Origin: a bacterium
GTDB lineage: Bacteria > UBA8248
Length of the DNA stretch: 64,000 nucleotides
Reading direction: 5' to 3'
Assembly: GCA_965200245.1 (NCBI GenBank)
Contig: CBDATS010000015.1
Span: forward strand, 352,001-416,000
The position numbers were made by a program, and so were the translations under genes. A model generated the notes under the pieces. It made no database searches, was not told the DNA's origin, and was given only the letters and a program-made list of their open reading frames with translations. Positions 1-64,000 of the stretch are shown here, one piece after another. Positions within the stretch are counted from its first letter, which is position 1; every line of letters begins with the position of its first letter.

Positions 1-288
1 CCCCCTGCCCTGTTCCTCCAGAAAGGCCATGACACCGTCTGCGGACACCAACCCGAACGCACTGCCACCTGTGAGAACTATCGCGTCCACGCTTCCGACC
101 AGATGCTCGGCGCGCAGCGCGTCCATACCTCGCGTGGCAGTCGCCGTACCGCGCAACTCACACGCCCCGACGGTCCCGGGAGGGCATAGCACCACGGAGA
201 CGCCCGTCCTGGCCGCCTCATCCTGGGCGTGTCCCAGATAAAAACCCGGAACGTCGGTTATGCAACCTTTGAGATCAGCAGGATTCAG
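1..288 (-). CDS. Peptidase S58 / DmpA-like (P1 family) aminopeptidase, runs off window edge
   Basis: Manual minus-strand translation: GCITDVPGFYLGHAQDEAARTGVSVVLCPPGTVG...RGTATATRG...DAIVLTGGSAFGL..ADGVM, typical of the S58 family. AGGAG RBS precedes a probable CTG start (start uncertain). Not in the ORF track. Confidence 0.8.
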   Translation of the reverse strand, partial: MNPADLKGCITDVPGFYLGHAQDEAARTGVSVVLCPPGTVGACELRGTATATRGMDALRAEHLVGSVDAIVLTGGSAFGLVSADGVMAFLEEQGRG

Positions 289-329
289 AAGAGAGGCTCC
301 TATTTTGCTGGCACATCACCAGAGCGGCT

Positions 330-989
330 TCAGTCCGCGACGGGCAGTCCACCGGACCTGCGGCCGGGTATATCACCGGTCTCCAGAATGCTGTCGATGA
401 CGTATCTGTATTGTTCCACAGGCACCGCGCCCACCATGACATCGCGGTCGTTCACGACGACGGAAGGAATGCCTGTTATTCCCAGGTTCGTGGCCTCCAT
501 ATATTCCTTGACCGCCTTTTGCTTCAAGCCCCCGCTTTCGAGAACATCGCGGTACCTGTCCATGTCCAGCCCGCTTTTCTCGGCCACGTCGCCCACTACT
601 TCCGGATCAGAGATGTTGCGATTATCCGTGAAAAACGCAGCCAGGAGATTATCATGGAATTTTTCCCACTCCTCTGGACCCTGAAACCTCGCCGCCAGTC
701 CGGCTTCCGCCGAGGGCATCGAGCAGTTGGGGAACTCTTCCTCACTCTCCCACAAGGTAAAATCGCCCGAATCGGGTTGTGAATTCGCGTTCGTCCAGTG
801 GTTTCTGCGGTAATCGTTGAACACCGCCGTGGGGTCGGGTTCGGGCCTCAGCATGAAGACCCTGTACTGAATGTCCACCCTATCGCCGTATTCTTCTTTA
901 ATCTTCTTCAGGCGCACGGCCGAATTGAAACACCAGGGTCACAGGAAATCACTGTACACCGTGAGCCGCACAGGGGCGTTATCCATCAT
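330..989 (-). CDS. DsbA/FrnE-like thiol-disulfide oxidoreductase, probable selenoprotein (UPWC motif)
   Basis: RBS AAAGGAGAGA then ATG at 989: MMDNAPVRLTVYSDFL-TGA(941-939)-PWCFNSAVRLKKIK, in frame with ORF 330..917. TGA occupies the first Cys of the FrnE DxxCPWC motif. C-terminal GITGIPS cis-Pro motif present. Confidence 0.85.
907..924 (-). promoter_or_regulatory. Candidate bacterial SECIS hairpin for the DsbA-like gene
   Basis: mRNA UUC-GGC-[CGUGC]-GCC-U-GAA; loop starts about 21 nt after the UGA with G at loop position 2. Short stem. Confidence 0.5.
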
Positions 990-1040
990 TTCTCTCCTTT
1001 GTCTTCGTCATAATCTGAAAGCCGGCTATACCCGGCTACC

Positions 1041-1928
1041 CTATATCTTCATGTGTTCCATATGTACCTTCACCTTCTCGCCAATGCCTACGCCCAGGAA
1101 TCGCGCAGCGTTGCCTTCGGGCACGAATATCTCAAGCCGCGTCCAGCTGTTGAACTGCGCCCCGAGGTCACCCGCCTTCACCGCCTGATAGTATTCGCTC
1201 ACCCCGTTGATAACGTGACCGCCGATTTCGATGACTGGCAGGTGCGCCGCATCGTCTTCCCCGAACTCGAAACGCCAGAATGTCGTAGTGTCGATGTTCG
1301 TCACCAGGTTCCCGTAGTGATCGACGTAGATGACTTCTCCTATGATGGTATCGGTATCCTCGAATTCCACAGAGGGTAGATCGAAGCGAACCGGATCGGC
1401 GACAATGGAGCCGAAATCCTCCGGCGAAACCCCGTAGGAAAGATGTCCCGCGACGGGCGCGAAAATGTCCCTTCCGTGGAAGGTCGAACTCACCTCGCTC
1501 AGGAAAAACGCATCCTCTTCGAGTTCTCTCGTCCACATGTAGAGCGGGTCGTCATACACGCAGGAAAACAGGCCGTTGTCCGGTCCCACGAGGTAATAGT
1601 TTTCGGTGGCGACGATGATTCCCTTGCGGTTGCTTCCCACTCCGGGGTCCACGACTGCCACATGAATCGTCCCGCGCGGAAAGTAATGCGCCGAAGAAGC
1701 GAGAATCAAGGATGCGCCCCTGATGTCGTAGGGCTGGATGGAGTGCATGATGTCCACAAGCCGGACCATCGGGTTTATCGCCAACACGACACCCTTCATT
1801 ACTCCCGTATAGTGTTCGTCGCTGCCGAAATCCGTGAGAAGCGTGACGATTGGCTGCCCGCTGCTCTCCTCTTCGAAGCCGGGAGCGCCTTCACGATAAG
1901 GGTTCGGGCGCGTACTCTCTTCCGTCAT
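1041..1928 (-). CDS. DUF62 SAM hydrolase (SAM hydroxide adenosyltransferase; chlorinase/fluorinase superfamily)
   Basis: Motifs LLTDFG, VVDPGVGSNR, GPDNG, STFHGRDIFAP (Asp-Arg-His triad typical of hydrolases). ATG at 1928 overlaps the mtaB stop (ATGA). Confidence 0.9.
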   Translation of the reverse strand: MTEESTRPNPYREGAPGFEEESSGQPIVTLLTDFGSDEHYTGVMKGVVLAINPMVRLVDIMHSIQPYDIRGASLILASSAHYFPRGTIHVAVVDPGVGSNRKGIIVATENYYLVGPDNGLFSCVYDDPLYMWTRELEEDAFFLSEVSSTFHGRDIFAPVAGHLSYGVSPEDFGSIVADPVRFDLPSVEFEDTDTIIGEVIYVDHYGNLVTNIDTTTFWRFEFGEDDAAHLPVIEIGGHVINGVSEYYQAVKAGDLGAQFNSWTRLEIFVPEGNAARFLGVGIGEKVKVHMEHMKI

Positions 1929-3337
1929 GGTGCAAATTCTCCCAGTAAAGCATCCGGCCTTGCGGCGATGCGAGAAAATCCGTTCTTCTCCGGCAATGAT
2001 GCGAGACGCATTCGCACCGTGCGTCCCATCCATTCGTCGGGACCGAAGGCCAACACGCGGATGTAGTTGTCCGACAAACCGCTAAGAAGACCATCTTCTG
2101 TGCGCCGGCTTTCGAACAATACGTCTGTCTCTCTACCCGTTTGAGAGGAGACGAACGCAGCCCACTTCCTCCGCCCCAATTCCTGAAGCGCACGAGCGCG
2201 GGTTTTCTGTTCGGGTTTTCCGACTTCTCCCGGCATATCAATGGCCGCCGTACCCTCACGAGGCGAATACGGGAATACGTGCAGATACGCCAGAGGCGAT
2301 TCCCGCACCCATTCCATGGTCCGTTCGAACGCGCCTTTGGTCTCGCCGGGAAAGCCGACGATGAAATCTGCTCCAATACACACTCCGTCGATTTTCATGG
2401 CGATTTCAGCGAAACGGCTCGCGCACCGCACAGCAGTGTAATTGCGATTCATGGCCGCGAGCATACCATCGTCTCCGCTTTGGACAGGTATGTGAAAATG
2501 ACGACAGACGTAGCTTCGCCCGTTCGGTTCGTCAATACCGTACGTCTCGCTCGCGGCGATGCGAATGAGTTCACGTGTAAATTCCCCCGGCTCCACTGAG
2601 GAGAGTCTGAGGCGGAAATTTCTCCTTATCCCGAGCAACCGGCTCACCAGACGGCTCAGTGTGCTTCGCGGCTTCGTGTCCCTGCCGTATGCGCCGAGGT
2701 GAACCCCGGTGAGCACCAACTCTTCGTGCCCGCCTGCAAGGAGGGCGTCGGCATGTTTCACGCACGTATCCACATCCAGGGAGCGGCTTTTGCCTCTCGC
2801 GATGGTCGTCGCGCAAAACGAACAGGAAAAATTGCATCCATCCTGCACCTTGAGGTACGCTCGTGTCCGGTTGCCAAACTGAGGCAGGACGACGCTCTCG
2901 ATGTCGAGGTTCTCCTCGATGGGAGAAACCCGTATTTCGGGCTTTTCATCTTTCAGAAGCGGTTTCGTCAATTCATCGGGGAGCCTCAGCTTCTCCCTGT
3001 TCCCGAGCAGGAGGTCCGCTTCGGGTATCAGCATTCTCTCTGCGTTCGCCTGGGCGGAGCATCCCGCAATGACGACCCGGGCGTTCGGTCCACCGATTTT
3101 CCGCGCCCGGCGCGCCAGCCGCCTGCCCTCCCGGTCGGCTTCCGCCGTGACCGTACAGCTATTGACGACGTATACGTCAGCTTCCGCACTGAATGGGACG
3201 AGTTCGAATCCGGCACCTGCGCAAAGGTGCTTCATGGCTTCGCCCTCGGCGTGGTTGAGCTTGCAGCCCAGATTCGACAGGGCGAGGCGCATCGGCTTCT
3301 CCGTTGCACTCCTCCCAGCCTGGTTCGTCTCGCTCAT
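1925..3337 (-). CDS. mtaB: tRNA t6A37 methylthiotransferase (radical SAM)
   Basis: LGCKLN, VVNSCTVT, GC N-terminal UPF0004 Cys motifs; RTRAYLKVQDGCNFSCSFC; HVFPYSPREGT; C-terminal GLSDNY. Confidence 0.9.
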   Translation of the reverse strand: MSETNQAGRSATEKPMRLALSNLGCKLNHAEGEAMKHLCAGAGFELVPFSAEADVYVVNSCTVTAEADREGRRLARRARKIGGPNARVVIAGCSAQANAERMLIPEADLLLGNREKLRLPDELTKPLLKDEKPEIRVSPIEENLDIESVVLPQFGNRTRAYLKVQDGCNFSCSFCATTIARGKSRSLDVDTCVKHADALLAGGHEELVLTGVHLGAYGRDTKPRSTLSRLVSRLLGIRRNFRLRLSSVEPGEFTRELIRIAASETYGIDEPNGRSYVCRHFHIPVQSGDDGMLAAMNRNYTAVRCASRFAEIAMKIDGVCIGADFIVGFPGETKGAFERTMEWVRESPLAYLHVFPYSPREGTAAIDMPGEVGKPEQKTRARALQELGRRKWAAFVSSQTGRETDVLFESRRTEDGLLSGLSDNYIRVLAFGPDEWMGRTVRMRLASLPEKNGFSRIAARPDALLGEFAP

Positions 3338-3632
3338 GGGAGCTACCTTCAAATGTTGAAAAAAGCTACTTTTACAGCGAATCTTACGCTTTGCGCAAAT
3401 TAACCCGCAAGGGCTGTTTCGCTTGACGGGAAAGCGAGGCAGTTGGTAGGGTAGGCCCGCCCGTACGATAGTGAGAGTTGCTCGTTTTCCGGCTGATCGG
3501 GGACAACAGATAGCCAGGTTGCTCAAAGCGTTTTTTCGTCCCTCTTTGTCGGGTATGATTCAGTTTCGTTCTCGGTTTCACCGCAGGTATGGATTGATTC
3601 TATTTCAGATGACTTGAGGAGAGTTTCCGTCT

Positions 3633-4499
3633 ATGCGTGGTTTTGACTTCGTGGCACCGACGACCATATCGGCCACTCTAAAAGCGGCAAAAGGCAGAAG
3701 TACAAAGTTCATCGCCGGAGGTACGAATTTTCTTCCCGATCTCAGGCACCAGCACGACGGGCCAGCCAAAGTGGTCATCGACCTGATGAGGGTTCCCGCC
3801 CTGCAAGGGATATCCTCCTCGAAAGGCCAAATCAAGCTCGGCGCGCTGACGACAATGACGGACTTGCTGACTGACAAGACCATTTTGAAAGAAGCGCCCA
3901 TCCTGGCGGCGATGTCGGAAAAGTTTGCAGGGCCTGTCATTCGCAACCGTGCCACTGTGGCCGGAAATATCATCGATGGCGGCCCCGCAGCAGACGCCGT
4001 TCCTCCCCTGCTCGCGCTCAAGGCGAAAGTAAGACTCGCCAGTGAAAGAGGAAGACGGACGGTCGACCTCGACAAGTTCCTCACCGGATACCGCCAGACA
4101 GCCATCAGGCCCGATGAGTTGATCACCGCCGTGACCTTCCCCTCCCCGGGCAGGAGCCATAAATGGGGCTATTACAAACTTGCCCGCCGCAACGCGATGG
4201 CCATCACGGTAGTGGGTGTTGCGGTTGTACTGAAAGTCAGACGCAAGAAGGTAGAGGAAGCGGGAATCTCTCTGGGCTCCGTTACGGCGGCTCCGATACG
4301 CTGTTATGAGGCCGAGAAAATTCTCGAAGGTAACGTAGTGGACCTTGAGCTGGCCCAGGCGGCCGCGGAAGCCTGCGCCGCCGTGGCAACGCCGATTGAC
4401 GACATTCGCGCATCAGCGGAATACCGCAAACTAATGTGTGAGGTATTGCCGCGCCGTCTCATTTGCCAGGCACTGGATATTTCGCAGGACAACGAATAG
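3633..4499 (+). CDS. Molybdenum hydroxylase FAD-binding medium subunit (CoxM/CutM-like)
   Basis: FIAGGTN, IRNRATVAGNI, PIDDIRASAEYR motifs; GAGGAG RBS. Confidence 0.9.
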   Translation: MRGFDFVAPTTISATLKAAKGRSTKFIAGGTNFLPDLRHQHDGPAKVVIDLMRVPALQGISSSKGQIKLGALTTMTDLLTDKTILKEAPILAAMSEKFAGPVIRNRATVAGNIIDGGPAADAVPPLLALKAKVRLASERGRRTVDLDKFLTGYRQTAIRPDELITAVTFPSPGRSHKWGYYKLARRNAMAITVVGVAVVLKVRRKKVEEAGISLGSVTAAPIRCYEAEKILEGNVVDLELAQAAAEACAAVATPIDDIRASAEYRKLMCEVLPRRLICQALDISQDNE

Positions 4500-4538
4500 A
4501 CGACTTCATCGTCTCTTGAGCATTTCATTGGAGAACAC

Positions 4539-5108
4539 TTGAAGATGGCTACAGCGAGCAAATCCAAACGAACCAGAAAATCGAACACACCCGTATACGT
4601 GCCACCCAAGAAGGTACCCATTTCCTTTTCGGTGAACGGGCAGGAAGTCAACGCAGAAGCTCCCGCACACACCAGTCTGCTGTATCTGCTGCGCGATTTC
4701 GGCTTTACCGAGGTAAAAAACGGCTGCGAGGCGGGCGATTGCGGTGCCTGCACGATTCTTCTCGATGGTCTGGCGATGAACGCCTGCTGCGCGCTCGGTG
4801 TTCAGGCGGAGGGACGTGAAATTACCACCGTCAAGGGCATCGGGACGGTGAACAACCTCCATCCAATACAACAAAAATTCATTGAGCACGGTGCCATCCA
4901 GTGTGGTTTCTGCACACCCGGCATGATCGTCGCCTCGAAGGAATTGCTCGACAACAACCCGAATCCCAGCCGGAATGAAATCAAGGCGGGCATCGCAGGC
5001 AATCTTTGTCGATGCACGGGTTACGTGAAGATAATCGACGCTATCGAGGCGGCGGCCAAGGAACTTTCCTCGAAGAATAAAGGCTCGAAGAAAGGAAAAG
5101 GTAAATAA
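4539..5108 (+). CDS. Molybdenum hydroxylase [2Fe-2S] small subunit (CoxS/CutS-like)
   Basis: GCEAGDCGACT, QCGFCTPG, GNLCRCTGY motifs. Confidence 0.93.
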   Translation: MKMATASKSKRTRKSNTPVYVPPKKVPISFSVNGQEVNAEAPAHTSLLYLLRDFGFTEVKNGCEAGDCGACTILLDGLAMNACCALGVQAEGREITTVKGIGTVNNLHPIQQKFIEHGAIQCGFCTPGMIVASKELLDNNPNPSRNEIKAGIAGNLCRCTGYVKIIDAIEAAAKELSSKNKGSKKGKGK

Positions 5109-5110
5109 CC

Positions 5111-6055
5111 GTGACTGCCTCAACGAATTCCACCAAGAAGGAAAAAGGTTCCAAACAAGGCTTCAGGAACGTAGAAGACGTTCAGGAATCGTTCCGACAG
5201 CTTGACTATATTTCAGATCGAACGCTGGCCACCACCCTCTTTTTGGCTACGAAACTCGAAAAACCCCTTTTCCTCGAAGGGGAAGCAGGCGTCGGCAAGA
5301 CGGAACTCGCCAAGGTGCTCGCCAGCGCAATGGATACCGAACTCATCCGCTTGCAGTGCTACGAGGGCCTGGATGCAAACTCGGCTCTGTACGAGTGGAA
5401 CTACGCGAAACAACTCCTCCACATCAAGATGGAGGAAGGCAGGGATTCGGACGCGAAGGAAATCGAGAGGGACATCTTCAGCGAGGAATATCTCATAGAA
5501 CGGCCCCTTCTCCGTGCGCTCTTACGCTCGAAGGACAGGCCAGTGGTCCTGCTCATTGACGAAATCGATCGTTCCGACGAGGAATTCGAGGCGTTTCTGC
5601 TCGAAATCCTGTCCGACTACCAAATCACGATCCCGGAAATGGGAACCGTCCGGGCAGTCAGCAAGCCACTTGTGGTACTCACCAGCAACCGGACGCGCGA
5701 AATTCACGACGCCCTCAAACGCCGCTGCCTGTACCTGTGGGTCGATTATCCCTCCTTCGAGAAAGAGGTGGAGATTATCACGACCAAGGTTCCCGGCATC
5801 AGCGACCGGCTGGCGGAGCAGATTTCCCGCTTCATGACCCAAGCGAGACAGATGGATTTCTACAAGCGTCCGGGCGTGGCCGAATCACTCGACTGGGCAC
5901 AGGCCCTTCTTGCGTTGCATCGCAACGAACTCGATGCCGATGCCGTGCGGGAAACCATCGGCTGCATCCTGAAATACCAGGATGACATCAAACGTGTAGA
6001 GAGTGACGGCCTCGACAGCATGGTGGCGACGGCACAGCTCTCACCCGACGCCTGA
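5111..6055 (+). CDS. MoxR-family AAA+ ATPase, CoxD-like
   Basis: LEGEAGVGKT Walker A, RLQCYEGLD, LLIDEID Walker B, TSNRTREIHDALKRRC. Confidence 0.9.
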   Translation: MTASTNSTKKEKGSKQGFRNVEDVQESFRQLDYISDRTLATTLFLATKLEKPLFLEGEAGVGKTELAKVLASAMDTELIRLQCYEGLDANSALYEWNYAKQLLHIKMEEGRDSDAKEIERDIFSEEYLIERPLLRALLRSKDRPVVLLIDEIDRSDEEFEAFLLEILSDYQITIPEMGTVRAVSKPLVVLTSNRTREIHDALKRRCLYLWVDYPSFEKEVEIITTKVPGISDRLAEQISRFMTQARQMDFYKRPGVAESLDWAQALLALHRNELDADAVRETIGCILKYQDDIKRVESDGLDSMVATAQLSPDA

Positions 6056-6067
6056 TCCGGGAATTTC

Positions 6068-7333
6068 ATGGCCACATCCATTCGTCCCATCGTCCAGGGC
6101 ACACTGCCCAAGCGCAGGATTCGCTTTAAGGGCCGAGGCCTCAAAGGCGAGATGATTGGCTTTTGTCGCATCCTCAGGCGCGCGGGCCTCAAGATTACCT
6201 CAGGACGCATCATCGATGTGTTTCGCTGCTTCGATTCGCTCGAAGCCACGAATCTCGACAATATCTACATCGCCAGCAAGTCGAACCTCATCTCGAGTCA
6301 GGATGAAAGCATGATCTTCGACGCCGTGTTTCGGCAGTACTGGTTCGATGAGGAAGGAAATCCCTACACTGGCGATGAGTCTGTCCAAGTCGACACGCAA
6401 TTCGAGGAAGAAGGCGAAGGGCAGGCCAGCGAAGGGGGCGGATCTTCAGAGGAAGGAGAATCGGATGTCGAGGGCGAAGGTCAGGAAAACCCCGGGCTCC
6501 CTTCGGAGGACGACGTAGAAAGTGCTGCGGAACCCGGCGAGCAGGGAGACGATGACGAGGGGGTCCCCTCCTATAGTCCCGCTGAAGTCATATCCGACAA
6601 GGATTTTTCATCGCTGAACATGGATCAGGTCGCCGAACTCAGGCGACTCATCGCGAAACTCGTGCCCAAGCTTGCGACCAAGATCAGCCGCCGGAAACGG
6701 CCCGACATGCGTTCTCCCGAAATCGATATGAGGCGAAGTGTCAAGAAAAGCGTGCGATCGGGTGGCGAGGTGCTGAAACTCTTCCGCCGGAGAAGAAAGA
6801 TACAAAAAACCCAAATCGTACTTATCTGCGACGTATCCGGTTCAATGGACAGTTATAGCCAGTTTCTGATTCAGTTTCTCTACAGCCTGCAGAACGAGAT
6901 CAAATCACTGCGAACTTTCGTCTTCAGCACACGCCTTTCGGACGCTACGCCGTACCTGCGCCACAAGGACGTGAATACCGCTCTCAAGCGCCTCTCGATG
7001 GAAGTGCACGACTGGAGTGGCGGTACGCAGATCGGCAATTGCCTGAAGACCTTCAACTATGAATACGGCAGAACCATTCTGAACAGCCGAACCATCGTCA
7101 TCGTCATTTCGGACGGCTGGGACCGAGGCGACACGGATACGCTGGCCGAGGAAATGAACCGGCTCAAGAAAATCTGCTACAAACTCTTCTGGCTCAACCC
7201 CTTGCTCGGTAGTCCCGGTTACCGCCCGATCGACAGGGGAATGAGAACGGCCCTTCCCTATTGTGACGAGTTTCTGGCCGCACACAATCTGGACAGTTTA
7301 ATCGACATGACGAACAAGATCGCGCGCATATAA
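6068..7333 (+). CDS. VWA-domain protein, CoxE-like
   Basis: MIDAS DVSGSM, WSGGTQIG, ISDGWDRGD, WLNPL; acidic linker; follows the CoxD-like gene. Confidence 0.9.
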   Translation: MATSIRPIVQGTLPKRRIRFKGRGLKGEMIGFCRILRRAGLKITSGRIIDVFRCFDSLEATNLDNIYIASKSNLISSQDESMIFDAVFRQYWFDEEGNPYTGDESVQVDTQFEEEGEGQASEGGGSSEEGESDVEGEGQENPGLPSEDDVESAAEPGEQGDDDEGVPSYSPAEVISDKDFSSLNMDQVAELRRLIAKLVPKLATKISRRKRPDMRSPEIDMRRSVKKSVRSGGEVLKLFRRRRKIQKTQIVLICDVSGSMDSYSQFLIQFLYSLQNEIKSLRTFVFSTRLSDATPYLRHKDVNTALKRLSMEVHDWSGGTQIGNCLKTFNYEYGRTILNSRTIVIVISDGWDRGDTDTLAEEMNRLKKICYKLFWLNPLLGSPGYRPIDRGMRTALPYCDEFLAAHNLDSLIDMTNKIARI

Positions 7334-7414
7334 TTAGCCCCCGTTTCTTCGTGCGCCGCCTGATTGTATATAAACTGCATTCCTGTTGTGCTGTTTTGCG
7401 GACGGGGAACGAAA

Positions 7415-8077
7415 TTGGCGAATTTGCTGATATACACGGCGGACAACGGGTTCGCGGACGCGCTGGGACGCGCCTTGAGGCGAGAGGGACATTTCTGCAA
7501 GATGGTGCAGGATGAAACCACCGCTCTACAGGAAGTGCGTTCCAGGGGTTTGGCCCTCATCCTGCTTGATGACGCCCCTGCCCTGCCTGCAGTCAACGAT
7601 TTGCGGAACTGGACTACGCTGCCGATTCTCCTGCTCTTGGAACCTGACCGCCTTGCCGTCGTTCGCATGCCTTCCGAAGCCGACGACATTCTCGTGAAAC
7701 CAGTCCGGGAAGAAGAACTCCTGTACCGCGTCCGCAGCCTGTGCAATCGCCCGGAACAGAATCCCGATGGAGGGCGAACCCACAAGAGCAAGGGATTGAT
7801 GCTTGATGAAAACCGCTACGAGATCAGGCTCGATGGCGAATTGATCGATTTGACCTACCGCGAATTCGAGCTATTGAAGCACCTGATCAACAATCCTGAA
7901 CGCGTCTTCGACAGGGAGCAGCTTCTGAACCTCGTGTGGGGGATCGACTATTTGGGTGGTCCGCGGACGGTCGATGTTCACGTTCGCCGTATTCGCGCGA
8001 AAATCGAAATCAAGGGATATTCATTTATTTCCACAGTGCGTGGGGTCGGATACAAATTCATTGGAGAATCTTCATGA
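7415..8077 (+). CDS. OmpR-family orphan response regulator, GlnR-like
   Basis: Winged helix DLTYREFELL...RVFDREQLL..VWGIDYLGGPRTVDVHVRRIRAK. Degenerate receiver lacking the N-terminal acidic pair. No adjacent kinase; directly upstream of glnA. TTG start uncertain. Confidence 0.8.
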   Translation: MANLLIYTADNGFADALGRALRREGHFCKMVQDETTALQEVRSRGLALILLDDAPALPAVNDLRNWTTLPILLLLEPDRLAVVRMPSEADDILVKPVREEELLYRVRSLCNRPEQNPDGGRTHKSKGLMLDENRYEIRLDGELIDLTYREFELLKHLINNPERVFDREQLLNLVWGIDYLGGPRTVDVHVRRIRAKIEIKGYSFISTVRGVGYKFIGESS

Positions 8078-8124
8078 CGCCTGTAGGCTGACGTATTTTC
8101 GGGGCTATGGAAAGTCTGTCTCCT

Positions 8125-8140
8125 GAAACCGGTTCGAAAC
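8125..8140 (+). promoter_or_regulatory. GAAAC-N6-GAAAC direct repeat, candidate GlnR/OmpR-type operator upstream of glnA
   Basis: GAAAC (8125-8129) CGGTTC GAAAC (8136-8140), 11-bp period, just upstream of a -10-like TGATATAGGT. Confidence 0.45.
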
Positions 8141-8198
8141 CTGCATGATATAGGTTGAGTCGATCTGCAGGGAAACATCGTCTCATCTGGAGTTCATC

Positions 8199-9545
8199 AT
8201 GTCTGACGCATTCGACGACAAGGATCGTGAATTCGTAATCAATCAGGCCCGCGAACTCGGCGTGCGTTTCATCCGCATGTGGTTCACGGACATTCTGGGC
8301 TTTTTGAAGAGTTTCGCCATCACAATAGAAGAACTCGAAAACGCGCTTTACGATGGGCATCTATTCGATGGGGCCGCCATACAGGGTTTCGCGCGGATTG
8401 AAGAGAGCGATATGTTCGCCCATCCCGATCCCACCACGTTCTGCGTTCTGCCCTGGAGGCCGCAGGACGGGGGAGCCGTTGCGAGAATGTTCTGCGACAT
8501 CAAGGATCCAGACGGCAACCCCTATGAGAGCGACCCGCGATACATACTCAGGCGAACCCTGCAGAGTGCCGCGCAAAAGGGATTCACGTTCTACGCGGGC
8601 GTGGAGTATGAGCACTACTACTTCAAATCTCCCGAACTGCCGATTGAAACGCTGGACCGGGGCGGATATTTCGATCTCACTCCCCTGGACATCGCAAGCG
8701 ATCTCAGGCGCGAGACGGTTCTCAACCTCGAAAAAATGGGGATCGGCGTCGAATACAGCCACCATGAGGTGGGGCCCAGCCAGCACGAAATAGACTTGCG
8801 CTATGGGGATGCGCTCACCATGGCGGACAATGCGATGACCTACCGGCTCGTTGTCAAGGAAGTCGCGATGCGGCACGGCGTCTACGCCACCTTCATGCCC
8901 AAGCCTCTGTCCGAAGAAAATGGAAACGGAATGCACACTCATCTCTCCCTGTTTCAGGGTTCAGTCAACGCGTTCCATGATCCCGAGAAACCCGGCGGCC
9001 TTTCGGGTACGTGTCAGGCGTTCATCGCAGGCCTCATCAAATACGTGCCGGAGATGACGCTCGTCTTCAACCAATGGGTGAACAGCTACAAGCGACTCGT
9101 TCCCGGTTTCGAGGCACCCGCCTACGTCACCTGGGCGCACCAGAGCCGCAGCGACCTCATTCGCATTCCCAGCACGCGCAAGGGAATGGAATCCGATACG
9201 CGAATCGAGTTGCGATCACCGGATTCTGCATGCAACCCCTATCTCGCGTTTGCCTGTATGCTGGCGGCGGGAATGGCGGGAATCGAAGAGGGCCTGCCTC
9301 CGGTTCCGTCCGTGGAGGAAAACGTCTTCGAGATGAGCGAGGAGAACCGCAAGAAGAAAGGCATCAAAAGACTGCCGGGCAACCTTCACGAAGCTACGGT
9401 GCTGGCCGAGCAGAGCGATTTCCTGAGAGGCGTGTTCGGAAACCAGTTGTTCGATAAATTTATCGAGAACAAAAAGCTCGAATGGGAACCTTACCGCGCT
9501 CATGTTTCAGATTTCGAACTCAACAAATATCTATCGATTCTCTGA
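8199..9545 (+). CDS. glnA: Glutamine synthetase type I (GSI-alpha / GlnA2-like)
   Basis: RMWFTDILG, FDGAAIQGF, HHEVGPSQHEI, ATFMPKP, NGNGMHTH, NSYKRLVPGFEAP, RIELRSPD. Confidence 0.92.
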   Translation: MSDAFDDKDREFVINQARELGVRFIRMWFTDILGFLKSFAITIEELENALYDGHLFDGAAIQGFARIEESDMFAHPDPTTFCVLPWRPQDGGAVARMFCDIKDPDGNPYESDPRYILRRTLQSAAQKGFTFYAGVEYEHYYFKSPELPIETLDRGGYFDLTPLDIASDLRRETVLNLEKMGIGVEYSHHEVGPSQHEIDLRYGDALTMADNAMTYRLVVKEVAMRHGVYATFMPKPLSEENGNGMHTHLSLFQGSVNAFHDPEKPGGLSGTCQAFIAGLIKYVPEMTLVFNQWVNSYKRLVPGFEAPAYVTWAHQSRSDLIRIPSTRKGMESDTRIELRSPDSACNPYLAFACMLAAGMAGIEEGLPPVPSVEENVFEMSEENRKKKGIKRLPGNLHEATVLAEQSDFLRGVFGNQLFDKFIENKKLEWEPYRAHVSDFELNKYLSIL

Positions 9546-9586
9546 ACGCAGCCCTTCTCTCCCCAGGCAAACGGGAAAGGAGGCCG

Positions 9587-9916
9587 CTAATCAGCGCAAC
9601 TTCGGGCCAGCCAGTCGAGGTAGGACGAATTGCCTTTGTCGATCGCTATTGCCATCACCTCCGGTACTTCGTAGCTATGCTTTTCGGCCAAATAATCAGC
9701 GAGGGCTGGCAACTTCTCCTTCGTGGTCTTGATGATGAGCAGGACCTCTGTATCGTCCTGGATCGCTCCTTCCCAGCGGTAGAAACTGCGAACACCCGGA
9801 ACCAGGTTCACGCAGGCGCACAGATTGTGTTCGACCAGTGATTCTGCAATCCGCGCCCCCTCTTCTCCGGAACCCGCAGTGCTCAAAACGACCCGAAATT
9901 CTTTTCCGTCTTTCAT
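9587..9916 (-). CDS. cutA: Divalent-cation tolerance protein CutA
   Basis: LCACVNL, SFYRWEG, EVLLIIKT, HSYEVPE, YLDWL. Confidence 0.92.
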   Translation of the reverse strand: MKDGKEFRVVLSTAGSGEEGARIAESLVEHNLCACVNLVPGVRSFYRWEGAIQDDTEVLLIIKTTKEKLPALADYLAEKHSYEVPEVMAIAIDKGNSSYLDWLARSCAD

Positions 9917-9925
9917 GCCTGTTCC

Positions 9926-10882
9926 TCATGCACCTAGTATTTTTTCGGCTGCACTGTAGGGGTCCATTGTTCGCGTGGCGATGGCGCCCAGCAGTTCATC
10001 GAGTTCCTGCCCGCCCTCCACGCCGTCTCCCATCCGCTCTATGGCGAGTTCCCTCATCACCTCCGAAAGTATGATGCGTGCGCGTTCCCGCCCGAGACGA
10101 TCGGCCTCGTGCGAATGTTCCCGTAAATAGGCCATGCGCGCCTCGATCTGCACTGCCAGTTCCTCCGTGCCCTCGCCCGTCAGCGCCTCCGTTTTGAGAA
10201 CCGGGGGTCTCCATGTGTCCGCCTCACCGGGATGAAACCTGAAATCGAGCATTTCCTCTATATCTTTCACTGTCCGGTCCGCACCATCTCTTTTCGCCTT
10301 GTTCACCACGAAAATATCGCCGATCTCCAGGATTCCGGCCTTCGCCGCCTGTATATGGTCTCCCCCGCCGGGCGTCTGGAGCAGCACGACCATGTCCGCA
10401 TATTGCATGATGTTCACCTCGCCCTGCCCCACGCCCACAGTCTCGATAATCACGACGTCCCAGCCCATGGCGTCCATGACGCATAGCGCATCTCCCGTCG
10501 TGCGGGCGAGCCCGCCCAAGTGACCGCGTGTGGCCATGCTGCGAATAAAGACTTTCGGGTCCGTATTGTGCCTGCCCATTCGGATTCGATCGCCCAGAAT
10601 GGCACCGCCCGTGAACGGGCTCGTCGGGTCCACGGCGATGACACACACCCTTTTCTCCCGGGCGCGATAATGGGTGATCAGCTGGTCGGAAAGCGTGCTC
10701 TTGCCCGCGCCCGGAGGACCGGTAATCCCGATAACCAGGCTTTTCCCCCCCTTCAGATACAGTTCCTGTAAAATGGGTTTCGCACGAGGGTCGTTGTCCT
10801 CCACAAGCGTGATGAGCCTTGCGGCCGGACGAACCATACCGTCCAGAATCCGGGAGACTGTGATTTGATTGTCGGAATTCAT
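9926..10882 (-). CDS. meaB: MeaB/ArgK family GTPase (B12 mutase chaperone)
   Basis: GITGPPGAGKST, AVDPTSPFTGGAILGDRIRM, IETVGVGQ, QAAKAGILE, VVNK. Confidence 0.9.
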   Translation of the reverse strand: MNSDNQITVSRILDGMVRPAARLITLVEDNDPRAKPILQELYLKGGKSLVIGITGPPGAGKSTLSDQLITHYRAREKRVCVIAVDPTSPFTGGAILGDRIRMGRHNTDPKVFIRSMATRGHLGGLARTTGDALCVMDAMGWDVVIIETVGVGQGEVNIMQYADMVVLLQTPGGGDHIQAAKAGILEIGDIFVVNKAKRDGADRTVKDIEEMLDFRFHPGEADTWRPPVLKTEALTGEGTEELAVQIEARMAYLREHSHEADRLGRERARIILSEVMRELAIERMGDGVEGGQELDELLGAIATRTMDPYSAAEKILGA

Positions 10883-10946
10883 TCTATATTATTTATCAAT
10901 ATTTTATTAGGTTAATCTCAAGTTGTTTATTGACATATGCCTGGCC

Positions 10947-12092
10947 TCACGAATCGAACAGGCAGCGGTTGATAAGGTTGCGATGCACCTCGCCTGTGCC
11001 TTCGCCAAGGGGAAACATACGGGCGTCACGCCAGAGCATTCCCGCCGGCGCCTCTGCAATGTAGCCATAACCTCCATGAATCTGGATGCCCCTGTCACAA
11101 ACGCGAAGACAGGCTTCCGAGGCGAAAAGTTCCGCCATCGTCGCTTCTTCCCTGTTGTCTCGCCCGGCATCGCGGATTTTCGCTGCATTTGCAATCATCT
11201 CACGCGCCGTGGCAACGTCTATGGCACTATCGGCCATCAACCCGCGTAAACCGGCGAAATCGGCAGGCGATTCGCCGGGCGCCTCACGCTTCTTCATATA
11301 GGTGACAGCCGCGTCGAGAGAAGCCTGCGCTATGCCGACACATATCGCGCCGAGCGCCACCCTGCCATCGCCCATAACGTGCATCGCCTGCTGAAGACCT
11401 TCTCCTTCATTACCGAGCAGACGCCCCGCCGGAATCACACAGTCCTCGAAAATCATTTCGGTCATACCTGCCGAACGCATACCGAGCGCCCGTTCACACG
11501 CGACACTTTTGCGCCCCTCATCGTCCTTTTCTATCAAAAACGCGCTGATTCCGTTTTTCCCCTCCGCCGTGCATGCAAGGATAACCGCACTCTCAAATTC
11601 CACCCCCTGCGCGACGAACATTTTCGCACCATTGATGACATACGTATCTTCCGTTCGCCTCGCCTCGCATTCGGGAACGGCTGCATGACTGCCGGCGACT
11701 CGCTCCGTAATCGCCCATGCGCCTATGGCTCCTTTTGTCAGGGGAGGGATGTAGAGATTTTTCAGTTCATCCGACCCGTATTGCAGCAAGTACCCCCCGC
11801 ACAGGCCCGCAGAGACGCTGATCGTGAACGCGAAACTCGGGTCGCCGCCTGCCAGTTCCTCCAATACGAGACATTCGTCAAACAAGCCGAGACCACGTCC
11901 CCCCAGGTGCTCGGGTATTTTGACGCCGATGAACCCCGCCTCCGCCGCCTCCTTGTATAACTCGAAACAGAATACCCCTTCCCTGTCACGCTCTATGGCG
12001 CCGGGGGCGAGTCTCTGCTGGGCGAATTCACGAGCTTCCTCCTGGAGGGATGCTTCTCTTTCCGATAAATCCGTGTATGTGGCGATCGACAA
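10947..12092 (-). CDS. Acyl-CoA dehydrogenase family protein
   Basis: WAITERVAGS, INGAKMFV, LGMR, IQIHGGYGY, GEGT motifs. Confidence 0.9.
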   Translation of the reverse strand: MSIATYTDLSEREASLQEEAREFAQQRLAPGAIERDREGVFCFELYKEAAEAGFIGVKIPEHLGGRGLGLFDECLVLEELAGGDPSFAFTISVSAGLCGGYLLQYGSDELKNLYIPPLTKGAIGAWAITERVAGSHAAVPECEARRTEDTYVINGAKMFVAQGVEFESAVILACTAEGKNGISAFLIEKDDEGRKSVACERALGMRSAGMTEMIFEDCVIPAGRLLGNEGEGLQQAMHVMGDGRVALGAICVGIAQASLDAAVTYMKKREAPGESPADFAGLRGLMADSAIDVATAREMIANAAKIRDAGRDNREEATMAELFASEACLRVCDRGIQIHGGYGYIAEAPAGMLWRDARMFPLGEGTGEVHRNLINRCLFDS

Positions 12093-12097
12093 GATCG

Positions 12098-13087
12098 CTA
12101 TCCTCCGTTTGCCTGGAGAGCCGGCAGGATTTCTTCGCCCAGGAGGGTCAACCTGTGAGGATTGACGTCGAGGTCGGGGATGGTGACCAGGATATGGTCA
12201 ACGCCCGCCTTTGGATATTCCCTGAGTCGCGCAACGCAATCATCCGGCGTTCCATAGACACTTCCCGACTCGGGGATGACACTCAGCTTCTCGCGAGCCG
12301 TTCTGGCAACCGACCTGTCTTTTTCAGGAATCACCATGACCATGAGAGATGCCCGAATCGCCTCGGGATCTCTCCCTGTTTTTTTGCATTCGGCCTCAAT
12401 CTCCGGTCTTTTTTCCAGAAACTGCTCAGGCGTCCACCAGCGGCAATTGTAGCCATCCGCCTGACGGGCCGAAACGCCAAGCAGTTTTGGGCCCTCGCCC
12501 CCTGTCCAGATCGGAGGGTGCGGTTTCTGGAAAGGAGGCGGATCGCAAACGCCGTTTTGGATCTGAAAATATCCGCCTTCGAAATGAGGAGCGGGTTCAG
12601 TCCACATTGCGCGAATCAGCTGAATGGCTTCTTCCACTTGCTTGATTCTCACGGCGGCGGCTGGATAGGGGTATCCGAAAGAATGATATTCGTTTTCGAT
12701 CCAACCCGCCCCAATCCCGAAATCAACCCGGCCCTTGCTGATGACGTCGACCGTGGCCGCCGTTTTCGCCAGCATGGCCGGCGGGCGGTATCCTACACAT
12801 GACACAAGCGTGCCCAGACGCAGGGTTTCAGTATCCCGTGCGAGAGCGGCGAGGGTCGTCCAAGGTTCCAGAATTGCGGTATCGGAGGATTGTTCCTTCT
12901 CGTCCTGAGCACCGAAACCCGTCTGGCTCCCATAGGAGGCGGGATCGAGCGTCACGAAATGATCGCAATGCCACAGGGAACCGATTCCCAGTCTTTCCGA
13001 CTCCTGGGCGATTTCCCTTAATTTCTCATAATCACCGATATACGTACCCTTGAGCGTCAGGGCCACGATGATGCCGACTTCCACCAT
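12098..13087 (-). CDS. Luciferase-like (LLM) flavin/F420-dependent oxidoreductase
   Basis: WHCDHF, EPWTTLAALA, RPPAMLAK, SKGRVDFGIGAGW, PPIWTGG. Confidence 0.88.
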   Translation of the reverse strand: MVEVGIIVALTLKGTYIGDYEKLREIAQESERLGIGSLWHCDHFVTLDPASYGSQTGFGAQDEKEQSSDTAILEPWTTLAALARDTETLRLGTLVSCVGYRPPAMLAKTAATVDVISKGRVDFGIGAGWIENEYHSFGYPYPAAAVRIKQVEEAIQLIRAMWTEPAPHFEGGYFQIQNGVCDPPPFQKPHPPIWTGGEGPKLLGVSARQADGYNCRWWTPEQFLEKRPEIEAECKKTGRDPEAIRASLMVMVIPEKDRSVARTAREKLSVIPESGSVYGTPDDCVARLREYPKAGVDHILVTIPDLDVNPHRLTLLGEEILPALQANGG

Positions 13088-13209
13088 GATTTTCCTCTTG
13101 TTCACGCGAATATGTGGGAACCTTTTCGAATACGCACCTTATCAGTATTCGGAATGAGAAACGAGAGGAAGCGAACAACCCGGCCTGTGTCGTTTGATGC
13201 TCAGGGCAC

Positions 13210-14091
13210 CTATTTCCCCAAAACGACCCCGGCAGCACCGAGCACGGAGAGTAAACCACCGATGACGACGCGCAAATTCACCGCTTCCTGTTTTCTGAAA
13301 AACAGCCAGGACAGGAATATGATGAGAAGCACGGAGAGGCGATTCAGGGGAATGATCTGGACGATCTTCCCCGTTTTTATGGACGACCAGAAGAAAAAGG
13401 CAGCTATGGCGTTCAGGCAGGCACCTCCCAGTACGGCCAGGAGTCCTTTTCTGTCCCACGATTTGGGTGCCCTCCCCTCCACGGAGAAAGGCAGAACAGC
13501 CAAAGCGAAGCAAAACGCCGTCATGCTGCCGGCCGTCATGCCCAAAGAAGCAGATTTGATAATCTGCAGTCCGAACTTGCCGAATATGTGCGTCATCGCA
13601 AACAAAACGGCCGTGCCCAAGGGGGCCATATAGTAATACAGCGGAATCCGCCTCTGGACCTCGCCTTTTTCATAGACCAGCAGAATCGAACCCGCCATGA
13701 TTGTCAGCGTCCCGAGCGCGATGAGCCAAGTCATCTGCTCGCCTGCGAAAACCACCGCAAACAAAGAAGCCCACACGAGACTGGTCTGGGTAACGATGGA
13801 GGAGCGCGCCAGTCCCACCAGTTTCATCCCGACAAGGCTCAGATATCTGCCGACAAATGAGCCGGAAACACCCATGGCAGCGAACCACAGGATCCCCCCG
13901 ATCGGCCAATCGGTCACACCGCCTTCCAACAGATAAAACATGGTTCCAAAGCACATCTGCACGGCGATCATGAAAACGTTCATGACAACGGGACTGAGTC
14001 GCGCTACGCCGGCGCGGTATAGCGTGCGCGCGGAAGCGATGAAACAGGCCGCGACAAGAGCAAGGATGTTGGGATGGATAAAATCGAGCAA
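13210..14091 (-). CDS. EamA/DMT family transporter
   Basis: About 10 hydrophobic segments in two repeats; about 293 aa; paralogue of the next gene. Confidence 0.85.
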   Translation of the reverse strand: MLDFIHPNILALVAACFIASARTLYRAGVARLSPVVMNVFMIAVQMCFGTMFYLLEGGVTDWPIGGILWFAAMGVSGSFVGRYLSLVGMKLVGLARSSIVTQTSLVWASLFAVVFAGEQMTWLIALGTLTIMAGSILLVYEKGEVQRRIPLYYYMAPLGTAVLFAMTHIFGKFGLQIIKSASLGMTAGSMTAFCFALAVLPFSVEGRAPKSWDRKGLLAVLGGACLNAIAAFFFWSSIKTGKIVQIIPLNRLSVLLIIFLSWLFFRKQEAVNLRVVIGGLLSVLGAAGVVLGK

Positions 14092-14094
14092 CGC

Positions 14095-14982
14095 CTATCT
14101 TCCGGCCACGATGGCGAAAGCGCCCAGAAGCGCTATCAATGCACCCAGGACGACGCGCCACGTCACGTTTTTCTGCCTTCGAAACAACAGCCAGGACAGG
14201 AAGATGATCAACAGGACGGAAAGGCGGGTCAAAGGGATGACGCGGGTGATTTCTCCGAGTTTCACCGAAGACCAAAAGAAGAAAATACCGCATCCCTGGA
14301 GCGCGGCACCGATGAGAAGGACGAAGAGCCCTCTCCTGTCTCCACTCGTGCCCGGGTCTCCCTGGCCCTGCGCGAAGGGCAGCGTACCCAGCAAAAGAGT
14401 GAGCGAGGTCGTGTTGGCGACCGCCATCCCAAAAGCGGAAGAGGATATCCACTCGAATGCGAATTTTCCCACCAAATGCGCAAATGCGTACATCAGTGCC
14501 GACGCTATGGGAATCGCATAGTAGTGAAACGGTATCCTGCGGCCAATATCTCCTTTGGGATTGTAGACAAGCAGGCTCGCGCCGCACATGACGCCCAGAA
14601 TTCCGCCCGCTTTCTGAAGCGACATGCTCTCATCCAATATGAAGACGGCCAGGATCGACGACCACACGAGAACGGTCTGGCTCATTACCGCCGCGCGCGC
14701 CAGCCCCGTGTAACGGATGGCAACAAAATTGATGTATCTTCCCAGGAAACTTCCGAAAAACCCCATCGCCATGAACCAGAAAACGCCCTGAAAAGGTATC
14801 TGGTCGAGCGATCCCTCCACCCAGTAGAAAAACCACCCGAAAGAGGTCGTTACGCACGCCATTACAAGATTGGCCGTGTGCATTTTCATGCGCGGAATCG
14901 CATAGCGCTGCGATACGCGGGCGAATGCGATGAGGGTTGCGGAGCAGAGCGCCAGAATGTTGGGGTGAATTGCGTCAAGCAA
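14095..14982 (-). CDS. EamA/DMT family transporter (tandem paralogue)
   Basis: Same architecture; shares N-terminus MLDxIHPNILAL and RLSVLLIIFLSWL with its neighbour. Confidence 0.85.
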   Translation of the reverse strand: MLDAIHPNILALCSATLIAFARVSQRYAIPRMKMHTANLVMACVTTSFGWFFYWVEGSLDQIPFQGVFWFMAMGFFGSFLGRYINFVAIRYTGLARAAVMSQTVLVWSSILAVFILDESMSLQKAGGILGVMCGASLLVYNPKGDIGRRIPFHYYAIPIASALMYAFAHLVGKFAFEWISSSAFGMAVANTTSLTLLLGTLPFAQGQGDPGTSGDRRGLFVLLIGAALQGCGIFFFWSSVKLGEITRVIPLTRLSVLLIIFLSWLLFRRQKNVTWRVVLGALIALLGAFAIVAGR

Positions 14983-15287
14983 AACATTCAGCCTTCTGTA
15001 TTGAAAAACGCATTTGCTCTCACGTCCCCTTGATAACCCGCGTCCAGACGTTTGACCGATAATTCGCTGAAGCCGAAGCGAGTAGCAAAAACATCACTTG
15101 CGATAGGGGTGAAAAAGGGTTCTGGAACTCAGAATGGAACACAAGGAATCGGTTCAAGGAATTTCCCAAAAGCCAGAGTATAATAGTCGATTATGGCATG
15201 AAATGCATCTTTGGGGATAGCTGCAGGCGTCAGGAAGCGTGCGTTACGACACGGAATCGATAAGTGAGGCTGGTCCCACAATCTTCT

Positions 15288-15767
15288 CTACATCTCGTCC
15301 AGACTCTTGTCGACGACGGGTCCCTGATACCCGGGAAAATTCTCGACATAGGGGCAATCCTCGGGAAGTCCCCCCATTTCAATGATTTCAGGGCCTATCG
15401 GCAGGCACATCGACTCTATTTCAAAACGATCGGCGTATACGCGGCAATGATTGGTCTCGGCATCAAGATATGTGCATGCGCTCGTCAGGAGGAGCAACCT
15501 TTCCCCCTCCCACACCTTGTCATAGCAACACTTCCCGCAACCAGTGCAAAGTGCTTCCCATTCAGGTGTCCCTGAAGGGGGCAGATTCTCGTCCATCCAT
15601 TTCTGGATTTCATCAAGGCGACGCTCTCTTTTCGTCTTGTACATCGGGATAACCAGTGGAGTATCCTGCTTGAGACGTCCCTGCTCGGACGCCTTCCAGA
15701 TACGGCGATTGTTGCTGTCTTTTTTCAGCTTGCTTCGTTTCATGGAATCAGTCTTCGAACCGTGCAT
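15288..15767 (-). CDS. YcgN/YkgJ-type cysteine-cluster protein
   Basis: WEALCTGCGKCC, CTYLD...CRVYADRF, LPEDCPY. Confidence 0.82.
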   Translation of the reverse strand: MHGSKTDSMKRSKLKKDSNNRRIWKASEQGRLKQDTPLVIPMYKTKRERRLDEIQKWMDENLPPSGTPEWEALCTGCGKCCYDKVWEGERLLLLTSACTYLDAETNHCRVYADRFEIESMCLPIGPEIIEMGGLPEDCPYVENFPGYQGPVVDKSLDEM

Positions 15768-16549
15768 CAGCGATCCTGAAAATTGGGAGCGCGCTTCTCG
15801 ATAAACGCAGCAAGACCTTCCTGTGAATCTTCTGTGCTGTTCACGAGAGCGAATTTCTCGGTCTCAAGGGTCAAGCCCCCCTCGATACCACCCTCCATTC
15901 CGCCGTGAACGGCCTGCAGAATCAGCTCAATCGCTGGCCTGCTCTTCAATGCCAGCTTCTGTGCCAGCACTTTCGCTTCATCCATGAGAGCGTCAGACTC
16001 ACAGACCTTGTTCACCAGTCCGATGCGGTGAGCCTCCTCGGCATCTATCGGGTCTCCTGTCATGAGGATTTCGAGCGCACGACCCGCCCCGACGAGGCGG
16101 GGAAGTCGTTGTGTGCCACCATAGCCGGGGATAATGCCCAAATTAATCTCCGGCTGCCCGAAAAGCGCGTTCGTGGATGCCAGCCTGATCGAGCACGCCA
16201 TCGCCACCTCGCAGCCGCCACCCAGGGCGAAACCGTTCACAGCCGCAATTGAGGGTTTTCCGATAGTTTCAAGCGACCGCAGAATTTTCGTTCCGTGCTC
16301 GGAGAGCCATCGCGCACTGAGGGGAGAACGATTCACCATGCCCTTGATATCCGCTCCTGCTATGAAAGCCCTGTCACCTGAACCCGTTAATATCAACACT
16401 TTCAGTTTGTTATCATATCGAAATTCCGATATCAGATGAGCCAGTTCATTCATTGTCTCTGTATTCAGGGCGTTTAGTGCCTTGGGACGATTGAAAGTGC
16501 AGGTCGCGACCGGACCATCAATTTGATATGTCAAGTTGTTATAATTCAA
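15767..16549 (-). CDS. Enoyl-CoA hydratase (crotonase)
   Basis: NRPKALNAL, AFIAGADI, AVNGFALGGGCE, GQPEINLGIIPGYGGTQRLPR. Confidence 0.92.
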   Translation of the reverse strand: MNYNNLTYQIDGPVATCTFNRPKALNALNTETMNELAHLISEFRYDNKLKVLILTGSGDRAFIAGADIKGMVNRSPLSARWLSEHGTKILRSLETIGKPSIAAVNGFALGGGCEVAMACSIRLASTNALFGQPEINLGIIPGYGGTQRLPRLVGAGRALEILMTGDPIDAEEAHRIGLVNKVCESDALMDEAKVLAQKLALKSRPAIELILQAVHGGMEGGIEGGLTLETEKFALVNSTEDSQEGLAAFIEKRAPNFQDR

Positions 16550-16771
16550 CAGTTTATCGCCTTATTTCTCAGGTCTGTTCCGAGCAAATGAAATTTCAGG
16601 ATAACCCTCGTGAATTTATCCAAATTTATCGAACTTCTCAGTTGTAATCCGTCTCTTATACATCATTTGTTACGCATGCAATGAAACGGCAGAAGCATAC
16701 TTTCCGTTCCTGGAAACCCTATCGTTTCATTACGCACAAACACCCGTGATACTCTCCGTAATCGGGCTTCC

Positions 16772-17962
16772 CTATTCCCCATACGCCTCGACGATCACCG
16801 ACAAACCCATGCCGCCACCGATACACGCACCCGCAAGACCGTACTTCCCGCCCCGGCGCCTGAGTTCGTGCAGTATGGTGAGGGTGAGCCTTGCACCGCT
16901 TGCACCCACAGGGTGACCGATAGCGATTGCACCGCCGTTCACGTTCGTCTTCTCGCGGTCGAGACCGAGTTCTTTTTCCACCGCGAGATATTGTGCGGAG
17001 AACGCCTCGTTAATCTCGACCAGGTCCATGTCGTCGAGTTGGAGCCCTGCCTTCTTGAGGGCGATTCGACTGCTTTCTGCAGGGCCTATCCCCATGATCT
17101 TGGGGTCGCATCCCGAAACGCCCCACGAGACGAGCCGCCCGATGGGTTTTCGGTCCAGACGCTCCGCCGCCGCGCGCGAGGAGATGACCAACGCCGCCGC
17201 CCCGTCGTTGATGCCACTCGCATTACCTGCCGTCACCACGCCGTCTTCCTTGAACGCGGGCCTGAGCCTGGCGAGCGATTCCTCGTTCGAATCTGCGCGA
17301 GGATGCTCGTCACGATCGAAGGTAATCGTCTTCCTGCGCTCCTGCACCTCAACCGGGAAACACTCCTCCCCCAGGCGCCCGCTCTCCCAGGCGTCGTGCG
17401 CGCGCGCCTGCGAAAGTGCGGCGAACTCATCCACTGCTTCCCTGTGAAAGTCGTATTTTTCTGCCAGATTCTCGGCCGTGATACCCATCGGCACGTTCGC
17501 CATCGTGTCGGTGAGTGCCGTGTAAAGACCGTCCTCCATCGGAGCCTGAAAGAGCCTCATACCGGTTCTCGAGTTTCTGATCACATGCGGTGTCAGACTC
17601 ATGTTCTCCGCCCCTACGGCAAGCACCACGTCGGCGTCTTCGGTCATAATTTCTTTCGCCCCGCTCACCACTGCCTGAAAGCCCGAGGCGCACATGCGGT
17701 TTACGCAGTAGCCGGGCCTGTCCAGGGGGACACCCGCCGCCAGCGCGACGTGCCTGCCGATGTAGACGCCATCGGAGTTCGACTGGATGACGTTGCCCAC
17801 TACGGTATGATCGACATCCTCTGGCGTGACGCCCGAACGGGACATCGCCTCTTTCGCCGCCAGCGCACCGAGTTCCGTGGCCGACATCTCCTTCAAGGTG
17901 CCCAGAAAACCCCCAAACGGTGTTCGTGCACCGCCCAGAAAAACGACGTCTTTATCCGACAT
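16772..17962 (-). CDS. Acetyl-CoA C-acyltransferase (thiolase)
   Basis: NRMCASG, NEAF, GHPVGASG, CIGGG catalytic motifs. Confidence 0.95.
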   Translation of the reverse strand: MSDKDVVFLGGARTPFGGFLGTLKEMSATELGALAAKEAMSRSGVTPEDVDHTVVGNVIQSNSDGVYIGRHVALAAGVPLDRPGYCVNRMCASGFQAVVSGAKEIMTEDADVVLAVGAENMSLTPHVIRNSRTGMRLFQAPMEDGLYTALTDTMANVPMGITAENLAEKYDFHREAVDEFAALSQARAHDAWESGRLGEECFPVEVQERRKTITFDRDEHPRADSNEESLARLRPAFKEDGVVTAGNASGINDGAAALVISSRAAAERLDRKPIGRLVSWGVSGCDPKIMGIGPAESSRIALKKAGLQLDDMDLVEINEAFSAQYLAVEKELGLDREKTNVNGGAIAIGHPVGASGARLTLTILHELRRRGGKYGLAGACIGGGMGLSVIVEAYGE

Positions 17963-18253
17963 TCCCTGTTACCTCCCGATTCAAGTGCAAGGAAACATGA
18001 CTTCTCAGTCTGTCCAGCCTGTTTGCGACCTCACCATAACGCCAAGGCGAAGCGATGCGCAAGGGGCGTGCAGGGGGAAGACATGGGCAACCACTGGAGC
18101 AATTTCTCTTCCGGTTCCCGAAACACACCCTTGATGTTGAAAGTGTTACAGACGCAAACCTGGACAAGTGTTTTCTCCTGGAACCCAGCCTCTTTTATAG
18201 AGGCCTGCCATCCACGAAATTCCTGTTTTGAAAGCTTCCAACGCTGATTATGG

Positions 18254-18860
18254 TTGCTTTTGGGTCAACCAGCATTTGTTTTTACAGAAAAACCTTTGAA
18301 ATTTTGCGAACGCATGATTCTCGCGTCATCAAATGAAGGCGACATCGTTTGTGACCCATTCGCAGGATGCGCAAGCACCCGTGCAGCCGCAGAAAGACTC
18401 CATCGACAATGGACAGGAATAGATATCTGGGGCAAAGCGCATGATGCCGTCATCAAAAGACTTTAAAATAAAGGATTGATGTCGCCGATGGCGGCAGCTG
18501 GGGTCGCCTGTTCACGGGAGATCAAATCATATCTTCAAAAGATCCACCGGAGTGAACCGACAACGAAGCTGCTCCCTTCCTGTGCATCAAGGAACGGGTG
18601 AAGAAATCAGATGGGCCGTGCTGGACGCGGGTGCAGATTATGAACACCTACTCGGACAACATGGCCCCCGATGTATGTGGATGTGACAGGCAATTTGACA
18701 CCGCGTTGCCCCAAACTTGCTCACAATGCACTCCGTTCTCGTGGTGGGTGGAATCACATTGCCAATCGAATCCTGCCTTGCTGTCCGAGCAATAAAACCG
18801 ATAGCAACATCTTCACACCTGATGGCCTGTGGAGAGAAAACAAAAAGGGGGATATATGGT
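18254..18860 (+). pseudogene. Decayed C-terminal part of an N4/N6 DNA methyltransferase fused to an HNH nuclease
   Basis: TEKPLKFCERMILASSNEGDIVCDPFAGCAST..AAERLHRQWTGID (MTase motif I region), then stops and frameshifts, then CGCDRQFD and HNALRSRGGWNHIANRILPCCPSNK (degenerate HNH). Confidence 0.7.
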
Positions 18861-19123
18861 GTGCAAACAGGGAGAGTTAAATTTATAATTACCAACAATG
18901 AGACATGGGGAATAACCTTAGAGACTTTGTGCCTTTTGGGGTGATGAGCGGAGTCCTCGGGCGCGGGTCAATGCCGGTTGAAGTGCCAGAGATGCAGACC
19001 GAAGCATAGCAAATCATTAATAGACTAAAAGTAGATGAGGGCTCAGTATTCGGCTTTGTTTAATAGTGTTGATTTGAACGAGGAGCCCCTCGAAGGAATA
19101 GGTGCAACAATTGAGAGTTCACA

Positions 19124-20353
19124 GTGAAGTTCCTCCACACATCTGACTGGCATATTGGCCGTACCCTTTACGGTAGAAAACGATACGAGGAATTCGAGGC
19201 GTTTCTGGCATGGCTGTCCGAGACGATTCAGCAGAATAAAATCGATGCCCTGCTTGTGGCGGGTGACGTCTTTGACAACAGTGTTCCGAGCAACCGCGCC
19301 TAGGAACTCTATTACCGCTTTCTGTGCCGGGTGGCTTCATCATCCTGCAGGCACGTTGTCGTCGTGGCTGGCAACCACGATTCTCCCTCATTCCTCAATG
19401 CACCAAAGGATCTGCTCAAAGCCCTTGATGTCCACGTAATCGGTAGTGCGTCCGAATCCCCGGAAGACGAAGTGCTGGTGCTCTGCAATGATCAGGATAC
19501 TCCAGAACTGATTGTTTGCGCCGTGCCATACCTCCGTGACAGTGATATCCGCGTGGCGGAAGCTGGGGAGAGTCTCGAGGATAAGGAACGGAAGCTGATT
19601 GACGGCATACGCAGTCATTACAGCAACGTCGCCGCTCTGGCTGAACGGAAGCGCAAGGAGTTCGGAGTTGATATTCCTATCGTCGCCATGGGGCACCTGT
19701 TTACCGCCGGCGGACAAACCATTGAAGGTGATGGAGTGCGAGAGCTGTATGTGGGTTCACTCGCTCACGTCACAGCAAAGATATTTCCTGATTCCTTCAA
19801 CTATGTGGCGCTTGGGCACCTGCATGTCCCACAAATTGTAAACAGTTCAGAAACCATACGGTACAGTGGTTCTCCTATACCCATGGGGCTTGGAGAGGCA
19901 AAACAACAAAAGAGTGTTTGCCAAGTTGAATTTCATAAATCGTCAGCGTCTGTTCAACTGGTCGATGTGCCGGTTTTTCAGAAGCTCGAGCGCGTCGAGG
20001 GGAACTGGGACGGCATCTCAAGCCGTATTCTTGAATTATCTGCGACTGCCCCAAAAGTGTGGATCGAAGTCATGTATGAAGGTAACGAAATCACTGGCGA
20101 CTTGCGCGAGCGTTTAGAGGCCGCAATCAAAGATACCCAGATTGAAATCCTTCGGGTGAATAACACCCGTCTCATCGATCGTGTATTGGGGCAAATTCAT
20201 GAGGAGAAAACGCTCGATGATTTGAACGAGAACGACGTTTTCGAGCAATTTCTCGCCGTTCATGGAGTGCCTGACAACCAGCGCAAGGAACTGCTTCGTA
20301 CCTATCGGGAAACGCTCTCGTCTCTCCATGAAGACGACTTGCAGGCAGAATAA
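19124..20353 (+). pseudogene. sbcD: SbcD (Mre11-like) nuclease with an internal TAG
   Basis: GTG start: MKFLHTSDWHIG...AGDVFD..PSNRA-TAG(19301-19303)-ELYY continues in frame into GNHD and YVALGHLH. Gln is expected at the stop. Confidence 0.88.
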
Positions 20354-20364
20354 AGAGGCTATCG

Positions 20365-23300
20365 GTGAGAATACTAAAGGTACGTTTCAAGAATCTGAAC
20401 TCTCTGGCCGGTGAATGGGAAATTGATCTCACGCATCCGGCGTTCACATCAGACGGCATCTTCGCTATCACCGGGCCAACCGGCGCAGGGAAGACAACTA
20501 TTTTTGATGCCATATGCATCGCACTTTATGGCAGGACGCCTCGTCTGAACAAGGTTACCAAAGCGGAAACGAGATCATGTCCCGCCAGACCGGCGAATGC
20601 TTTGCCGAAGTGACGTTCGAGACTCACACCAGACGTTTCCGGTGTCACTGGAGCCACCACAGGGCACGCAAGAAACCATCCGGCGACCTGCAGTCCCCGA
20701 AACACGAGATTGCCGATGCTGACTCAGGTGAGATTTTGGAGTTCAAGATTACTGGGGTCGCTGACCAAGTCGAGGAGGCCACTGGTATGGATTTTGAACG
20801 CTTCACCCGGTCCATGCTGTTGGCTCAAGGCGGCTTTGCCGCGTTCCTGCAGGCTGCACCTGACGAACGGGCTCCGATCTTGGAGCAGATAACGGGCACA
20901 GAGATATACAGTCAGATATCCATCCGAGTCCATGAGCGACAGCGTGAAGAGCGGGATAAATTGAACCTGCTTCAGGCTGAAACGGCAGGAATCGTGATTC
21001 TGGAGCCGGAACAGGAAAAAGAAATTCAACAGGCACTTGAGTCAAAACAGAAAGAAGAGATAGAAATCAGCGCCAATCATAATGCCACAGAGAAGGCCAT
21101 TTCTTGGTTGACTGTCGTAGATGGCCTCAAGAAGGAAATCATCGCCCTGTCCGATGAAGCGGATAACCTACAAAGCGATATCGATGCTTTCAAACCAGAT
21201 CGTTACAAACTCGGTCAGGCAAAGAAAGCCGCGACACTGGATAGCTTGTACGCGACGCTAACAGCAATTCGAAAACAACAGACGGACGATCAGGAAGAAC
21301 GGAAAGCCAAGGCAGAGATCCTACCTGAACTGGAGTTCTCTGCCAAGAAACAGGCCGAATCGCTGGAATTGGCTGAGCGGCAGGCCGTTGAAGTCAAAGA
21401 GGAACTGAAAACCGCTGCATCGCTCATCCAGAAGGTTCGCTCCCTCGATCAGAAGCTTGCCGACCAAGAAAAGGCTGTTTCGGAAAGTGAAGAAAGCTGC
21501 CAAAAAGATGCGGCAAATATTTTTGCGGATACACAGAACAGACTTGAAGAGCAGATAAAACGTTCCGAGGCTCAAAAAACTCTGGAACTTGTTGACGGCT
21601 ATCTCAAAAAACATGCAGAGGATGAATGGCTGATCAGCGGTCTGGCCGGTGTTGAAGAGCAACTAAATGGCCTACATTCCAAACAAAATGACATCGCTCA
21701 AAAAGAAGCCGATCAAAAAAAGGCCGTGACGGCTCTGGAACGGGCGAAAAAATCACTCGATGACTGGCAGAAGCAATGCAGCACTCGGAAGCGGGAACTG
21801 GACGATGCCTCCAACAGTCTTCAACAAGGCAAAGATGAATTAAGCCGGTTGCTGGGAGGCCGACTGTTGCGCGAATACCGCAGCGACAAGGAAGACCTGC
21901 TTCGTGACACAACCTCCCTAGCGGAAATAGCGGAACTTGAAGAGCACCGACTCAGGCTCGAAGATGGCAAAGCCTGTCCACTCTGTGGTGCGACAGAGCA
22001 CCCATTTGCGGAAGGTAACATTCCCGTTCCCGATGAAGCTGAGCAGAAGATTGAAACGCTCACCAAACTGATCAGCAAGGCTGAGAATCAGGAAGACGCT
22101 ATTAATAAACTCAAAGAATCGGAGGTAGCGGCCCGCAATAATTTAACGGAGGCTGAAAAGCAGGAGACAGCAGCGACCAATGATAAGAAGAATGCCAAGA
22201 AAACCCTTGCCGAGGCGAAAGAAGGCATGGAAAAACTCCAGACCGATTTTATTGAACAGAAACAGGCTGTATCTGTGAAACTTCTGGCGCTTGGCATCAC
22301 TGAAATCCCCGATACCGATGTTTCATTACTGCTTGAGTCACTCAGAGAACGGCTGAATGAATGGAAAAGCCGCCTAAAGGAAAAGGATGAAATCAAAAAA
22401 CAGATCGCTGACCTCGATAGTGAAATAAAACGTCTAGATGCGGTCATTGAAACCCAAAGTAAATCTTTGGCTGAGCAAAGCGAGCGTCTGGAGTCCCTGA
22501 AAAAGGAGCACACCATCGGGAGTGACAAGCGGAAAGAATTGTACGGCGACAGAAGTCCCGACGATGAGGAGTCTCGACTGAACAAGGCCGTTTCTGATGC
22601 TGAGGATACCGAAAAGAAAGCCAGAGAACTGCACAATGAATTACAGCAAGAATGGAACACCGCCAAGACGCATGTTGAATTATTGGAAAAGAGCATTACC
22701 CAGAGAGAACCAGAACTGAGAAAACCGGAAAATGAATTTTCTGCAAAGCTTCGGTCAGTTGGCTTTTCGGATGAAAATCAGTTTCTTAAGGCCAGACTAC
22801 CGAATTGGCAGAAAGATGAGTTCTCTGCAAAAGCACAGGAACTGGATGACCGCCAAACAGACCTTAAGGCCAGACAAGGGGATCGAGAAACACGCTTGCA
22901 TAAGGAAATTGCCAGGAAGGTTACCGACAAATCTCTTGAAGACCTAGAGCCGCAATTCAAGGAGTACAAGGATGCACTGAAAAAACTGCGGGACATCATT
23001 GCCGGTTTCAAGCACAGGCTCAGTGAAAATACGGCTGCCAAAGAGCAAATAAAGGCAAAGCAATCGGTTATCGAGACCCAGAAAAGTGAATGCCGCAGAT
23101 GGGAAAACCTGCACGAGTTGATCGGCTCTTCAGACGGCAAGAAGTACCGCAATTTTGCCCAGGGACTGACCTTCAAAACGATGATTGGTCATGTCAACCG
23201 GCAACTGGAGAAAATGACTGACCGCTACTTGCTGATCCGTGATGATGCTCAACCGCTGAAACTCAACGTATTGGACAACTACCAAGCGGGCGAGATACGA

Positions 23301-23618
23301 TCAACGAATAACCTTTCCGGTGGCGAAAGCTTTATCGTCAGCCTGTCGCTTGCGTTGGGTCTGGCCCAAATGGCCAGCAGGAATGTCCGGGTGGACTCGC
23401 TGTTCCTAGATGAAGGCTTTGGTACGCTGGACGAGGAAGCCCTCGATACAGCACTGGAAACTCTCGGGGGTTTGCAGCAGGCTGGCAAGCTAATCGGCGT
23501 AATTTCGCACGTACCAGCCCTGAAGGAGCGTATTGGCACCCAGATACAGGTAACGCCTCAAACCGGAGGCAGGAGCCAGATATCCGGTCCAGGATGCAGC
23601 AGGTTGGGCGCAATATAA
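20365..23618 (+). pseudogene. sbcC: SbcC (Rad50-like) ATPase with a frameshift near 20560
   Basis: Walker A GPTGAGKT in ORF 20365..20613; the remainder (CPLCG zinc hook, LSGGE, LFLDEGFG, ISH) is in another frame. Adding one A at 20560-20562 restores VTKSGNEIMSRQTG. Confidence 0.85.
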
Positions 23619-23641
23619 CTGGCTACAAAGGGAGGTTAACT

Positions 23642-23965
23642 CTGAGAACGTTGGGCGATTTCAAAACAGCCAAGACCATTCTCGCCAGATTCCATCAGGA
23701 CATTGACGCCATCAACCATGCTACCCAATAGTTGCCCCTAAACGTGTTCGAGCAGATGCATCGTGCTATGAAACCCTTCCGACATCACCAACCGGAAATC
23801 AGTCGAGCCCTGGAAATATCGGGAGCAGCGACCTAGATAAAAGACATCATAGATGCCAACCAACATTGGCAGGACATGCTTGAGCAACCCACCATGACGA
23901 GCCGTTTTGCCGATAGCACCTCAGTTGCACATTACCAAGAGTGCAGAGGTCAACAAACAGAATGA
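23642..23965 (+). pseudogene. Degenerate unknown ORF with two in-frame TAG codons
   Basis: GGAGG RBS at 23631 follows sbcC. The frame is open except for TAG at 23729 and 23834. No family recognised. Confidence 0.3.
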
Positions 23966-24279
23966 CTGCGAGAGAATGTCTCTCCGCCGGGTGATGTGCA
24001 CTGAAGATTCCGGGCTCATGAAAGTGCTCTGAACACCAGTACCGACCTGGTGACATTAGAACACACAACTCCCCTACCCCTAGAAGGAGAACATCTCGTT
24101 CTATACATTAATTTCTTCTGCACCGAACCCTGCAGAATCGGCGAATATCCCCATCGCTTCGCTGCCCATTCGCGTAATTTGATTCGAACGAAGCGACAAC
24201 ACAAAGTCGGAAAGTTTGAATCCAGTGTCCATCCATAATACCCGACTGTTCTACTCGTGAATCGACGATATACGCGTGA

Positions 24280-25008
24280 TTATGACTTTATTGTCGCCGA
24301 CAACCCGGGGAGCATGGCCTGCGTCGGATTCATGGGGAAATGCTCCTCCTCCAAATCGGACTGTGAGAGCATTTTCACAAATGCGTCGAAGTCGTCGGCA
24401 GCCAGCTCAAGGGCAGACCGCCTGAGCAAGCTCATATATTCGGCGAAAGCTCTTGCCTGGCAGTTGAACTGTTTCGCCGGATTGAATTCGATATCCGTGA
24501 AAGCCCGGCAGTTCACATTTTCGTTTATCCATTCCGCCTTATCTTTCAGGGTTCGAATATATATCCAATCGTAAAAGGCATTCGTGGGAGATCGCGGGTA
24601 TCTTTTGCCCTCCAGTTCAAATCCAACAAGAAGCCCGCAGTCCCGTTCGCGCTCCCGGATCAACCGTTTGGCTTCTCGCGGGGGCAGCTCGAATACATCG
24701 TTGAAGGGCCCCCCTCCCTCAAATACCTTGGAACCCTGGTAAACGCTTTCCAGGGGAAATTTTTCACCACCAAGATCGATTTTAAGGCTGAAAGCGCTCA
24801 AACGCCTTCCGATTTCATCGAAGGATTTTGTCGATATTTCCAGGATGTTCTTGAGGCCGCCTTCGCGCGCGGCGGCATGAAGTGCTCGAATGTTTTTCTT
24901 CTTCTGAATTTCAGAAAAACCTGAAGCCCAACGGAATTCGAAAAAGCGTTCCTCTATAAGTCGGGTTTCACCGGAATCGGGAACGACGAACACCGGACGC
25001 ATCGCCAT
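24280..25008 (-). CDS. NADAR-family antitoxin (DarT1-associated, DarG1-like)
   Basis: MAMRPVF, WASGFSEIQKKKNIRALH, LEISTKS..GRRLSAFSL, ESVYQGSKVFEGGGP, FYDWIY, FTDIEFNPAKQFNCQAR. Translationally coupled (TGATG) to the upstream toxin. Confidence 0.75.
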   Translation of the reverse strand: MAMRPVFVVPDSGETRLIEERFFEFRWASGFSEIQKKKNIRALHAAAREGGLKNILEISTKSFDEIGRRLSAFSLKIDLGGEKFPLESVYQGSKVFEGGGPFNDVFELPPREAKRLIRERERDCGLLVGFELEGKRYPRSPTNAFYDWIYIRTLKDKAEWINENVNCRAFTDIEFNPAKQFNCQARAFAEYMSLLRRSALELAADDFDAFVKMLSQSDLEEEHFPMNPTQAMLPGLSATIKS

Positions 25009-25403
25009 CAGCAAGCACCTGTGATGAGTTTTCGCGGCACCGCGCCGGGCACCAGCACCTCAATCTTTTCGGCCGCTTGCAAGCGCCGCTGGAATTCCGG
25101 GTCAATCTTCAGATAGATTGGATTCGACAACCTCCCACCTTCCATTGCCCGAAATTGCATGGGATGGTTATCCGTCATGCAAAGGCTCACGTAGGGATCG
25201 AGGCCCCGGTGGCTATCCAACTGATCGCTGAGTTCGTTCCCGCCTGTGACACGTGGTGGCCACCGTCCTTCCTGCTTCATACGCTTCTTGCAAAGCAGGC
25301 CCTTTTCATCGATTGACGGGATGTTTGCTGCGTCAGTGAAATGATAGAGGCATTTGTGTTGCTCACTTTGCCTGATCTTCGTGATTAGCCAGTCGACATT
25401 CAT
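25008..25403 (-). CDS. DarT-like DNA ADP-ribosyltransferase (DUF4433), short and possibly internally deleted
   Basis: LYHFTDAANIPSIDEKGLL, YVSLC..NHPM, and a C-terminal EVLVP carrying the catalytic Glu; only 131 aa. Confidence 0.72.
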   Translation of the reverse strand: MNVDWLITKIRQSEQHKCLYHFTDAANIPSIDEKGLLCKKRMKQEGRWPPRVTGGNELSDQLDSHRGLDPYVSLCMTDNHPMQFRAMEGGRLSNPIYLKIDPEFQRRLQAAEKIEVLVPGAVPRKLITGAC

Positions 25404-25432
25404 GATCTCAATCTCTCATATTCCCAAATTCC

Positions 25433-26470
25433 CTACATCCACGAGAGCGGCGAGGCAAAGTCCCCCCGGAGTCTTCTGGCGGCGTCTTTGGCGAAGTAAG
25501 TGAGGATGATGTTCGCCCCTGCGCGTCGGAGGGACGTGAGCACCTCCATGAACGCACGTTCGGGGTCAAGCCAACCGTTCCGGCAAGCCGCCACCAGCAT
25601 GGCGAATTCACCCGAGACGTTGTATGCGGCGACGGGCAGGTCCGTGATTTCGCGTGCTCTGGCGATGATGTCGAGATAAGGCAGTGCGGGCTTGACCATC
25701 ACGATGTCCGCCCCCTCCTCGATATCGAGTTTTATTTCGCGCATGGCCTCGCGTGCGTTGGCCGGGTCCATCTGGTAGGAACTCCTGTCGCCGAAGGCGG
25801 GCGTGCTTTCCGCCGCCTCACGGAAAGGCCCGTAGAAGGCACTCGCGAATTTCGACGAGTAGGCCATGATGGGCGTCTGGGGGAAGCCGCCTGCGTCCAG
25901 GGCCGTTCGAATCGAGCCGATGCGGCCATCCATCATATCCGACGGAGCGATGATGTCTGCGCCCGCTTCCGCGTGGCTGACCGCCGTCTTGTCGAGCAGG
26001 TCAAGCGTGGGGTCGTTCAGGACTTTCTCGCCCTCAATGATTCCGCAATGGCCGTGATCCATGTATTCGCAAAGGCATACGTCCGTGATGACGCATAATT
26101 CGGGATAGGCTTCCTTGAGAGCGCGCACTGCGTCCTGTACCACACCATCCTTCGCATAGGCCTGGCTTGCAAGGTCGTCCTTGTGATTGGGAATCCCGAA
26201 CAGGATGACGCCAGGGATGTCCAAATCGGCGACTTCCGCGCAATCAGCCACCAATCTGTCAACAGAAAGCTGGTATTGTCCGGGCATGGAAGGAATTTCA
26301 CTCTTGATGTTCTCTCCTTCCACCACGAACATCGGATAGATCAGGTTATCGACCGAAAGATGCGTCTCGCGCACCATCCGCCGCATGGCAGCTGTCTCCC
26401 GCGTGCGCCTCGTGCGGTTTTTCACGTCGCTCCTGAGTGCTGAGAGAGTGACAGCATCGTTGCTTGTCAT
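25433..26470 (-). CDS. hemB: Porphobilinogen synthase (Zn-type)
   Basis: DVCLCEYMDHGHCG, APSDMMDG, FYGPFREA, VMVKPAL. Confidence 0.96.
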   Translation of the reverse strand: MTSNDAVTLSALRSDVKNRTRRTRETAAMRRMVRETHLSVDNLIYPMFVVEGENIKSEIPSMPGQYQLSVDRLVADCAEVADLDIPGVILFGIPNHKDDLASQAYAKDGVVQDAVRALKEAYPELCVITDVCLCEYMDHGHCGIIEGEKVLNDPTLDLLDKTAVSHAEAGADIIAPSDMMDGRIGSIRTALDAGGFPQTPIMAYSSKFASAFYGPFREAAESTPAFGDRSSYQMDPANAREAMREIKLDIEEGADIVMVKPALPYLDIIARAREITDLPVAAYNVSGEFAMLVAACRNGWLDPERAFMEVLTSLRRAGANIILTYFAKDAARRLRGDFASPLSWM

Positions 26471-26474
26471 CGGG

Positions 26475-27326
26475 TCATGCTCCCGTTCGCAAGGCGTGTC
26501 CACCCCGATTCGGTTTTTCGTAATAGGAACCGATGGCCTGCGCCATGCCTGAAATCGTCGACTCTACCGCCTCCACGTCCGGCTCGACGCCCCATTTACG
26601 CGCTGTATCCGAGGTAGCAGGGCCAATGGAGGCCATACGCGCACGCTGCATCCATCGCTTCGCGTTTTCCACACCCGCCGCCCAGATGAAACCATTGAGG
26701 GCGGATGAACTCGTGAAAGTCAACATATCAATTTTTCCTGCCTCAAGCTCCCCCCATACCCCACGCAGCGCATCTCGGCCCAAAGGCATTGTCCGGTAGA
26801 CGGCCACATCGTCAACGAAGGCACCCATTTCCGTTAGTGTTTTCGGGATAATGTCTCTCCCCTCTTTCGCCCGGGCCAACAAAACGCGCTCCTCTGCCAA
26901 GTTCTGATCTTGAAAAAGTGCAACCACGCCTTCTGCCGCGTATTTTCCGGCTGCCATATCAGGCATTCTGCCCAGATGCTTCTCTACCGAGGAAGCCGTG
27001 GCAGGCCCGATGGCCAGAATCGAAGTATCCGACGGGACCGCTTCGGGACCGACGTCGAGAACGGCAAGTCTCATCGCGAGAAATTTCGGTCCGTTCGCGC
27101 TCGTGAAAATAATCCTGTGATATTCATCAAGCACACGAATCGCCGCATCCACGGGCGACCAATCTTGAGGCTCCGCAACTCGTATCATGGGCGCGACTCG
27201 CACGCAGGCACCCAGGTCCATTAGCATCTTGCTCATGCGCGACGCCCCCTCCTCGGGGCGCGTGACGAGAATTGTCTTGTCGGCGAGGGGGCGTGTTTCC
27301 ATTCTCTGGCCTTGAGGGTCATTCAT
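26475..27326 (-). CDS. hemD: Uroporphyrinogen-III synthase
   Basis: ILVTRP, IFTSANG, AIGPATA, VYRT, FTSSS; lies in the hem operon. Confidence 0.9.
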   Translation of the reverse strand: MNDPQGQRMETRPLADKTILVTRPEEGASRMSKMLMDLGACVRVAPMIRVAEPQDWSPVDAAIRVLDEYHRIIFTSANGPKFLAMRLAVLDVGPEAVPSDTSILAIGPATASSVEKHLGRMPDMAAGKYAAEGVVALFQDQNLAEERVLLARAKEGRDIIPKTLTEMGAFVDDVAVYRTMPLGRDALRGVWGELEAGKIDMLTFTSSSALNGFIWAAGVENAKRWMQRARMASIGPATSDTARKWGVEPDVEAVESTISGMAQAIGSYYEKPNRGGHALRTGA

Positions 27327-28246
27327 CGTATATCTCTCAGTATCTCCGCCCCGCCGCTTGAGAAAACGTCTTCAGCCAGATCTTCCGCCAGGCGCACCGC
27401 GTCCTCGGGTGTGCCCACCCGCTCTTTTTCCACCATCCGCCCGCCGCAGGTGCTCGACAGGCGGGCTTTAATGCGAAAACCGCTTTTTCGAATCTCGGCG
27501 AACACGGCCAGAGGCAACTGACAACCTCCCTCAAGGCGCGCCATCACAACCCGCTCGGCCATGACAGCCCGTTTCGTTTCAGGATGCTCAAGCTCCCCGA
27601 CGAGGCGGCGTGTCGCTGCATCATTGGCTCTCGTCTCGATGGCGAGCGCGCCCTGCCCAGCGGCGGGGAGCATGAGTTCTGGTGCGAGCGATTCGCTCGC
27701 CCGTTCCTCAAATCCCAATCGCTTGAGACCCGCCAGCGCGAGAACAGCGGCTTCCACCTCTCCCGACGCCACTTTTGCGAGGCGCGTGTCCACGTTTCCG
27801 CGAAGTTCCACGATATCAAGGTCGCCCCGATAGCGCTTTATCTGCGTGATTCGCCTCAAACTGCTCGTCCCGATTCTGCTACCCGGCGCAAGGCCGCGCA
27901 CCGATTCCCCGTTTCGCGAAACCAGGGCGTCCCATGGTTCTTCCCTTTCGGGTATCGAGGCCAAGATGAGGCCTTCGGGCAATTCGCTGGGCAGGTCCTT
28001 CAGACTGTGGACGGCAGCGTCGATTTCGCCTTGCAACAAGGCATCTTCAATTTCTTTGACGAAAAGACCTTTGCCGCCCAATTCGTGAATCGGGGACCCG
28101 AGCATGGTATCTCCCCTCGTGCGGAGGATCACCTCCTCCACGACGAGGTCCGAATTCAACGCCTTGAGCCGCGTAGCTATTCCCGCCGTCTGCGCGCGCG
28201 CCAGCGCGCTGCCCCGTGTGCCAAGGCGCAGCGTGTAATTCACCAT
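27323..28246 (-). CDS. hemC: Hydroxymethylbilane synthase
   Basis: GTRGSALA, GKGLFVKEIE, VHSLKD, GTSSLRR, RGNVDTRL, LEGGCQLP. Confidence 0.96.
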   Translation of the reverse strand: MVNYTLRLGTRGSALARAQTAGIATRLKALNSDLVVEEVILRTRGDTMLGSPIHELGGKGLFVKEIEDALLQGEIDAAVHSLKDLPSELPEGLILASIPEREEPWDALVSRNGESVRGLAPGSRIGTSSLRRITQIKRYRGDLDIVELRGNVDTRLAKVASGEVEAAVLALAGLKRLGFEERASESLAPELMLPAAGQGALAIETRANDAATRRLVGELEHPETKRAVMAERVVMARLEGGCQLPLAVFAEIRKSGFRIKARLSSTCGGRMVEKERVGTPEDAVRLAEDLAEDVFSSGGAEILRDIR

Positions 28247-29557
28247 TCAGTCCGGCTCATTCGTCAGCACGTCGGGCGAGCCTTCATCACCCGCGGGCTT
28301 CACACCGAAGAGTTTCTGAACGGATTCAACCGAAATGCCCTCTACGTCCTCTTCCGCCATTTCGCGCAGGACAGCGAAAGGATGATGAAGCAACTTGTTG
28401 ACAAGCGCCTTCGTCATGGCGTCGAGTGCTTCGCGGCCATCCGCACCCAGTTCGGGCAGGCGGGAAAAAGTTTTTTCGACTTCCGCCTCGCGCATCGATT
28501 CCGCGTAAAAGCGTATCGCCGCGAAGGTGTGCCTGAGTTCCTCCGCCTTCTGAAGAGCGAGATAGGCCTGCACCTCGCTTTCAAGTATCGCGCGCGCATC
28601 ACGGGCCACCACTTCCCGGTTGCGCAGGTTGTCCGCCGCAACGGACTGGAGGTCGTCCACATCGTAGAGATAGACATCTTCAAGATCGTTCACATCGAGG
28701 GCCACGTTTCTCGGTACCGCGATGTCGATGAGAAAAACTGGCGCGTCGCGGCGGCGCTCCAGAGCGGCGGCCACGGTTGGCTTATCGAGAATAAAGCCTT
28801 GCGATGCCGTCGAAGCGATGACGACATCGGCATTGATGAGAGCTTCTTCCAGATTATCAAAACTTACGGCCTGCCCCCCGAGCTTGGAAGCCAACTCCTG
28901 GGCGCGCGCGAATGTCCTGTTCGCCAAGCGGAGGGTGTCGGCCCCGCTTGCCTTGAGGTGCCGCGCCGCCGCCTCGCCCATTTCTCCCGCACCGAGCAGA
29001 AGCACATTCTTTCCCTCGAGGGAGCCAAATATCCTTTTCGCCAGATCCACAGCTACGGAACTCACCGATACGGGTGATTCTCCTATCTGCGTTTGCTCGC
29101 GAATCTTTTTCGCCACGCGAAACGCGCGGGAAAACAGGTTCGTAAGTACCTTCCCTGCATGACCCGTGGTATGGGCAACCCGGTAGGCTTCTTTTACCTG
29201 CCCCAGAATCTGCGGCTCACCCACCACCATGGAATCAAGGCTCGACGCCACGGTGAAAAGGTGACGTGTGGCATCGTCTTCCCGGTGAACGTAGAGGTGG
29301 GTGCTCAACTCTTCCGCACCGATGTCGCGCGATTCCAGGAAAAAGCGGTGAATCGCGTCGAGCCCCACATCGAAATCCTCCGCCGCGCTGTAGACTTCCA
29401 CACGGTTGCATGTGGAGAGGATGAGACGCTCCTCCAGGCCGCTGTAGCCTCCGAGCCAGTCAAGCCACTCCGTCATGTGGTCTTCCGGAAAATAGAGGCG
29501 TTCGCGAATACTGAGCGGCGTGTTGTGATGACTCACGCCAGCAAGAATGATGGACAT
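28247..29557 (-). CDS. hemA: Glutamyl-tRNA reductase
   Basis: LSTCNRVE, SLDSMVVGEPQILGQVK, GAGEMG, DIAVPRNV. Confidence 0.96.
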   Translation of the reverse strand: MSIILAGVSHHNTPLSIRERLYFPEDHMTEWLDWLGGYSGLEERLILSTCNRVEVYSAAEDFDVGLDAIHRFFLESRDIGAEELSTHLYVHREDDATRHLFTVASSLDSMVVGEPQILGQVKEAYRVAHTTGHAGKVLTNLFSRAFRVAKKIREQTQIGESPVSVSSVAVDLAKRIFGSLEGKNVLLLGAGEMGEAAARHLKASGADTLRLANRTFARAQELASKLGGQAVSFDNLEEALINADVVIASTASQGFILDKPTVAAALERRRDAPVFLIDIAVPRNVALDVNDLEDVYLYDVDDLQSVAADNLRNREVVARDARAILESEVQAYLALQKAEELRHTFAAIRFYAESMREAEVEKTFSRLPELGADGREALDAMTKALVNKLLHHPFAVLREMAEEDVEGISVESVQKLFGVKPAGDEGSPDVLTNEPD

Positions 29558-29572
29558 CTTCTTCCCCGCTCC

Positions 29573-30340
29573 CTAAAAATGAACCACCAGCGCGAGCAGC
29601 GCGGCGAAGAAGGCCACCATTGAGAAAACGGCAGAACGTTTTCCCTTCCAGCTTCTGGTGAGCCGGCAAACGAGCAGGAGGCCGTAGCCTCCCCAAATGA
29701 ATATGAGAGGCCAAGTGCGTACCGGATCTAGGCTCCAGTAGGCGCCGTGGCGCGATTTCGCCCGCATCGATCCGAGCAGGAGGCTCGCCGTCAGGAACGC
29801 GAAGCCGAAATAGAGAATCTTGTGATTCAAATCGTCGAGAATGTCGAGCGAGGGCAATCGATGCAGCCAGGCACTCGGCCTTCTGGATTTCAACTGCTGG
29901 GATTGCACGAGATACATGAGTGCCGAGGCGAAGAGCAGAAAGAACGCGGCCCAGCTCAGTAGTGCGAGCACTGCATGGCCTTTGAGCAGATAACCCTGCA
30001 CGGCGCTCGAACCCGCTCCCCAGACGCCGGGAAAGGCGGATGCGTATCCCTCAAGAATGAATGCCGCGGGCACGGCGAAACCACCCAGGGCAATATCGCG
30101 GTAGCGCACATAAACGATGAGATACATCAGGATGATGATCCACGCCATGCCGCTCAGCCACTGCCCCCAGCCCTCAGGTGTGTCGGAGGCGAAGCTCACC
30201 CCCAGCATGAGGGTGTGAAGCGCGAACCCTACGAGCAACGAACCGATGCCGTAGACGACGCCTGACGACCTCCCCGTAAAGAGCAGGTAGAGGTGCGTGA
30301 TCGTCGCAATGAGATAGCAGCCGATCAAGATGGCGACCAC
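29573..30340 (-). CDS. Cytochrome c assembly (CcsA/HemX-like) membrane protein
   Basis: Multi-TM; LPSLDILD and YWSLDP (WWD-like) motifs; conserved position before hemA. Confidence 0.82.
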   Translation of the reverse strand: MVAILIGCYLIATITHLYLLFTGRSSGVVYGIGSLLVGFALHTLMLGVSFASDTPEGWGQWLSGMAWIIILMYLIVYVRYRDIALGGFAVPAAFILEGYASAFPGVWGAGSSAVQGYLLKGHAVLALLSWAAFFLLFASALMYLVQSQQLKSRRPSAWLHRLPSLDILDDLNHKILYFGFAFLTASLLLGSMRAKSRHGAYWSLDPVRTWPLIFIWGGYGLLLVCRLTRSWKGKRSAVFSMVAFFAALLALVVHF

Positions 30341-30590
30341 GGTATATTCCTCTCAGCGCAAGACCATGGTTTGCGCGTGTCTGAAACGGCCTTCTCCCTT
30401 CTCCGCCCCGGGAAAGGACGAAGAAGGCTATTTAGACCACCATTTCGGGCATTTTGCAATAATCCGGCGCGCCGCTTGGTACTTGTGTGCAGATTTCCCC
30501 CTTTCAAGTTGGCGAGCGCGGCCCGTTGCCACTATACTTGGCCGCAGATTCATCCGCCCATATATACCAGTCCGGGAGGGGCTGCACACT

Positions 30591-31526
30591 GTGATACCGC
30601 TCCCAAAGATCGACCCGCCACTCATCAACGCTAGCGGCATCCTGAGCTACCCGGAAGTTTTCGCCGCCTTCGAGAACGCTGGCGCGTGTCTTGGCGGTTA
30701 TGTCACGAAATCGGTCGGCCCCCAGGAGAAGACCGGCAACGACAACCCCGTGGTCGTATACCCCCCCGAAGGCGCGGTGCTCAATTCCCTCGCCCTGCCG
30801 ACGCAAAGCTCCGAGGACTGGGAGCGCGACCTCGAAGAAATAAAGCTCAAAAACGCGAAGCTCATCATTTCGGTCTATGGCGGGGATTCCCGTGAGTTCG
30901 CAGGCGTTACCCGGCGGATGTCGAGATTCGGCGACGCCATCGAGGTGAATCTCGGCTGTCCGAACAAGGAACCGGGCGAGCGGACCATCATGGAGAGCAT
31001 CGGCCAGAACCCCGCCTTCTCCGCCGAAGTCATCGAATGTGTCCGCGGTGAGACAGACAAACCCGTCATCGCCAAACTCTCACCCAATAGCGACTACCTA
31101 GCCGTGGCGGATTCCTGCCTGAGCGCTGGTGCGGACGCATTAGGCTGCGGAAACACCCTGGGGCCAGGTCTGGCGATGGATATTCGAAGCCGGGCGGCGA
31201 TCCTCGCGGGCACCACGGGCGGTATCAGTGGATCGGCACTCAAGCCCATCAACCTGCGCATGACGTATGAGGCCTATGCGCGCTTTCATTGCCCCATCGT
31301 CGCATATGGAGGTATCGAAACCTGGGAGGACGCTGTGGAATATATTCTCGCAGGTGCAAGCGTCCTGGGAATCGGCACCGCTTTCATGCGGAAGAACACG
31401 TACGAGGCCGCCGCCCTCACCCGGGATATCTGGGAAGGGATCCAGAACTACCTGGGAGGTGAGCCCCTGTCGGCTCTCACTGGCGCTGCGCATCGCGTGG
31501 TGAATGGGAACAGTTCCCATGCGTAG
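30591..31526 (+). CDS. pyrD: Dihydroorotate dehydrogenase family 1 catalytic subunit (divergent)
   Basis: INASG, VTKSV, EVNLGCPN, AKLSPN, NT, GGISG..LKP, GGI, AGAS. GTG start after a GGAGG RBS. Confidence 0.8.
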   Translation: MIPLPKIDPPLINASGILSYPEVFAAFENAGACLGGYVTKSVGPQEKTGNDNPVVVYPPEGAVLNSLALPTQSSEDWERDLEEIKLKNAKLIISVYGGDSREFAGVTRRMSRFGDAIEVNLGCPNKEPGERTIMESIGQNPAFSAEVIECVRGETDKPVIAKLSPNSDYLAVADSCLSAGADALGCGNTLGPGLAMDIRSRAAILAGTTGGISGSALKPINLRMTYEAYARFHCPIVAYGGIETWEDAVEYILAGASVLGIGTAFMRKNTYEAAALTRDIWEGIQNYLGGEPLSALTGAAHRVVNGNSSHA

Positions 31527-32244
31527 CGTCTTCAGAGTCGTGGAAAACCGCTGCGAAAGTGAATGGACGCACACGATTTTCTTCGATCAGGAAATCGAGT
31601 CACAGCCAGGACAATTCATGATGGTCTGGCTGCCCCGTCTGGGCGAAAAACCCTTTACACTCTCTTACTCCAACGCTATTACCGTGAAAAAGGCGGGCGC
31701 GTTCACCGAAAAGCTGGCCGCTGTCGAGCCGGGAGATGAAATCGGGCTACGCGGCCCGCTCGGGAAGGGCTACCCTCCCTTGAAAAGACCCGCTCTCATC
31801 GGTGGCGGCGTGGGGATTGCGGAATTGAGACTTCTCGCCCTCGCCTCCGAGGCACCCTCATTCGTTCTGGGCGGACGCACGGCGAACGAGATTCTCTTCT
31901 ATGAGGAATTCAGGGAACTCGGTCCCGTTCACGTCGCCACAGAGGACGGCGCCTTGGGACACAGAGGGCTGGTGACGGAACTCCTGCCGATTGAGGCGGA
32001 GAGTTACGCCGTTTGCGGGCCAGAGCGCATGATGGCCGCGTGTCTGCCGAAACTCCCTGCCGATCGGACGTATTTCGCCATCGAACGATACATGAAATGT
32101 GCCGTTGGTCTGTGCGGACAATGCACCTGCTCGGGCTGGCGCGTATGTACGGACGGCCCCATATTCCCCGCCTCCACTGTCGCGCAGATGGAGGATTTCG
32201 GGAAGCGAAAACGCTCGAAGAGCGGAAGGTGGGAAGCGGTTTAG
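31519..32244 (+). CDS. pyrK: Dihydroorotate dehydrogenase electron-transfer subunit
   Basis: PGQFMMVW, RGPLGKG, GGGVGIA, CGPERMM, ERYMKCAVGLCGQC...VCTDGPIF. Confidence 0.85.
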   Translation: MRSVFRVVENRCESEWTHTIFFDQEIESQPGQFMMVWLPRLGEKPFTLSYSNAITVKKAGAFTEKLAAVEPGDEIGLRGPLGKGYPPLKRPALIGGGVGIAELRLLALASEAPSFVLGGRTANEILFYEEFRELGPVHVATEDGALGHRGLVTELLPIEAESYAVCGPERMMAACLPKLPADRTYFAIERYMKCAVGLCGQCTCSGWRVCTDGPIFPASTVAQMEDFGKRKRSKSGRWEAV

Positions 32245-32283
32245 TCGGCATATCTTCCAAAGGCGATTCGCCTGTGCCTATAA

Positions 32284-33102
32284 TTGGGCGAGGAGCGGAA
32301 GAACCTTCACCATCACGAGGCTCCAAGCGGAGGACAGGCCATCCAATTCCGTGTGTTGGGCTGCGCGGGCGGCAAAGCGCCCGGATACCATTTGACGTCT
32401 TTTCTCATCAACGATGAGTTGTTGCTGGAGAGCGGATCGGCCGCTTCGGGCCTCACCATCAGGGAACAGGCTCGACTCACCGGCGTCGTGGTATCGCATG
32501 CACATCTGGATCATATCGCGGAACTCCCCTACCTCGCCGACAACATCTTCGGTCTCCGGGAGGATTCACTCCAAATCATCGGAGCGCGCGACGTTCTGGA
32601 ACAGATACAGAAATCCATCTTCAACAACGCCGTCTGGCCGGATTTTTGCGAGATATGTCACGAGGAAACGCCTGTACTCGATTTCTCTGCCATCAAGGAG
32701 ATGGAAACCCGTTCCTGCAACGGAATCCGAATAACCCCCTATGCGGTCGACCACAAGGGCACGACTTTTGGTTTCATCATTCAGGATGCAGAATGTGCTC
32801 TGCTCTATACCAGCGATACGGGGCCAACCGAAGCCATCTGGCGAGGCTCCGCCGAAGTGGACAATCTGCGTGCCATCATCACCGAGGTGTCGTTCCCGAA
32901 CAGGATGGAGGAACTGGCGCGCATTTCCAGGCACCTGACCCCCGCCATGCTCCATACGGAGATGCGAAAAATGCCGCCCGACATTCCCGTATACATCTTT
33001 CACATCAAGGCTCAGTTCAGCGATGAGATCAGGACGGAAATCAAGGCGCTGGAGGATCCGAGAATCGAGGTGCTCGAAGAGGGAAAGACGTATACCCTTT
33101 AG
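32284..33102 (+). CDS. Metallo-beta-lactamase fold 3',5'-cyclic nucleotide phosphodiesterase-like protein
   Basis: VLGCAGG, SHAHLDH, IFNNAVWPDF, SDTGPT, EVSFPN, HLTP. Confidence 0.8.
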   Translation: MGEERKNLHHHEAPSGGQAIQFRVLGCAGGKAPGYHLTSFLINDELLLESGSAASGLTIREQARLTGVVVSHAHLDHIAELPYLADNIFGLREDSLQIIGARDVLEQIQKSIFNNAVWPDFCEICHEETPVLDFSAIKEMETRSCNGIRITPYAVDHKGTTFGFIIQDAECALLYTSDTGPTEAIWRGSAEVDNLRAIITEVSFPNRMEELARISRHLTPAMLHTEMRKMPPDIPVYIFHIKAQFSDEIRTEIKALEDPRIEVLEEGKTYTL

Positions 33103-33126
33103 CCATTCATCACCACAGGGTATCAC

Positions 33127-33152
33127 CTCCTGCGAATGGCAGGAGAGCTTTT
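33127..33152 (+). terminator. Probable intrinsic terminator
   Basis: CTCCTGC-gaatg-GCAGGAG followed by a short T tract, downstream of the phosphodiesterase. Confidence 0.45.
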
Positions 33153-33246
33153 GAAAGAAGAGCAAACGGCGGCCCGGCGGAAGAAAAAGGATCATCGGCC
33201 GAATCGCCCACGAAAAAAACACCGACAAGGATGAGGAGACGCTTTC

Positions 33247-33492
33247 GTGGAAGACATCGAAGCGCAGAGAAAACACAGCCGTATCATGGCGGAACGAATC
33301 AGCCGGATTCTGGCCGGAGAGATCGAAGGCGTCGAAGCGGACATCCGCTATAGCTACCAAGACAAGAGTTTCCGGCTCTGGTGGGGAGACCGGGGCGACC
33401 CGGACACCACCGCTCTCATCACCTTCGAGCAGATCGCCGCGTTAAACGACGACGAGTTGCGTCAGGTCATACGCTCATCCGTCAGAGGCTAG
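33247..33492 (+). CDS. Small hypothetical protein (81 aa)
   Basis: GAGGAG RBS; natural-looking composition; fills an intergenic gap. Confidence 0.6.
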   Translation: MEDIEAQRKHSRIMAERISRILAGEIEGVEADIRYSYQDKSFRLWWGDRGDPDTTALITFEQIAALNDDELRQVIRSSVRG

Positions 33493-34373
33493 GCGATGTC
33501 GGCCAACTCCTGGTAAATCCGGAAGATCGAACTTCCGTCTTCATTCTGCCTGCCCTTGCTGCGCTGGGCCATATAGAAGTGTTCCAGCAGTCCGCCAAGC
33601 GGCACGGGCACGTCCAGATCCTTGGCAGAGTCGATAGCACACTCCAAATCCTTGAGAACGATCCAAATCGGACCCGATTCGGGGAAATTGCCAGCCAGCA
33701 TGTCCTTGCCGCGAACCTCAAGCACGTTCGAGCCCGCGGCACCGGAGCAAAGCGTATCGAGCATGACGTCTTCGGGAATTCCTGCCTTGAGGCCAAGCGT
33801 AAGACCCTCGCACGCCCCTGCCATATTGATAAACAACACGAGATTTACGACCAGCTTGAGCTGGGCGGCGAGCCCGTTTTGCTCGCTCACGAAAATCGTC
33901 TTCTTGCCAATGGCGTCGAAGGCGGGCTTCGCCTTCTCGTATGCGTCCCTGGGGCCCGCTGCCATCACCACCAGGTCCTTCACCGCGGCCTGCTTGCCCA
34001 CACCGCTGACCGGGCAATCGAGCCAGCGTACGCCCCGCTCAGCTACTTTCTCCGCCATCGCCCTTGAAAACTTCGGTGGAACCGTGCTCATGTCCGCGAT
34101 GATACCGCCTTCAGGAATCCCCTCCAGAACGCCTCCCTCGCCAGTTATAGCCTCTTCCACGACCTTATAGTTGGGCAGTGAACTCATCACCAAGTCGGCT
34201 CCGCTGGCTGCGTCCGCAGGTGAACTGGCGCGGCGCAGGTTCTTGCCCTCGAATTTTTCGTACATCGCATCGAGCGGGTCGTAGCCCGCCACTTCCATGC
34301 CGGAGTCCAGCAGATGGCCAGAAAACGCGCCTCCCATGACGCCCAAACCCACGACTCCCACTTCCATGCTCAC
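33489..34373 (-). CDS. 3-hydroxyisobutyrate/tartronate-semialdehyde dehydrogenase family oxidoreductase
   Basis: GVVGLGVMG, DMSTVPP, LDCPVSG, KLVVN, KDL. Confidence 0.88.
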   Translation of the reverse strand: MSMEVGVVGLGVMGGAFSGHLLDSGMEVAGYDPLDAMYEKFEGKNLRRASSPADAASGADLVMSSLPNYKVVEEAITGEGGVLEGIPEGGIIADMSTVPPKFSRAMAEKVAERGVRWLDCPVSGVGKQAAVKDLVVMAAGPRDAYEKAKPAFDAIGKKTIFVSEQNGLAAQLKLVVNLVLFINMAGACEGLTLGLKAGIPEDVMLDTLCSGAAGSNVLEVRGKDMLAGNFPESGPIWIVLKDLECAIDSAKDLDVPVPLGGLLEHFYMAQRSKGRQNEDGSSIFRIYQELADIA

Positions 34374-34462
34374 GGTTTCTCATCTCCTATTGAATGCGGC
34401 GGCGAGAGGAATGATTTCTGACCACCGGCAGGAACTGTAATAACGACCAGGATTTCACATTT

Positions 34463-35221
34463 TCAATGAATAATATATCCGCCGTCCACCACGAGGTTAT
34501 GCCCATGCACAAATGAAGCATCCTCAGAAGCGAGAAACAGCACCACGCTCGCGATCTCTTGCGGTTCGCCGAAACGCCCCATCGGTACAGTCGCCAGACG
34601 CTTGGCGCGTTCTTCGGGCGTTTTGTAGGCGTGTTTCTTGAGATATTCGGTCGCCGTAGGCCCCGGGCTCACTGCGTTCACCAAAATGTTCTCGCCTGCG
34701 AGTTCGAGCGCCATCGAGCGTGTGAGCTGAATCAGTGCCGCCTTGGTCGCGCTGTAAAGAGCAGTCTCGCGTGCTGCTACCGACCCCAACTGGCTCGCAA
34801 CATGCACAATTCTTCCGCCACCCGCCTCGCGCATCAGTGGCAATACTGCCTGGCTCGCAAAAAAAGGAGCGCGCAAGTTCACGGCGACCACGCGGTCAAA
34901 ATCCTGATACGAGAAAGTCCCGAACGGATGGCTTGCGCGAATGCCTGCGTTGTTCACCAGAATGTCTACGCCGTCAAGGGCTTGAGCCGCAGCTTCCACC
35001 ATACGCTCGGCAGTGCCCACTTCCGCCAGATCGAAAACACCGAAAGCGGCAGATCCACCGGCGGCCTCGCACTCCTGTGCAACGCTTTTGAGTTCACCCT
35101 GCGTTCCGTCTGCCGCCAGAAAGAGGCGCGCCCCCTTCGCCGCGAAACGAAGTGCCACACATTCACCGATACCGCGCGATGCGCCCGTTACGAGCACCCT
35201 TTTCCCATCCAGACAGTTCAA
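34463..35221 (-). CDS. Short-chain dehydrogenase/reductase
   Basis: TGASRGIG, NNAG, YSATK, NAVSPG, VDGG. Confidence 0.92.
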   Translation of the reverse strand: MNCLDGKRVLVTGASRGIGECVALRFAAKGARLFLAADGTQGELKSVAQECEAAGGSAAFGVFDLAEVGTAERMVEAAAQALDGVDILVNNAGIRASHPFGTFSYQDFDRVVAVNLRAPFFASQAVLPLMREAGGGRIVHVASQLGSVAARETALYSATKAALIQLTRSMALELAGENILVNAVSPGPTATEYLKKHAYKTPEERAKRLATVPMGRFGEPQEIASVVLFLASEDASFVHGHNLVVDGGYIIH

Positions 35222-35311
35222 CTGCGTTTCTCCTGTGTGAAAGTTGCGCTATATTCATCTCCGGCGGACATAGCGCGAACCAGGACAAAGGAAAATCAAG
35301 GAGAACAGACG

Positions 35312-35914
35312 ATGCCCCGACCCGGCACCTCTTTCGTAGAACTTCAACATGTCGCCATCAAGGTATCCGATATCGAGGAATCACTGAAATTCTACACAGA
35401 GATTCTCGGTTTCAACCTGTCGGAATGCCATGACCCCGGAGAACTTCCGGGTCTGGACGTTGGCCTCTGCTTCCTTCGCTGTGGCGCATTTCATCACGAT
35501 TTGAACCTAGTATACCACACCGGCGAGCAACCCGATCTCAAAGAAATGAGAACCAACGACCAAGGGCCAATAAAAGATCTGGGCTTGCATCATTTTGCGT
35601 TTCGGGTAAAAGACCGGGCGGAGTTCTTCGCCTGGAGAGACTGGCTTGAAGAATGCGGGATCGAGATCGTACGCGGACCACTGGTACACAGTCCCACCCA
35701 TCCCGAAGGTGACGGCTCGTGGGGGGAGAACAGGGCCATGTATTTCTGTGACCCCGATGGCCACCGTATCGAGATCTTCTGCGATCTGGCCCCGATGGAC
35801 AAGGCGAATGGCATCAAGAAGGAATGGTACGAAGATAGGCTCCGCCGGGATGGAATCGATCCCGCCCCGCATCCCCCTGTTGGCCCGCACCCAACGGGAG
35901 CCTTCACACACTGA
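35312..35914 (+). CDS. VOC/glyoxalase (extradiol dioxygenase-like) family protein
   Basis: AGGAG RBS then MPRPG; HVAIKV, FYTEILG, HHDL, LHHFAF, YFCDPDGHRIE. Confidence 0.85.
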   Translation: MPRPGTSFVELQHVAIKVSDIEESLKFYTEILGFNLSECHDPGELPGLDVGLCFLRCGAFHHDLNLVYHTGEQPDLKEMRTNDQGPIKDLGLHHFAFRVKDRAEFFAWRDWLEECGIEIVRGPLVHSPTHPEGDGSWGENRAMYFCDPDGHRIEIFCDLAPMDKANGIKKEWYEDRLRRDGIDPAPHPPVGPHPTGAFTH

Positions 35915-35944
35915 GCCGCCCAGAAGAAACGTTTTCAATAGGTA

Positions 35945-37722
35945 ATGGTTGTGGGTTGGAAAAATTTTCGGATACGGCTTCTTGGCTGGCTGCGTCACTA
36001 CGAGTTCTCAGACGATGGCATTTTCTTCCTCACTACCATCATCGTGGGAGCGTTGACCGGATTTGTTGCCGTGTGCTTTCACGTCGCGCTGGGTTGGGCG
36101 CATTATGTTTTTTTTCGGTTCCCACGATCTTTCCCTTATCGAACGTGCCTGGTACTGGGTGGCCATTATACCTGCCGGGGGCGCGTTTCTCTCCGCACTC
36201 TTCCTCCATTACTTCGTGCCCGAGGCCCGGGGCAGCGGTATCCCCCAGACGAAAATCGCATACGTCGCCCACAACGGCCACATCGACAAGCGCGTGTGGA
36301 TATCCAAGTTTCTCATCGGAGTTCTCAACATCGGATCGGGTTCCAGTCTGGGTCGTGAAGGCCCCACAGTTCAGATTTGCTCGGGCATGGCGAGTTGGAT
36401 CGGCGAGACCTTTTCGCTGAGAAGACACCGCGTGCAGGCGCTCGTTCCGGTGGGATGCGCCGCCGCTCTGGCCGCCGCGTTCAACACACCTATCGCCGCC
36501 GTCACTTTCACGCTCGAAGAGTTGGTGGGTGATCTGAATGCGAGGGTGCTCGGATCCATCGTTTTCGCGGCGGTCGCCGCATCGGTTGTCTCGCGCGCCA
36601 TGCTTGGGAACGAGCCTGTCTTCTCCGTGCCGGCATACTCGCTGGACAGTTCCCTGGAACTCCTTTTGTATGCCTTCGTGGGTGTCATCTGCGCCATCGT
36701 CGGCGTCGCATTCACCAAGGGCTTGCTCTTCGCTCGCTCGCAGTGGAAGCGTCTCCGGGGATTCCGGGGGGTTGCCGCCACCGGTATCGGCGGCCTGTTC
36801 GTGGGCGTCATCGGTATCTGGTTTCCCGAAGTTTTCGCCGTCGGCTATCCCGCCGTGAGCAAGGCTCTCACGCACAGCTACACGCTGCCTTTTCTCCTGT
36901 GCCTCGTTGTTCTGAAGCTCATCACGACTGTGGTTTCCTACGGAACCGGCTCTTTGGGCGGCATCTTCGCACCGACGCTCTTCATGGGAGCGATGACGGG
37001 AGGGGCTGTGGCAACTCTCGCCGAGATAGTCCTCCCCGGCTTCGTGGCTCATCCGGGCGGATACGCGCTCGTCGGTATGGGCGCGGCCTTCGCGGCCATC
37101 ATTCGTGCGCCCATGACTTCAGTGCTCATCATCTTCGAACTCACGCAAGACTACAACATCATTCTCGCGCTCATGGTCGCCAACGCCATCTCGCTTACCC
37201 TGGCACGGCATTGGCATCCTGAGCCGATCTACAGCGCACTCTCCTCACAGGACGGCGTCGCGCTGCCCGATCATGAGACCGAGCACCTTCTGCACGAAAT
37301 CCATGTATCTGACGCCATGGTGTCCGATGTCGTCACCCTGTCCGAGGACATCACGATACAAGAGGCGATAGAAAGAACGAGGGGAAGCACCATTTCCGGC
37401 TATCCCGTCCTGAACGCGAACGGGAGACTTTCCGGAATGGCCAGCAACTACGACTTCAGCCAGGCGCAGGCTGCAGGCTGCAGGCATTCTGCACAGGCCC
37501 TTGAGCGAGATTGCGAAGAAGAAATACATCATGCACGCCCATCTGGATCAGTCGCTTGATTCGGTAATGGCGAAGCTGGGCGACAGGAGCATATCACGAC
37601 GGCCCGTCGTGAGCAGGGAGGACCCAACGGAACTTCTGGGGATCATCACTGCCGAGGACGTTATTCACGCCCTCGGCAAAGTGTGGCACGAACAGCAACA
37701 CCATCAACACGATTTCGACTGA
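35945..37722 (+). pseudogene. ClC Cl-/H+ antiporter with CBS pair, broken by two frameshifts
   Basis: GSGIP, GREGP, FTLEE and GIFAP motifs. An extra T in the T8 run at 36108-36115 and a 7-bp tandem duplication at 37466-37485 split it into three ORFs. Confidence 0.85.
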
Positions 37723-37814
37723 GTCCCCTGCCGAATTTTGGGGAATCACATACTGAAATCCCGCAAGACCTGATATCCTGATTCCCCGGTTTTTGCGTTG
37801 CCGGGTGTATCATT

Positions 37815-38072
37815 CTAGTCAAATATCCTATTGTAATATCCGCCCTGGACGGACGCCAGCTGTTCCTCGGTGAGCCGGGGCGAAGGCGGAAGCACCAGAT
37901 AGCCGTTTTCCGCGTCATCCGACACGACATGGAGGTTGCAGTCATCCGGAAGAGTGATTCCGGTCTCCTCGGATATCACGGCCTTCGGGTCAGAGATCAG
38001 GCGGGCGCGGAACTCCTCGCTGACCTCCGCCTTCTCGAGCAGGTGATTGCGCATCTCGGTAATGGATTTCAT
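37815..38072 (-). CDS. NHLP-leader (nitrile hydratase-like leader) RiPP precursor peptide
   Basis: KAEVSEEFRARLISDPKAVISEETG..LP...HVV......YLVLPP...LTEEQLASVQGG, then core YYNRIFD; AGGAG RBS. Confidence 0.85.
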   Translation of the reverse strand: MKSITEMRNHLLEKAEVSEEFRARLISDPKAVISEETGITLPDDCNLHVVSDDAENGYLVLPPSPRLTEEQLASVQGGYYNRIFD

Positions 38073-38468
38073 GTCGGTCTCCTGTCCTCAGGAAATGAGT
38101 ATGGGTTGATACCCGCGATGCTTTCGTTTTTTTTTGCATCGCTGTCATGAGCAGGATATGGGATATTCCGATGAAAAGGCAAGAAATTTGTTGACGTTTT
38201 TCTCGTTTTTTATTTGGAGCAAGCTTTTTCCCGGAAACCCGTCCATATGTCCCCTCCTCTCCCGGGAAACCGGCGGCCGAAGTATCCGTCTTTCCCGAAT
38301 CAAGGTATGAAGACCTGTGGATTCAAGTATGTAATTCCCAATTGTTTTGTACATAGTGCGGAAATTTTCTATTATCATCATGGGCCAGATTGGAACGTGA
38401 AATTTGCGTCCCGTATAATCGAATCACGTCCAGGGGAGGATTGGAACCTGTACGCCGGAACTACGAAA

Positions 38469-39128
38469 ATGACCGCCAAACGTCTCACCACCCTGCCCTC
38501 GAGCGGGCAGCCCCTGTGGCTGAAAAAGATTTTCCAGGCGGGGCTCCGGCTAGCTTTTGGCGGAGTTGACGTCAAGGGTATGCACAATGTACCACCCGAC
38601 GGTCCGCTCATCGTCGCCTCGAATCACCGCAGTTATCTCGACCCCATGATCCTCGCCTCCTTCGTGCCGAGACGGCTGTATCACATGGCCAAGCGGGAGT
38701 TGTTCCGCAATTTCCTGTTCGCCAGGCTCATCACTTACTTTGGTGCCTTCCCGGTGGACAGGGCGGGAGTCGCGCGCGCCAGCACGTTCAGGATGGCCCT
38801 CAATCTCCTCGACCTGAACGGTGCGGTGGTAATTTTCCCTGAAGGAGGCATCGTGGCCAAAGTGGCCGAGATGGGCGTGAAAGAGGGCGTCGCCACCCTC
38901 GCCACCAAAAGCCGTGCACCGGTTCTTCCGGTCTATATCGCGGGGTCGAACACGCTCATCAGTCCGAGGGGTATTCTGGACCCCTGGCTCGTCATCCGGG
39001 TGGGAGAACCCATCCCGCCAGCGAGGGAAGGAACCGGTCGGAAGTACCGGCGGAAATTCGCCCAAAGCATTGTCGACGCGATCCTGAAACTCGAAGCGGA
39101 TTTTCTTGCAGCGAGACGACAGAAATGA
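38469..39128 (+). CDS. plsC: 1-acyl-sn-glycerol-3-phosphate acyltransferase
   Basis: NHRSYLD (HX4D), AKRELF, FPVDR, FPEG. Confidence 0.88.
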   Translation: MTAKRLTTLPSSGQPLWLKKIFQAGLRLAFGGVDVKGMHNVPPDGPLIVASNHRSYLDPMILASFVPRRLYHMAKRELFRNFLFARLITYFGAFPVDRAGVARASTFRMALNLLDLNGAVVIFPEGGIVAKVAEMGVKEGVATLATKSRAPVLPVYIAGSNTLISPRGILDPWLVIRVGEPIPPAREGTGRKYRRKFAQSIVDAILKLEADFLAARRQK

Positions 39129-39164
39129 GACACCGGGCGCAATGCGAAGGCTACGCCCGGTGTC
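39129..39164. terminator. Hairpin between convergent plsC and porin genes
   Basis: GACACCGGGCG-N14-CGCCCGGTGTC, perfect 11-bp stem. Confidence 0.55.
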
Positions 39165-39268
39165 CCGAAAATCTCACTCAAAAGGCTTCATGGCATCGCA
39201 TACAAATAGCTTTTCCGCCATTCTCTCTTGATTTCGACAAATCCCCCCAAGGTCTCTTTCTCAAACCT

Positions 39269-40582
39269 CTAGAAGCTGTATTGCAGTCCGATTTGCAGGC
39301 GCGACGCGTCACCCTCTCTGCCGTCGTTCGTTTCGCGCCAGCCATGCATGTATTCAAAGCCTGCCCGCATCTTGGGTGCAAGCGACCACCAGACGTTGGC
39401 GTGCACCGATTCGAGCGACTGGCTGAGTTCCGGGAACACTGCCTTTGCCGGGTCTTCGAAGTCGTTCTCCACCCAGCCATAATAGAAACCCGAACTCACG
39501 GAACTGTTCCAGTTTTGCGTGAGACCGATGAAACCGCCCATCGAATCCAGTGCTTCCAATGCACCCCCCGCTCCCAGGATAGCGGCTGCTGAAGCCCCGA
39601 GCATGGATTTATCCAACCCGCCCTGACCGACATTGAGCGTCCCCCACAGTCGGGTGTCCTTGCCCAAACCGACGTTCGCGCCGAGGTGAAATGCGGAGAT
39701 GGTCAGACTCTCTTCAACTGCGCCATCTTCGTAGATAACCTGTCCGATGAGGCCCGACGCATTAATGGCACCCCAAGCCGTCGTCAGGCGCAGGGCCGCC
39801 GTCAGATTCGGCATTCGCTCCTGTGAGGATGCTGTCCCGCCAGCCTTCAGAATAGTCGGAGAATCGGGATCTTCGAGTGCGACCTGCATCGTGAGGTTCT
39901 TTCCCATCGCCTGGGAGTAGCGAACCTGTGGCCGACGCACGGCAACTATGCCTACCGGCCCTTCGAAATCCACAGTATCGGCATAGGTGTTCTCATCCAT
40001 GAATGTGGTCCAGTTCTGTCCCGCAAGTACCGGACCCAGAGACGCGTACGCATGGCGCAGTCGCAAGGCGTTACGACTGCCATAGAAATCGGTTTCGATT
40101 CTGGTCTTGAGTTGGCCGACACCCGTAGGCGTCAGGCTGTCGAAACGAAGGCGCGTCTGCCTTGCATGCAGGGAAGTTTTCTGCTGTCGGGTTCCACCAT
40201 CGAGAGCAATCGCGCTGGGCTCGCCTCCCCAGTCATAGATGGAGAAGGCATCACCCAGATCCTGGTCGATATCGTAGATCGCATCAAGCTTCACGTAGCC
40301 ACTGAAAGAGAGCGACGTTTTGCTCCCCGGCATCTTCCAGGAACCCGGAAAATCACCGGTAGCCACTGCCTTTTTCCGGGTGGCTTCCGTCGCGGCCTTC
40401 ATATCGGCCTTCATTTTCTTCTCGCGGGCCTCGAGAGCTTCGAGCCGCTTCATGAGCGCCTTTATCTGCGCCTTGAGATCGTCTATCTCTCCTCCTGCGA
40501 CTGGCACGACGAACATCGCCAAAGTCATAACGAACCCGATTATTCCTATTCCAAACCGATTTCTCCAGCTGATCTTCATCAT
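39269..40582 (-). CDS. DcaP-family outer-membrane porin
   Basis: Signal peptide, N-terminal coiled coil, GYVKLD, RQTRL, ETDF, RLRHAY, GQNWTTF, C-terminal YSF. Confidence 0.85.
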   Translation of the reverse strand: MMKISWRNRFGIGIIGFVMTLAMFVVPVAGGEIDDLKAQIKALMKRLEALEAREKKMKADMKAATEATRKKAVATGDFPGSWKMPGSKTSLSFSGYVKLDAIYDIDQDLGDAFSIYDWGGEPSAIALDGGTRQQKTSLHARQTRLRFDSLTPTGVGQLKTRIETDFYGSRNALRLRHAYASLGPVLAGQNWTTFMDENTYADTVDFEGPVGIVAVRRPQVRYSQAMGKNLTMQVALEDPDSPTILKAGGTASSQERMPNLTAALRLTTAWGAINASGLIGQVIYEDGAVEESLTISAFHLGANVGLGKDTRLWGTLNVGQGGLDKSMLGASAAAILGAGGALEALDSMGGFIGLTQNWNSSVSSGFYYGWVENDFEDPAKAVFPELSQSLESVHANVWWSLAPKMRAGFEYMHGWRETNDGREGDASRLQIGLQYSF

Positions 40583-40749
40583 CCCTCTCCTCGCGTTAGC
40601 CTGGATGGACACTATTTCCAATGAGGATGCAGGAAACATAGTCACGAATGGGACAATATGATTCCTGCACCGTTCCCGACGCATATTTTCTCGATTCCAC
40701 TCTGGATTCAGTCTGACAGCAACCCGGTTCGACAAAACCTGCAGGTGGC

Positions 40750-41616
40750 TCAGTATCCGTCCAGCACTTTCAGGATGGTTCGCCGAACCAGAATGGGCGT
40801 CACTTGCCGTCTGTAATTGTCGCTAGCGCGGATATCGGTCAAGGGTTCGATATCTCCGAGCGTATCCGCCAACACGGTGTCGATGTTCTCCTGGTTGATC
40901 TCTTTGCCCTCAAGACCTTCTTCCGCCGCCTTGAGGCGTCTGAAAACAGCCTCCACACCGCCCAAGCCGATTCTCACCTCCTTGGCAGTCTTGCCATCCT
41001 CTTCGGTGAGCACCGCGGTGGAAACGGATACGCAGGGCTTGTCTTCCTTCGAACGCGTGGTGAAGCGCGTGCACGCCGTACGGAAACCATCGGGCAGCGG
41101 ATCAACCTCTATGGAACAGAGCAATTCATCCTCATCCAGGGCGCACTCGTAATACCCCGTCCAGAACTCCGTCGCCGGAATCACGCGCGCGGATCCATCT
41201 GCCTTTTTGGTATTCATACGCGCTTCCAGGACAAGAAACGCACCGGGAGGATCGGACGCCGGTTCCGCAAAACACAGGTTGCCGCCTACAGTCCCCTGGC
41301 TTCGAATTCGAATCGTGGCCACGTTGTGAAAAATTTCCGCGAGGAGCGGGAAGCGTTCCTGGACGATCGGGGATAGTTCGATCTTGCGGTGCACCGTCCT
41401 CGCCCCGATGCGGATGCCGCCGGTTTCGGTTCCTTCAATGAAGTCCAGATCGCCTGCACCTGCGATGTCAATCAATACCTCGGGTTCGTACACCCCCGAT
41501 TTCATGAGAATCGAGAGAGCCACGCCGCCAGCAAAAACTTTCCCGTCATCGCCATGCTCCTTCAGGGCGGCGAGCGTTTCCTCCGCGCTGTTCGCGGGTA
41601 GGTGTCGAAAAACCAT
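40750..41616 (-). CDS. Molybdenum hydroxylase FAD-binding medium subunit
   Basis: FAGGVAL, IRSQGTVGGN, EPASD, DIRASDNYR. Confidence 0.88.
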   Translation of the reverse strand: MVFRHLPANSAEETLAALKEHGDDGKVFAGGVALSILMKSGVYEPEVLIDIAGAGDLDFIEGTETGGIRIGARTVHRKIELSPIVQERFPLLAEIFHNVATIRIRSQGTVGGNLCFAEPASDPPGAFLVLEARMNTKKADGSARVIPATEFWTGYYECALDEDELLCSIEVDPLPDGFRTACTRFTTRSKEDKPCVSVSTAVLTEEDGKTAKEVRIGLGGVEAVFRRLKAAEEGLEGKEINQENIDTVLADTLGDIEPLTDIRASDNYRRQVTPILVRRTILKVLDGY

Positions 41617-41635
41617 TTTCTCTCCCCTTTCCTCG

Positions 41636-43921
41636 TTATTCGCCGTTTTTCTCGTTCAACGCGGCCAGAACCTTTTCCGGCGTTATCGGCAGTGACGTAA
41701 TACGCACACCCACGGCGTCATAGATCGCGTTGCCGATTGCCGCCGAGGTGCCCAGTTGCGCCATCTCGCCCAACCCTTTCGCTCCATAAGGCCCCGAGGG
41801 GTTTTCCGTCTCGATCAACACGGCTTCGAGTTCGGGCAAATCCTGGGTCGTGGGCAGTTTGTAGTCGAGCCAGTTCGCGTTCACCGGCTGGCCGTCTTCG
41901 CACTCGAAATCTTCCATCATGGCGTAGCCCACGCCCATCAGTGCGCCGCCGTCCAACTGCCCCTGCGCGCCGGCGGGGTTCACGATTGTTCCGCAGTCAT
42001 TCGTGCTGATGACCCGCAAGACCTCGAACGCGCCGGTTTCAGTATCCACTTCCACTTCCGCCACCTTGGCGCCGTAAGCATATGCGGCGGACCAGTTTCC
42101 ATAGCCCGTTACGGGGTCCGGGGTTTCGCTCGGGGAGTCGTACGAAGACGCCGTGTAGACGGCCTCGCTACCCTCTTTTTCATATAACTTCATGTAAGCA
42201 TCGCTGTGGGTCACCTGCCGTTCGGGAGAACTGGTGACGAAAATCTTGCCCTCACGCGCGTCGAGATCCTTCGGGTCACATTCAAGCAGTTCCGACGCGC
42301 CCTTGAACAGCATGTTCCTCGCCTGTACCGAAGCCAGGCGAGTGGCCTCGCCGTCGATGGTCGTCGTGCGGCTTCCGCGCACGCCCCATCCGTAGGGGTT
42401 CACTGCGGTATCGCCGTTGATGATCCGCACATCCTCTACACGTATGCCTATCGCTTCGGCGCAAATCTGTGCGAGCGTGGTGTCCGAGCCGTTGCCCATC
42501 TCGATGGTGCCCGAAAGCAACTGCACGGTGCCGTCCTTGTTCATCTTGATGAACGCGCCCGCCGTTTCCGGACCCATCGCTCGTGCGCCGGTAAAATGAA
42601 CCGCCGCGGCAACTCCGTAGCCACGCCTTTTCCCGTTGCTGCCGGGTTGTTTCTCACGCCAGGGCACGCGTTTGACCGCTTCTTCCACACACTCGGAAAC
42701 GCCGCAGCTTGTAATTTTGGCCCCGATGATGGTGGTATCGCCCCTTTTGACGAAGTTCTTGATGCGAAACTCCGCCGGATCCATGCCGATTTCCTCGGCG
42801 TGCTTGTCCATGGCGAGTTCCGACCCGAACGCATAGCCTGCATTGCCGATTCCGCGCATCGCGCCGCCGGGTGGCACGTTCGTGCAGACAACATCGGCGT
42901 GATGGCGATAGGCCTTGTAGTTATAGATGCTCCCCCCCATGTGCGCCGTAATGGAGCCGACTGCCGGGCTGTAATCGGAATAGCCGCCGTTTTCCACCAC
43001 CATCTGCGTGTCTCGCGCAAGCAGCATGCCGTCCCTGTCAGTGGCGATGCGCCAGACATGGCACTGCTTCGTCCGGTGCGTGCCGAGAAGGAATTCCTCT
43101 TCGCGCGTGTAATAGAACTTCACGGGAAGGTCCAGCTTTTTCGCCGCGATGATGGAGAGGAAATCGATGTTGAACTTGCTCGTCGCCTTTCCGCCGAAAC
43201 CGCCACCCACGTAATTCGTGATCACGCGAATCTGGGCTTCGGGAATCTTGAGAAGTTTCGAGAAATACTGGCTCGACAGACTCGGGCATTGCGAGGAATT
43301 GTAGACCGTTACGTCGCCCTTCTGCGACCACTCGGCGATAGATACGTGCGCCTCCAGGGAACCGTGCATCTGGCGGGAGGAGGAAGTAGCCAGTTCGCTC
43401 ACATGATGGGCTTCGTCGAACATGCGGTCCACATCGCCGAATTCCATGTGCTTTGTGAATGCGATGTTGTTCGGGTACCTGTCATGAATAACGGGGGCAC
43501 CCTCTTCCATCGCCTCTCTCGGATCGAAAACGGCGGGAAGTTCCTCGTAGTCGACATCGATCAAACCGAGTGCTTCTACCGCGATGTCTTCTGAAATCGC
43601 CACGACGGCCGCCACCGAATCCCCCACGTGGCGAACCTTGTCAGAGGCAAGAGGACGCTGGTCGTAGCAAACTGGCACGACACCCCACTCCACTCCCTCG
43701 GGAATGTCCCTAGCCGTCAAGACAAGCTTGACGCCGGGGAGCTTCTCGGCGCGGCTGGTGTCGATGTTCTTGATCCGTGCATGTGGCAGGGGACTTCCGA
43801 GCAGCCTCCCGTGAAGCATTTTGGGCAACTGCAGATCCAAGGTGAACATGGCCCTGCCTGTCACCTTTTCCGGTCCGTCGACGCGAGGTACGCTTTTCCC
43901 GATGTATGAGAGTTCAGCCAT
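41636..43921 (-). CDS. Xanthine dehydrogenase family molybdopterin-binding large subunit
   Basis: IGKSVPRVDG.EKVTG, VGGGFGGK, AMRGIG, EMGNG, GPYGAKGLGE (catalytic Glu). Lacks the CoxL AYxCSFR motif. Confidence 0.92.
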   Translation of the reverse strand: MAELSYIGKSVPRVDGPEKVTGRAMFTLDLQLPKMLHGRLLGSPLPHARIKNIDTSRAEKLPGVKLVLTARDIPEGVEWGVVPVCYDQRPLASDKVRHVGDSVAAVVAISEDIAVEALGLIDVDYEELPAVFDPREAMEEGAPVIHDRYPNNIAFTKHMEFGDVDRMFDEAHHVSELATSSSRQMHGSLEAHVSIAEWSQKGDVTVYNSSQCPSLSSQYFSKLLKIPEAQIRVITNYVGGGFGGKATSKFNIDFLSIIAAKKLDLPVKFYYTREEEFLLGTHRTKQCHVWRIATDRDGMLLARDTQMVVENGGYSDYSPAVGSITAHMGGSIYNYKAYRHHADVVCTNVPPGGAMRGIGNAGYAFGSELAMDKHAEEIGMDPAEFRIKNFVKRGDTTIIGAKITSCGVSECVEEAVKRVPWREKQPGSNGKRRGYGVAAAVHFTGARAMGPETAGAFIKMNKDGTVQLLSGTIEMGNGSDTTLAQICAEAIGIRVEDVRIINGDTAVNPYGWGVRGSRTTTIDGEATRLASVQARNMLFKGASELLECDPKDLDAREGKIFVTSSPERQVTHSDAYMKLYEKEGSEAVYTASSYDSPSETPDPVTGYGNWSAAYAYGAKVAEVEVDTETGAFEVLRVISTNDCGTIVNPAGAQGQLDGGALMGVGYAMMEDFECEDGQPVNANWLDYKLPTTQDLPELEAVLIETENPSGPYGAKGLGEMAQLGTSAAIGNAIYDAVGVRITSLPITPEKVLAALNEKNGE

Positions 43922-44339
43922 CACAACCTCCACTCGTTTGCGGCACCAAACCGCATGCCGTTTTTTTAGTTCTTATTCTCTTGATAGAATTTGATTTTCG
44001 GATGTATACGTTCTTTCTTACCCACCATAATATCCATCGCACTAGCCCGGGACCCGGCAGAGCGCGATGGCGTTTCATTTCGGTTCGATACGCAAATTAT
44101 AGCAACTAGACGGGCAAAACAAAAGGGAATTATATATCAGGGACTACAGGCGACCTGAGCATCGGTGAAACATGGGCAAAAGCCAAAAACACCGATCATG
44201 ACCCGGTGCTTTTTCTACGGCATCCCGGAAGGAGGCAATCTCGAGTCCTGCGTCTTTGCGCTGACATTCCGTCGAATACAATACGGGAGCAAGCCGCAGG
44301 CATCATCGGAAATAACACGGGATTCCACCCAAAAGCGCA

Positions 44340-44493
44340 GGTGATCGACGTGCTCGGGGAGTCGTTCTGCCCCGGTCTGGGCGTCACGCTGAAGGGCCCC
44401 TCGGATACCCGACACCTGCGCCTCGACTACCGGGGCGAATGGACCGGCCGAGAGGACAGGCACTCCGTGAAGGCGGGTTTCTCGATACAGTTC
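44340..44493 (+). pseudogene. Possible remnant of a beta-barrel/autotransporter C-terminus
   Basis: GLGVTLKG...LRLDYRGEW..REDRHSVKAGFSIQF has alternating beta-strand character ending in F; no intact 5' part. Confidence 0.3.
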
Positions 44494-44786
44494 AAGGACC
44501 ACCTGCCGGGCTCACCTAGGTGAGATGGAGCCGGCCGGACCTAAGGCGGACCACAGACCGGGAAACGTCTTTCGGGCTGACCGCAACCGCCCCGAAACAG
44601 GTCAACCTGAAAATACAATTCCTGAGGCAAAACCCCAAAATCAGCATACAAGGTGGCTCCCGGCATGATGAAGAAATTCTCGCGCCAGCTTTTTCCCCTG
44701 CGGTTTGTAGTGTATTATCCGCGAAAATATGAAGCGAATTGCCTGTTTTTCATTCGTGCTGAAACTGCGAGAATTGGAGTGAAGCA

Positions 44787-45533
44787 ATGCCCATTCGTTT
44801 TGATTTTCAGGGTCGAAAGGTCATCCTCACGGGCGCGGCGGGAGCGATGGGAAAACGCATTTTGCAGGGCTATATCGAGGCTGGCGCCAAGGTATTCGCA
44901 ACGGACAGGGGAGGCCCCGCCTTCGACGCGATAGAGGGCCCCTCCGATCAACTCTTCAAGCTGCCCTGCGATCTGGCTGACGTGGAAGCCATCCGCACTA
45001 CCATGCGTGCGGCACTCGAGTGGCTTGGCGGGTGCGATGTGCTCGCGAACGTGGCCGGCTACATGCCGATTCGCCCGCCGCTCGAACTCGAAGAGAAAGA
45101 CTGGAACGTCGTTCTGAACGTGAACCTGCTCGCGCCCTATTTCTGCATTCAGGAGACCATCGAGGCGCTCAAGGCTTCGGGCACGGGGCGCATCATCAGT
45201 TTCGCGTCCATCGCGGGCAAAATGGGTGGCATCGGACCGAACCTCACATACTCCGCCGCCAAAGCGGGCCTGCTCGCTATGACGTTCAACCTGGCGCGAG
45301 AACTCGCCAAGACGGGCGTGACGATCAACACCATCCAGCCCGGCCCGGCCGATACGGGCCTTCATTTCCAGTCCCCACCCGATATGCTCGTGAACGCAGA
45401 GAAGGCACATCCCATGGGCCAACTCACTACGCCAGAGGATGTGTGGCACACCGTCTTGTTCCTCACGAGCGAGGAGACCGCGCACATCAACGGAGAGGCC
45501 GTGGACGTGAACGGCGGCTTCTGGACGGACTAG
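44787..45533 (+). CDS. Short-chain dehydrogenase/reductase
   Basis: TGAAGAMG, NVAG, YSAAK, INTIQPG, VNGG. Confidence 0.9.
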   Translation: MPIRFDFQGRKVILTGAAGAMGKRILQGYIEAGAKVFATDRGGPAFDAIEGPSDQLFKLPCDLADVEAIRTTMRAALEWLGGCDVLANVAGYMPIRPPLELEEKDWNVVLNVNLLAPYFCIQETIEALKASGTGRIISFASIAGKMGGIGPNLTYSAAKAGLLAMTFNLARELAKTGVTINTIQPGPADTGLHFQSPPDMLVNAEKAHPMGQLTTPEDVWHTVLFLTSEETAHINGEAVDVNGGFWTD

Positions 45534-45548
45534 CGCGAGGAAATCACC

Positions 45549-46385
45549 ATGACGAACGGCAACCCGAAAGGTTATGCGAATCCCGACTTGCTCTGGTCGC
45601 CTGCACAGCTCAAGGAGCGCATGGGCGACTCGAACCTGAGGATTATCGACACGCGCCCGGGCGAGCGCTACACGATGGGTCACATCCCCGGCGCGCGGCA
45701 CTTCGACGTCTACGGCGTGAACAGCGACGATTCGGACGAGGCACCCTTGAGAAATTTCTTCTCCATGTGGGCGTTCCTGCTGGGTAACCGGGGTGTGTCG
45801 TTCGGGAACACCATCGTTTTCTACGATGATTTCGTCGGCAACACGAGCGTGCGTGGTTTCTGGGTGCTCGAGCTTTTCGGCCATAAGGACGTGCATGTGC
45901 TCGACGGCGGGTATCGAGGGTGGGAACGTGCGGGGTACGGGACGACGCGCGACGCCGAGGTACCCCGCGCCGCTTCTTTCCAGATGGCGTTCGAGCCGGA
46001 TCGACTCGCCACGCGAGAGGACGTGCTGGCGGCTATCGAGGACGACAACCACATGCTGCTCGATACCCGCTCAGCAGAGGAATGGGAGGGGCGGAGCATG
46101 CGCGCGAAGCGGAGCGGCATCATCCCCGGTGCGGTATGGCAGGAATGGCTCCAGCATCTGACGCCCGAGGGCGAAATGAAGCCTGCCGACGAGCTTCGCG
46201 CACAGTTCGAGGCCATCGGGATTACGCCAGAAAAAGAGGTGACCGCCTACTGACAGACGGGCTACCGTGCGGCGCACGGTTACTTCGCCCTGCGGCTTCT
46301 CGATTACCCGAAAGTAAGGAACTACATGAGTTCCTGGAAGGAATGGGGCAACCGCGAAGATACGCCCATCGTGCAAGCGCAATAA
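45549..46385 (+). CDS. Two-domain rhodanese / sulfurtransferase, probable selenoprotein
   Basis: GHIPGA, VLDGG, LDTRS, then VTAY-TGA(46251-46253)[33 protein letters not shown] to TAA at 46385. TGA sits at the catalytic Cys of the active-site loop. Confidence 0.9.
46254..46292 (+). promoter_or_regulatory. Candidate bacterial SECIS element for the rhodanese
   Basis: Perfect stem ACCGTGC (46264-70) / GCACGGT (46274-80), loop GGC beginning 18 nt after the UGA, lower stem GGGC/GCCC. Confidence 0.75.
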
Positions 46386-46549
46386 CGCACATGCCATGCG
46401 GCTCGGGGAGGCGGAGCGCACTTGCCTTAGGGATGCTCTTCCCAAACAATACGCCGAATTGATATGGAACTTTGTAATCAACATTCACGGCCACTACATC
46501 TTCTGGATGGGGGCACTTTCATTCATTCTCGCATTCCTGGAGGTTTACA

Positions 46550-47566
46550 ATGAAGAGTCATTTCACCCGTATTACCCTGGCCGTCACGTTCGCCCTGGCG
46601 CTCTCGGCGGCCAGCATCGCCTCGGCGGCACCCACACTCAAACTGGGGGCTGCCAGCAACAACGGCGGCATGGTCGTCTTCGTCGGCGTCGACAAGGGCT
46701 TTTTTGCAAAAAACGGGCTGGACGCGAAGGTCGTCGTGCGCAACACGGGCGCGCAGCTTACCAAGTCCCTGAAAGCCGGTCAGATCGACTTCGCTCCCGC
46801 GGCGTTTACCAACCTTCCCGCGGCACTTGAGCGCGGCATCAAGGTGCGCGGCGTCGTGGGTTACGTTGGCGGTTCCTACAAGAAATCCACAACGGATGAG
46901 ATGGTGGGCATCGCCGCACGCCCCGGCACCGGCATCAAGGGCATCAAGGACCTGAAGGACAAGAAAATCGGCGCGACCTTCGGCTCCACCGGCGACCTAT
47001 ACCTCCGTACCCTCCTCGAGAGAAACGGCATCGGTGTGGGAGGCGTGCGCCGCATCAACGTGCGTCCGCCGAGCCTTGTCTCGTTGTTCGACTCTGGCGG
47101 CGTGGACGCCATGGTCGCCTGGGAACCCTACCTCACCCGCATGACCGACAAGGTGAAGGGTTCTGCCATCGTGTCGCGCGGCGGCGACTACGTGTGCTTC
47201 TGCGCGGGTATGCACGGCGTTCCCGAACGCGTCTACAAGGACAAGAAGGCGACCCAGGCGTTCGTGAACGGCATGTCCGAGGCGGCCGCCTACGTGCGTG
47301 ACCCGAAGAATCTGGATGAAATCTCGAAAATCGGTGCTCGCTACGTCCGCGGCATGGACGCCGCCCTCATCAAGCGCACCTTCAAGTGGTGGACCTATGA
47401 CCCGCGTCTGGGCGAGAACACGCTCAAGGCCTTCAATTTCTCGGTGAAACAGCTCATTGCGCAAAAGAAGATGAAGCGTCCCTACGACCCCAAGAAATAC
47501 TTCGACTTCCAGTTCATCAACCGGACCATGAAGGAACATCCCGAGTGGTTCAAGGACCTCAACTAG
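46550..47566 (+). CDS. ABC transporter substrate-binding protein, SsuA/TauA/NMT1 type
   Basis: Signal peptide; DKGFFAKNGL, DLKDKKIGATFGS, GGVDAMVAWEP. Confidence 0.88.
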   Translation: MKSHFTRITLAVTFALALSAASIASAAPTLKLGAASNNGGMVVFVGVDKGFFAKNGLDAKVVVRNTGAQLTKSLKAGQIDFAPAAFTNLPAALERGIKVRGVVGYVGGSYKKSTTDEMVGIAARPGTGIKGIKDLKDKKIGATFGSTGDLYLRTLLERNGIGVGGVRRINVRPPSLVSLFDSGGVDAMVAWEPYLTRMTDKVKGSAIVSRGGDYVCFCAGMHGVPERVYKDKKATQAFVNGMSEAAAYVRDPKNLDEISKIGARYVRGMDAALIKRTFKWWTYDPRLGENTLKAFNFSVKQLIAQKKMKRPYDPKKYFDFQFINRTMKEHPEWFKDLN

Positions 47567-47588
47567 CCGCAATCGAAGCTGCCTCCCG

Positions 47589-47620
47589 TCCGCGCCCCGT
47601 GCCACTTGCCGGGGCGCGGA
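47589..47620 (+). other. Intercistronic stem-loop after the binding-protein gene
   Basis: TCCGCGCCCCG-N10-CGGGGCGCGGA; typical mRNA-stabilising hairpin position. Confidence 0.6.
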
Positions 47621-47646
47621 TTGCGCCTGAAAGGAAACGATGAAAC

Positions 47647-48435
47647 ATGCCGGCGAAACTCGTAGTCGAGAGACTATCGCATCACTATCCGGACGAATAT
47701 ACGGGGGAGGATGTCCACGCACTCGATCAGGTGAGCCTCTCGGTGGAGGACGGCGAGTTTTCCGCCGTCGTAGGTCCCAGCGGCTGCGGAAAGACCACGT
47801 TGCTCAACATCCTCGCCGGGCTTCTCCCTCATGGCGAGGGCAGCGTAAAGGTGGACGGCAAGGAGGTGCAGGGACCGGGGCCGGACCGTGGAGTCGTGTT
47901 TCAGGAGCACGCGATTCTTCCCTGGCGCACCGTAGCGAGAAACATCGGCCACGGCCTGGAGATCCAGGGCGTCGCCAAAAACGAACGGGAACAAAGGGTA
48001 CAGGAGTTTGTCGATCTGGTCGGCCTCTCGGGTTTTGAGGACCGCTACCCGCACGAACTCTCCGGCGGCATGAAACAGCGCTGCGCTCTCGCACGGACAC
48101 TGTGCGCAAATCCGGTGGTGATGCTGATGGACGAACCCTTCGCCGCCGTGGACGCGCAGACGAGAATCACCCTGCAGGAAGAGTTGAACCGTATCGCCAT
48201 CGCAACGAAAAAGACGATTCTCTTCATTACGCACAACGTGGATGAGGCAGCGTTCCTGGGCGACAGGTGCTTCATATTCTCGCGTCGTCCGGGGAAGCTC
48301 AAGGCCACCGTCAAAATCGACGTTCCGCGAGAAAAACGCATCTGGAAGGACCTGCTCTCCGAGAGGGCCTACACCGACCCGCGCGATGAAATTCTCCGCC
48401 TCGTGCGCGAGGAGGTGTTCGATGACGAGGAGTAA
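47647..48435 (+). CDS. ABC transporter ATPase, TauB/SsuB type
   Basis: GPSGCGKTT, LSGGMKQR, LMDEPF, ITH. Confidence 0.93.
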   Translation: MPAKLVVERLSHHYPDEYTGEDVHALDQVSLSVEDGEFSAVVGPSGCGKTTLLNILAGLLPHGEGSVKVDGKEVQGPGPDRGVVFQEHAILPWRTVARNIGHGLEIQGVAKNEREQRVQEFVDLVGLSGFEDRYPHELSGGMKQRCALARTLCANPVVMLMDEPFAAVDAQTRITLQEELNRIAIATKKTILFITHNVDEAAFLGDRCFIFSRRPGKLKATVKIDVPREKRIWKDLLSERAYTDPRDEILRLVREEVFDDEE

Positions 48436-49246
48436 CGGGACGGCATCGAGAGCGAAACCGCAGTCGAGACAGTGGAGAAGGTTCGTCAGAGGGGGCGGGG
48501 TCGAACTCGTGCTCCTCATCCTGTTCGTTCTGCTGTTGTGGAGCTTTATCTCGCAGAGCATCCCCAACCCGAGCCGCTACCTGCCCTCACCCGTCTCGGT
48601 CGTTCTCTCCTCCTACGACGTCATCTGGAAGGGTTTGTTGCCCAACTTCATCGGGCAGACACTGTGGCGGCTCGTCATCGGCAGCGCCATCGGCCTGTTG
48701 CTCGGTATCCCCTTCGGCATCGCCTTGGGGCTGAACCGCACCGTATCCGACATGTTCTACCCCATCATGAACTTCTTTCAATCCATATCGGGTATCGCGA
48801 TTCTTCCCATCATTGTCGTCTGGTGGGGCAACAGCGAGAAGACAGTGTTCGCCGTCATCCTTTACACATGTTTTTTCCCCATCGCCTTTAATGTGTTAAC
48901 GGGAGTGCGCAGCACTCCCATGATACTGGTGAACGCCCTGCGAACGTTGGGCGCATCGCGCATTCGAATCGTGAAGGACGTACTGATTCCGAGTGCCATG
49001 CCCCATATTGCTACCGGGGCACGGCTTGGCATCGGCTACGCCTGGCGGGCCGTCATCGCCGGGGAGATGCTCGCCGGCAGACGCGGTCTCGGGTGGATGA
49101 TCTTCACTTCCCAGGACGCGGACCTCACCGCGCAGGTTATCCTTGGGATGGTGATGATCGGCGTTATCTGGATCATGATCGACCGCTTCGCCCTTCGTCC
49201 CATCGAGGCGGACACCATCCAAAGGTGGGGGCTCGTGCAAAGATGA
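48422..49246 (+). CDS. ABC transporter permease, TauC/SsuC type
   Basis: TM segments, EAA-like ALRTLGAS, AWRAVIAGEM. Confidence 0.9.
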   Translation: MTRSNGTASRAKPQSRQWRRFVRGGGVELVLLILFVLLLWSFISQSIPNPSRYLPSPVSVVLSSYDVIWKGLLPNFIGQTLWRLVIGSAIGLLLGIPFGIALGLNRTVSDMFYPIMNFFQSISGIAILPIIVVWWGNSEKTVFAVILYTCFFPIAFNVLTGVRSTPMILVNALRTLGASRIRIVKDVLIPSAMPHIATGARLGIGYAWRAVIAGEMLAGRRGLGWMIFTSQDADLTAQVILGMVMIGVIWIMIDRFALRPIEADTIQRWGLVQR

Positions 49247-50103
49247 GCGTACTCCAGGCGGCGTCCATCAGCCTCCAGAAACGATTCGGCCGCCAAAGGC
49301 TGCGGAAGATTCTGCTGGGGAGCATCCCATTCGTCGTTCTGCTCGCCTTGTGGCAGATGAACACCGAAATGAAATGGCTCCCGCCGGTGTACATTCCGCC
49401 CATCGCTTCCATCTGGGAGGCGATCTACACGCTTTCAGAAGGCTGTGCGGGTGCGGGCGCTGTGCTCTCGATGCAGTACGAGTGCCTGTTCACGAACCAT
49501 ATACTGTCGAGCCTAGGCCGCGTGGGCCTTAGCCTCGTCATCGGTATCCCTTCGGGCATCGCCCTGGGCGTGCTGGCGGGCATGAGCCGTCGCTTCGCCC
49601 ACGCGCTCGAGCCCATTGGCGTGTTCGCCAACGCCATATCAGGCATCGCCTGGGTGCCTCTCGCCATCGTGTGGTTCGGAACCGGCTGGCTCACGACGCT
49701 CTTCATTCTGCTGAACACCGTGTTCTGGCTCATTTTCTTCAACACGCTCCTGGGCGTGCGGGGAGTCCCGAGGGTATATGAAAACTCCGTCATGACAATG
49801 GGCGGCGGGCGATGGGCCATCATCACCCAGGTCTACATCCCAGGCGCACTGCCCAGCATCGTCACGGGCGTGCGCATGAGCATGGGCTTCGGCTGGCGCG
49901 CACTCATCGCTGCGGAGATGATAGGCGGCGACAGCGGCCTCGGATTCATGATCTTTGTCTCCGCCGCCGAATACAAGATTGAGGAAGTGTTCCTGGGCGT
50001 GCTCGTCATCGCCATCATATGGATGATTACGGACAGGCTGCTTTTGATCCCCCTGGAGAAATGGACCATCCAGAGGTGGGGCATGGTCTGGAGGCCATCG
50101 TAA
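49243..50103 (+). CDS. ABC transporter permease, second
   Basis: ATGA overlap; PGALPSI, GWRALIAAEM. Confidence 0.9.
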   Translation: MSVLQAASISLQKRFGRQRLRKILLGSIPFVVLLALWQMNTEMKWLPPVYIPPIASIWEAIYTLSEGCAGAGAVLSMQYECLFTNHILSSLGRVGLSLVIGIPSGIALGVLAGMSRRFAHALEPIGVFANAISGIAWVPLAIVWFGTGWLTTLFILLNTVFWLIFFNTLLGVRGVPRVYENSVMTMGGGRWAIITQVYIPGALPSIVTGVRMSMGFGWRALIAAEMIGGDSGLGFMIFVSAAEYKIEEVFLGVLVIAIIWMITDRLLLIPLEKWTIQRWGMVWRPS

Positions 50104-50105
50104 TA

Positions 50106-50471
50106 ATGGACGATTCCCAAAAAACGTCCAAAGGTACCGCCCCCGAACGACGCTGGACACAGCACCCCACCGTGCGTTTCCTAGCCGTCGCGGCGCTACT
50201 GTTTGGTCTGTATTACGGATACGGCTACGCGACCGCTCCTTCGCGTCTCACACCCGCGCTCAAGGAACACCTGGCGACGAATCCCCAGAAACTCGCCCTG
50301 CTCGTCACGGCAAAGTTTCCCCCCGAGGAATTTCACATCCGCATTTATCAGCAACTCGGCAGCATGCGCGGTGTCAAGGGTTCCACGGCCGAACTCGTCT
50401 CCGTAACACCCTCGGGCCTGAGCACACTCTCGCAGTATTACTGGATCGAGAAAATTGACCTGAAGAGGTGA
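50106..50471 (+). CDS. Small membrane-anchored hypothetical protein, last gene of the ABC operon
   Basis: One N-terminal hydrophobic segment then a soluble domain (FPPEEFH); starts 2 nt after the permease stop. Confidence 0.7.
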   Translation: MDDSQKTSKGTAPERRWTQHPTVRFLAVAALLFGLYYGYGYATAPSRLTPALKEHLATNPQKLALLVTAKFPPEEFHIRIYQQLGSMRGVKGSTAELVSVTPSGLSTLSQYYWIEKIDLKR

Positions 50472-50526
50472 CGATAGCTAAGACGCACTCTTCACACGCA
50501 TGAAAACCATGCCATGCCTGGTCGGC

Positions 50527-50952
50527 CTACAATTCCCTCGGATGAAGCTCTTCGTATTTGCCGTGGTCGGTGTCGATGGCCGACATGTGGCGGAAAATTT
50601 CTTCATACCCCGGCGGTGAGAATATCCACAGGAGTTTCAGGGGAACGTCACCGGTATTTCTCAAACCGTGCTTTACACCCACGGGCAAAAAGGCGGTCAT
50701 CCCAGCCTTGACCTGGTAGAGTTCACCGTCCACCTCCACCTCGGCTTCACCTTCATGGAAGAAGAGAATTTCTTCTTCTTTTTCATGCAGATGGACGGGA
50801 ATTCCGCCTCCGACGGGAATGTCCTGGTTTCCCATGCTGAGCATCCGGGAGTTCGTATTCCGGGGATCGATGAGGATACGCCAGCCCCGGGGCAGTTCTA
50901 TATCCACCATCTCGATCTTTTCGCCTTCGTCCCAATCGAACACGTATGACAT
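50527..50952 (-). CDS. Cupin domain protein
   Basis: HLHEKEEE...G, PVGVKHGLRN. Confidence 0.88.
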   Translation of the reverse strand: MSYVFDWDEGEKIEMVDIELPRGWRILIDPRNTNSRMLSMGNQDIPVGGGIPVHLHEKEEEILFFHEGEAEVEVDGELYQVKAGMTAFLPVGVKHGLRNTGDVPLKLLWIFSPPGYEEIFRHMSAIDTDHGKYEELHPREL

Positions 50953-51012
50953 GCCAATACCCCTCCCCGCCTTGCGCGCGCGTGGCGTGGAGTGCGCCTC
51001 GGGAAAGGCGCG

Positions 51013-52050
51013 TCAGGCCACCGCGGGCGCGACCTCGTTGGCGAATCTCTCAAGAAACTTGAGAGATTCCTCGTGTTTCATACCGTCTCCGTACACGCCG
51101 AGAATCACGTGATTCAGCCCAAAATCGTCTCTCAGGCGGTAAAGCTCCTGAATGTTTTCTTCCACGGAGCCGATGACGCCGCCGCCCCTCAAGAACTCGC
51201 GCACATCAAGCTTGTAACTCCAGTTGCGCTGGAGGTGCATACCCTCCTCCTCGGTGAACTCCACCTCGTTCACCCTTGCGCGGTATTCGAGGTAGGAGGA
51301 AAGGCCCCGTTCAAAGGTGCTGAGGTAATCGGCCTGCTCGTTGTCCTCACAGACGTAGAAGCGATGCGTCATGGTATAGTCGATGTCGGAAGTGTCGCCC
51401 CCCGCCGCCGCAACGGCTTCCTCATAGAGCTTCATCTTCTCACGGTATACACGGGGGCCTTTGAAGCCGGCCGAGGCCATGATCCTGAAACCGTGCGCGC
51501 CTGCGTAGGTGTAGGTTTCGGGACTCGTGCCGGCCAGCCAGATCGGAGGTCTCGGCTTCTGAAGGGGCTTGGGAAAGATTTCAACATCCTTGCACTGATA
51601 GTATTCTCCCTCGAAGGTCACCTGCTCACCTTCCAGGAGCCTCGATACGATCTCCATACCCTCGATGAGCCGCCTTCTGCTCTCTGACGGCTTTGCGCCA
51701 AACGTCTTGAACTCCCTGGGCTGGGAACCCCGCCCAACGCCGAGTTCCAGCCTTCCTCCGCTCAGGAGATCCACCACCGCCGCCTGCTCGGCGAGGCGCA
51801 CCGGGTTGTGAAAGGGCATGATGGAAATAGCCGTGCCCAGACGGATGTTCCTCGTCTTTTGCGAGAGTGCCGCGCACCAGAGCAAGGGGTCCGGACACAT
51901 GCCGACTTTGGAGAAATGGTGCTCTGCAAACCAAGCGCAATGATAGCCAAGTTCGTCCGCCGCCTGGCATTGTTCCATCACCTTCTGATAGGCGTCGGCT
52001 TCGGTTTCATCCCCTTCGGGACAAATCACGTAAAAAATCGAGAATTTCAC
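51013..52050 (-). CDS. Luciferase-like (LLM) flavin-dependent monooxygenase
   Basis: WFAEHHF, IRLGTA, PVRLAEQ, SGGRLELGVGRG, PKPLQKPRPPIW. Confidence 0.9.
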   Translation of the reverse strand: MKFSIFYVICPEGDETEADAYQKVMEQCQAADELGYHCAWFAEHHFSKVGMCPDPLLWCAALSQKTRNIRLGTAISIMPFHNPVRLAEQAAVVDLLSGGRLELGVGRGSQPREFKTFGAKPSESRRRLIEGMEIVSRLLEGEQVTFEGEYYQCKDVEIFPKPLQKPRPPIWLAGTSPETYTYAGAHGFRIMASAGFKGPRVYREKMKLYEEAVAAAGGDTSDIDYTMTHRFYVCEDNEQADYLSTFERGLSSYLEYRARVNEVEFTEEEGMHLQRNWSYKLDVREFLRGGGVIGSVEENIQELYRLRDDFGLNHVILGVYGDGMKHEESLKFLERFANEVAPAVA

Positions 52051-52241
52051 CTCGCATCAACCTTTGTCTTCTATCCGCAAAGAAGAACGCGCCATCACTC
52101 ACTCCCCTTCTCCGGCAATATTGTTATTGACTGGAGACCTTAAGCTACCATCTAATTCCCTGCCTGAGAAGCGCTCCCGAACCGGACGACATTTTTTTCC
52201 GACCTGGGCTAGTATGCGACATCATCCAAAGGAGGGAACAC

Positions 52242-52991
52242 ATGCGTTTCGAGAACAAGACCATCATCATCACGGGCGCAGGCGGGGGTATCGGACGGGC
52301 GAGCGCGATCAGACTCGCGCGCGAGGGCGCATACGTCGTCTGCATGGACATCGCCGAAGCGCGCGAGGAAACCACCCGGCTCATCAAGGAAAGCGGCACC
52401 GGCGATGCAACCGCCATGGCCTATGACGCACTGAATCCGGAAGATGTGAAAAAAGTCTTCCAGGAAACCATTTCCGTGTACGGCCCCATCGACGGCCTCG
52501 TCAACTGCGTTGGCGCGGGACTTCCCCGCTCGGCGCTGGAAATCGACGAAGAGGCATTCGAGAAGATGTTCGACATGAACGTGAAGACCACTTATCGCGC
52601 CTGCTGGGCGATACTCCCCCATATGCAGGAACGAAGCAGCGGCAAAATCGTCAACTTCTCCTCGGTCGCGGGGCGCTCGGCCAGTGTGCTCCAGGGACCG
52701 CACTACTCAAGTGCGAAGGCCGCTGTCATCGGTCTGACGCGTCACCTTGCGCGTGAGTTCGGTCCCCATAACATCAACGTGAACGCGATAGCGCCAGGCG
52801 TCATCGGCACTGAGCGCATTCTCGCCCAAATGAACGACGCGCAAAGGCAAAGAGCAGAAACCGCCACGCCTCTGGGGCGCATCGGCAGCCCTGAAGACAT
52901 CGCGGGCGTCGTCGCGTTTCTTGCATCCGAGGATGCGCGCCACGTCACCGGCGTCACCATCGACGTGAACGGGGGATATTTTCTCGCTTAG
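52242..52991 (+). CDS. Short-chain dehydrogenase/reductase
   Basis: TGAGGGIG, YSSAK, NAIAPG, VNGG. Confidence 0.92.
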   Translation: MRFENKTIIITGAGGGIGRASAIRLAREGAYVVCMDIAEAREETTRLIKESGTGDATAMAYDALNPEDVKKVFQETISVYGPIDGLVNCVGAGLPRSALEIDEEAFEKMFDMNVKTTYRACWAILPHMQERSSGKIVNFSSVAGRSASVLQGPHYSSAKAAVIGLTRHLAREFGPHNINVNAIAPGVIGTERILAQMNDAQRQRAETATPLGRIGSPEDIAGVVAFLASEDARHVTGVTIDVNGGYFLA

Positions 52992-53024
52992 TCAGGAAAG
53001 AGATTTCTCCGGCGAACTGAAATC

Positions 53025-55169
53025 CTAGCCCTCGGGAGATTCCGCCTCCACGGGCACCGGCGCAGCAAAATCCTTAGGGCGCATCAACTGCATGGCAATC
53101 GAGACGATCATCAAGGCCAGCCCTGTCGTCTTGTACCACATTCCGTTCCAGAACAGGGCGGCGCCTGCCGCCCCCATGAGAATGCGGTCGAATGTCGTCA
53201 GGATGCGCAGGAAATAACCTTCCAGAGCCGCCGAGGTGCAGATAAAGCCCAGGGCCGCACTCACCCATACAAGGATGACCTGGTCCCAAGGTCCGTTGAT
53301 CAGAATCGGCGTGTAAGCCATCAGGAGCGGCACGACGTAGAGCGGCTTCGCCAGCTTGAGAGATATGAAGCCCGTGCGCATGGGATCACACTGCGCGACG
53401 CCCGCGGCCACAAACGCACCGAGAGCGAAGGGAGGCGTAAGAGCGGCATCCTGACTCAGCCACAGGATGATCATGTGCGCGGTGAACATCGAGAGACCAA
53501 AGTCCATGAGTGCGGGACCGGCCAGGATGGCGATGAGAATGTAGCTCGCCGTAATCGTCATCCCCATACCCAGGATGTAACTGGCCAGTGCCACCAGAGC
53601 CACCGCCAGCCAGAGCATGTTGTTCGAATAGGAAAGAATGATGGCCGTCATCTTTTGCGCCAGATCGGGATGCGTGACGCCGGTCAGCACGAGTCCCATG
53701 ACGCCTGCCGTCGCACCGATGACGAGCGAATTGACCGAACCCGTAACGAAGGCTTCGCCGATTTCGGAAACGATGCGACGTGCCTCCTGGTGCCGCCAGG
53801 CCAGGAAGCAACCGATCAAAACATAGAGATACACCGCGTCGCCGCCATAGAGGATGCTGGCAACGAAAACGGCCGCCTGCAACCCTACCAGATACCAGCA
53901 CTTCTGTTTGATGGTACTCACTACGATGGAAGCGACGATGGCCCAGAAGCCCGCGAAAAAAGGCGAGAACTGCAAAATCAGGAGCATGATGAGCAAGGCG
54001 ATGGGGAGAAGCAATATCCCGTCTTTTCTCAGCACACCCCAGAAATCAGGCAACTCGTCCTTGGTGAGGCCTTGCAAGTTGTTCTTGCTAGCGTAGTAGT
54101 GAACCGACATGAAGACCGAAAGATAATAGAGCATGGCGGGCACGAGGCTCACGAGCGCGACCTTGTAGTAGGGCGTTTCGGTCATCGCAGCGAGGATGAA
54201 AGCGGCCGACGCCATGATGGGAGGCATCAGGTGGCCGCCGATGCTGGCCACCGCCTCGGTCGCTGCGGCGTAGGTGGCCCGGAAACCCGCTCGCTTCATG
54301 AGGGGGATCGTGAAAGTTCCGGTGATGACGATGTTCGCCGCCCCGCTGCCCACGATGGACCCGACGAGACCGCTCGACACCACAGCCGCCTTCGCCGCTC
54401 CGCCCTTGAATCGTCCCACGAGCGCGAAGGCGAGATCGACGAACACGTCCCCCACCCTCGTGGCCTGAAGGAGCGCACCGAAAATCAGGAAGATGAACAC
54501 CACCTGCGCATAAACGCGGGTGATGACACCATAAATGCCCGACTGGCTGTAGAGATAGCCCATCACGTAGCCGAACTCGGCACCCTTGTGCGAGAGCAAT
54601 CCGGGGAATATCGGCCCCGCCCAGTCGTAGAACAGAAATACGACGGCGACAATCGGCAGCACCAGGCCGAGCACGCGACGGCACGTCTCCCATACGAGGC
54701 ATGCGGCCATGAAGCCGAACACCACGTCGTTCCACTCCACGATGCCCGCCCGGGCACCCCTGTCGTCATAGAAATACATGAACTCGCACATGATGACGAA
54801 ACTCAGAACGCACCAGAGCACGTCGAACCCCGACGGCCTGTCTTTCGGCGAACTGTCCCTGCAGGGATAGAGCATGAAAGTGAGAACGGAAGTAAGGCAT
54901 ATGAATATAGGCAGGGAGAACTGCTCCCCGTAATACGGGATGTAGGGAAATTCAAGTTGCACCAGTTTCAGGCTTCTGGGGCCGAAGACCGTGAAGCTTC
55001 CGTTAACCGCGCCGAAAAGAAAATACGCCGCGAATATGAAGCCCACCACGCGAAGCGCCCAGAGCGAATTCCCGCTCAATGTCCTCGTCGTGGCGAGGCC
55101 AGCCCCGAGGAAACTACCGATTTTTTCCAAGACGCTGCGAAAACTCAATGCACGATCCTCCAGGGACAA
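53025..55169 (-). CDS. TRAP transporter fused 4TM/12TM permease
   Basis: GGAAKAAV, GSGAAN, TGTFTIPLMK, GGHLMPPIM, LGMGM, TPP. Confidence 0.9.
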   Translation of the reverse strand: MSLEDRALSFRSVLEKIGSFLGAGLATTRTLSGNSLWALRVVGFIFAAYFLFGAVNGSFTVFGPRSLKLVQLEFPYIPYYGEQFSLPIFICLTSVLTFMLYPCRDSSPKDRPSGFDVLWCVLSFVIMCEFMYFYDDRGARAGIVEWNDVVFGFMAACLVWETCRRVLGLVLPIVAVVFLFYDWAGPIFPGLLSHKGAEFGYVMGYLYSQSGIYGVITRVYAQVVFIFLIFGALLQATRVGDVFVDLAFALVGRFKGGAAKAAVVSSGLVGSIVGSGAANIVITGTFTIPLMKRAGFRATYAAATEAVASIGGHLMPPIMASAAFILAAMTETPYYKVALVSLVPAMLYYLSVFMSVHYYASKNNLQGLTKDELPDFWGVLRKDGILLLPIALLIMLLILQFSPFFAGFWAIVASIVVSTIKQKCWYLVGLQAAVFVASILYGGDAVYLYVLIGCFLAWRHQEARRIVSEIGEAFVTGSVNSLVIGATAGVMGLVLTGVTHPDLAQKMTAIILSYSNNMLWLAVALVALASYILGMGMTITASYILIAILAGPALMDFGLSMFTAHMIILWLSQDAALTPPFALGAFVAAGVAQCDPMRTGFISLKLAKPLYVVPLLMAYTPILINGPWDQVILVWVSAALGFICTSAALEGYFLRILTTFDRILMGAAGAALFWNGMWYKTTGLALMIVSIAMQLMRPKDFAAPVPVEAESPEG

Positions 55170-55217
55170 TACTGTGCCCCCACCAAGGTGCTTTCGGCAA
55201 AAACGAGCTGCTCGTCA

Positions 55218-55259
55218 CATCCACTGGCCGGAGAGAGAAAATCCCTCGGCCAGTGGATG
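55218..55259 (-). other. Intercistronic stem-loop between TAXI binding protein and permease
   Basis: CATCCACTGGCCG-N16-CGGCCAGTGGATG, 13-bp perfect stem. Confidence 0.6.
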
Positions 55260-55270
55260 ATCAGGACTTC

Positions 55271-56251
55271 TTACTTGTTCGGCAATTTGTAGCCGACTTC
55301 CTTCCAATAACGCTCGGCACCCGGATGCACCTTCAGGTTAATAGCGGCCATTCCTTTCAGATCCGGAGCCGTTACGAAACCCGAAGCCCAGCCCTTGTGG
55401 ACTTTCAGCAGGAACTCGCGACCCTTTTTCGAGAAATTGATGCGCGCCACCTCATAAACGACATCGTTGGGCACGTTGCAGCCCACGATGGTCCACGCGG
55501 CATAGCCGATTGTGGGCACCGGCTTGTCGACCCCGTTGTAGGCATTCTTGACGATGGTAGTCTTGAAATAAGCCGCGTTCGACTTGAGAAGTCCGTCACC
55601 TACTTTTCCGTCAACGGGAACGAGGGTGATGGGCAGCGAGGTCGCCAGCTTCAGGACAGCCGGCGAGGGCACGGGGTTCGGGATGGTGAAGGCGTCCAGA
55701 CGTCCGTCCTTGATGGCGTCCGCCGCCACGTTCCAGTTCAGGTTCTCCTCGCGCACCTTGATTCCGGCGAGCGCCACGACGGTTCGCGTCATGAAGTGTG
55801 TGCTGCTGCCCCGGCGCGCGAAGCTCACGCGCTTGCCGTTCAGGTCGGCGACCGTCTTGATGCCCGAATCCTTTCTCACGGCGATGTGAAACTGCGAGAC
55901 CGTGCCGGGTCCAAAGCCACACACATTCTTGTAGGGCTTTTTGAACATCTTCTTGCCCTTCAGCGCCAAGTCCACGAGCGTGGCCACACCCAGGGCGAAC
56001 TCGGCCTTGCCGTTTTCAACCAGACGAATATCTTCCACCGCGCCGCGCGTGGTGAGGTTGTTCATCTCGACGGTCTTTGATTCCTTGGATACCAAAGCCG
56101 CGAGACCTCCCCAGATAACGTAGGCGGCAGCACCGGGCGCAGCGCCTGCGACCGAGGTCTTGATGCGGGCGGCCTCGGCGCCCGAGAACGACAGGCCGAC
56201 CGCCAACGTGAACGCGACTGCTGCAATTGCAGCGTTTCTGAGATACTTCAT
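55271..56251 (-). CDS. TAXI family TRAP substrate-binding protein
   Basis: AAGGAGGA RBS; signal peptide; TRGAVED, ADLNGKRVS, HPGAERYWKE. Confidence 0.88.
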   Translation of the reverse strand: MKYLRNAAIAAVAFTLAVGLSFSGAEAARIKTSVAGAAPGAAAYVIWGGLAALVSKESKTVEMNNLTTRGAVEDIRLVENGKAEFALGVATLVDLALKGKKMFKKPYKNVCGFGPGTVSQFHIAVRKDSGIKTVADLNGKRVSFARRGSSTHFMTRTVVALAGIKVREENLNWNVAADAIKDGRLDAFTIPNPVPSPAVLKLATSLPITLVPVDGKVGDGLLKSNAAYFKTTIVKNAYNGVDKPVPTIGYAAWTIVGCNVPNDVVYEVARINFSKKGREFLLKVHKGWASGFVTAPDLKGMAAINLKVHPGAERYWKEVGYKLPNK

Positions 56252-56327
56252 CTGTTTCTCCTCCTTGGTGAATAGTGTAATGCCACGAAATAAAACGATT
56301 CCCGGAACGCCTGCAACAATGCGAGAA

Positions 56328-56816
56328 TCAGGAACCCTCCCCTTCCTCGCGAAACATATCAATATCGCAATAGAGTTCGATGTAGTTTCCATCCGGATCG
56401 CAGAAATAAAAGGCGCGGTTCCCGCTGCCCTGTGCGAACCCGTCTCCTTCGGGACCGTGGACCAAAGGGCCGTATTCGATCCTGACCCCGCACTCCTTCA
56501 CGTGGAGAAGTGCCTTGAGCCACTCTCCCCTGTTCGGAAGTTCGAAAGCCACGTGCTGAAAACCCGCCCTGGTCTCCGACATGGAATTGCCTGATTCGGG
56601 ATACAGCCCCGCGGCCTCCTCCGGGGCCTAGAAGAAGACGACTTCATGATGGGTGACATCGCATCTCAAAAATACGGAAGCGCCTCCCGGCACCTTTGCA
56701 CCAGGACCGCTCCTGCTCGTTACCTTGAAACCCAGCACGCGAGTATAGAAATCTTCCATCCTGGCCAGATCTTTCGTCCAGAAGCCGACGTGCCCGATTT
56801 TCGTGATCTTGAACAT
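56328..56816 (-). pseudogene. VOC/glyoxalase family protein with an internal TAG
   Basis: MFKITKIGHVG...HHEVVFF-TAG(56630-56628)-APEEAAG... continues in frame to QHVAF and YFCDPDGNYIE. Confidence 0.8.
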
Positions 56817-57015
56817 ATAAAGCCGGTTCACGATGGCAGAGACGCCGGACGGAAAACATATGGAATAGACCCGCCTTCTCGGCCCCGCAAACACCCTCTG
56901 AATAAAAATACCGATGAGGGAGAACCTTAAACCACACAGGAGCACAAAAGCAAGAAAGCCCATAGTCATGCGATGAAAAGCCGGCCCGGATGCGGGAATG
57001 TTCGGGCAAGTACGT

Positions 57016-58380
57016 TCAACTCCCCTCATTGATTTCCGGAAATTCAGAGACCCAGCCCAGTTCCGCCTCGCACCAGCGGGCAGAGGAGAGAAGAGCGGCT
57101 TCACTGAAGCGGCGTCCGCCAAGTTGAATCCCGATCGGCAGGTTCTCATCTCCCCGGCCGACGGGAAGCGTGATGGCCGGAAATCCGATTTGCGTGAAAG
57201 GTTCGTTGAACAGGGCGTTTCCGGTGGATTCCTCAGCGATGGGGGGACGTTCCACATGGGAGGGCAAAACGACGAGATCGTAGTCCTGGATGAAATTCTC
57301 CATCCGCTCAATAAAGCGCGCGCGAAAGCGCAGGGCGTTCACGTAATGAACTGCAGGCGTCATCAGACCCGTGGAAATGTTTTTTCGAATATGGGGAGAA
57401 TAAGCGTCCTGATTCTCCAGGAACATCCTGTCGTGATAGGCGGCCGCCTCAACGCGCATTATGATGCGGTGCGCCGCGTGCATCTCCTCCACGTCCACGG
57501 GCAGCCTCCCTTCTTCCACGTCGACGCCTTTGGCCTTCATGCTCGCCACGCATTCCTTGATGCGACCAGCCACCTCCTCGCTCGCGTGCGGGAGAAGGCC
57601 CTCTTTCCAGAAACAAACCCGTTCCGGCCTCATGGGTGCAGACGCTTCGGCGTAATCGGGCACGTCGACTTCCGGCGACTGGGTGTCTCGCCCGTCCGCT
57701 CCCGAAATGGCTGTAAGTACCCGCGCCGCATCCACAGCGCATCTCGTGATGATGCCGACATGGTCCAGGTTCCACGATACTGAAATCAGCCCGCTCCTCG
57801 GTATCCGGCCATACGTGGGTTTCAAGCCCACCACGCCGCAAAACGCAGAAGGCCGCAGGGTCGATCCGCCAGTCTGGCTGCCAAGCGCCGCCGGGACCAT
57901 TCCTGCGGCGACAGCGGCCGCAGAACCACTGCTCGATCCGCCCGGGCTTCGCTTCAGATTCCATGGATTTCGTGTTTGCGAGGGATCAGAGGTGGCAAAC
58001 TGCGTTGTGACCGTCTTGCCGAGACAAATCGCACCCGCATCCTTGAGACGTGTCGTGACGGTGGCGTCTTCATCCGGAATATCACCCTTGAGCAGCGGAG
58101 AGTTCGCCTCGCGCGGCAGGCCGACGACATCCACGATATCCTTATAGCCAATGGCGGCACCCCCGAGTGAGCCGCTCTCCTGACCTGCGGCAAGACGCTC
58201 ATCAATCGCCTTTGCGCCCGCGAGTGCGCCTCCCCTGTCCACGTGTGCCCACGCCAGAATCTTTTCCTCCAGCATATCGATCCGATCCAGCAAGGAACGC
58301 GTCCATGCAGTAGCGGACAAACCGCCATCGTTGATGCTCATGAGCCCATCAGAAAGGCTCAAACGCCAATATTCACTCAT
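57016..58380 (-). CDS. Amidase-signature family protein
   Basis: YKD, GKTVT, PGGSSSGSAAAVAAG, GSQTGGSTLRP, GLKPTYG. Confidence 0.92.
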   Translation of the reverse strand: MSEYWRLSLSDGLMSINDGGLSATAWTRSLLDRIDMLEEKILAWAHVDRGGALAGAKAIDERLAAGQESGSLGGAAIGYKDIVDVVGLPREANSPLLKGDIPDEDATVTTRLKDAGAICLGKTVTTQFATSDPSQTRNPWNLKRSPGGSSSGSAAAVAAGMVPAALGSQTGGSTLRPSAFCGVVGLKPTYGRIPRSGLISVSWNLDHVGIITRCAVDAARVLTAISGADGRDTQSPEVDVPDYAEASAPMRPERVCFWKEGLLPHASEEVAGRIKECVASMKAKGVDVEEGRLPVDVEEMHAAHRIIMRVEAAAYHDRMFLENQDAYSPHIRKNISTGLMTPAVHYVNALRFRARFIERMENFIQDYDLVVLPSHVERPPIAEESTGNALFNEPFTQIGFPAITLPVGRGDENLPIGIQLGGRRFSEAALLSSARWCEAELGWVSEFPEINEGS

Positions 58381-58409
58381 TTGTCACTCCCCTGCTTTTG
58401 TATTGCTCG

Positions 58410-58589
58410 TCATGGTCGCCTGTCGAGTTCTTCCAGTTTCTCCAGTATCCTCACCAGATGAGATTTTCCCCCTGCCGGTGGCCGCCAACGCACATGCGTG
58501 ACGGGCACATTCTGGTCCTTCAACTCATCCGCAAATGTCTCCAGGCCCAGATTCACGGCCCGAAGCGTCGTATTGCCCAAATCCTTCAT
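58410..58589 (-). CDS. Small FdrA-associated protein (59 aa)
   Basis: Manual translation MKDLGNTTLRAVNLGLETFADELKDQNVPVTHVRWRPPAGG..., matching the tail of full-length FdrA. Not in the ORF track. Confidence 0.75.
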   Translation of the reverse strand: MKDLGNTTLRAVNLGLETFADELKDQNVPVTHVRWRPPAGGKSHLVRILEKLEELDRRP

Positions 58590-58592
58590 GAC

Positions 58593-60092
58593 TTACTCAA
58601 CCCCGAGCAATTCCGGCTTTGCCAGTGCAGCGGCGAAACGCGTCGCCTGTGCGTTTGACGGAAGAACCGTTACGCCTGCACCCTGCAAAATTTTGACCTG
58701 CTCTTCGAACCCTTGCGGATCCTCCGCCGTGCCCACCACTGAAGCGACGAAGAGCGGACCTCTCTCCTGCCCATTGGCCTTACGTATCACCTCTGCCAGA
58801 GGACCCGCCGGTTCCTGTGCGCTCGCCCTGCCCAATATCAGATCGAACAAGACGATACTGACACCATCGTCTCCCGCGCATTGCGCAATCATCTCCGATC
58901 GGGGTTCGGGGTCGATCATGGGATGTGGTTTCCCCACCGTATAGCGATCGTCACCCAGGTCGAGAATTCTGTGGCGACCCGCATCCCCGTTCCAGGACAC
59001 TTCCCCGAGCAACCTCTTCAGAATCAGATGGCTCTCGTGGGCAAGCGTACCTCCCGAGAAAAGTCCAAGAATACCCCCCCTCGCAGGTTCCCCTTTCGGA
59101 TTCAGGGCATTGATTTTCTCTTTCACTTCTGCCTGAGTGAAAAAATTCTCCGGCCTGCAGGTTTCGCCTCTCAACATTGCCGCCACGGCGTTGCCGGCAT
59201 CTTCCAACGTTTCGGCCCACCCGGGATTCTCCGTACCGAGAAAACAGACGACATGCGGCTTGCCAAAGGTTTCGAGCGCCTCTTCGATCCTGGGCAGAAC
59301 TTCCGCACCGGGCGGCTTGGATATGAGTACGACTATTTCCGTACAGGCATCTTTCGACAGGAAATCAAGCGCGTGGAGTGTCATCAGCCCCCCCACTTTG
59401 GCGGACAAATCACGTCCGCCCACTCCGATTCCGTGGGATATCCCCTCGCCCAGAGCATCGAGTTGCGAAGCCACGGCCTGCAACCCCGTACCCGAGGCGG
59501 CGATGCAGCCCACGCGTCCCGGCTTCACCACGTTGGCGAAGCCCAGGCCCACGCCACCGATATACGCCGTTCCGCAGTCGGGACCCATCAGGAGCAAACC
59601 GCGCTCTATCGCTTCTTGCTTGAGCGTCACCTCGTCATCCACAGGCACGTTATCGCTGAACAGGAACACATGAAGCCCGTTTCGAATGGCACGCATCGTT
59701 TCTTTCGCAGCATAGTCACCGGGTATGGAGATCATCGCCAGATTGGCACCAGGCACTGCGGCGATTGCTCCCTCCAGACTTGATGGCAAAAAATCGCTTC
59801 CACCATTGCGTATTTCACCCGCTTGCGTGAGAAATGCCCTGGCCTCCTCAATTGCCATATGCGCGAGTGCTTGCGAATCCGCCTCCACGGCGAGAATCAA
59901 ATCGTTCGGCCCGGCATCGATCTCGTCATCTGCGGTCAATCCCGCCTGCAGCAGAATCTCCAGATTCGCAGGCGTGCCCATGAGCGCTGCTACCTCGCTG
60001 ACACCCGGCTTTTTGCCGATCTCGCGCGCGAGGCACATGAGTTTCACGGAATCCTGATAGGAAGAATGCAGGACAATCCTTGCGACCGGCAA
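58593..60092 (-). CDS. fdrA: FdrA (AllF-like) acyl-CoA synthetase family protein
   Basis: YQDSVKLM, MGTPAN, FSDNV, LMGPDCGT, ASGTG, GVGGRDL, ISKPP, GLFSGGTL, DLGDD.YT.G.PHPMIDP. Confidence 0.88.
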   Translation of the reverse strand: MPVARIVLHSSYQDSVKLMCLAREIGKKPGVSEVAALMGTPANLEILLQAGLTADDEIDAGPNDLILAVEADSQALAHMAIEEARAFLTQAGEIRNGGSDFLPSSLEGAIAAVPGANLAMISIPGDYAAKETMRAIRNGLHVFLFSDNVPVDDEVTLKQEAIERGLLLMGPDCGTAYIGGVGLGFANVVKPGRVGCIAASGTGLQAVASQLDALGEGISHGIGVGGRDLSAKVGGLMTLHALDFLSKDACTEIVVLISKPPGAEVLPRIEEALETFGKPHVVCFLGTENPGWAETLEDAGNAVAAMLRGETCRPENFFTQAEVKEKINALNPKGEPARGGILGLFSGGTLAHESHLILKRLLGEVSWNGDAGRHRILDLGDDRYTVGKPHPMIDPEPRSEMIAQCAGDDGVSIVLFDLILGRASAQEPAGPLAEVIRKANGQERGPLFVASVVGTAEDPQGFEEQVKILQGAGVTVLPSNAQATRFAAALAKPELLGVE

Positions 60093-60096
60093 TTTC

Positions 60097-60279
60097 TTAT
60101 TCTGCTTGTGCGGGTGCGACGAAAGGCTCTTGCATTTTTTCGATGGAAGCAGCCGAGAGCGTGTGTATCATCTCCGCCACTTCTTCGGCATACGCCGCAA
60201 CACGCTCCTCATCTTCGAGGCCGAAGACCTCCCGCCCCATGTCAGCGAGTTGTACGGCGATCCCGGATTTCTCGTTCAT
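60097..60279 (-). CDS. Small acidic protein, possibly a GatC/AtzG-like amidase small subunit
   Basis: 60 aa, helical and acidic, ending EPF; TGATG-coupled to ubiX. Family assignment is inference. Confidence 0.5.
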   Translation of the reverse strand: MNEKSGIAVQLADMGREVFGLEDEERVAAYAEEVAEMIHTLSAASIEKMQEPFVAPAQAE

Positions 60280-60896
60280 CAGTTCCTCTCCCCGTCCTGG
60301 TTTTGGCGTAAAGCGAGGCTCCTGCGCTCGGGGTGCTGGCCACGCCAGCGCTCGAAGAGTTTCTGTTCGAGTCCAAGGCATGTGAGCGTCTTGCCCACCA
60401 CGTGATCAATCAGATCCTCCATCGTCTGAGGATTGAAATAGAATCCAGGCGACGCTGGCAGTATAAAGACACCCATCAAGGCAAGTTTATGCATGTTTTC
60501 CAGGTGAATCGCCGAAAGAGGCATCTCGCGCGGCAGGAGGATGAGTCTTTTCTGTTCCTTGAGCATCACGTCCGCCGCGCGACATATGAGGTTCTCCCCT
60601 GTACCCGTCGCTATCTGGCCCAACGTCTTCATGGAACAAGGCGCCACTACCATCGCATCGAAACCCGCACTCCCGCTTGCAGGTCGCGCACCGATGTCAC
60701 TTTCGGGATGGACGACGCTCGCCCATGACTGCAGTGTGGCAAGATCCACTGCCGTCTCATAAGTCAACACGCGGATGCCCGCCCTGGAAAGGACGAGATG
60801 CGTCTCCACTTCGGGATACGCATCGTGCAACACCTTCATCAGGCGAACGCCGTAAATCGATCCGGAAGCGCCCGTCACGCCCACCACCACTTTCAT
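60279..60896 (-). CDS. ubiX: Flavin prenyltransferase
   Basis: GVTGASG, ASGS, PCSMKTL, RAADVMLKE, REMPL, PGFY. Confidence 0.93.
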   Translation of the reverse strand: MKVVVGVTGASGSIYGVRLMKVLHDAYPEVETHLVLSRAGIRVLTYETAVDLATLQSWASVVHPESDIGARPASGSAGFDAMVVAPCSMKTLGQIATGTGENLICRAADVMLKEQKRLILLPREMPLSAIHLENMHKLALMGVFILPASPGFYFNPQTMEDLIDHVVGKTLTCLGLEQKLFERWRGQHPERRSLALRQNQDGERN

Positions 60897-60921
60897 CGGA
60901 AAACTCCCGTTGGGTCAGAGC

Positions 60922-61812
60922 CTACAAACGCGCTTTCGCTATCTTGTCGTAATCACGATACAACAACGTGAAGTCATTTTCGATCATTCCGCGCTTGACG
61001 GCCTTTTCCAGAAATTCAAGCGTGGCTTCGCCATGTTCGGTATGCGCCCGGTGTTTCTTTCCCATCTTCACAGCCATGCCGACATCCTTGATCATGTTGT
61101 AGATACGCGATTTGCCGTCCCATTTCTCGGACAATATGTGGTTCGGAAAACGGAACTGGCTCGCATAGCTCCGCGCATTCGACACATTGAACACCTCGAT
61201 CATGTCCTCGACCTTGAGGCCCACTCGTTCTGCCAGTTTCCCTCCCTCACACGTCGCCATGAAAATGGAGTGGCAGACCATGTTGTGGATGAGCTTCATG
61301 GCATGACCCGCACCGCTTTCACCGAGATAGAAGAGGTTGTCGGCAATGGGAACAAGGAACCGTTTCGTCCGGCGATAAGCCTTCTCGTCCCCGCCGATCA
61401 TGAGCGTCAGCGTGCCCGCGGCGGCACCTGTAGCACCGCCGCTCATGCCGGCGTCGAGGTAGGCCACGCCCTTTGACTTTGCGCGACGGGCGATCCTGCG
61501 GCTTACGGCAGGATCTGAACTCGTGAAGTCGTAGATCACGAGATTCTTCCTCGCATTTGCCAGAACGCCCGCCCGCCCCTTGAGAGCCTCTTGAATTTCA
61601 GGAGAACCCGGAACCACGAAGATAATAATGCGCGCCTGCCCCGCCATTTCGCCAGGCTCAATGACCTCAACGCCCCGTTTTTTCTCCCAAGGCTTTCTCG
61701 CCTCAGGCACTACGTCCCAGACCATCAGAGGAATCTTGGCTTTGTGGAGATTGGCGGCGACACCGCGCCCCATGTTCCCCAAACCGACTACACCTATTTT
61801 CGCTTGTGCCAT
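60922..61812 (-). CDS. 3-hydroxyisobutyrate dehydrogenase family oxidoreductase
   Basis: GVVGLGNMG, LDAGMSGG, GAGHAMKLIHN. Confidence 0.88.
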   Translation of the reverse strand: MAQAKIGVVGLGNMGRGVAANLHKAKIPLMVWDVVPEARKPWEKKRGVEVIEPGEMAGQARIIIFVVPGSPEIQEALKGRAGVLANARKNLVIYDFTSSDPAVSRRIARRAKSKGVAYLDAGMSGGATGAAAGTLTLMIGGDEKAYRRTKRFLVPIADNLFYLGESGAGHAMKLIHNMVCHSIFMATCEGGKLAERVGLKVEDMIEVFNVSNARSYASQFRFPNHILSEKWDGKSRIYNMIKDVGMAVKMGKKHRAHTEHGEATLEFLEKAVKRGMIENDFTLLYRDYDKIAKARL

Positions 61813-61847
61813 TTCCGGTTTCTCTATCTCCTGTGCCTGCCCGACGA

Positions 61848-63572
61848 CTAGTCCCGGGCCGTAGCGGACGAATATGTCTTGAGCGGATCTGTATCGAACA
61901 GAATCTCGCCGTCTTCTCCGAGTGTAAGGCGCGTTACGAAACTGCAATCCGCCTCGTTCGTCTCGGGGTAATCCAACCGGAAATGTGCCCCCCGGCTCTC
62001 ATTTCTGTTGAGGGCGGCGGTAGCAAGGAGTTTCCCCAACAGCGCAAGGTTCCGTACCGAGAGCGCGCTTTCGAGTTCCTGCCCTTTCGTTTTCTCGGAG
62101 GTGCGCGCGCCGTCATCCAGCCTCATATTCGGAATCTCCTCGTTCTCGATGCGTGCATATTCTTCCAGTGCGTGCCGGCAGCCATCGGCATCCCGTATGG
62201 GCCCCAGTTTCTCGTGCGCGAGCATCCGGCAACGCATGCGGACATCTTTCTGGAGTGGTCCGTCTTCACGCCCGATGAGTGCTTCCAGCCAGGCACGATC
62301 GGCCTCGGGAATATCGCCGAAAACCGGAGGTGCGTCCTGTTCGCTTTCTTTCACTTTTCCGGAGACCGCCCGGCCAGTCCGTCTCCCGTACACCAGAGAA
62401 GCCGAAAGAGCGGAGCCGCCGATACGGTTACCACCATGAATGCCGCCCCCTGTCTCACCTGCAGCCCAAAGGCCCGGCACGCTCGTTCTGCCGTCGACAT
62501 CTATCTCAAGCCCGCCAAGCCATGTATGGCTTCCCGGGGCCACCTCCAGAGGCGTTTTCGCAATATCGATGCCGCGTGAGAGGCAGGTCTTGTACACGTG
62601 GGGGATCTGTTTCTGGATCGTCTCCATGGGAACCTTCGTCGCATCCATGTAGATGCCGCCCGTCAGGCCCGCGCGGCCTGCGTGAATCTCTTTCGCCATG
62701 GCGAGTATTACCTCGCTGCGCGTGCTTTTTTCCGCTGTATCGGGAAAATATCGCTTCAGGAACGCCTCTCCCTCCTGATTCAGGAAAATGGCGCCCGCGT
62801 TGATGAAACCCGTCGGATGCGGAGCGAAACCGAAAAGTTCCTCGGGTGCGCAGCACATGGCCTGAAAATCGATCATCTCGATACCGAGAAGAGAAGCACC
62901 TGCCCGGAATCCCAGCACGTAGCCGTCGCCCGTCACTTGGGGCGGATTGTCGTTCACGTAGAAAAGACCGCTTCCTCCGCCGGTGGCCAGAATTACCTCG
63001 CGCGCGGCGTAGGCCATGAGGCAGCCGCGCGAGTAGTCGACTCCCCACGCGCCGATGACGTGGCCATTTTCCGTAATGAGGTCCACGATGGCCGTATGCG
63101 GGTGCTGGCCGATACGGGCGTCGCTCCTCAACCTCTTCGAGAGCACCTTGGTGGCCATGTTGCCCGTGGTGTCGTGGTGATGCAGGGCGCGGGGATAGGT
63201 GTGGCTCGGGAACATCTTGAGGTCGAGGTCCCCATTATCGTCCGTGATGAATTCCGCTCCCCATTCGCGCAGGTCGTGTACCACGTCGATGATGTCGTGG
63301 ACCCAGGTTTTCGCCAGCTCGGGATCGATGAGTTCGCCGCCGTATCTGAGAATTTCCTGCAGGTGAAGTTCGGGGCTGTCGCCCGGCGCCATCGCCGCTG
63401 CGAAACCACCTCTCGCCACGGTCGTCGTGCCGCTCGTGGCGCGGCCCTTGGTTGCCTGTATCACGCGTACACCCGCCTGCGCACACTCGAAAGCGGCCAT
63501 CGTGCCCGCCGCGCCTCCGCCCACGATCAACACGTCGGTCTCGTGGCGTTCTGTCGCGATGTTCCCTGCCAT
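61848..63572 (-). CDS. SdhA/FrdA/NadB-family flavoprotein (stand-alone)
   Basis: VGGGAAG, LATGG, TGDG, HTWLGG, HGGNRIGG, RNESRGAHFRLDYP. Confidence 0.88.
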   Translation of the reverse strand: MAGNIATERHETDVLIVGGGAAGTMAAFECAQAGVRVIQATKGRATSGTTTVARGGFAAAMAPGDSPELHLQEILRYGGELIDPELAKTWVHDIIDVVHDLREWGAEFITDDNGDLDLKMFPSHTYPRALHHHDTTGNMATKVLSKRLRSDARIGQHPHTAIVDLITENGHVIGAWGVDYSRGCLMAYAAREVILATGGGSGLFYVNDNPPQVTGDGYVLGFRAGASLLGIEMIDFQAMCCAPEELFGFAPHPTGFINAGAIFLNQEGEAFLKRYFPDTAEKSTRSEVILAMAKEIHAGRAGLTGGIYMDATKVPMETIQKQIPHVYKTCLSRGIDIAKTPLEVAPGSHTWLGGLEIDVDGRTSVPGLWAAGETGGGIHGGNRIGGSALSASLVYGRRTGRAVSGKVKESEQDAPPVFGDIPEADRAWLEALIGREDGPLQKDVRMRCRMLAHEKLGPIRDADGCRHALEEYARIENEEIPNMRLDDGARTSEKTKGQELESALSVRNLALLGKLLATAALNRNESRGAHFRLDYPETNEADCSFVTRLTLGEDGEILFDTDPLKTYSSATARD

Positions 63573-63675
63573 CCGAATCGTCCTCTCGTACCGATGATTT
63601 GTGAATATGAAAAACCGGAGGGCATCTTAAAACATTTCAGGAAAAAAGACTCCCTGCGATAGATGGCATGCTGAT

Positions 63676-64000
63676 TTATCCGCCCCGCGCAAGCATTTCG
63701 ATCATCTTGTCGGCACACGCATCTGCGAAGGTCGAATCGTTGATGTGCATATCGAGCGATACGATCTCACCCGCCTTCAGGTGCTCCCGAAGCGATGCAA
63801 CAAAAGCGGCGTCTACCTCCGGTTGACGCCAATAGCCCGCATCGCGCCCTTCCAGATCGTGTGCCTTCCGCTTGGTGTGTTCGCTGTAGCCCCTGTCAGG
63901 AATCAGCACCGAGAAGGGCCCCATGGCCCGGTTCAGCTTTTCCGCCATCAGGACGCCGAGCGCCTCGAATTCCTCCCTGTTGGTGCGCATGAGGAGATTC
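63676..64000 (-). CDS. Tm-1-like / UPF0261 protein, C-terminal part
   Basis: MRT...E....G...AEKLN, VLIP.RG.S, PEVDAAF, HINDSTFA; 5' end lies outside the window. Confidence 0.75.
   Translation of the reverse strand, partial: NLLMRTNREEFEALGVLMAEKLNRAMGPFSVLIPDRGYSEHTKRKAHDLEGRDAGYWRQPEVDAAFVASLREHLKAGEIVSLDMHINDSTFADACADKMIEMLARGG

Follow-up and report, generated by a model that had tools for sequence, protein, structure and literature searches.

A predicted selenocysteine rhodanese of the tandem-domain SseA/RhdA type with a SECIS-type hairpin in its active-site loop

Sargasso Sea data yielded a rhodanese selenoprotein belonging to COG2897 in 2005 (PMC1088965). Such a protein was described again in Olavius symbionts (PMC1976440), and it is listed among the predicted selenoprotein families in PMC9312934. 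In Table 1 of PMC13188914, the COG2897 selenocysteine (Sec) rhodanese appears as form 4, with the motif UxxG. The same motif is carried by form 2, whose representative is filed under the single-domain COG0607 (PMC9312934). The accepted rhodanese mechanism is a double displacement through a persulfide (PMC9369223). Cys/Sec conversions in general are treated in PMC1794560, and in PMC13510729 rhodanese is named in a reference only. We found no biochemistry of any Sec rhodanese in the open-access literature, which agrees with a preliminary description of the present locus, where these enzymes were said to be predicted and little characterized.

The stretch of DNA analysed here (64,000 nucleotides; hereafter the window) encodes a protein that shares with COG2897/form 4 the tandem SseA-type architecture, a predicted Sec at the catalytic Cys position and a SECIS-type hairpin just downstream. 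The form 4 motif with one Sec is present as U235-Q-T-G238, and the tandem architecture is apparent from two Pfam stretches and from full-length matches to PRK11493, RhdA and the Thermus thermophilus rhodanese 1uar. The window protein is likened by architecture and motif only to the listed form 4 representatives (MCY3690685.1, MQG53192.1 and AACY01016424). It has the rhodanese domain in common with the Sec rhodanese forms 1, 2, 3 and 5 (UxxS, UxxG, CxU and UxxxxU) and with Geobacter ExtH, and falls outside both form 3 and ExtH by its scores (NF041203, 36 bits versus a cut-off of 115; ExtH, 44.1 versus 200). Judged from these sequence features, the protein fits COG2897, form 4, a selenoprotein family known as a prediction since 2005, so that it would not be new in kind, and the clade of Sec forms to which it belongs may already be listed in BSepDB. 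This clade may share the type of form 4 but not its origin, because our tree suggests a Sec gain separate from that of a second truncated SseA clade (see below).

The in-frame TGA and the encoded protein

In the standard list of open reading frames, the rhodanese ends after 234 aa at TGA 46251-46253. Both this stop and the continuation of the frame for a further 43 codons with a rhodanese tail, as given in the preliminary description, were reproduced by our translation. The frame starts with ATG at 45549 and is closed by TAA 46383-46385 once TGA is read as Sec, and U235 is the sole odd codon in the 278-residue translation (Table 1). A search of 43800-47000 gave no sigma-70-type promoter.

Table 1 Features of the predicted Sec rhodanese locus and its neighbours (positions in the window).
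Feature	Position	Strand	Basis
Predicted Sec rhodanese gene, 278 aa, tandem-domain SseA/RhdA type	45549-46385	+	Translation with TGA = U; Pfam; structure match
In-frame TGA at the catalytic position, predicted Sec codon	46251-46253	+	Same alignment column as the catalytic Cys in RhdA and in the T. thermophilus enzyme
Read-through tail, 43 codons: rest of the active-site loop and C-terminal rhodanese signature	46254-46385	+	dN/dS
Bacterial SECIS-type hairpin, 7-bp stem, GGC loop, within the codons of the active-site loop and next helix	46264-46280	+	Pairing, conservation, model constraints
Shine-Dalgarno-like GAGGA 5' of the start codon	45537-45541	+	Read off the sequence
Short-chain dehydrogenase (FabG-like SDR), 15 nt 5' of the rhodanese	44787-45533	+	Pfam adh_short_C2
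SsuA/TauA-like ABC importer cassette (binding protein, ATPase, two permeases); accessory	46550-50103	+	NMT1-like and ABC domains
Xanthine-oxidase-family molybdoenzyme, large and FAD subunits	41636-43933, 40750-41616	-	Closest structure 4-hydroxybenzoyl-CoA reductase alpha

The window protein contains two stretches matching Pfam Rhodanese (E 1.5e-34), and its best PDB sequence match is RhdA (1e0c; E 2.2e-41, residues 9-274). A structure model built with Cys at position 235 (pLDDT 90.7) superposes with TM scores of 0.86 to 1uar and 0.81 to 1e0c, which have the same two-domain fold with a single catalytic chalcogen. Residue 235 aligns with RhdA Cys230 and with the catalytic Cys of the T. thermophilus rhodanese, and a stop at this position would delete the whole catalytic loop. 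The RhdA loop C-Q-T-x-x-R matches that of the window protein, in which Thr237 and Arg240 are retained as the equivalents of RhdA Thr232 and Arg235, two residues that contact thiosulfate and glutathione in a docking figure (PMC3458005). The differences to RhdA and 1uar (30-34% identity) are Sec in place of Cys and an Ala where RhdA has Ser236. The window rhodanese is devoid of Cys, and hence of a resolving Cys. A Cys59/Cys100 pair, which could be resolving or structural, is found in the deeper-branching Sec forms L017-L023 and L025 and is missing from the subclade of the window protein.

The best NCBIfam match is PRK11493, the SseA equivalog (E. coli SseA/3-mercaptopyruvate sulfurtransferase), over residues 22-277. 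Yet the score of 136.4 bits lies below the cut-off of 250 and the protein is not a member of the equivalog; its substrate is therefore not assignable.

Conservation of the TGA, the tail and the hairpin

Among the best 120 of 621 matches in a protein search, 25 stop right at residue 234, 94 carry Cys235 and one is a shorter fragment. Five of the Cys homologues (P0044, P0047, P0051, P0065 and P0075) are 434-436 aa long and carry ~155 extra N-terminal residues, a putative fusion. A genome scan confirmed 132 relatives; we used the best 80 of these, of which 79 span the site (L030 ends short of it). The codon at the site is TGA in 25 loci, TGC in 39 and TGT in 15, so that the alignment of homologues for Cys/TGA pairs, proposed beforehand as a check, returned 25 TGA against 54 Cys codons. 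The 25 TGA genomes encode proteins with 74-93% identity to the window rhodanese, and their titles, where a lineage is named, give Nitrospinota or Candidatus Tectomicrobia. In each of them the frame stays open for 42-46 codons past the TGA. Some genomes carry two family members (L017 and L032; L039 and L080; L021 and L079), and an isolate name is common to L017 (Sec) and L032 (Cys) as well as to L021 (Sec) and L079 (Cys).

Pooled pairwise comparison of the 25 TGA loci and the window (26 sequences) gave a dN/dS of 0.155 for codons 245-275, after the hairpin, versus 0.178 for codons 10-234. The region past the TGA, for which a lack of constraint had been named as grounds to abandon the selenoprotein reading, is under purifying selection. 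Within the hairpin itself (codons 236-244), pN is 0 and pS is 0.049 versus 0.43-0.47 elsewhere. In segments of nine codons, synonymous divergence is lowest over codons 236-244 (0.042); the 240 other, non-overlapping segments have a median of 0.309 and do not fall below 0.178, which corresponds to an about seven-fold drop across the hairpin. The same residues are encoded by varied codons in 23 Cys loci that share the loop; the constraint on the hairpin codons therefore acts on the RNA.

The stem is formed by seven Watson-Crick pairs (46264-46270 with 46274-46280) that enclose the 3-nt loop GGC at 46271-46273. The loop begins at +18 from the TGA, with 17 nt separating UGA and loop, as had been noted for a perfect 7-bp hairpin with a G-initiated loop. 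The published bSECIS model (PMC13188914) allows a loop of 3-9 nt, a stem of 4-16 bp, a G in the first two loop positions, a spacing of 16-37 nt and an energy of at most -7.5 kcal/mol; the hairpin lies within these limits (3 nt, 7 bp, 17 nt and -9.7 to -10.2 kcal/mol). A strict test, demanding a perfect stem of at least 7 bp and a G-initiated loop beginning at +16 to +20, was passed by 2 of the 2085 TGA triplets of the window and, as a control, by 102 of 127,874 arbitrary positions. When the published bacterial SECIS model was applied in simplified form, 104 of the 2085 TGAs (5%) passed. On inspection by eye, the TGA at 46251 is the only one of these 104 TGA-plus-hairpin sites that is flanked on either side by coding sequence of a family-supported gene. 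Folding z-scores against shuffled sequences, taken for segments of three lengths (-0.23, -2.02 and +0.39), were uninformative. Taken by itself, the hairpin carries less weight than the earlier wording of a "clear SECIS" implies, given the share of TGAs passing the loose model and the folding z-scores.

All seven stem pairs are kept in 23 of the 26 TGA sequences (window included) and six of seven in the remaining three, while the 54 Cys loci reach at most four. These 26 sequences are related by descent and do not represent 26 independent observations. We saw no compensatory stem changes among them, as the three variants each lose one pair.

We also searched for the Sec machinery. No tRNA, including tRNA-Sec, was detected in the window or in the 33 of 80 loci scanned, Rfam had no match in the window, and SelA, SelB or SelD domains were found neither among the 57 window ORFs nor among 30 flank ORFs hand-picked out of many more. 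As sel genes need not lie close to the genes they serve, this is no evidence of absence. The orthologue L018, which is 77% identical and has the TGA and the same hairpin, stems from the isolate FO_M_Nitrospinota_01. This isolate is listed in BSepDB under GTDB UBA8248 with 54 selenoprotein genes, three of the top ten genomes of that database are UBA8248, and an entry requires at least two Sec pathway genes per genome (PMC13326102). The listing backs Sec use in the window's own genome indirectly; judged from its orthologues, the window probably belongs to UBA8248 as well.

Two readings of the TGA without Sec have to be weighed against these data. A real stop, leaving a pseudogene or a truncated protein, or else a sequencing error, would be in line with the common use of TGA as a stop (18 of 46 family-supported window genes) and with the Sec machinery of the window's own genome being unseen. 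Such a stop would however cost the protein its entire catalytic loop, and it is at odds with a TGA common to 25 genomes at 74-93% protein identity, with purifying selection on the tail (dN/dS 0.155) and with nearly frozen hairpin codons. We rejected this reading as very improbable; a misread TGC or TGT in particular is dismissed by the same TGA in 25 other genomes. Still more remote, with nothing specific speaking for it, is a genome-wide reassignment of UGA to Trp or Gly, by which residue 235 would not be Sec. All nine Trp codons of the rhodanese gene are TGG, the residue-235 column holds Cys in 54 of 54 non-TGA loci, and the 18 of 46 family-supported genes that end in TGA include several with only 0-16 codons of read-through; reassignment was rejected on the stop usage of TGA and on the Trp codons. 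Taken together, 45549-46385 is almost certainly a true selenoprotein gene with Sec insertion at residue 235. The case for the hidden Sec rhodanese proposed earlier is carried by the conservation of the TGA, the hairpin and the tail across relatives rather than by the hairpin fold.

Neighbourhood and candidate functions

The SDR gene lies immediately upstream of the rhodanese in 25 of 25 TGA loci versus 1 of 54 Cys loci (L027), and is a probable operon partner. On the downstream side, an ABC binding-protein match is present in 16 of 24 assessable TGA loci and cleanly missing in eight; in the window, the SsuA family match of 106.7 bits is below the cut-off of 163.5. Of the 23 TGA loci that could be assessed for them, 20 have the molybdoenzyme genes adjoining the SDR and rhodanese genes. 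No 2Fe-2S subunit was seen beside the molybdoenzyme pair at 40750-43933. Because synteny extends over the entire region, the link to the SDR is the only distinctive one, and no substrate of the rhodanese follows from it.

Several further features of the window were recorded. A separate cluster of FAD, 2Fe-2S, AAA and CoxE-like genes lies at 3633-7333 (+), 37 kb from the molybdoenzyme pair. A DarT1-associated NADAR antitoxin domain (Pfam E 1.5e-76) is encoded at 24280-25014 (-), adjoined by a 131-aa ORF at 25008-25403. A 150-aa ORF at 50019-50471 (+) that overlaps the permease end has no Pfam match, and similar ORFs occur in 12 loci; it may be an alternative frame. Near 37650-37680 (-), in the gap after a chloride-channel gene, we noted a 13-bp perfect hairpin (-23.5 kcal/mol), possibly a terminator.

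SelB would bind the hairpin directly past the UGA and direct the insertion of Sec at residue 235, yielding the full 278-aa two-domain rhodanese with Sec in place of the single catalytic Cys. By analogy to rhodaneses with Cys, the selenolate of Sec235 would take sulfur from a thiosulfate-type or persulfide donor, and the resulting enzyme Se-S intermediate would hand the sulfur to a thiol or another acceptor. The selenosulfide or perselenide intermediate proposed in the preliminary description likewise follows by analogy. We regard sulfane-sulfur transfer by such a double displacement as somewhat better than an even bet, a judgement that covers the whole explanation including Sec insertion.

Other tasks for a Sec rhodanese are conceivable. 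In RhdA, the single Cys230 serves to scavenge the glutathione thiyl radical, and oxidative defects are seen in the RhdA mutant (PMC3458005); reviews moreover grade most predicted selenoproteins as probably redox. The main job of the protein might be thiol-redox defence, i.e., radical or peroxide handling and thiol recycling, instead of sulfur transfer, but the absence of a resolving Cys and an intact rhodanese loop and fold make this unlikely. We consider it quite improbable that the protein is a selenium carrier, in which an Se-Se perselenide would serve selenophosphate synthesis or selenite handling. A Cys rhodanese does bind selenium 1:1 as perselenide in vitro (PMC9369223), and the lineage includes genomes described as very rich in selenoproteins; as the Cys form already binds selenium, however, Sec would be needless. 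Furthermore, no selenium-metabolism gene was found in the window or among the 30 flank ORFs examined, and the ExtH match of 44 bits is far under its cut-off of 200. A dedicated sulfur or selenium donor for maturation of the neighbouring molybdoenzyme is suggested by the adjacency of the two in most TGA loci. Xanthine-oxidase-family enzymes need a terminal sulfido ligand. The molybdoenzyme genes are nevertheless placed on the opposite strand, ~850 bp away, and are absent in L019, L020 and L023. Their adjacency is explained by shared descent, because unrelated genes of the region are equally syntenic, and we give the donor role as little credence as that of a selenium carrier.

Origin of Sec and substitutions in the active-site loop

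For the origin of Sec we built a quick tree of 80 rows with midpoint root, leaving out the Sec column and the hairpin codons. A single branch (SH-aLRT 98) separates the 26 TGA forms from the remaining rows, with the Cys loci L039 and L032 next to them. Ala241 and Gly244 are found in 26 of 26 Sec forms and in none of the 54 Cys loci, which uniformly have Ser241 together with Ala or Thr at 244. Among the 94 Cys proteins in the matches listed, Ala241 occurs in one and Gly244 in one, and none has both. The substitutions Ser241Ala and Ala244Gly are those that build the stem. Because all Sec forms group in one clade, the co-occurrence of hairpin and substitutions counts as one event, not 26. The natural Cys sister enzymes are 66-72% identical to the Sec form, and the nearest Cys loci, L039 and L078, show only five nucleotide differences to the window when the codon and the 27 bases after it are compared.

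Position 241 aligns with RhdA Ser236. This serine is reported to be among the residues that lower the pKa of the catalytic Cys230 (PMC3458005). These observations led us to a tentative scenario, which we hold to be possible although doubtful. In a separate Cys-to-Sec conversion, the SECIS would have been written into the catalytic loop, with Ser241Ala and Ala244Gly needed for the stem, and the enzyme would since be locked into Sec as by a molecular ratchet. The pKa of Sec is below that of Cys. The loss of Ser241 might be tolerated by the more acidic Sec and be crippling to a Cys revertant, by which the enzyme would become locked into selenium.

A wider protein search (best 150 of 12,323) revealed P0143, which is 46% identical and ends at the same column. 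Its relatives of 200-340 aa among the matches listed (n = 111) comprise 82 proteins that end at that column and 27 with Cys. This second truncated group (P0143, P0321, P0339, P0376 and relatives) is large and interleaved with Cys forms, and its names are mostly Tectomicrobia or Entotheonellaceae, with one Nitrospinae. Its members probably are Sec rhodaneses too, Sec having been gained or lost more than once, with the TGA deduced from the protein ends. A single clade of all truncated forms was rejected by an AU test (p 1.7e-51) on a 64-row subsample (7 long-branch rows dropped from 71) with a quick tree and no mixture model. The simpler reading of this pattern is that Sec was gained separately in the window clade and in the second group, the less simple one being a single early gain followed by many losses.

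For twenty years, Sec rhodaneses of the SseA type have stood as predictions. What the present analysis adds is the single clade of TGA forms beside Cys relatives, and a SECIS-type hairpin that lies within the active-site loop at the price of two amino-acid changes, Ser241Ala and Ala244Gly. For annotation, the family is a case in which gene callers truncate a protein just short of its catalytic residue (25 of the best 120 of 621 matches). A Sec/Cys pair at 66-72% identity with few nucleotide differences at the site offers a clean test of the role of selenium in sulfur transfer, and also of whether a SECIS in the coding region can trap an enzyme in the use of Sec. If the tentative ratchet were true, the natural Cys sister enzymes at this identity would serve as its controls.
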